Origin: Diadema antillarum
Taxonomy: Eukaryota
DNA: 64,000 nt
Assembly: GCF_040938485.1 (NCBI RefSeq)
Contig: NW_027271592.1
Location: 62,001-126,000, forward strand
Reading direction: 5' to 3'
Of this stretch, positions 1 through 64,000 are shown piece after piece. The notes beneath the pieces were generated by a model. It searched no databases. It was not told where the DNA came from and was given only the letters and a program-made list of their open reading frames with translations. Position numbers and translations under genes: made by a program. Every line of letters starts with the position of its first letter. Within the stretch, counting starts at the first letter, position 1.

Positions 1-23739: not shown

Positions 23740-26700
23740 NNNNNNNNNNNNNNNNNNNNNNNNNNNNNNNNNNNNNNNNNNNNNNNNNNNNNNNNNNNNN
23801 NNNNNNNNNNNNNNNNNNNNNNNNNNNNNNNNNNNNNNNNNNNNNNNNNNNNNNNNNNNNNNNNNNNNNNNNNNNNNNNNNNNNNNNNNNNNNNNNNNNN
23901 NNNNNNNNNNNNNNNNNNNNNGACTAAGATGACACTGCCGATACTAGTTGCATTAGTGGAGGCAAATGTTAGGGGGGGGTGGGCCTCCGAGGCCCCCCCC
24001 CTCGACGTTTCGTATGATGTATCGCTATCGCGAAAAGCTATCGCCGCGACATTTCATTACTTTTTTCTTTCGAGTCTCCCGCATCTTTTGACACCAAATT
24101 TGCGATGCCCAGGCACGCGGTTCCACAGTTGCGCATTAATATGTACGTGCATGTCAGACCAAAAATTGCTCAAAAACGTGAATTCGTGTACAATTTCAAT
24201 GCAAAACTGTGTTTACAGGCAAATTTCATAAAAGCATGATTATTTTGGGGTTCTATTGATTAAAATCAATTAATAACATACTTTCTTGTTCAGAACAATG
24301 TCACGGACAAATTTCATTGAAAAAACAATGAAAAACATAAAGTCGAAAAAACAAAAAAAATACATAAGATATTAAAAAAACAATAAAATACTTCAGGTTC
24401 AGATTACAGGGCCTACACTGCACTCACTGCATGCGTTGCACACACTACATCTATGGCACAGTTTACTCTCATTGCGTGACTCAAGACGAGTTCTTGGAAA
24501 CGGTGTGTGGCACGGGGAGCGAATCGCGGGAATTCTATCAGCGTAGTATCAACGGTGTTTGGAAATGACTTCGTTGTCACGACAAATTTGCTAATTGTTC
24601 ACCATGTTCTTTGTAATGATATTTCGCACCACACACTTCGATAACTTTGGGACCTTAATATTCAAATCATTTCAACGAAATTCCGTATATTAAGCGTGTT
24701 TATTATTAATGGGAGCGCCCTGTACGATTTTCAAAATGACAATCCATTTCATATATATCCGGTACCGTTTTGAAGGTTAAAATCTTACCGTACTTTTGTA
24801 AATAATCACTGATAGTTGGTAAATATTCAATCGATCAATTGTGATAACTATGCGATCACAAAGATCATTGAAACATTGCATATAACAAATACTGCGCCAG
24901 GTGTAGATTGTAGGCATGTACATACTGTGAGCCCATTTGGCTTATTTATGCGATCTCATCTGAGCATTNNNNNNNNNNNNNNNNNNNNNNNNNNNNNNNN
25001 NNNNNNNNNNNNNNNNNNNNNNNNNNNNNNNNNNNNNNNNNNNNNNNNNNNNNNNNNNNNNNNNNNNNNNNNNNNNNNNNNNNNNNNNNNNNNNNNNNNN
25101 NNNNNNNNTAATAGCAGGAGAACAAGGAAATAATGATTTCGGAAACTTTTCATGCTGTACACCAATAGTTTATTTGTTTTCACAAATTTTCGGACACTGT
25201 ATACCCTTTGTCAGGTGTTCTTCAGATTGATTACATTTTGAGATCAATTGTATTAATTGGGATGAAAGAATTAGAAAAAGATCATTTCAAATGGTACTTT
25301 CATGACTTTATAACATTTTCTGTTTCACTGTTGCACAACCGTTGTATGCCACTTATTAAGTTCATAAAACAACGATTACAGCTTTAATCTCCTAGATTTG
25401 TCGAAAGTGAATTAAAAGCTTTTCACGATAAAATCCTTCGATAATGCCATCTCAGAATGTAAATTTTATTTCCCGCAACTGAACAAATTTCCTGTACTAA
25501 GGTGTTTTCACTTCGATTTATTTCTGTAAAAAGAACATGGTCCTTTGCGGCAATAACATAGAAAACACGAATTGTTTTCTTCCAGCTAATATAAACGGAT
25601 ATATGGACTGTACATAATTTATACATGTAGAAGACGCTTGTGAAGTTTCATGTCCCAGAGTGCGCGTGTCTTGACTTCAGCAGTACATCTGCAAGAAAGA
25701 TAGAGAACACAAGTCAGTGGTTACTGTCAAGTATTCCTTTAATCTCCTAAGAATAAACATACTATTATCATATAACGGTAAAGAAATTAACGGAAAACGA
25801 GGTAACTGTAATTAAAACAACAACAGGCAAACAACGCAGTACCTGTTTAAAAAAACGAACACAGTAACTGTTACCTTACAAAGTAAATTTGCAAGACAAA
25901 AATGTTTTTCAGAAAATTGAAGGTTGACGGCAAAAGTGTTAGTTCGGCATATAAACTTCAGCATCAAAAAGGTTATCAAGATTCGAACAAAACTGTGAAT
26001 AGATGAGAAAAAGAAAGAACTTTGAAACAGCCTTACGTGTTAAGATGCGTATCTGAAACTGGCTGCGGTGTAGAAGAACGCACATGTATGGCGATGCGCC
26101 GTATCCAAAATCTGGTACGCCCATCGGAAATTCCGCTACGTCGCATGTCCCGGAGTTCCAATGTGTTCCGGACGCTCTGTTGCGTCCGGAACGATGGAAA
26201 CTAAAACAAAACACGCCTCATCAAACGGACTAAAAAATCAACAACCCCCCAAAAATGAAACAAACATCAACATGAGGACAAAGCATGCCATAAAAATGAA
26301 AATGAAACTAAAGAAAATCAGCACCGACAAACGAAATGATCAAGTCGGCGCCGCGAAATTAAATCATGCATGCAGTAGAATGATGTTGTAGAGGACGACA
26401 GAACGTTGTACTTGTTACATGTTCCAACCATTTACTACTTTTTGCCGGACATGGCAGCAAACACATTTTGCCTACCGCAAGCCCGATCGCGACTTATTGC
26501 GATCCCGTGCGTGCAAGTAAACACGATCATTTGCTCGCGATAAGGTGGGAACTTGATCGCTGGCTGACCTGTACCTAGATAGCCCGGCCTAGTTAGGGTT
26601 AATGGTTCAAAGTGTGACAATGATGATGGCAATGATTATGATGATGACCCTAGTGGGGATATTACAATACAGACAATAATGACAGTGATAACTGTACAAC

Positions 26701-27473
26701 GATGATGATAGCCATGGTGACGACAATGATAGCTATGAGATATTATGTTTCCTCCCTATGGAACCATTTGGATTATCATTCTAACTTCAAACATTGTCAT
26801 AAAGCTTATAAATTAACAAAAAAAAACAAAAAAAAACTTACAGATAAGAAGAGGTGGCATTAGAAATAATGAATTATTTACCAATGGTTGATGTTACATA
26901 AAACATGAGACATTACGAACTAAGGTTACATTATTCACACATCATAGTTCATACAGAACTCTGGTACATTAACAGAGTCCTATGAACTCAAAATCACATG
27001 ACAAGAAAGGCTGAAAAATGTGGGGTTTTCTTTTAATAGATACCTTAATCTATCTTGTATTCTAAGCTTGACAAACTTTGAAGCAATATCAATAAAGATA
27101 AGGTTTTATCCCTGTCTGGGAGATATGAATTAGACTAGCATCATACCTAACAGGCTAATATCTATGTCTCTCACATTCAAACCTACAGTACCATTTCTCC
27201 ATAAAATGACATTGGAGTGTCATAAAGGCTATGGGAATGAGTAATCTGTAATGGCCTAGAACAGAACATATACTTTTCTACAGGTTGGAGGGGGGAAGGT
27301 TGCAGAATATAGCACAAGTTTCATTCACAATTTCGGTAGAATTCTTCCACCTGTATGGACAAAACAACAATTTTGCTGAATGGGCATTGACGTTTCTTTT
27401 TGCCCCTCACATAGGGCTTATAACAACACAACAAACAGTGCTACATATGAGCTTTGCAGTTTTCTATTCCTAC

Positions 27474-27606
27474 CTGAGATGGGGTTTGTGGTGGTGCAGT
27501 CTCCAGTAGGCTTGGTACTGTCTGTGATGTCACAGGCATAGCTGGTCAGCCACAGGAAGTGGTACTCGCAATTGCCGTCCACGTGGTCAAAGCTGGGCTC
27601 ACTGAC
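27474..27606 (-). CDS. IGF2R: CI-MPR exon, D10 end/D11 start (VSEPSF...CEYHFLWLTSYAC...DCTTTNPIS), 0->1
   Basis: tag acceptor, GTAGGA donor. Translated by hand. Confidence 0.93.
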
Positions 27607-28310
27607 CTATGACATACATCATTGACATATCATTGACATCATATCATGTCGCTGACGCACTAGAATATGTATTCATCTAATCATACATCGATATTAAATG
27701 ATGATTACATAGTGAAGCTGGACAATAAATGTAAAATTAGTAACAAATCATACTTAATGTATGTATATACAGATAACTGAAAATTGTGATGATGACAATG
27801 ATGACGACGATGATAACTTTGCAGACAATAAAGACAGTAATCGTCACAGCATATTTCATTTTGGTAAAATGCCTTGCAATGGAAATCAAACTGACTTCAT
27901 TAAGAGATGTCAAAAAGAGATAATGATAATCGAGCTGTTCAGAATCGATAACCTTATTACACGTCAATAACCCTGGGTTTCTAATTATACAGCAGGGTAG
28001 GACAAACAGCAGAATGCAACTTAAAGTGAAAACATAGTTCTTTCTGGTAAGGGTTTGAGAACCTGTCTTGCACCATTTCATATTTGCTTGCAATATATCG
28101 AAAGAGGCTACCAAGAAACTTACCGATCGGGTAAGTTCCGAGATGCAAACCTTTTTGGTTAATATTTCACATTTTCGACGTTACCCAACGAATATCTTGT
28201 CATTGCAGCCTTATTCCACACATTTCTTAGGCATACGTGTACACATTGGAGCGAAATTTGACAATTTTGCAGGCGGGCCAGAACTATGTTTTGCCTTTAA
28301 AGGGACTCAC

Positions 28311-28458
28311 CATAGAGTTTTTGTCACACTGGATGTTGATCACCGTACTGCGTTTCCTCCCCGAGCCATCGGGACAAGCCTGGCCCGAGGTGTACCTAAG
28401 GACCAGATGACCGTTCTCCACGGTGGGTCCCTGGTCCACCTCCCCGAGGCTGATGTAG
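28311..28458 (-). CDS. IGF2R: CI-MPR exon, D10 (SYISLGEVDQGP...IQCDKNSM), 2->0
   Basis: tag acceptor, GTGAGT donor. Confidence 0.93.
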
Positions 28459-29398
28459 CTACAAGAAGCCGAAGACAAAACAAAAAGAGATAGTTGCATG
28501 CATGCTCAGATGCTCATGGTGTTAACCATCTTACATTAGTTTCCTACAAATTTTACATCAGATATCCAGCAGTTATGGTGCCTATACACGAGCCATACAC
28601 AGAACACACACAGGTTGTATACAATTCATCTCAGACTGTCGCTGCCATAAAGTTATCTTTACCTACATACAGGCACTTGCCAACAATGCAAATTTCTCTT
28701 TACGTGTTTATATTGGTCAGAATTTCAGGAATGGACTTTTGTCTTGTGAAAATCCTCTCTGATGGACTGCGGGTACTGAATGCATCAGCAAAGGCACAGA
28801 TTTGCCAAGAGCGATTCTTCCTGAGGTGATTCAGTTTAAGATCATTGAAAGCTGAGATGAAAAGTGATGATCTTATGTTATCGTTGCGTGCCCGGAAGGA
28901 GGTCACGTAGGCACGCAAGGTGCATGTATTACTTATGCGCCTCGTGTGCATTCCCGTCCTTTTTCCAGGCACACATTATGTTTGTTTTTCAACATTTGCG
29001 AGTCAGCTTATTTACAATATCGTAAGAAATTAAAGGAAAGTATTTTGTTGGCAGAATGAAGTATCACTAACTTGAGGTTGTCCCAACTACTTTAAGGATA
29101 TTACATAATTCAACACAGCATCCATTAAGTACCTGAAAGTAGCCGTTCTCTAACACAACCCCGACATCTCTATTACACATGATACTCACTGGACCAGACA
29201 ATTCTTTTGTTGAACCAACACATACAAAAGTGTAATGCGCCACGTGCCTCACTGATATCCAAATCATCCAAAACGTAAATGGAAACTTTTGTCTGAATTT
29301 GGTGAGATCATCATCGATAAATTAGTTTTACTCCGCAACTTTTCTTTTAAGCACTTTTTCTCCTCGCACACAAACAAAGAGAAATATATCTTCCTCAC

Positions 29399-29462
29399 CT
29401 CTTTTTGCCAGTGGAGTCTGTCGTCTCAAGACACGCTGCAGCGTTGTGGGGGCAAAATTCTC
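29399..29462 (-). CDS. IGF2R: CI-MPR small exon, D10 (GEFCPHNAAACLETTDSTGKK), 1->2
   Basis: 64 nt. Needed to reconcile the phases of its neighbours, and supplies the CP..AAAC motif. Confidence 0.92.
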
Positions 29463-30220
29463 CTGGAATTTCGGAAGCGAGTGAGGGAAAATAGATGAAA
29501 CCACAAACAAAGATCACTACAGACAGATACTACACATCTCCGGGAATTAGAAGGAGAGTAACAATGGACAGAATAATTTAGACAGGAAAACAGTGCAATG
29601 TTGATGCAATATATTTTGCAACAATCTTATAGCCTTGTGAACTTTGGGAGTAAGTTGATATTCATCATATCAACAGCTTGCTATTAAGACCATTGCTGCC
29701 TGCAAAACAAATGCAAGGCATCATTGCCCTCACTGGGGGAAATCCCTAACTTCCATATATCTCATATCACTGCTGTACTTCTTGACATTTTTCACCACTC
29801 GTCAAATTGTCTACAAGTCACAGTTGCAGAATATGTGCCATGCACAGTACTGTAGTTATACCATTATCACTGCTGTTTGGCTGCTCCTCTGTAGGCCTAC
29901 AGCAGCATATACTGCACAGCACCCTGAAGCAACGTACTCACACATAAAACATACCTGTAATCACTCATATATGATAACTCACCACTTCTCCATACTGTAT
30001 TACATACTGCTTTTTCTTGCTATTTCATATGCTGCCCCCCCCCCAAAAAAGCCAACCAACAAACATAATACACAATGCATGAGCATTTATTTATCAACTG
30101 AGTGTTGCAAGAAATGTTTACTGAGAATCAAATATCATCTTTCCCTGATGCAATTACGTAAGAAAAAAAAAATGAAAATGGAATAGTAATGGTTGCCGTG
30201 GGTCTCATACAGTCCCTCAC

Positions 30221-30466
30221 CTTGTGCTCCGTGTCTGTGCCATAGAGACCGGCAGACATTGATGTAATAGGCATCGCCCGTCGTGGCCACGCCCTGCACC
30301 CTGTAGTTGTCGGTCAGCTTGGAGAGAGGGGCGAGGTCGTACTGCTGTCCCCCCTCCCGGTAGCTGCACTCCACCACCTTGAATGGTGGGCAGGCCAGCG
30401 GGGTGGCCCACTCAAAGATGTAGGTGCAATCCGCACTCTCCTGGATGTAATGGGGTGACCCAATCC
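30221..30466 (-). CDS. IGF2R: CI-MPR exon, D9 end/D10 (GIGSPHYIQESADCTYIFEW...HRHGAQ), 1->1
   Basis: tag acceptor, GTGAGG donor. Confidence 0.95.
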
Positions 30467-30807
30467 CTACACAAGATAAAATTTGACTCAATTCATTTCA
30501 CAATTTCCTCACAAAACCCAATATTTCCTCGATGTAACTTTTTTTCATTTCTTATTATTTGCTTTCATCTGCTTAATACACAATGTGAATAGAGAATATG
30601 AACAAAACATCAAAAGCATACAATACACTAAATGGTTCATATGCAATACATACATGTACTACACTGTACATGCAAGTGATGACATTAAAGGTTCCACATG
30701 CGGAAGATGAAGCAAATGCCATTCACCTGTTTGTAATGTACATATGTTATAAATCAATTTACACATACCAAAAGAAAAACATTTACTAAATACTCACATA
30801 ACAAAAA

Positions 30808-31856
30808 CTAGATATATCGCTACGGCGACTGATATGCCTCCGCCATAATGCATGGTTCTCCTAATAGGTGTATAGTACAATGTCTTGACAATGTGTGATG
30901 ACAGTTTCACACAATTGGCAAAATATTAAAATGACAGGTTTGACACAAATGTGCTGAATGTTCACTTTCCTAGAACTAGGTTCAATTGGATGAATGATTA
31001 AAATGTCAGAGTGCAGGTACACTTGTATTTGGGGAACTGATAATTTTTACTTGACTTTTGACCCTTTTATAAGTTTATGCATTGAGTAATTTTCAAGGTA
31101 TTGAGAAAAAGTATAATTTCAGTATCAAATGGGAAAATAGCATTATCTAAACCTTTCGTTTGACCTTTGACCTCACAGTTCCACAGAGAATCACTGTTAG
31201 GTAGAACATGCATAAATATGTAAGTTTCATGATGATACCTTGAGTTACTTTCGAGATATGGAGGAAAAAGTGCAATTTAGCACTTTCACTTGACCTTTTA
31301 CCTTTTGACCTTTGACCTTTTGGCAAGAAACGTCCCCAAAAATATATATTGGGTAATACATGCCATACATCAAGTTTTAAAAAAAAAACCCTTCAGGCAT
31401 ATTGCATTTTAAGGAAAGTAGTGATATTTTGAGGAGTTGACCTTGACCTTTGACCCCCCCCCCGACCTTTGACCCATGACCCCCAACTTCCCTAGATAAT
31501 CACTGCCCATCGGTACAAGCATATATGCTAAGTTCCATGAAGATACCTTGAACCATTTGCGAGATATGGAGAAAAACATGAAATTTCAACTTTTTTTTCA
31601 CAAAATAACCTGTGACCTTTGACCTTTGACCCTGTGACCCTAAAATCCACACAAAGTATTATCCCCCAAGGATATACCCTCATACCAAGTTTGATGTAAA
31701 ACCACCACACGGTTCGTGAGATATCGACAAAAACAAAACGGGACGGACGGACGTACGGACGGACGTACGGACGTACGGACGGACGGACGGACGGACGGAC
31801 GGACGGACGACCCGAAAACATAATGCCTCCGGCCACTTCGTTGCGGAGGCATAAAA
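30808..31856 (-). mobile_element. Helentron/DINE-1-like non-autonomous element, copy 1
   Basis: Read on the minus strand: subTIR ATGCCTCCGC with a nearby inverted copy, (GTCC)n, a 3' subTIR, a small hairpin, a CTAG end and T-rich flanks. Confidence 0.75.
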
Positions 31857-32698
31857 TACCTCACAAACCTACAGAGTCTATGGTAGCTGAAAACATAAGA
31901 AAGCAAAAGACTTCGTTCATTGTTTTTCCCAAAGGGGGGGGGGGGCTCACACATACATATTCTAATACTTCCCGTTCAAACATAAAGTCGGCAGCATATC
32001 TAGTCCAAAAGTGTTTCAGCTTTTTCAAAATGTTTTCTTGCCTGTCACAAACTTGGCTGTTTGCCTTATTGCACACAAACACAACAAAATACTATACACA
32101 CATTTTGCACTCATCACATACGTGCACAACATACAGTGTACCAGACATACATGATATCCGACAACAACAAAGAAATATTAGGAAGTATCAAGATAATCAT
32201 GTTCAATAGATTTTGTGAGGTTTTTTTGTTGCTGTTTTTCCTGCTAAGCGAGCATCTTCTTTGATCTGGTTGTTTCTGCCACCCCCCTCCATCTTTGAGT
32301 GTATCTATCAACTCACTTCTGGCGAAGAATTAAGGTTTACATACAACTTTCAGGGAGATCTGGGCAGTTGATATTAGAATGCAAACTGTTTTGATCATGG
32401 AGTTAGAAATGCCTTTCTGAAATGTTTAAAAAAAAAAAAAGTGTGATCACACAAACGTTTGAGCCAGAAATGCATTTATTTGGAGATAATATATGCTAAG
32501 TCATTCTGAAAAGCATTTATACAAGTAGATTGGACCTGGAGACGCCAACCACTGCCAACTACACATCTCCTGCTACTGCTCCTCGGGTCATAGAGGTGAT
32601 AAACAATTCAAGAAATGCAATCTGAAGTGCCTTGGCAAAGACGTTTTGATGGTGGGTATTAAAACGTGTTTCAAACATGGGGAAGATGATAAACGCAG

Positions 32699-33267
32699 CC
32701 GTGCGGCCGTGATTTGGCAGAAGTACCTATCTCGATTTTTTGACATTTTTTGTTTTTTTGCTCATTGAGTTTTTCACAACATCATGCTTAATATGTTAAA
32801 ATATGATTTTATAACTTTGTCATTTTTAACATAAAATTCTCAAATATCAAGGTTTTGGGGTAAAAATGACGTCATTGAGCTGGCAGAACTATGTAACTGC
32901 TATAGTTACGTAGTTTTGCCTGATCGTACTCCCTCATTGAGGCAGCTTGAGCGGCTGGCAGAACTACATATCTCAAGTTCCGATCAGTACGCGCGTGTCG
33001 TATTTGTACACAATGTATGGGATTCTCATGATCAGGCAGAACTATGTATCTTTTAATAAACTTAAATGTGTGGCAATGAGCATTTATTTTGAGTTAGATA
33101 AAATATAAAAGTTTCCTTTTTCAGGAACACAATTCCTTTTTGTAGAACACAATTCTAAGTTATGTAAATCACTCTATGTTAAACGGCAGGCGTTTAAACT
33201 TTAAACGTGAATATCTCGAAATCACTTCAAACAAGATACGTAGTTTTGCCAGATCACGGCCGCGTGG
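32699..33267. mobile_element. MITE with TIR gcggccgtgat(t/c)tggca
   Basis: Imperfect ~30-bp inverted ends. Confidence 0.6.
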
Positions 33268-33277
33268 TGTTACTCAC

Positions 33278-33406
33278 CCTCCACATTTTCATCGCAGTAG
33301 AAGTTGATGGCTGTGGATCTCTGGTAGACAGTGTGGCAGGTGGAACCCTGGGTGTAGTTCAGCTTCAGAACACCGTTAGAGTAAGTCAGGTTTTTGTTGA
33401 ACAATC
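33278..33406 (-). CDS. IGF2R: CI-MPR exon, D9 (GLFNKNLTY...[20 protein letters not shown]), 1->1
   Basis: Near-identical to human [16 protein letters not shown]. Confidence 0.96.
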
Positions 33407-34376
33407 CTGGGTAAGGAAGGGATAACAGTAATTTAAGGAAATCTACCCGGCACACTTCAACAACCAAGATCTTCACAAGACCGGAATACACTTGCTAAGG
33501 TTTCTGTGCAGCAGAAGTATTGCATTACAAGCACATTCTAGATAATCACGGGAGTATTAAAGAGATTCAGTTTTTTTAATTTGCAGTTCCTACAATGCAT
33601 AAAATCCACGAGATTCAAAGTGTAAAACATGGATGGGTTTCACACTTGAAATGAAAGAACTCCTCTATAATAGTCTTATAAAAAAACCAACAACAACTTT
33701 CCTCCCATGTGAGTCATTCTGCAAAGTTTGATGGCACAACTTGAGTCAAGTTCTTCATAAACATGATTTTAAGATCACACTTGGCCAACTGCATTCTAGA
33801 GGTGAATTTCTCTTACGTTTTGTTGTGATTCTGAGCTCACTGTGAAGTCAGAATGGCTTGGCTCATACCGTATGTCCTAAAAAAAATTTCAACAGCACCC
33901 TCCGCAATCATAACTTAAAAAATTGTGTGTCAATCCAAACATAATTTCAGGGTATGAAACTATAACTTATTACCCACATCTTACTGAAAACCCCATCCAA
34001 TTTGCTTCAGTGGTCATAGAGAAATAAGGATTTTTGTAGAGCATGTCAGGAATCCCTTCCCTCCAGGTTCTGCCCATTGTGTTCACACATTGATATGCAG
34101 ATCCAAGAGCATCCCAGTGCAATAAACTTGGAAGAATCAGACCCATGACATGCTTTACAACAATCCACATTTCTCTGTGACCATTTAACCAAAATGAATG
34201 GGGGTTTCTGTAAAATGTAGGTAAGATGTTATATTTTTAGACCCTGAAATAGCATTCAGACAATTTAATCATATTGGAAACTATCAATGTAAAAATAAGA
34301 TTGTAATTTTTGGGGGACATACTGTACAGCATCATTGAGGAGATCAAACTCAGTTTGACCTTTCACCTTAACCATG

Positions 34377-34520
34377 GTGCATGCATAAATGCACATACCC
34401 TTATAGTTGAGCATATCAAAAGTTGTGCATGCATAAATGCACATACCCTTATAGTTGAGCATATCAAAAGTTGTGCATGCATAAATGCACATACCCTTAT
34501 AGTTAAGCATATCAAAAGTT
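34377..34520. repeat. 48-bp tandem repeat x3
   Basis: Unit gtgcatgcataaatgcacatacccttatagttgagcatatcaaaagtt. Confidence 0.92.
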
Positions 34521-35071
34521 GCATACATTGTTGAAAAGCCATGCAGTGTGTGTTACATCAGTTGTATGGAGTGTTGTGTGCTGTTTACATTAGAAGCTTA
34601 CAAGCATTGCCTTCAGTTGGTCCAGTCATATTTCAAACTCTTATTTGTTATGAACCCAAGTTTTGGTTCCATCATTTATTTGGGAACATGGCTTTGAGTT
34701 TAATGTATTTGCTCATAACGATCACTGCATTTGTTCATATATTACTGCATTTACTTTCAAAGCTATTGTCTATGTTTTAAATTGCATTTTGATGATTTTG
34801 ATATCGCTTTATCCAGTGATATATATTGTATTTGGTTGTTGTTAAGAAATATGAGAAATAAATTCCATAAACATGACGTAAGTGTTCAGCAAAAGAGACT
34901 TTCTACAGTGTCTGAATGCTCCCGTAACTCTACTCACGCTTAGCAGAATGTTTTAGAACCATTATAATGCACGAGGAAGACTTTGGTAAATCTGAAACCC
35001 CTAACAAATTCTGGAGCAATTACTCTCCTTATGTGAAACCTTCTGTCGCACTGCCCGGGCGGAGATCTCAC

Positions 35072-35291
35072 CTGCGTTCTTGAACGTCCCATCCGCCATC
35101 TTCTGGCAGCCGCCCACGGTGCCGCCGGCGCAGTCACCCTGGCCCGAGACCAGCGGGCCGCAGACGTTGATGTTATAGGTGTACTCGCTGGTGGTGACGG
35201 TGTAGTCCTGGGTCTTGCTGTACAGGGTCGACAGGTTGAACTCATACCCAAACTCTGGGACCTGGACGGAACAGTTGCCTCCCACCACTCT
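35072..35291 (-). CDS. IGF2R: CI-MPR exon, D9 (RVVGGNCSV...GGCQKMADGTFKNA), 0->1
   Basis: cag acceptor, GTGAGA donor. Confidence 0.94.
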
Positions 35292-35319
35292 CTGGTGTCA
35301 AAAGAAAGAAAGAAAGAAA

Positions 35320-36378
35320 CTAGATATATCGCTACGGCTACTGATATGCCTCCGCCATAATGCATGGTTCTCCTAATAGGTCTATAGTACAATGTCTTGA
35401 CAATGTGTGATGACAGTTTCACACAAGTGGCAAAATATTAAAATGACAGGTTTGACACAAATGTGCTGAATGTTCACTTTCCTAGAACTAGGTTCAATTG
35501 GATGAATGATTAAAATGTCAGAGTGCAGGTATTTGGGGAACTGATGATTTTTACTTGACTTTTGACCCTTTTATAAGTTTATGCATTGAGTAATTTTCAA
35601 GGTATTGAGAAAAAGTATAATTTCAGTATCAAATGGGAAAATAGCATTATCTAAACCTGGCCTTTGACCTTTGACCCCACAGTTCCAAAGAGAATCACTG
35701 TTAGGTTGAAAATGCATAAATATGTAAGTTTCATGATGATACCTTGAGTTACTTTCGAGATATGGAGGAAAAAGCGCAATTTAGCACTTTCACTTGACCT
35801 TTTACCTTTTGACCTTTGACCTTTCGGCAAGAAACTTCCCCCAAAATATATATTGGGTAATACATGCCATACATCAAGTTTTTAAAAAAAAAACCTTCAG
35901 GCATATTGCATTTTAAGGAAAGTAGAGATATTTTGAGGAGTTGACCTTGACCTTTGACCCCCTGACCTTTGACCCATGACCCCCAACTTTCCTAGATAAT
36001 CACTGCCCATCGGTACAAGCATATATACTAAGTCACACATGAAGATACCTTGAACCATTTGCGAGATATGGAGAAAAACATGAAATTTCAATTTTTTTTC
36101 ACAAAATAACCTGTGACCTTTGACCCTTGACCCTGTGACCCTAAAATCCAAACAAAGTATTATCCCCCAAGGATATACCCTCATACCAAGTTTGATGTAA
36201 AACCACCACACGGTTCTTGAGATATCGACAAAAACAAAACGGGACGGACGGACGTACGGACGTACGTACAGACGTACGGACGTACGTACAGACGTACGGA
36301 CGTACGGACGGATGGACGGACGGACGGACGACCCGAAAACATAATGCCTCCGGCCACTTCGTTGCGGAGGCATAAAAA
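35320..36378 (-). mobile_element. Helentron/DINE-1-like element, copy 2
   Basis: Nearly identical to 30808-31856, same orientation and same termini. Confidence 0.75.
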
Positions 36379-36550
36379 GATTGAATTGCAACTGATTGAC
36401 AAATCATTGACGTAAATAAATAAGTAAATATTTACGTCGATGTAGGACAATTTGTCAATCAGTTGCAATGAAAACATCTCGACGGAAGAATTTCATTTGA
36501 ATAATTACGCAGTACCCTCTGCATGCTATAAGGATTAGAACCAACACTTG

Positions 36551-36650
36551 CTGTCAGGTGGAAGCTCGGTGGTCTGGTGGAGATGACGCCTGTCCAGAGA
36601 TCAGGAGGTCGTAAGTTCGAATCCTGCTCGAGTATGTATGCCCATGTTTT
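36551..36650 (+). mobile_element. tRNA-derived SINE head
   Basis: tggtctggtgg and agttcgaatcc boxes, lying between two ~65-bp direct repeats (about 36434 and 36694). Confidence 0.5.
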
Positions 36651-38081
36651 TATCATGGCTACTACTAAAACACAGATCAATTCAGTGCTTATTCACGTTG
36701 ATGTAGGGCAATTTGTCAATCAGTGGCAATGAAATATCTCGACGGAAGAATTTCATGAATTTGAAAGATTGAATGATGTCCACAAATCAAGAGTAACAGC
36801 ATTGTGAAACAAAAATGCAGAGAAAGAAAGTGAGGACGAAGACACGGGGTGGGGGCGGGGGGTGGCATTGCATCAAACTATGGGAACTGTGCAGTCAATG
36901 GGGACCATCCGTGATTTCTTGGCTTTGATTGGCTGTGGAGAAGTGTTGCTATGGCAGTGGCATCAATTGCACAGTTACCATTAATTGTAAAGTTACCACA
37001 GTTTCACACACAGGGTCCAGATTTGGCATTCCCTGTGTTGTTAGGTTGTGATGTACAAGTACCTATTTGGTCTTAACATTTGGTGCTGTGATGCGAGTTT
37101 GTGTTGTACTTCAAATAATGCGCGTTTTTTGACATGTAATTCATAAAGGGATAGGTCACTTCTTTCAACAACAAAGTTTTCTGACTCAATGAGGGGCAAA
37201 CAGTCAACAAAAAAACAATTAATGACCAATGCCAATCCCACCTCAGGCTAGAGCTAGTACCGAATCAAATTTGCAGATTTCTGTCTTGATGGGCTTTAAG
37301 TCACAAGTGCATAGAAGTCCCAACAGTCTGCCTCCACGCATAACTTTAAATACACTAGGTACCTCTAACCATCAAGTGGCATAAAACATATTTCTGTGAT
37401 TCATTGCCAGATATTTCTACAACATTTGCAATATTTATTGTTTCAAAAAGGTTGAGCAGAATTCTCTTTCATTTCAGCTCTTTGTTGGCAATGAAATTTG
37501 TTTCCATTGCAAAATTCTAAGACGCATCATGATTGCCAAATGGATTCTCAAATTGGCAACAAATTTTAGAAGACTGAGGTTCCTGTCTGTCTCTCGTGTT
37601 GGCAGAGTTTTGTAAATTCACGAAGAAATATTCCATGCGACACTTGGTGCTCCATGGTTTTTGTCCATGGTTTAAACCATGGTTTCATTTGTACCACCTT
37701 CTTGAATTCAGGCCTTAGAATTTAACATTGTGCTTTTGCTGCTGATTAGTATGCAAAAGAGAACTACAAACACAGTCCTTTCATCCACATTCCTCATTTG
37801 TGAAGCCGACAGATCAAACTTGCGTATCTTCATCGTATTATAAGCATGGCAAACCTTGAATGAGACATTTCCTTTGATGCGTACTACAAAAAAAAAAAAA
37901 ATCCATCAGAGTAAAATACCATCACAGTGTCCTTATAAAATCGATCAGAGTAACATACCATCACAGTGCCCTTATGAAATTATTATGCTATATAATACTG
38001 ACATGAAACTGTAAAGAGACACCAAATATGTCAACAGTCGTTATGCCCGTAGTTTTACGAGAACTCCCAGACTCCTCTCAC

Positions 38082-38162
38082 CTGAAGTGGACATGCTGCT
38101 GGTGTCTCCCAGGAGAAGATGTACTCACATTCCGGTGTCTCAGTTTGGAACACCGGAGATCC
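38082..38162 (-). CDS. IGF2R: CI-MPR exon, D8 end (GSPVFQTETPECEYIFSWETPAACPLQ), 0->0
   Basis: 81 nt, tag acceptor, GTGAGA donor. Not in the ORF track in this frame. Confidence 0.94.
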
Positions 38163-38683
38163 CTACAACGAAACATGACGGGAGATAAGACAAAGTGGTG
38201 ATGTCTGAAGTTGCCAATTTGGAAAGCAGTTCCTATACGCACAGCTCTTACAAACCATGTGATGCACATTTTTTCTTTGTCGCTGAAAAAGGTCAAATCA
38301 TCAACAGAGATGCACATTCCAGTCTGGTTTTTATGATCCATTTCCAAGTTGCACAACTGAGTTGCTGGATATTTCATATTGGTAAAAAATGAAATAAATA
38401 AATCTGGAATATCTGCAGAAAGCCAGAGACTTAAGAATATTTTAGAAACAGATATAGTAGCAGATTCTTCAACATGGTATTATGAAGTACCAGGAGAATC
38501 AGACAACACACTGGCAGCACAAAAAGCATGTCGGGGCATGACTTTCATGCAATGTAAAGAGGACAAGGTATGGATAAAGACGTCTCATTAGCACCGGAAA
38601 TTACAGGAGAAACATAATGAGCAGCAATCTCCAGGAAGGCGATCACCAGATAGGAAAAAAAAATCACACAGGAATAATCTTAC

Positions 38684-38868
38684 CGGCGTGTCTGAGCACT
38701 CAAAGTTGATGCGCGTGCTGCGGTGGTACTTTCCGTGGCAGATGTCGCCATTCACGTATCGTATGCTGAGCGAGCCGTCGACGGCCGCTTCGGGCATGGC
38801 CTGCACGTAGCCCAGATTGAAGGTATCGCCGCTGTTGGGGCTGGTCTGACAAGCACCAATGGGTCCAC
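38684..38868 (-). CDS. IGF2R: CI-MPR exon, D8 (GGPIGACQ...CHGKYHRSTRINFECSDTP), 1->0
   Basis: ctgcag acceptor, GTAAGA donor. Confidence 0.95.
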
Positions 38869-39177
38869 CTGCAGAAAAACAGCACAGATATTTCTTTACA
38901 AAGCAATATACTGTGTGGTGCAAAATTATCTTTTTTTTAGGGCGTTTTTTTTTTTTCATGAATTTTGCAAGTCAGGTGCTTTTAGCGAAATTAAGGACAC
39001 ACAAATACATTGTATCATTAATCTGATCCCAACATGAATGTGACATGGCCACATACATTATTGGCATGCAGCACATAGCACATGAACAAAGTGCATGAGC
39101 CTGGCAAAACAGTTCAGCAGACATAGATCTTGGCACACCATTTTAGAAATATGTCTCAGCACGAGAATTAACAACAC

Positions 39178-39374
39178 TACTGTAAAAGTGGATATTTTCG
39201 TGCGACTAATTTTTCACGCTTGGTCGGGTAAGAAGAGTTTCGCGTGTTTTTAATTCCGCGGAATTAAAACATCACGCACAGGAACATATGGCTCGCAAAA
39301 ATTTTCGCGGTAGTTTCTAGTTGCGCGGAATGCACGAAAATTTCAACACCGCGAAAATTTCCACTTTTACAGTA
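39178..39374. mobile_element. Short relative of the TA-ended MITE
   Basis: tactgtaaaagtgga...tccacttttacagta. Degenerate relatives lie near 6870-7056 and 45390-45615. Confidence 0.7.
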
Positions 39375-39599
39375 TTTGTAAATTTCTTGCATTTTCGTTT
39401 TCTATGCTGGATCTCTACTTCTGCTCACTGAAAATAAGTGAATGATACAGATTTCTCTGTTCACTGCTCTATTCCATGATTGCAAATCTGGGACGTCCTG
39501 ATTAGACTCAATAGATCTATGACATATACAGTAGGCCATCAATTACTGTGGAAATGCTGTGTTGGAGTGATACATCTGTACCTCATGCTTGTGTAGTGT

Positions 39600-39850
39600 G
39601 ATACAGTTCAGTGTAGTGTAGTTCAGTGTAATGTAGTGTAGTGTAGCATAGTATACAAGTTGTAGTACAATTTAGTACACTGTACTATGGTGTAGTTTAT
39701 AGTATAGTATAGTAGTATACATGTAGTATAGTAGTATACATGTAGTATAGTATAGTAAAGTGTAGTGTCGTGTTATGTAGTGTAGTGCAGTGAAGTGTAG
39801 TGGAGTATAGTGTAGAGTAGTGTAGTGTTGTGTGTAGTGCAGTGCAGTGG
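39600..39850. repeat. (GTAGT/TAGTA)n pentamer repeat
   Basis: Visible directly in the sequence. Confidence 0.85.
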
Positions 39851-40102
39851 AATGTATTACCCATAGCCATGAAATGTTGTGTAAAGCAATATTGCAGTGC
39901 TGCGTAAAATGAGTATTGTACAATGTTGTGTAGCATAAGTTTGAATCAATATACACATGCAATTCGATGCTTTCCTTGACACATATTAAGCATATAGTGT
40001 TTTGCTTCTTTGTTTTTTTTTCTCCTTTTGTTTTAGTTGTTTTTCACAGTGATAAACTGCGATTCTAAGGTACACCACAGCTGCAAGGCAGCCACAACAT
40101 AC

Positions 40103-40417
40103 CTGGGCAGCTGCTGGCTGTAGTATCTCCCTTGTTGACCGGCCGACAGATGTTGATGTGATAGCTGAGCGTGTCGAACCCTGGCCTGGTGTCCACTGCC
40201 TCCCAGTTGCCTGTGTCCTTGGCCAGGGGTGAGAGGTCATACTGGTTGCCGTGGGCATCCGACACCAGGCAGTCCACGGATTCGGGCAGGCAGGCCAGCG
40301 GCGTCTCCACTTGGAAGATGAAGTGCTCGCCCTCCTGACGCACGAATGCGGGTCGTGGCTCGGTCTGGGAGGCATTGCGCCGGCACAAGAATGATATGAC
40401 TGTTGTGGCGTTCAGTG
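40103..40417 (-). CDS. IGF2R: CI-MPR exon, D7 end/D8 start (ALNATTVISFLC...NQYDLSPLAK...SSCP), 1->1
   Basis: Acceptor at 40417 or the in-frame alternative at 40447; GTATGT donor. Confidence 0.88.
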
Positions 40418-40798
40418 CTGTGTGAGATTGATGAAATCCAGAGCTGTCTGATGAGTGTTGATGTAACAAACACCCAGTCTCCTTATAGTAATTATTTGTG
40501 TATGTATTTTACAAACATTACTTCTTTCAGCAGAGTATATCCATACTGAAGCTGTGCAATATGAGTAAATATCACTAGCATTAGTACAGATGTATGCCTC
40601 ATTCACACAAAAAAAACCAACCACACAAAGAAACATACAAAAAATTGTAAATTCTTTAATTAGGCTGGCCTGTAAAGGTGCTGGTATTTGATTTATGTGT
40701 AGAGACATACTTTTTGTCCATGGACTGATCATAGAATTGGTAAGAGAAACAAGGAAAAGTAGAAATTAGGCGGTGCGTAATATATGTCCCCGCCGCAA

Positions 40799-41170
40799 GT
40801 AGCATTTAGTAGCAAAATGTACAATATAGGTAAAAAGATCAAGGTCAAAGGTCAAAGAAGTCAAAGGTCAAAATTCTGTGTAGAAGTTTTGAAGCCCTCA
40901 CCTAGTGCCATCACATAAAGCAAACGGAATCGAAATCGGGTTGGAAATGGCGAAGGAGTAGCATTTTGTAGCCAATGTACAATATAGGTCAAAAATCAAG
41001 GTCAAAGGTCAAAGAAGTCAAAGGTCAAAATTCTGTGTAGAAGTTTTGAAGCCCTCACCTAGTGCCATCACATAAAGCAAACGGAATCAAAATCGGGTTA
41101 GAAATGGCGAAGGAGTAGCATTTGGTAGCAAAATGTACAATACAGGTCAAAAATCAAGGTCAAGATCAAG
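40799..41170. repeat. ~158-bp tandem repeat (about 2.3 copies) with aaggtcaaaggtca motifs
   Basis: Units begin gtagcattt at 40799, 40958 and 41115. Confidence 0.85.
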
Positions 41171-41835
41171 GACTCAAATGAGGTGAAGTACATCGAGCTA
41201 CAGTAGTCCATCTTTGGTTTTGTCTATTTACTGAAAGAGCGATTCTCCTTCATAACTCTACAGTTTGGGATAATACAAGTGGAAAATTGTTATTTCTACA
41301 GCTTTTCTAGAAAACGTTTTTGGAGAATAGTGGAATAAGGTATGCTTTAGAGACCCCATTTAATTTCTCGAGACCTTGTACACACTCTTCAATTTCAACG
41401 CTAATAAATTTTGAAAGATTAATGCTACTGCTTTGAAAGTTAGCATGAGTCATGAATAGAATGTGCAACTAGAGTGTGCAAAATTTCAGCATAATCTAAT
41501 GATCTCTTCATTATGGTTGATATTGAGTTTTAAATCCTGTTGTTTTTTTTTTGTCCCATTCATTGCACAAAACACAGCTGTGTGAGATCAAGGACTTGAG
41601 AAGACCCTAAACTTCACAGCCCCTTTTCTCAGTAAACACTTTTCCGAGAGTGTGTGTGCTTTCTTTCCATTATTTAGGTTACAAAGGTCTAATTGTAACA
41701 AGTTATACATCGTTTTAAAGCTTAGAGCCTGCTCTTTCAGAATATTCCCTATGCTAAAAATCCATGTCTGGCATTTTTTGGTGATTTTGAGATGGAGGGT
41801 CACAAATGTACATCCAGAGTATGGTATTGGCCTAC

Positions 41836-42004
41836 CTTTCATAGGGTAAAAGTGCCCATTGTTGTACTCCAGAGTGAGGAGACCCTCATCCGAGAAGGCA
41901 AGACTTGAGGAGGCTGTGCCGAGGGAGTCGTGCGGGGTCGTCCCAGAGAGGAGACAGGCCCCTGAGTTTTGGGGGCAGGATGGAGCTGCCCCACAGATGT
42001 TAAT
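41836..42004 (-). CDS. IGF2R: CI-MPR exon, D7 (INICGAAP...SDEGLLTLEYNNGHFYPMK), 0->1
   Basis: cag acceptor, GTAGGC donor. The donor position is less certain than in other exons. Confidence 0.82.
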
Positions 42005-43001
42005 CTGCACCAGGTATGGGGCAAAATAGCAAGCGGGTAAGTGCACTGGTGTGTTCGAGCACTCTCCCAAAGCGTACTGTACCATATCATACACATGCCG
42101 TATGGCACTTCCAACACTCCAACAGCAAGCGTACTGTACCATATCGTACACATGCCGTAGGAGCTCTTAGATACTCCACAGGCATACCGTACCTTACCAC
42201 ACTTAAATAAACTGGCCCGAAAGTGTACAGTACCAGAAGTATTTGACGTGAGAGAAAGGCGTGTAACACACACTACATCACAATACAAATATTTGGTTCT
42301 CTTTATTAGGGATGCCTGCATGTACAATGTAGCTTAGGCATTATAACCCCTTTGCTATAAAACGTGTGACCCCTCTGACTCTAGTTAAAAAATACATCCA
42401 CAGAGCTCTGGAACGCTGCCAATATGGCATGGCGTGGCACAGTATGGTACAGTATGGCATGGTTCGCTTCACTTTTGAGCACTTGAACATGGCTTTACTA
42501 CCATTTGTATCTTCACATATACAATCATCTCCAATCTGAGTGCATGCTATACTACCAATGAAAAATAACGGAATTTGCTACACTGATTATAATGCTGAAA
42601 GCTGATTGGTTTGTGTTAATCTACAGCCACGGTAACTGCAAACGTCATACTGATGATGCAATCGATGGATAGCGCTTTACAAAAAAAATAATGCGAGGGA
42701 CAATTTTCAGAAGAAAGAGTCAGTATTGAATTTCGTAGTGTGCCGGAAAACTCAAATTTCTCATAAGGAGATTCCATGCAATTTTCAATTGAGCATATAA
42801 AAGTGCAACTTCATCTGTACGCCCTATAATACTCAACTTCTGGTGTATCGCATTTTGCAAGTTCCCTCACATTGCCCGCATCATGCCATATCTTATTGCT
42901 CAGGGGAAACAGTTTGGGTCGTAGTAAAATACGAGGTGACGACGGTGACAAAACTTCGCAGTGATATAAAGTAATGCAAGGTGTTCACTAGAAAAATACA
43001 C

Positions 43002-43572
43002 TTAAAGGACAAGTTCACCTTCATAGACATGTGGGTTGAGTGAATGCAGCAATATTAGTAGAACACATCAGTGAGAGTTTGAGCAAAATCGGACAATCTG
43101 TTAAAAAGTTATGAATTTTTGAAGTTTCTGCTTAGTCACTGCTGGATGAAAAGACTATTATAGGTTGTGATGTCACATGAGTACAACGATATCAAGAAAG
43201 AATAAAGAAAATTAAACACATTTTCATTTTTCTAGCATAACACAAGTACACTCGACTTCTCTCTTTCAGAAGGCAGGAGGAATAATATTACCCTTAACAT
43301 ACGTACGTCAGTAGCAAGTCGAAGAACTGTGCATTTTATTCAAAAAGTAAAGTTTTGTGAAATTCTCTTTTTATTTTCCTTACATAATTGTACGCATGTG
43401 ACATCATACACTCTAGTAGTCTTCTCTTCCAGCAGTGACTGCGCAGATACTTCAAATATTTGCAACTTTTGAACGGATTGTCCAATTTCCCTCAAACTTT
43501 CACGGATGTGTTCTACTAATATTGCTGCATTCTCTCAATTCTTATGTATATGAAGGTGGACTTATCCTTTAA
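43002..43572. mobile_element. TTAA-flanked MITE (Kolobok-like), copy 2
   Basis: Highly similar to 15307-15874. Confidence 0.7.
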
Positions 43573-43607
43573 ATAGATGATGGCAAGAAACCGAACTCTC
43601 TCTTTAC

Positions 43608-43811
43608 CTGATAACTGGCTCCGTCGGTTCCTGTCACTTCATATCCACCTTCCTTCTGCAGGGGCTGCAGGTTGTACGTATAGTCGGAATTCACGTCCCT
43701 CACTGTGCAGTTCTCCCCCTCTGACACGCCAATGGCGCAGGCCGCCTCAGTCTCCCACAGGAAGCTGTATGTGCAGGAATCTACCACTTCCAGCAGCCGA
43801 GGGGTGCTGGC
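43608..43811 (-). CDS. IGF2R: CI-MPR exon, D6 end/D7 start (ASTPRLL...FLWETEAAC...GASYQ), 0->0
   Basis: cag acceptor, GTAAAG donor. Confidence 0.93.
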
Positions 43812-43878
43812 CTGTATTTGATGCACATCAAGTAACAAAAGAACAGACATTGCCACTCAGCACCAGGTGCACATTGAA

Positions 43879-44075
43879 GATAATAATAATATATCAATTT
43901 TAATATATCAATTTATAAAGCGCAAAACCTATAGACATATTCTTCTGTGCTGCAAAAGCTTCTGATGTATTTGATGATAATAGACAGTTAAATGAAAAGA
44001 TGTGTTTTGAGTCATGATTTAAAGACTGCTACAGTTGGGGATTTCCTGACTTCTAATGGTAGGTCATTCCAAATT
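43879..44075 (-). mobile_element. L2/CR1-type LINE 3' fragment
   Basis: The minus strand reads roughly WNDLPLEVRKSPTVAVFKS*LKTHLF, then a (TTA)n tail. A shorter copy lies at about 20276-20405. Confidence 0.6.
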
Positions 44076-44526
44076 CCTAGGTCCAATGGCTACAGGTATT
44101 ACAACGCGCTGTTGACTACAGTAACCCTTTGCATGCTTTGAGCGCTATTTGGCACAGAAAACTCCATAGCCTTGAACACATTGTCAAAAGTCCATCGCAC
44201 AGAATGGGTTAAGTAGTGAAATAAGTCATGGTCAGAAAGGATGTCATCGCCTGTGAGGTATGAATAAAATCTTGTCCATCATTTACCACAGGTTGTACAT
44301 ACATGTAAAATGACTCAATCCCACATATACATTGACAGTGATCTAAAGCTCTCTGATAAAAGGAAAATGATCCAAAAATCAAATTCTCATAACAATTACA
44401 TGCAAACAAAAAGATGTCCTATATTTGCACGACAGCCACATTTGAAATGGGAATAGATTTCTTCATTTTATGGGTCAAATGACCTTTGACCCAGTTATGA
44501 TGTCGCTGCATGAGAAAGATACTAAC

Positions 44527-44682
44527 TAGAATGCCCTTGTTGCAGGCGAAATGAATCCGGCTCGTCACTCGCTGCCCGTTGCCACAGTCACTGCCGTTCT
44601 CATACGTCAGCAGAAGATGGCCGCTGCTCTCGATCGTCGGTGGGGAGCTGGGCACGCCCAGGTTGGCCACGGACACACTCTC
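44527..44682 (-). CDS. IGF2R: CI-MPR exon, D6 (ESVSVANLG...RIHFACNKGIL), 0->0
   Basis: cag acceptor, GTTAGT donor. Confidence 0.9.
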
Positions 44683-45171
44683 CTGTGGACATAAAGCATT
44701 GTTCGTTCGCGTCAGTCCCAGGCTAAGATGTGACCATCACACCTTGATCTACCAAGAATTGCCCACGCACTCTATTGTGCAGAGCCCATTTGGCAGTTAA
44801 CCATAGGATTGTTCAAGCCATCGGTTGATTTGGATACACACACACATACAGATACTATTATGTATTATTATTATATGTTACAATGCCACCCGTCTTGCTT
44901 TGAAAGGGCATGGTATGTGGAAAAAAAAAAAGGAGATAAATTACCTTCCTGTGGATTTGGTGGGGGGGATTCTTGTTTGTATGTTCATTTGTTGCCAGAA
45001 GAAATATACTACAAGCAACACATCAGCAAACTGTCCAAAGATACTCTTGACTGGTATTCTAATGAACAGAAGCCTTTCTCTGCGTGGCGCCATTCATGAG
45101 TCTTGTAAGAAGAGAATACATGCACTCTCTTCAACTGCAAAAGAAGCAAATGTGACAAATTAGTGGTTCAC

Positions 45172-45331
45172 CTGGTTGTTTTCAAAGCTCGTCTGGCAGA
45201 CGCCTGCAAAGGAGCCACACTGCATGTAGGGGTTGATGGGGCGGCAGACATTGATGTAGTACTTCTTGCGATTAGCTGGGTCCTTATCATCCACAAACGA
45301 CCAGTTCTCCTCCTCTAGTGCTTTTGAGAGA
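45172..45331 (-). CDS. IGF2R: CI-MPR exon, D6 (LSKALEEENW...KYYINVCRPIN...FENNQ), 2->0
   Basis: ctcag acceptor, GTGAAC donor. Confidence 0.93.
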
Positions 45332-45779
45332 CTGAGGGAAGGAAAATAAGAGTGTCTCCGTTGAGTAAGATACAATAACCCAAACTCACTACTGTATACG
45401 CTTTTACTTTTGCGTACATATATTTTTGCGAATGAGGAGGTCATAGACATTTTCGCGAGATGTTATTTTCGCGATCTGACGCCGACGTGAACGCAAATGC
45501 GCTATCACCCTAGCGTATGGAGACATTTTCCTGTGTTGCTAAATTCGTGATCCAAGTGATATTTGCGAAATTCGCAAAAAATTAAACCCTGGCGAAAATA
45601 ACAGCTTATATACTAACTTCTTCCACAGAAATTGCATTGGAACATGTTGCCTCAGACCTTGGTCAGCTATCATCTGGTCGGTCGGTCGGTCGGTAGATCG
45701 ATCGATCAATGAATGAATCAATCAATCAATCAATGAATCAATCCATCAATCAATTACTATAGACAGGTTTTACTGTAGT

Positions 45780-45930
45780 AATTATCGTCATTATCATGAT
45801 GATGATGTTAATAGTAATAAAAAAATAATAATGATAATGATAATAATAATAATAATGATAATAATAATTCTTCTTCTTATTATTATTATTATCATCATCA
45901 TCATCATTACCATTGTTATGATTATTACTA
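45780..45930. repeat. (TAA/TCA)n compound microsatellite
   Basis: Visible directly in the sequence. Confidence 0.85.
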
Positions 45931-45991
45931 TCACACAAAGAGAAAAACACATAGAAACACAAAACACAAACTGGTTCACTCATTAACACAC

Positions 45992-46164
45992 CTGGACAGG
46001 TCGTATTGCTCATGCTTTGCCTCATCCGTGACGACGCACTCGATGGGCTGCTGCGGGCAGGCGTGCTTGGTGTACCACCGGAAGAAATACGTGGCCTCAT
46101 TCTCCTGGAAGAACTGTGGCGAACCTACGTCCTCCTTGGGATCACAGAGAAAAGCTATCTCCGT
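45992..46164 (-). CDS. IGF2R: CI-MPR exon, D5 end/D6 start (TEIAFLCD...QENEATYFFRWYT...QYDLS), 0->2
   Basis: cag acceptor, GTGTGT donor. Confidence 0.93.
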
Positions 46165-46489
46165 CTGGCAGCGAGTAGAAATATACAAAAATAAACACAC
46201 AAAATAAGCAAAATAGAATGCAAATTGGGAGATTTCAAGTGTTCGCAGTGGTCTATGTGCTATCTCAAGACTCGCACTAATGAAAACTCAAAATCAGTTG
46301 GTTTTTTTTTTGTTTTGTTTTGTTTTTACGTGGAGGGAATGTGGGTCTTGGGCAAAAAAGTGGAAGTCGCAACCCCCCCCCCCCCCCCCCCCCCCAATTT
46401 TAGATGAAGTTTAGGGGTGTAGCACTGTTGAGAAATCACCTGTGGGCTAATACAAATGTAGTTTACACCATGTCCTTTGAAGCAGTCAG

Positions 46490-47536
46490 TGGTGACTGGT
46501 GTGACTCCGCCAAATCGCATGGTTCTCCAATAGGTATCAAGTCTTCACAATGTGAAACAACAGCGTAACATAAGTGGCAGAAAAAAATGACATGTTTGTC
46601 ACAAGTGTGTCTTACATTACTTCCCATGAACCAGGTTTCATTTGGATGGATGGCCAAGTTGTTTAAAAGAACAAGTACATGCATTGAGGAATTTCAGCAT
46701 TTTCATTTGACGTTTCATCCTTGCCCTTTGATCCATGTCCCACAATCCTTCATGTATTCACTAACTGGTAACATCAATTTTCATTACAATATGAGCTATT
46801 TTCAAAATATGCAAAGTAAAATTGAGACACATTAAGATTTTCACTTGACCTTTGACCCCATGGTCGAAATCATTCCCTATAGAATCATTGTGCAGCAATG
46901 CATGTTATTACTGTGTACCTAGTTAGATTATTTTTAGGGCCTATGCACTGGGCAATCTCCTTGGTATGGAGAAAAAAGAGGAATTCAGTAGAATTTCAGC
47001 ATTTCAACCTGGCCTTTGACCCTTGACCCTTGACCTTTGACCCATGACCAAAAATTCTCCAAGACAAACATTGACAGGCAGTGCAAGCATATGTACTAAG
47101 TTTTATGAAGATACCTTGAGCCATTTCCAAGATATGGAGAAAAAAGTGAATGTTAGCATTTTCACTTGACCTTTGACCTCTGACCTTTGACCCCAAGGCC
47201 CAAAATTGTCCATAGAGAATCTCTACCTGGTAATACAAGTATATATTAAGTTTCAAGAAAATACCTTTAGGCATTGCATACAATGTAGACATGGGGGAAA
47301 TAGTGAAATTTTAAGATTTCAACTTTGACCTTTGACCTTGAGCATTTGCACCCGAAAGTTAATAGGTACAACTTTTTACTGAGACATATTTTTACATACA
47401 TACATATGCTAAGTTTTATGTGGATACGTCAAACGGTTCTTAAGTTACGATGTCCACAAAACTGATGGCGGACGGAACGACGGACGGACAATCAGATGGA
47501 CGAACAACCCAAAAACATATTGCCTCCAGTGACCCC
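46490..47536 (-). mobile_element. Diverged copy of the same Helentron-like family
   Basis: Shares tgacctttgacc blocks, a ggacgga microsatellite and the aggcataaaaa end. Confidence 0.6.
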
Positions 47537-47604
47537 TTCATGGTGTAGGCATAAAAACACCAACAACGCAAATTGTGTCAAAACCTGAAGAACAAGCAGC
47601 TCAC

Positions 47605-47725
47605 CATTCTGTGAGTGACTTTCTCAGAGTGGTAGGGGGTTCCCCCAAGATAGGTCAGTTTGATGATGCCATCAAAGTATCCGAGGGACCGGTTTGTTAT
47701 GCCTAGAACATAGGACTCTCCAGAC
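47605..47725 (-). CDS. IGF2R: CI-MPR exon, D5 (SGESYVLG...GGTPYHSEKVTHRM), 2->0
   Basis: Matches human [29 protein letters not shown] donor. Confidence 0.93.
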
Positions 47726-48014
47726 CTGTAGAGGGCAGCAGATGAAATTAAAAGTGAGCGAGATAAAAAACAAACAAGCAAAACAAACAAAACAGAATGC
47801 GCGAAAACTTTAACGCTGCGAAAATTTCCACTATTATTTTACTTGACTTATCATCTGCCATTTTGGTGAAAGCAAAAATATTGCCCATGTTTTCTTTGAT
47901 ATTTTTTGATGTGATTTGTTTAATGTAGCAGCTTAGGAAGCAACAGAAGCCTGAAAGCAAACAACAATGAGATCAACAGCCTTTGGTTCCCTCTAGAGGA
48001 CTAGGTAGTGAGGA

Positions 48015-48234
48015 CAGTTCCATGACATTTGCTCCTGTGACAATTGCTCCCATGAAATATCTGTACGCTATTAAAGCCAAACATATATTCTACCCACAAA
48101 CATAACCCTAACCCTATGCATAATCCATACATCAAACTAAACCTGAAACCCCATCACAAACCTAACCCTAACCCTAAGTCCCTGGAGATAAATAAGATGG
48201 CAGCTATTGCCGCAAGAGCAAATGTTGTGTCACC
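48015..48234 (-). mobile_element. Same MITE, inverted, inserted into a SINE
   Basis: TSD agtgagga at 48007-48014 and 48235-48242. Confidence 0.7.
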
Positions 48235-49001
48235 AGTGAGGATAAAGCCTCTCACCTAGAGGCACAACTGTTGCAGCCAGGGGACTTGAACTAAGGACCT
48301 GATGATTGGTATTTCATGGTCTTTGCTCTGAGCCACAACAGCTCCTCCCCTTACATGGTCTATTTTTTCTTATTGTCAAGTATCACTTTACAACATCAAC
48401 AAAGTCTTAAAGGTGATGGACAGGCCAAGGAAGAATTTGGCTTATTTGTTGTTGTTTTTTCTTCTTTTTTATTCTAAAAATCTATGCCAACGAAATATCT
48501 ACAGCATAGCCGACTTCTGTGAAGAGATAATCAAGAAATTATTGATGGTATTTACAGAATTTAATCCTACATATAAATTCTATGAGCACCTGTCACCTAT
48601 TTGTGAATGTTAAAGGGAAATATACCTCATATACACATGGATATCATGCAGATTCAATCAATGCAAAAATATCAGGAGTACACAGTTGGGAGGTTCGAGG
48701 AAATTTGGACAAATTGTTAAAGGGTTACACATTTTTTGAAGTTTTGGTTAAATCTGTGTGCCATCACTGCTGCATAAAGTAGAATACAACAATTTGTGAT
48801 GTCACAATAGGGCAGCAATATACAGAAAACAATGAAGAGAGCTCTACATAATTTCACTTTTAACGATAAGTACACGTTACTTTGACTTGATACGGACATA
48901 TGCTAAGGGTTATTTTATTCCCCGCATCTTCTGAAAGAGGGTTACGCTTGAAAATCCAAAGCTTGCAATCTCGTAACTACGAGGGCGAGCTACACACTTA
49001 C

Positions 49002-49167
49002 CCGTCGCGTCTGCTCTGGCAGGACCCAGGGTTTGGCAGATGTCCCACTGTGTTGCAGGGCGTCCCTTTCACGTCGCCGCATACGTTGATGTAGTAATCG
49101 TAACCTCCTGCGGTGATGTTGTAATATCCTCCCTCCTTGGTCAGGGGACTAAGGTCAAAGGACACAC
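49002..49167 (-). CDS. IGF2R: CI-MPR exon, D5 (GVSFDLSPLTKEGGYY...GSCQSRRD), 1->2
   Basis: tag acceptor, GTAAGT donor. Confidence 0.94.
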
Positions 49168-50311
49168 CTACAAGGGACAGGGAAAGCCAAATTTCGGGGC
49201 TCATACCATGGATTTTATACATCACCTAAAAAGAATGCAGCTTTCTGATTGGTTGATTGCCCATCATGTGACAGGCAGTAAAAAGTTTCATCGCACGCTG
49301 TGGCTGTAAGCCATGCAATTTTGCTTGAGCAACAATGGATATTGCACGGCTGATTTCCAATTGCCACTGACTTCCATATGGACAGCTCTGATGTCAAACT
49401 AAACAAACCTTTGCCGTGCACACTCAGTGGTTACAAGTGCACTTGCAAGCACGCGTGTAAGTATCAAACCATGTGATGTATGTAAGTCGGAACTTTGTCG
49501 ACCTAAGCGCAAATCTTGACCACTTCTGCTATAACAATATGTCGAGTTACATGAGGTGAACGGTTATATTTTTATTGTCATTTGGTCATCTTCAGAGTGT
49601 ACTTGGATGTAAAGTTGCTAGGAGAACCAACTCGTGAAACAAAATAATACGCTCATATCTACATAGGTCAGTGTGAGACAGCAGAAAATACTATTAATGG
49701 GACTACCGGGTATGAAAATCACTACTCATTCCCAGCCAGTTTGGGGATGATTGTGCTTAACTCTTTATGTGCCACGTTTGCATGTCTGACTCAGTCAAGG
49801 GCGTGCCAACTTCATACATTTTGCTCAAATGCACAGCCGCACCCAAACTGTTCAATAATCGCCAAATGCGGCAGTCCAATGAAAGCTACACTCACGATTT
49901 AATTCCTGTCACATGAAGCTTGCATTATGTAGTGATTGAGTATCACGTGGCTTTTCCAACTGGATTTGAGAGTAAATTCTAAGTATCTGCCACTGTTCCA
50001 TGTGCAAAAGTCACACCTGAACAATGTAGTAGCTACTGGTCATTTGGAAGAAAAATAATCATACAGTGTAGGTTTGTCATAAAATTTACATCATAGAAAA
50101 GATTGACATTTTCTCTACAACTTTGTCCACTGTATGTCCAGCAAAACAAATATTTATAAAAAGTTACATGGATCTGAAAATCCAAAGCATGTTTCCGTTG
50201 CAGCCTCAGAATAATGTGGCACACGGGGGGTGGGTGTTATCCTGTGGCGCATAAAGAGTTAGTCGGCAGAGAGAGAGAACTGAGGGGTCAAACTGACCAC
50301 CATGAACTCAC

Positions 50312-50449
50312 CGGCGTCATCGTCGAAGACCTTGCAGTCCGTACCCCACTTCTGCGCCAGCGGGCAAGCAGCCGCCGTGTGCCACTCCAGGTCGTACTGG
50401 CAGGAGTCACTGGACTTGCGGACCAAGATAGGGGCGCTCTCCAAGTCCC
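50312..50449 (-). CDS. IGF2R: CI-MPR exon, D4 end/D5 start (GDLESAPIL...EWHTAAAC...VFDDDA), 1->1
   Basis: Matches human GDLESAPVL...EWHTAAAC. Confidence 0.95.
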
Positions 50450-50996
50450 CTGGGAATGAGGATATTTCCAAATATTTCCCCTTTAAAGACAATCTCTCAT
50501 TTACCAATGCTGCATCATCCATCCACATTTAAATACACTCCTAGCTATGCACTAGCACCAATACTCATACATATTTATCGAAATTATAGCCATGTTGCAT
50601 TCTTTGAATGACAAAGGCAAACTCTACAAAGGCATTTTCACATATGAAAGTTACACAAACAAGCACACTCATACACATACACATATACAAACACATACAC
50701 AAACACATACACATACATACACAAACACATACATACACATCACANNNNNNNNNNNNNNNNNNNNNNNNNNNNNNNNNNNNNNNNNNNNNNNNNNNNNNNN
50801 NNNNNNNNNNNNNNNNNNNNNNNNNNNNNNNNNNNNNNNNNNNNNNNNNNNNNNNNNNNNNNNNNNNNNNNNNNNNNNNNNNNNNGACACAAATGTATGG
50901 TAACAAGAGATGCCCCTAATATCCAGATGTCGATGTTTCTATTGATCATTTTCATAGCTTTTAACATTACATAACCCACAAGGGTTTTGAGCTCAC

Positions 50997-51155
50997 CTGG
51001 GCTGCATATGAATGTGATGTCGGTCGTTGTTTTCCTACTGCCGCTACAGACTGAACCGTCGGTGTAAGTCATGGTGATGTAACCATTGGTGAATGTGGGC
51101 GACGCAAGAAATCTCCCCAGGCTCTTGCCCGTCTGCTGCCCACTTTGGTCAGTTT
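50997..51155 (-). CDS. IGF2R: CI-MPR exon, D4 (ETDQSG...SLGRFLASP...FICSP), 1->1
   Basis: ttcag acceptor, GTGAGC donor. Confidence 0.93.
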
Positions 51156-51207
51156 CTGAAAGGCAGGAAACATTGGGAGTATTGAAAAGATATGGGCTGC
51201 AACTCTA

Positions 51208-51931
51208 AGGCAAAAAAAAAAAAATTGTTGCATTGGCGTAACCCGCCCGACCCTAAAAATTCCGCCGACCCCATGTTTTTTTATTATTATTTTTTTTTGC
51301 TATCGATATCAAATATCTTGTTGATTGCGATCGCGATCGCACAAACCCGGAAGTGGAAACGGCTCTGGGGATATCGGATGTACGAGGGAGAGATCTAGCG
51401 CCTCGCATAAGCCTTCCTTGATCAGTACGTCATCTGTTTCCAACACGGACACGTACTCTAACAAGATTTATTCAGTGTATACGTAGCATTCAGACTGCGA
51501 TGTACTGTGCACAGTTTTGCCATAGGTTTCTTGTGTGGAGAACTTACACGAATCTGTATATGTGGGACTGTAATAGAGATCGCCGTGTGCGATGAAAAGA
51601 TCGTACATATGGGTCAATTTGCATCTATCTTATCTAAGTCAAAATAGTAAAATATGAAGTGAAAACATTCAGGATAGGGATTTCAACATCTTTAAATTCT
51701 GTGAAGGGGTATAATTCCAGTAATATCGGCCTCATAAATGATTTGTAGAATAGATGAACACAGCACATTCGGTGCAGCAGTTGTAACTGTTTACTGAGCT
51801 GAGCGAGAGTTTTACACGTAAAATGCAGGTAGCAAAAAAAAAACCCAAAAAAAAAAAAAAAAAAAATCCGCCCGACCGACCCTATTTGAAAATCTCATGT
51901 TACGCCAATGCAACAATTTTTTTTTTTGGCC
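51208..51931. mobile_element. MITE with TIR aaaaaattgttgcattggcgtaac
   Basis: Inverted ends, cccgcccgacc motif near both ends, TA flanks. Confidence 0.65.
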
Positions 51932-52339
51932 TAATTGTGAGCAAAATGTTGAGGGTTGATCAAGGGGGGGAGGGAGTGGGGGGATGGTGGGGAGGTTGAG
52001 ATCGTGCTGTCAAATGATTGTGACTACTCCACAAAACTTCTTTTTTTTTTAAAGAAGGTAAGTTCACATTCCTTAGACTTGCTCCTGACATATGTTAAGG
52101 ATAATATTTCTCCTCTGCTTCGGAGAGAGGTTAAAAGTATTCACTTTGCTGGAAAAATACAATTATAGATGTTGAATTCTCTTTATATTATCTTAAGATT
52201 ATTGCCCTCCTGTTCTATTGCAAATTGTTGTAGTCTCGTTATCCAACAATGATAGCATGTGGATTTAGCCTAAACTTCCAAAAATTCAAAACTTTTCAAA
52301 GGATTGTCAGAATTTCCTCAAAACCTCACTGATGTGTTC

Positions 52340-52980
52340 TGCACTCACTGAATCCTCCATTCCATCTCCACCCTTCCCCATCTCTTTTTGGCTCTCTCTA
52401 TACACCTATCCACCCTTCTCCATGTCTATTCTGATCCCTCCACATTCCTCTCCATCCCTCTCATCTCCTAACTGCCCATTCTCCACCTCTTCATTGCCCT
52501 CTCTCTGCCACTCTCCATTCCCTCTCTCTACCCTCTCTCTGCCCCTTCTCCACCCCCTCTCCATCCCCCTCTACCTCTTCTCTGCCCCTCTTCACTCCTT
52601 TCTGCCTTTTCTCCATTCTCTCTTCATCCTTTTTCCATTTCTTCTGCACCCCGCCACACCCCTTCTCTGCCCCATCTTTACTACATGTAATCTCTGCCCC
52701 TTCTCCACCCCCTCTCCAACTAGTCTCCATCAAATATCTACCCCTTTCCATCCAATCTTCACCCCTCTCCACCCCTCACCACCCAATCTCCACCCCTCTC
52801 CACTCAATCTCCACCCAATCTCCACCCAATCTCCACCCCATTCCACCCAATCTCCACCAAATCTCCACCAAATCTCCACCCCTCTCCACCCAATCTCCAC
52901 CAAATCTTCACCCCTCTCCATCCAATCTCCACCCAATATCCACCCAACTTCGCCCCCACTGCACCCCCTCTCCACTCCTT
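52340..52980. repeat. Pyrimidine-rich low-complexity tract (ctccacccaat-like units)
   Basis: Accounts for the spurious Pro/Ser- and Gly/Trp-rich ORFs here. Confidence 0.85.
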
Positions 52981-52989
52981 GACACTCAC

Positions 52990-53292
52990 CGAGGGCACAC
53001 GAGGAGGACGGAGATGGACAAGAGTCCAGGTTAGCCAGGTTCTCCTTCATGATGTCGGCACAGACATTGATGTAATACTCTGTGCTCTGCAGTTCGCCGT
53101 GGTCATGGCGACCGTCTAGGACCAGCCAGTTGGAACCTGTTTCCCGAATCAGCGGCGAGAGGTCATAGCGCCGCTTGCCCTGGTCCAAACGGCAGGACGC
53201 CCTGACCAGATCGGGCACGCAGGCCACTTTGGTGTGCCAGTCGAAGAAGTATGTGCACTCTGTCTCTGTCACATAAACCGGGTTGCCAGGAT
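52990..53292 (-). CDS. IGF2R: CI-MPR exon, D3 end/D4 (DPGNPVYVTETECTYFFDW...SSSCAL), 1->1
   Basis: tag acceptor, GTGAGT donor. Confidence 0.94.
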
Positions 53293-53821
53293 CTATGGAA
53301 CAATATCCACATACACCAATATCAACACTTCCTCTCTTGATGCAGTAAAGCTACAAAGTTTGCAGGTGGGAATAGTGAAAAGTCTAGTACCTCTCCCCTT
53401 TTCCAGTGACGGTGAATTATCCAAGTGTAGGACAGCAGTGGTCAATCATCATTTTCTTAATTCAAGTGTGATTTTTTTTTTCTTCCCTCAATCGGGCTAA
53501 AGTTATGACAAAAATTATTCAATTTCAATCAAACCCCTCCTTCCCATCCATTCACTTTGTCAGTGAAATGGTGTTTTAGGGTACTATGGAGTTACATTCT
53601 CTCTGGTTCTCAGACTAGACAAGTTGCCTGTCCATGAAGTCTTCAAACCACTGTGTGTCACCTCGTCTCAGGCTGTCGAGAAGATCTCTAGAGATGTGTC
53701 ACCTTTGGGAGCATTATATGTCTGCAGCTCACGTGTTGAGGCTAGTGCACATGTTTAGCAGACACATTTCTCTTTTTCAATATATTTTCATGTTTATTAA
53801 TCTTATTCTTTTTCTCCTCAC

Positions 53822-53928
53822 CCTGTGTTTCGTTGCAGTGGAAGGAGATGATTGATGTGCGCTGAAAACCGTTGTGGTTGCACGTCTGGCCGTGTTTATA
53901 AATAAGGGTCAACTCTCCGTCTGAGTAT
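53822..53928 (-). CDS. IGF2R: CI-MPR exon, D3 ([11 protein letters not shown]...[16 protein letters not shown]), 2->1
   Basis: Very close to human RYSDGDLTLIY...GFQRMSVINFEC. Confidence 0.95.
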
Positions 53929-54486
53929 CTGCAACAGTTGAGATTGAAGATGAAGTAAAAATGAAAAATGCAAGAGACATGCTGGTATATTCCCATTATT
54001 CATTCAATGAACATTTTCACATATAATTAGCTAAATTCATACATAATAAAGGGAGTCACAAAATCTGTCTTCTGATGAATAGTGCTAAAAAAAAAGGAAT
54101 GAAAAATAATGATACACTACACTGGCCAAAGTAGAAGACACAAGAGGCAATAATTAGCCGTTTCTGTACTTGGAAGAGAAACATCTAAGAATTTAGACGT
54201 GTCACATCAGTAACCTCTTGGTGTAGTGGGTGCCAGACTTACAGCAACATATAAAAAGATAAATAAAAGATTCATGCAATTCATTGGTACTAAAAGAGAA
54301 ATATTGGCAACTGTAGAGGGTTTTTGTTTTTGTTTTGACTTTGATTTAGGGTGTTCTCCTTTCTTCACAATGTTACTACAAAGTGATATCACAATATATC
54401 GGTCAAAGTTAACACATCACTTGTTCTAATATAAAAAAATACAAGTGACAAATAAACTCAAATGAAGCATGAACTGTACACAGTTT

Positions 54487-54905
54487 TAGAGACTCCAACC
54501 CCAAGCACCTTCTGATCTGGAGATTCTTCCACCTGAACCCCTAGCAAACGGGAGGCTCCAACTTGATGTGCGTGAAGCGTGAAGTCCCTTTGGTCATTAG
54601 GGTTCTAGGTGTTCTCTCGTGCTATCTCAGGCTTATTTTGCAACATATGATGGCACAAAGTCAGTACTAATTCAATTATTCAAATCATACATTTTGGCTT
54701 AATAAAACTTCATTTCATAGGATATCACATGCATACGCTATTCATGCATGCATGTGAAATTGATTGGCATCTGCAAAACCGTACAAGCGGGAGACACAGA
54801 GCCAGGGTGGGAGAAATTTAATCTCAAGCGAGAGAACGGGAGATTTGTGAAAATGGGTTTTCAATGGGAGATCTCCCTTCAAAAACGGGAGAGTTGGAGT
54901 CTCTG
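54487..54905. mobile_element. Possible hAT-type MITE (TIR agagactccaac)
   Basis: 12-bp inverted ends and subterminal cgggag repeats. No clear TSD. Confidence 0.4.
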
Positions 54906-54975
54906 CTGTACGATGATATGAAAAAACAAAAAACACACAAAGCAAAGAAGGGCATATGGGCAATGACATATATAC

Positions 54976-55141
54976 CTCAATTCATGTTTATATTCTACGC
55001 CGGCTGATTTCGAAGAAGACCCGTCTTTGTCGACTTGGCACACAGCTGCCGACTGACAAGCAATGGGGAATGTCAAGTTGGCGCACACATTCAAGTAGAA
55101 GATGTAGTGAGGATCGTTCCCCACATAATAGCTTATCTCCC
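54976..55141 (-). CDS. IGF2R: CI-MPR exon, D3 (EISYYVGND...AAVCQVDK...HELR), 1->2
   Basis: cag acceptor (alternative in-frame AG at 55147), GTATAT donor. Confidence 0.88.
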
Positions 55142-55766
55142 CTGTGGCTGGAGGTTTCATCAGTATTCAAAAGAGGAGGAAAAAAGGGGGATTGGGTACA
55201 TTAGCATGTGAGTGACATGTCACTCATTCCTGTTAATATATTATGTGTGTAAGAGAATGAGTAATAAGTTTCGGGTGGTTCAGTTGCTAATGGGTTACTG
55301 AAGCACCAAGTACCTAATAGTTTCAACTATTAATCACTCATTGTGATTAATACCCCTACCTACAACTGAGGGAATTACAGTGTAGGTCAACCAGCATTTA
55401 TTTTTGTACTTTTTCATGGAAAAAAAAATGTTACCATGGCAATGCACTGGTTCAACAGTAAATAAATGTATTGCTCACTGTTAGTCACATGTGCACATCT
55501 CAAGTCAAGCGCTCAAAAACTGAGTGAGCAAGATTAATAAAATGACGATTTCTATGATTTTCATTAAAAATGGTGCTACCATGGCAACACAATGTTGGAC
55601 ATTAAGAAAAAATTAAGTTTGCACAACTATGTATCACAGCTGTCACATGTGCCACATTTCAAGCCAAATGCTCAAAGGCTGAGGGGCTTAGCTGAATTCG
55701 CAATATCATTGTATCATTTTCATTCAAAATAAAAGCAAAGAGACAGTAAACAACATGATGACTGAC

Positions 55767-55926
55767 TTGTCTTGTTGAGGGGTGAGAGGTCAAGCTCCAG
55801 TCCGTGGGTAGGCTTGTTGAAGGCACATGTGTCGGTGCTGAGGAACTCCGCCTCACACGCGTACTCTGTCTGCCACTGAACCTGGTACTGGCAGTTCGTC
55901 TTGGACAGGAGGATGGGACCTCGGTT
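55767..55926 (-). CDS. IGF2R: CI-MPR exon, D2 end/D3 start (NRGPILLSKTNCQY...DLSPLNKT), 0->1
   Basis: cag acceptor, GTCAGT donor, in frame. Confidence 0.92.
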
Positions 55927-56599
55927 CTGCGGTGGAGCCAGGGATGTGAAAAGGTACGAATTGGCAGTCATTTTGTTTGTGCAAATTACATAGGCCTGTA
56001 CTATTTTGAATTCTGACGAACGATGCATGGGCCTGAGTGCATCAGTATGAATTGTGTGCATGAGGTAAACTATGGAATGCCTTAACCATGAGGCCAAGCT
56101 GAGTGGGTGTAGGCTAAATTCCATAGTTACTGCTTCCACGCTACTCCCACTGATGCACAAGAAGATGTGTGCATTATCAGTTTTATAGAATGGGGGACAA
56201 ATTATTTTGCCAGAAATATACAGTGGTTTTTTTTTTTTATCATGCTACCTGATGGTAAATGCACTGGATGCACTTCCTTTTGGCACGTCACAGATCAAAT
56301 TGTGTAACAGTAATAACTGATGACTGGAAATTGTTAACCGATGTATGGCTAGCTAGCCATCACTCGCCAAGCGCGTGTATGCCTGCTACATGTAAGTGCA
56401 CATACTCCTTGTTACAATTGTTCAAGTATGAGTGATAACAAGTCTACTGTGTCTGTTGAACATGCTGCCAGTAAAAACTGATCCATGGCTCTGGACCAAT
56501 GAGATTGCAGTATTCTCTCGACCCATTCTATGAAATAAAATGTCAATGAGTGCAGCTTCTATTGTCTGGAAGCATGACAAGTTTAATCCATTACATAAA

Positions 56600-58039
56600 C
56601 TAGAAATGTCACTATGGCCACTGATGCCTCCGCCATAATGCATAATTCTCCCAATAGGTGTATAGTGCAATGTCTTCACAATGTGTGATGACAGTTTCAC
56701 ATAACTGGCAAAACAATGAAATGACAGGTTTGTCAGAAATATCTTGAATGTTCCCTTTCCTTGAACTAGGTTTGCTATAATTGTCTATTAAAGAGTGCAG
56801 GTATATGTATTTGGGGAATTGAGGATTTTTACTTGACTTCTGACTGACCCTTCTATAAGTTTATGCATTGAGTAATTTTCAAGGTATGAAGAAAGTGTAA
56901 TTGCAGTATAAAATAGATTCTTTTTTTGCATTTAAACCTGGCCTTGACCCTTAACCTTTGACCTTTGACCTTCTGGCAGAAAATTTCCAAGAGAATCTCC
57001 ATTAGGTAATACATGTATATAAAGTTTTAAAAATAATTATGCAAGCATTGCATATACTAGTAAATGAGGGAAATAGTAAAATTTTGAAGAGTTGACCTTG
57101 ACCTTTGACCCCTGAATATTGACCCATGACCCCTAAATTCCCTAGATAATCCCTGCCAGTCAGTACATGCGTATGTACCAAGTTCCATGAAGATACATTG
57201 AACCATTTGCGAGAAAAGTGAAATTGTAACATTTTCTCCCAATCTTTTACCTTTTGACCTTTGACCTTATGACATGAAACTCTCTCTGGAGAATCTTTAT
57301 GCAGTAGTACATGTCCACACTAAGTTTAAAGAAAGCACCTTTGGGCATTGCATGGATATGGGGGAAATAGCAACATTTTTAGCATTTGACCTTGACCTTT
57401 TGACCTTGACCTCTTGCCATTGTCACTAAAATCTACTCAACTAATTGCCCCATCATACATCATCCTTGGACCAAGTTTGGTGAAAGCTGCTTCGTCCAGT
57501 TTTGAGTTATCATGTAAACAGATAAATTTCAGGTTTTGACCTTGATCTTTGACCTTTGACCTCTGTCCGATTTCACTCTAAAATTAATCAAGTAATTGTC
57601 CCACCATACTTGTACATCATCCTCGGACAAAGTTTGGTGAAATTTGCTTGATCCAGTCTTGAGTTAACGCGTAAACAGATACAATTTCATGATTTGACCT
57701 TGACCTTTGACCTCTGTCCGATTTCACTCAAAAATTAATCAAGTAATTGTCCCACCATACATCATCCTCGGACAAAGTTTGGTGAAATTTGCTTGATCCA
57801 GTCTTGAGTTATCGCGTAAACAGATACAATTTCATGATTTGACCTTGACCTTTGACCTTTGGCCGATTTCACCCAAAATCTAATCAAGTAATTGCCCCAT
57901 CATACTTTATACTTGGACCAAGTTTGGTAAAATTCCAGTCAATATTACTCAAGTTATCGCATAAACGAATGCAGACGGACGTACAGACAACCTGAAAACA
58001 TAATGCCTCCGGCACCACTTCGTGGCGGAGGCATAAAAA
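56600..58039 (-). mobile_element. Helentron/DINE-1-like element with an internal ~150-bp tandem array
   Basis: Same subTIR/hairpin/CTAG ends. Repeat units start near 57385, 57535, 57693 and 57839. Confidence 0.7.
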
Positions 58040-58592
58040 TGCTTATGACATAAAAATGCCTATATTTATTTGATACATAGTTTAAACCATCGAGTCCTGA
58101 GAGAATATGTTGTAAAATTGTCATCTTCACATGTCAATGATTCTTGTGTCGACTCCTTTTTATTGAAACCTATGTTTTTTTAACCTTGAGCATTAGCATC
58201 CTCAGGTTGATAGGTACAGCTTCGTCTACTCATAAATACAAATCATGTACATATGCCAAGTTGCATTTGGATACCTCAAACGGTGTTTATGCTAGGCTGT
58301 AAACAAAAATTTATTACAAATGGATGGAAAGAAGGACTGACGAACGGACGGACAAACTAAAAACATAACTACATGTATGCATCCGGCGACACTTCGTGGT
58401 GCAGCAAGCATGTCCAGGCTAACATCATAGAATTACAACCACTGAAATGATATAAAATGTGAAATCAAAGTAGATTACTGATATCAAACAGCAAAATCAA
58501 ACAGATGACAATTTTTTTTTTCCTTCTTGAATCATCACTCTAACCCAGCATCTTGTTTGTATTAAAAGATAAGTTAGATCTGTAAAACTCAC

Positions 58593-58816
58593 CCCAGTGT
58601 ATCTGCCTTGCTCCCGGGGGCATACAAAGACGATCGTCACCGTGGAGTTGAAGCCCCCACACTCGTCTTGCACCTCCCTGCCCTGGTACTGCAGCTGCAG
58701 CTCGTCGTCCGACAGGAGCTGGAGCGGCTGGAGAGCCTGGCCCTTGTCCACAAAAGTACCTTGCTTGGTGAGGCAGGCGGCCGAGCCTGACGAACACCCC
58801 AAAGTGGGGCCGGAAT
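58593..58816 (-). CDS. IGF2R: CI-MPR exon, D2 (DSGPTLGC...VFVCPREQGRYTG), 1->0
   Basis: Pyrimidine tract plus aag acceptor, GTGAGT donor. Confidence 0.9.
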
Positions 58817-60699
58817 CTTGAGGGGAGGAGGAGGGCAAGATGAAGACTGAGGGGAGGGTTTGGAGTGCTCTCCTAGAGCGTACCGTACCATACCCATGCA
58901 AGAGGAGTGCTTGAACGCTCCTAAGCGTATCGTACTAAACTGTACTATACTGACCCACAAGTGGATGATTTTCCAATGTGCTCCAAAAGCGTACCATCAC
59001 GGACCTACAACACACATGGGCTATGAATGGAGGTCTTTCTTTGATCCGACTTGCATCGCTCCGACTTGCATCGCCGCCACCTGATCATGTGCATCTTGAT
59101 GAGTACATGCAGATGTTTGGACAATGACAACTGTGTAGTCGTTCATCGTCACTGACAAAAAAAAAAAAAAAATGTTTCCCTCATTTCAGTTTCATTTCAC
59201 TGAGGTGCCTTTCTAGACTTAACTGCCTTTGGAAAATCAACGATGATGGGGAGCAGCAAACCTCAATTCATGACAAATTTTGTGTCACAAAATTAATGAT
59301 TACTGAGTGGACACATATGTAACGTTGCTTAATGGCAAGACAGACATGTCATCTACCATTACTCTGAAACAATGTGCGAAAAATGGAAAAAATCAGATTA
59401 CAAATTACAACCAACCTGTGGAAATGCTTGCTTTCTCTCGTAAAGTAAGTGCATTTCACAAATGAAATTAACTGAGCGATGATTTCCCAATGTAAACTAT
59501 AACAGCACATGCATTTTTCTTGATTCAAGAGAGTTATCGTCTTCTGTGCATGTAGTTTTTAGATATCTCAAAGTGCCGTTTTGTTTTTATTTCAGGCTGG
59601 CTGTCAGTAATGCACGATGAGATCAAAGCAGGAAAGCATCTTTAAAATGTTTTTGTAACACTTTTCACAGAAACAGGTGTTTGAATTAAAGTGAAGCATG
59701 TATGTCCATGTGTGGTAGGTCCATGGTACCATAACCATGCCAGAAGATGGCATGAGGAGAATACCCAGAACACACACATACAAATGTACATCTTAATGCA
59801 AAGATTTGAGTCTCTTTGTTAAGGATACCTGTAAGAGGTATAAGCCTCTTACAGGTGCATGACCCTGTTGCTACAAGACGTGTAATCCCCTCTAAAAAAA
59901 CTCCTGAGACAAACTTTCTCTACAAAGCACTTTAATGCTCCAAATCTGGCGTAGTATGGTGCAGTACGCATCAGATCGGTTCGTTTTAGTTTGCTTTTGA
60001 GCGCTCACAAGCAGCCTGAGATAAAGCTCCTCAACACAAATGGTGACAACTTGAAATGAGGCACAAAAGGTGCACACACACTTCAACATCTTGTCATGTT
60101 CTTCTCTCTAGTTAGTGGGAACACACAACATGAATATCAAGAAAGGCATCCTTTTTAAAGACAGCTTTCATTCCTCTGTCTTCAACTTTTGTCAAACTCC
60201 GCTATATGTCTCTCTCTCTCTTATCTGTCACAGTATCAAAGATATCAGAAATATAAATGTCATGTGAATAATCTTTCTCAGTTCTCTTTTCTGTTAACCT
60301 TATTTCTTGTAGAAAGGCAATCATACTTCACACATCATGTCATCGATGAATCGAAAGTTGCAGCTGGCCTACTGACCTGTTATTTTGTGAACATTAACTC
60401 ACTAGAGACCAGCCTGAATAAACTTATTATTAGATTGTATTATTATTATCATATCATAACCAAGTCAGATCATACTTCAACGGGTTATCAATAGCTTCTG
60501 AGCACATTTTCTACATACTTTGGAAACCACATCATGTGTACCATCAAGATAATAACCTTCTCTGAAGAGCCACCTCATTAATCCCTACCAGCTGTCAGCA
60601 AGAACAATTTCATTTGTCTCAAAATTCTTTACCAAATTTGTCTTCTTTCAAACTTCCTACTGCTTCAGTGTTGTAAAATCAACATTTCAGGGCTTCTCT

Positions 60700-60850
60700 G
60701 GACTGTAATAATTGCATCATGTATGAATTGAAACTATAAAACTATAGGGATGCTACAGTCACCTTTATATTCATGGAAAATCTTCAAATCCTTCAGACCA
60801 TGGTTGGAAGAAGAGAGAAGGGCATATCAACAGAGGGGATAACAAACATG
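60700..60850 (+). mobile_element. Decayed RTE-like LINE C-terminal remnant
   Basis: Frameshifted KL..YSH...ILQTMVGRR...DN resembles the RTE ending KL.WYGH...ILQG.V.GRR.RG..RW.DN. Confidence 0.35.
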
Positions 60851-60892
60851 ATTTGATGGTTTGCATTATCAGTCGTGAGTAAAAGCACTAAC

Positions 60893-61127
60893 CTGGTGTG
60901 ATATCTCTGCAGACGTTGATGTAAAGGTCATCAGACCCGGCCGATTCAACTAAGTATCCCCCCTGGAGCTTGATCAGCGGTGAGAGGTCACGCTTTTTGC
61001 CCTTGAGGTCGTAGACAGAGCAGGGAACTTCGCTAACGGCTGCGCTGCGGACCATCTTGCAAGCCACTGTGGTGTACCACTCAAAGAGATACGCGCAGTC
61101 CGTTTTCTCCAGGAAGGTTGGTGATCC
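60893..61127 (-). CDS. IGF2R: CI-MPR exon, D1 end/D2 start (GSPTFLEKTDCAYLFEW...RDLSPLIKLQGGY...NVCRDITP), 0->1
   Basis: tag|GGA acceptor, GTTAGT donor. Absent from the ORF track; translated by hand. Confidence 0.93.
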
Positions 61128-61830
61128 CTACGACATTCAAAACAAGGTTGTTACACATTAAGGCATGGTGTCCATACATAACTACACCCACACACAATAA
61201 CAAACATGCAAATATTGAGCCCTTTAAGATTTTTAAAAGAGCTACATGAAAAAAAAAATATATATATATATTTTTCAATCTTAGTATATTTGTAACATTG
61301 CATCCATACCATTTAATTCATGACAATATTGGTAACATCATCCAGGTGTATCTGGAGACTGTCCACAATTTGGCAAAAAATGAAAAAAAATGTAAAAAAC
61401 TTTTGAAATTGAACATACCTGAGGCTCACCTACAAACAAACAAACAAAAACAAACAAACAAACTTGTTCACTTTGAAACTACATCAAGTGTATTGTCCTG
61501 TTATACAAAAGCCATGTGCTACATGTAAGTCTGATGAAATGATATGCGGACATTTCTTCAGAACTTGCTACAGCATAATATACATGTATATGGAAAAATC
61601 TTAACCCTAGACTGTGATCTTTGACCCTATTGGAGCTAGTATGTGTCTCAATATCCAAAAGACTTTATAAGATTACCACTACACCATAATATTGCACTTG
61701 TATCACGTTTTACAAACATTTTGGTGTAATTGTGTTAAACCCTAAATGTGACAATGTCAACTATGAATCCTCTGTTGCAAACACATGCCCACAACAGAAC
61801 GCTCACACCGCTCAAGAGTACGCAACCTAC

Positions 61831-62119
61831 CAGAGTAGTCCCACACTTGAAGTCGATGGTCGTTCGCCATGTCTTGCTGCTGGTCCCGCACGAGCCGCCG
61901 AGGTAGTCCAAGCGAAACCCACCTGTGTCCAAGTTTGAAACTGGCTGTAGGGTGTCATTTCGGTTGCCGATGTTGATGAATTCATTGCCTTGCTTCACGC
62001 AGGATGAAGAGGCTGCATCGCATGAGTCTGCACCCTCGTATGACTGCACACCGTCACACAGGTTTAAGTAGAAAGTGCTTTGCGCCCCATCGACGGCTGC
62101 CTGCACCGTCCACGTACCC
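61831..62119 (-). CDS. IGF2R: CI-MPR exon, domain 1 (GTWTVQ...DFKCGTTL), phase 2->0
   Basis: Acceptor ttgtttgtcag, donor GTAGGT. Matches human domain 1 YTWEAVD...CGKTL. Confidence 0.93.
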
Positions 62120-64000
62120 CTGACAAACAAGAAAGCAAAAATTTCCATTCACTACAGGTTGTTCACCTACTTCTGCAAATCTCTGTACAGTTTGTACTTC
62201 AGATTCAGTTTTATACAGAAGTTGTCTTGTACGTTTTAAACAGTTGGAAATGTAGAGAGCACATCTGCAACCCTGTATACAGCTGTACATACGCATGCAT
62301 GTCTGTGTTTGTAGGATCTGACCAAGGAGGTTGAAGAGATGGAGTAACAACAGAGTTATTCCCTTTGGTCTACAGTATGTTCGAAGCCGCCGCTCAAAAA
62401 TATTTGAAGCATGTGCCAAACAGGATCTGCCGCGCCGATACGAAGACTATTGACTCGTGTCTCATTGCATAATCACCAGCTACTTTCAAAGGAAGATATG
62501 TCTTTGTGATGGTAATTACTTTTCGCTATCCCTCCTTATAAAAGCTAGGTGGTACAGACACGAGGATGCGCGAACAGAAATTGAGGAAAAAATGCTGAAA
62601 TGAAAATGAAAATTACTCGACTGGGCATACGCGGGCACTAATCTGATATATCTATCAATAAAGAATTATACTTGAAGATTATTACATGTTAGTTTCATTT
62701 GGGGAAATTAAGTCGAAAAGTGATAAAACCAGCTTTCCAGGATGGTACAGTTTAAAACATTTCACATAATACAGCTCTGATTTACACTTTTGCGCAAATT
62801 TCTGAACGGAATTGACTTCTGTTTTACATGCTTTATTATTAAGTGAAATTTCATTTCATTTAATAAATAAATAAGCAAAATATGGCCAACATTATGATAA
62901 CGTTCAAAATGAATCTTCAGATTGCTCAGCAAGATGGCGGCTTGGAACATCGATTATCAAAGGCACAAGTGCACCTGTGGAATTCTTTTGTACATCAATA
63001 GAAATCTGACAACTGTTTGAATAATTACAGCCAGTTGGAACTCCATGTATAAAACCTCCTTGTTATGACTAGATGTGTCTGTCTGTTAGTGTATCTTCTT
63101 CCTGTCTCTCTGTGCATTTGCATAATGACCAAAAAGAGCATCACACAAAAATATCGAGCTTGAACCCGAGGTATATCAAGGAGAAGAACAGATTTTATCA
63201 TCAGTACACCCTGAAGCACACAGCTCTAGTTTTGACACAGTCCCATGCGCTACATTCCTGGGCAGTATGATTACAACTCATCTTAAATGAAGTCAGCACA
63301 TACATTATATCAGCCAGCACATCTGCCAGGAGGATACATCTTTATGTGTCTGCCTACAATAATTATGTAAATCTACAATATCGACACTTCTCGGTAACAG
63401 AATATGATCAAATTTACTTGATCTGAAATAAGGTGTTTCCTGTGATTTTGGTGCAATTTGGTGTGCAGAATTTGAGATTTCCACTTGTTTACGACATACA
63501 GTGTACATGTAGGACCGAAAGTACAATCGTACATTAAGGCCGTGTCACACCTTTCCGGGCAAGCCTTGCGTGCGACTTGCAAAGAACAATTTTGACTACC
63601 CGGAGGTCCACGTAGATGATCTGCACATGACAGTACCTCTAGCATGTATCTCAACCGTAGTCGCCCGGAGGTGCGCACGCATATTTCTTTACCAGCAACC
63701 GCGTTTATGCCCTGTCACACCTTTCCGGGCAAGCTACTCGGGCTTGTTACGTGTAGGGATTTTCTAGCATACTGGACATTCCTGAGGGCGGAAAAGGATT
63801 TGAGCAAGTCAGCGCATGTGTCTTACTTGCTGGACGCGTTCTAGTTAAATTATACTTGTAAGTATACTGTGTGACCTTTGCACCTGTCGCGTGGGGGCTG
63901 ACAACTCAGTGAAGGAATTCCTCTGATGGAATGGCTGAAATCCCACAGAATTTCATTATCTTGGCTGCATACGGGACAGTGAAGTACCTGCGTGGGAGTT

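What the first reader, a model, noticed from the sequence alone, without database searches (positions are those of the whole stretch)
38082..40417. Domain 8 also has a complete Q-R-E-Y signature, tandem to domain 9
Seen: GAC-Q (38846-38848), C-H-GKYH-R-STRINFEC (Arg 38720-38722) and QT-E-TPECE-Y (Glu 38139-38141, Tyr 38121-38123, in an 81-nt exon the ORF track misses). Recalled human D8 has GSCL and CGNQRFSTRI and is not a known lectin domain. Inference: D8 and D9 are adjacent sugar sites that could grip bis-phosphorylated glycans within one monomer.
Basis: partly seen in the sequence, partly recalled or inferred. Interest (0 to 1): 0.82.

Follow-up and report, generated by a model that had tools for sequence, protein, structure and literature searches.

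The report
Extra sugar pocket in urchin enzyme-sorting receptor
In this sea urchin, the eighth segment of the receptor that delivers enzymes to lysosomes keeps a complete sugar-binding signature that humans lack; it is an old animal feature lost in our lineage, but binding has not been tested.

Summary
[quoted passage not shown] The spliced D8 is 100% identical to residues 1061-1207 of the annotated Diadema setosum protein. Gln, Arg, Glu and Tyr sit at the stated codons and align with the essential residues of known sugar-binding domains; human and bovine D8 have Leu and Phe at the Gln and Arg sites.

The signature is not peculiar to this animal. D8 carries Q-R-E-Y in sea urchins, starfish, acorn worms, many molluscs, a nemertean, a centipede and cnidarians. 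It is lost in a crinoid, amphioxus, all vertebrates, scallops, Lingula and a scorpion. The full tetrad was found in no other domain class apart from the known lectin domains and D11.

D8 is also the most conserved of the 15 domains between Diadema and starfish, acorn worm or abalone. The model is a confident MRH (mannose-6-phosphate receptor homology) fold.

Binding is inferred, not shown. The D8-D9 clamp on one bis-phosphorylated glycan is unsupported, because the relative orientation of the two domains is poorly defined. No RNA reads were available for the 81-nt exon.

The parts
40103..40417 (-). Exon encoding the C-terminal strands of D7 and the N-terminal half of D8. D8 starts at V-D-C; its first Cys is at 40271-40269.
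   Evidence: AG/GT flanks. Pfam CIMR E=1.2e-20. Best PDB match is bovine D8, residues 1076-1137.
38684..38868 (-). Middle exon of D8. It carries Gln (38848-38846), the loop-C Cys-His (His 38737-38735) and Arg (38722-38720).
   Evidence: Aligns to human D8 (6z31 residues 59-112) and bovine D8 (1148-1202), where Leu and Phe replace Gln and Arg.
38082..38162 (-). 81-nt phase-0/0 exon encoding the last two strands of D8. It carries Glu (38141-38139), Tyr (38123-38121) and two Cys.
   Evidence: Unique best junctions 38684>38162 and 38082>35291. Pfam CIMR E=6.7e-5. Contained in the annotated Diadema protein. Four of four differences from a related genome are synonymous.
35072..35291 (-). First exon of D9, with Gln at 35105-35103.
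33278..33406 (-). Middle exon of D9, with Cys-His (His 33335-33333) and Arg at 33320-33318.
30221..30466 (-). Exon with the end of D9 (Glu 30440-30438, Tyr 30422-30420) and the start of D10.

Best explanation
[quoted passage not shown] D8 here is an intact MRH lectin domain. It has Gln1126, Arg1168, Glu1188 and Tyr1194 (numbering of the annotated Diadema protein) at the four mannose-contacting positions. It also has a His right after the loop-C Cys, as D9 does, and eight Cys for four disulfides, as D3 and D9 have. Inferred mechanism: D8 binds a terminal mannose-6-phosphate on the N-glycans of lysosomal enzymes, as D3 and D9 do. That would give invertebrate receptors extra sites (D8 and D11) and higher avidity for multiply tagged enzymes. 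Shown here: gene structure, residue identities, orthology, fold, and the taxonomic pattern (ancestral in animals, lost repeatedly, including in chordates). Inferred: that the pocket binds sugar, and which sugar.
For: Exons and codons. Identity to the annotated Diadema setosum protein: D8 147/147; other exons 93-100%. Alignment of the D8 Arg with bovine D3 Arg435 and D9 Arg1334, and of the His with D9 His1329 (6um1 numbering). Tetrad table: Diadema D3, D5, D8, D9 and D11 are QREY. D8 is QREY in 3 echinoids, 3 starfish, 3 hemichordates, oyster, abalone, octopus, a unionid, a nemertean, a centipede, Nematostella and a soft coral. Class frequencies: D3 94%, D5 96%, D9 86%, D8 32%, D11 30%, and 0% elsewhere. 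D8 is the most conserved domain between Diadema and starfish (77% against 34-68%), acorn worm (70% against 30-52%) and abalone (54% against 24-49%), and it has the shortest terminal branches. Where the site is lost, two or three of the four residues usually go together: vertebrates, amphioxus, crinoid, scallops. AF2 model: pLDDT 93.4, pTM 0.88. Best structural match is human D8 (TM 0.88/0.94, rmsd 1.4 A), followed by D9-10 and M6P-bound D1-3.
Against: There is no binding data for any invertebrate D8. The tetrad is neither sufficient nor strictly necessary. MRH domains of OS-9 and glucosidase II beta carry it and bind unphosphorylated mannose (general knowledge; both appear as weak hits). D15, reported to bind M6P in mammals (from memory), shows Val at the Arg column in my alignment. 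In mammals D8 is a packing hub that touches D6, D7, D9, D10 and D11 (PMC7015683), so high conservation could reflect packing, and the pocket could be occluded. The link between the His and the tetrad could not be separated from shared ancestry (only 2 independent pairs). No RNA reads were available.
Confidence: 0.6

Rival explanations
1. D8 keeps the four residues but does not bind sugar. In this reading the domain is conserved because it is the structural hub of the receptor, and the tetrad is retained through packing or folding constraints.
For: Mammalian D8 contacts five other domains (PMC7015683). D8 remains fairly conserved in amphioxus (54%) although the tetrad is gone there.
Against: Vertebrate D8 folds well with Leu/Phe or Val/Tyr at these positions (6z31), so the residues are not needed for the fold. 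They are kept from cnidarians to echinoderms and never appear in non-lectin classes. Losses tend to hit several of the four together.
Confidence: 0.2
2. D8 is a lectin with a different specificity, such as unphosphorylated high-mannose glycans or the Man-P-GlcNAc phosphodiester, rather than the M6P monoester.
For: The tetrad reads the mannose ring only. MRH domains of OS-9 and glucosidase II beta use it for unphosphorylated mannose (general knowledge; hits). Residues that contact phosphate could not be assigned here.
Against: Loop C has the same length as in D3 and D9 (Cys to Arg is 6 residues) and the same Cys-His start as D9. D8 has the eight Cys of D3 and D9. From memory, not checked here, the phosphodiester-preferring D5 lacks the cysteine pair that ties loop C to loop D. 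The window's D5 has no Cys at the position of D8's loop-C Cys.
Confidence: 0.15
3. One reading: the D8 and D9 pockets of one monomer bind the two phosphates of a single bis-phosphorylated glycan.
For: Both domains carry the tetrad, and only 9 residues separate the last Cys of D8 from the first Cys of D9.
Against: The orientation is not defined (pTM 0.61). Solved mammalian structures differ in the D8-D9 arrangement (TM 0.74, 0.51 and 0.49). No distance could be measured.
Confidence: 0.1
4. Annotation artefact: the 81-nt exon is not spliced in, so D8 lacks Glu and Tyr.
For: No RNA run was found. The exon is a multiple of three and could be skipped in frame.
Against: Skipping it would remove two invariant Cys and the last two strands. 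The homologous segment is present in every orthologue, including proteins predicted from Logan contigs of about 8 kb that encode about 2,400 residues and therefore look like transcripts. All four differences from a related genome are synonymous, while the adjacent intron carries 10 substitutions and an indel in 70 nt.
Confidence: 0.02

Closest known systems
Domain 9 of mammalian CI-MPR/IGF2R (high-affinity M6P site; PDB 6z30, 6z32, 6um1)
   Same: MRH fold; Q-R-E-Y at the same columns; loop C of the same length starting Cys-His and ending Arg-Ser-Thr; eight Cys.
   Different: It is a different repeat class. D8 falls with the even-numbered domains and D9 with D3 and D11. Binding is proven for D9 and untested for D8.
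Domain 8 of human and bovine CI-MPR (PDB 6z31, 6z32, 6um1)
   Same: True orthologue: best sequence and structure match (44% identity, TM 0.88/0.94, rmsd 1.4 A) and the same position in the protein.
   Different: Mammals have Leu, Phe and Gln (or Leu) at the Gln, Arg and Glu sites and no His after the loop-C Cys. Mammalian D8 is described as a packing hub and an IGF2 contact, not as a lectin (PMC7015683).
Domain 11 of invertebrate CI-MPR
   Same: A second domain that carries the tetrad in invertebrates and lost it in vertebrates.
   Different: D11 is still intact in amphioxus, whereas D8 is already lost there. The losses are independent in crinoid and scallops.
MRH domains of OS-9, XTP3-B and glucosidase II beta
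   Same: Same fold and tetrad (weak hits).
   Different: They read unphosphorylated mannose, are much more distant (15-21% identity), and are not part of a 15-repeat receptor.

Membership tests
CI-MPR / IGF2R orthologue | About 15 tandem MRH (CIMR) repeats | tested here: met
   15 HMM hits in the annotated Diadema protein, which maps to the window at 93-100%. Exons for D1 to D15 run from about 62.1 kb to 9.4 kb on the minus strand.
CI-MPR / IGF2R orthologue | Each repeat orthologous one-to-one to the mammalian repeat of the same number | tested here: met
   Domain tree: D1-D8 and D12 are each one clade with SH-aLRT 97-99, including D8 (98). D9 (6), D10 (94), D11 (94) and D15 (22) group without strong support. 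D13 and D14 are mixed because two proteins had only 14 detected domains, which shifted their index labels. Reciprocal search of D8 segments against the window gives D8 as best.
CI-MPR / IGF2R orthologue | Single transmembrane segment and acidic-cluster dileucine-type tail | tested here: met
   The C-terminus of the Diadema protein shows a hydrophobic stretch and ends with an acidic cluster followed by I-L. The tail exons lie at about 7.9 and 6.0 kb.
M6P-binding (P-type lectin) MRH domain | MRH beta-sandwich fold | tested here: met
   AF2 pLDDT 93.4, pTM 0.88. Foldseek matches to CI-MPR and CD-MPR structures.
M6P-binding (P-type lectin) MRH domain | Gln, Arg, Glu and Tyr at the four mannose-contacting columns | tested here: met
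   The Arg aligns with bovine D3 Arg435 and D9 Arg1334.
M6P-binding (P-type lectin) MRH domain | Cysteine pair tying loop C to loop D, as in D3 and D9 (eight Cys in all) | tested here: met
   Eight Cys, all in invariant or nearly invariant columns. The disulfide pairing itself is inferred.
M6P-binding (P-type lectin) MRH domain | Residues that contact the phosphate | tested here: inconclusive
   Loop C has the length of D3 and D9 and the D9-like His. Contacts cannot be assigned without coordinates. The His-tetrad link is not separable from phylogeny.
M6P-binding (P-type lectin) MRH domain | Measured binding to M6P or phosphomannan, lost on mutating the Arg | not testable with these tools
   Needs protein expression and binding assays.
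M6P-binding (P-type lectin) MRH domain | Pocket accessible in the context of the whole ectodomain | not tested
   No coordinates are returned. The mammalian hub role of D8 (PMC7015683) makes this a real question.

The most novel reading that the evidence does not exclude
The ancestral animal receptor had at least six sugar pockets (D3, D5, D8, D9, D11, D15). D8 is the only even-class repeat that kept one. It is also the slowest-evolving domain in invertebrates, so it may be a principal cargo site there. Chordates retired D8 first and vertebrates then retired D11. These two retired lectin domains are, with D6, the ones that embrace IGF2 in mammals. The growth-factor platform would then have been built on decommissioned sugar sites.
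Probability: 0.25. Interest if true: 0.7.

Novelty: new variant of a known kind. Interest (0 to 1): 0.5.

Why it matters
The accepted picture of this receptor, drawn from mammals, has sugar sites in D3, D5, D9 and D15 and treats D8 as a non-lectin spacer and hub. If invertebrate D8 (and D11) bind cargo, the mammalian layout is a reduced version of a richer ancestral lectin array. That would give a dated order of site loss along the chordate stem. It would also offer a natural template for adding sites to engineered M6P-binding reagents, and a testable link between loss of sugar sites and later gain of IGF2 binding. No paper noting this for D8 turned up in the open-access library that I could search.

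Tried and rejected
RNA evidence: the single run search found only four holders, none on record as RNA. Laid on 35200-40500, they were genomic contigs that include introns, about 95% identical (X1-X3) or closer (X4), so no splice joints could be read. The difference table was truncated, so exons 38684-38868 and 40103-40417 could not be scored for synonymous versus non-synonymous changes.

Independent-pairs test of the His against the tetrad: only 2 pairs on supported branches, so it was uninformative.

D8 as a sister duplicate of D9: rejected. D9 is the second-best match of D8 within the gene, but the tree puts D8 with the even-numbered repeats and D9 with D3 and D11 (the deep split has only SH-aLRT 88).

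Pocket distance and geometry: not obtainable, because the models come without coordinates.

Papers: Bochel et al. 2020 (human D7-11 structure) is not held. A search for D9 residue numbers found nothing relevant. My recollection that His1329 matters for D9 binding (Hancock et al. 2002) is therefore unverified.

The later word search with a full-length relative gave the named orthologues.

Full report
**What is there**

[quoted passage not shown] Exons for domain 1 lie near 62.1 kb and those for domain 15 near 9.4 kb.

The finding covers three exons: 40417-40103 (315 nt), 38868-38684 (185 nt) and 38162-38082 (81 nt). All have AG and GT flanks. The first begins in phase 1 and ends with one base of a Gly codon. 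The next two junctions are phase 0.

A search over candidate donor and acceptor sites, scored against the S. purpuratus protein, picked these junctions as the best solutions. It also picked 38082>35291 into domain 9. The junction 38684>38162 was the only solution.

[quoted passage not shown] Other exons of that protein map to the window at 93-100%. The window is therefore from Diadema setosum or a very close relative.

**Check of the observation**

- Gln 38848-38846
- Arg 38722-38720
- Glu 38141-38139
- Tyr 38123-38121

The middle exon matches domain 8 of bovine (6um1, 1148-1202) and human (6z31, 6z32) receptor best.

The D8 Arg aligns with bovine D3 Arg435 and D9 Arg1334 (6um1 numbering). The His after the preceding Cys aligns with D9 His1329.

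The ORF list misses most of the 81-nt exon because the listed ORF starts at an internal GTG.

**Is the 81-nt exon real?**

No RNA run was found. The four runs that hold the region are genomic contigs that include the introns, so splicing is not shown directly. Indirect evidence is good:
- The exon is part of the annotated Diadema model.
- The homologous segment is present in all orthologues. These include proteins predicted from Logan contigs of about 8 kb that encode about 2,400 residues, which look like transcripts.
- It encodes two invariant Cys and the last two strands of the fold.
- Pfam CIMR matches its 27 residues at E=6.7e-5.
- All four differences from a roughly 95%-identical genome (38103, 38133, 38136, 38142) are third-position synonymous changes. 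The 70 nt of intron just upstream carry ten substitutions and a 6-nt insertion.

**How common is the signature?**

I built an HMM of the repeat and read the four columns in every repeat of 29 named proteins, then in all fetched proteins.

| Domain class | Share with full Q-R-E-Y |
|---|---|
| D3 | 94% |
| D5 | 96% |
| D9 | 86% |
| D8 | 32% (57 of 180) |
| D11 | 30% |
| D1, D2, D4, D6, D7, D10, D12, D13, D14 | 0 of 805 instances |
| D15 | 0 of 115 (mostly Q-V-E-Y, in mammals too) |

In Diadema the tetrad is complete in D3, D5, D8, D9 and D11.

D8 has the tetrad in:
- sea urchins (Diadema, Strongylocentrotus, Lytechinus)
- starfish (Acanthaster, Patiria, Asterias)
- hemichordates (Ptychodera, Saccoglossus, Glandiceps)
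- oysters, abalone, other gastropods, Mya, a unionid and octopus
- a nemertean, a centipede and a crayfish
- the cnidarians Nematostella and Dendronephthya

D8 lacks it in:
- the crinoid Antedon (Q-Y-V-Y)
- amphioxus (M-Y-T-Y)
- every vertebrate sampled, from shark to primate
- scallops, Lingula, several chelicerates and isopods

On a D8 gene tree the intact state changes at least seven times. The homologue in the unicellular Capsaspora has the tetrad in 15 of 18 repeats. The simplest reading is an ancestral lectin site in D8 that has been lost repeatedly, once on the chordate stem.

**Constraint**

D8 is the most conserved of the 15 domains between Diadema and three other invertebrates:

| Compared with | D8 identity | Other domains |
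|---|---|---|
| Starfish | 77% | 34-68% |
| Acorn worm | 70% | 30-52% |
| Abalone | 54% | 24-49% |

It also has the shortest terminal branches of any class in the domain tree.

Sites conserved in at least 85% of tetrad-bearing D8s but in under 30% of the others are Gln66, Arg108, Glu128, His103, Arg31, Tyr39 and Pro141, in domain numbering. The His follows the loop-C Cys in 45 of 58 tetrad-bearing D8s and in about 3 of 121 others. This association could not be separated from shared ancestry.

**Structure**

The D8 model is confident (pLDDT 93.4, pTM 0.88). Its best match is human D8 (6z31, TM 0.88/0.94, rmsd 1.4 A), followed by D9-10 and M6P-bound D1-3.

The D8-D9 tandem has well-folded domains (pLDDT 93.3) but pTM of only 0.61. 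It matches the bovine pH 4.5 structure (TM 0.74) and not the human D7-11 crystal (0.51) or the IGF2-bound state (0.49). The pair looks hinged, and I could measure no pocket distance.

**Interpretation**

Most likely (about 0.6), D8 of invertebrate receptors is a working sugar pocket of the D3/D9 type, adding to D3, D5, D9, D11 and D15. The gene structure, residues, orthology, fold and taxonomic pattern are shown. Binding, and specificity for the phosphomonoester, are inferred from three features:
- the tetrad
- the D9-like loop C, with the same Cys-to-Arg spacing and the same Cys-His start
- the eight Cys

Cautions:
- The tetrad reads only the mannose ring.
- D15 shows that an aligned Arg is not strictly required.
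- In mammals D8 is a packing hub that touches five domains and, with D6 and D11, contacts IGF2 (PMC7015683). Conservation may therefore partly reflect packing, and the pocket might be covered.

**Relation to what is known**

The gene is an annotated orthologue, and the tetrad criterion is standard. A recent preprint uses it together with the Cys count to predict binding (10.64898/2026.10.22.760878). I found no paper noting a complete tetrad in D8 of any species, but only the open-access library could be searched.

The tree also suggests that odd-numbered repeats (3, 5, 7, 9, 11, 13) and even-numbered repeats form two groups (SH-aLRT 88). That would make D8 the only even-class repeat with the tetrad.

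**Verdict**

This is a new variant of a known receptor layout, of moderate interest, and it can be tested directly with a recombinant domain.

Noticed in passing
window 39178-39374: A short element with 23-nt terminal inverted repeats (39178-39200 and 39352-39374, 96% complementary) lies in the D8 intron. Contig depth there is about 10,000 times that of the flanking unique sequence, so it looks like a high-copy MITE.
   Followed up: partly
window 35200-36800 and 37500-37850: The intron between D8 and D9 holds other very high-depth stretches with many rearranged joints in the genomic contigs. These are presumably interspersed repeats.
   Followed up: no
window 39640-39830: A low-complexity run of CACTACA/TACAC-like units lies in the first D8 intron.
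   Followed up: no
whole gene: In the domain tree, repeats 3, 5, 7, 9, 11 and 13 group apart from 2, 4, 6, 8, 10, 12 and 14 (plus 1 and 15), with SH-aLRT 88. This hints that the array grew by duplicating a two-repeat unit. D8 is the only even-class repeat with the tetrad.
   Followed up: partly
D8 Arg column in orthologues: Chordates, the crinoid and scallops replaced the Arg with Tyr or Phe and kept an Arg one residue earlier (R-[YF]-S-T-R-I). This looks like a convergent change.
   Followed up: no
window D15 exons about 11818-11606, 11010-10900 and 9504-9418: D15 reads Q-V-E-Y, with no Arg at the canonical column. The same holds in almost all species, including mammals, where D15 is reported to bind M6P. 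The aligned tetrad is therefore not a strict requirement.
   Followed up: partly
protein P0177 (Capsaspora owczarzaki) and P0001: A unicellular relative of animals has an 18-repeat homologue with the full tetrad in 15 repeats.
   Followed up: no
protein P0002 (S. purpuratus XP_011660649): Two stretches of this model (819-868 with 924-973, and 1967-2035 with 2071-2139) map to the same window exons. The model probably contains duplicated exons from an assembly error, and it ends before D15.
   Followed up: no
protein P0180: The precomputed Pfam list of the Diadema protein has no fibronectin type II domain (PF00040), unlike most of the vertebrate orthologues listed.
   Followed up: partly
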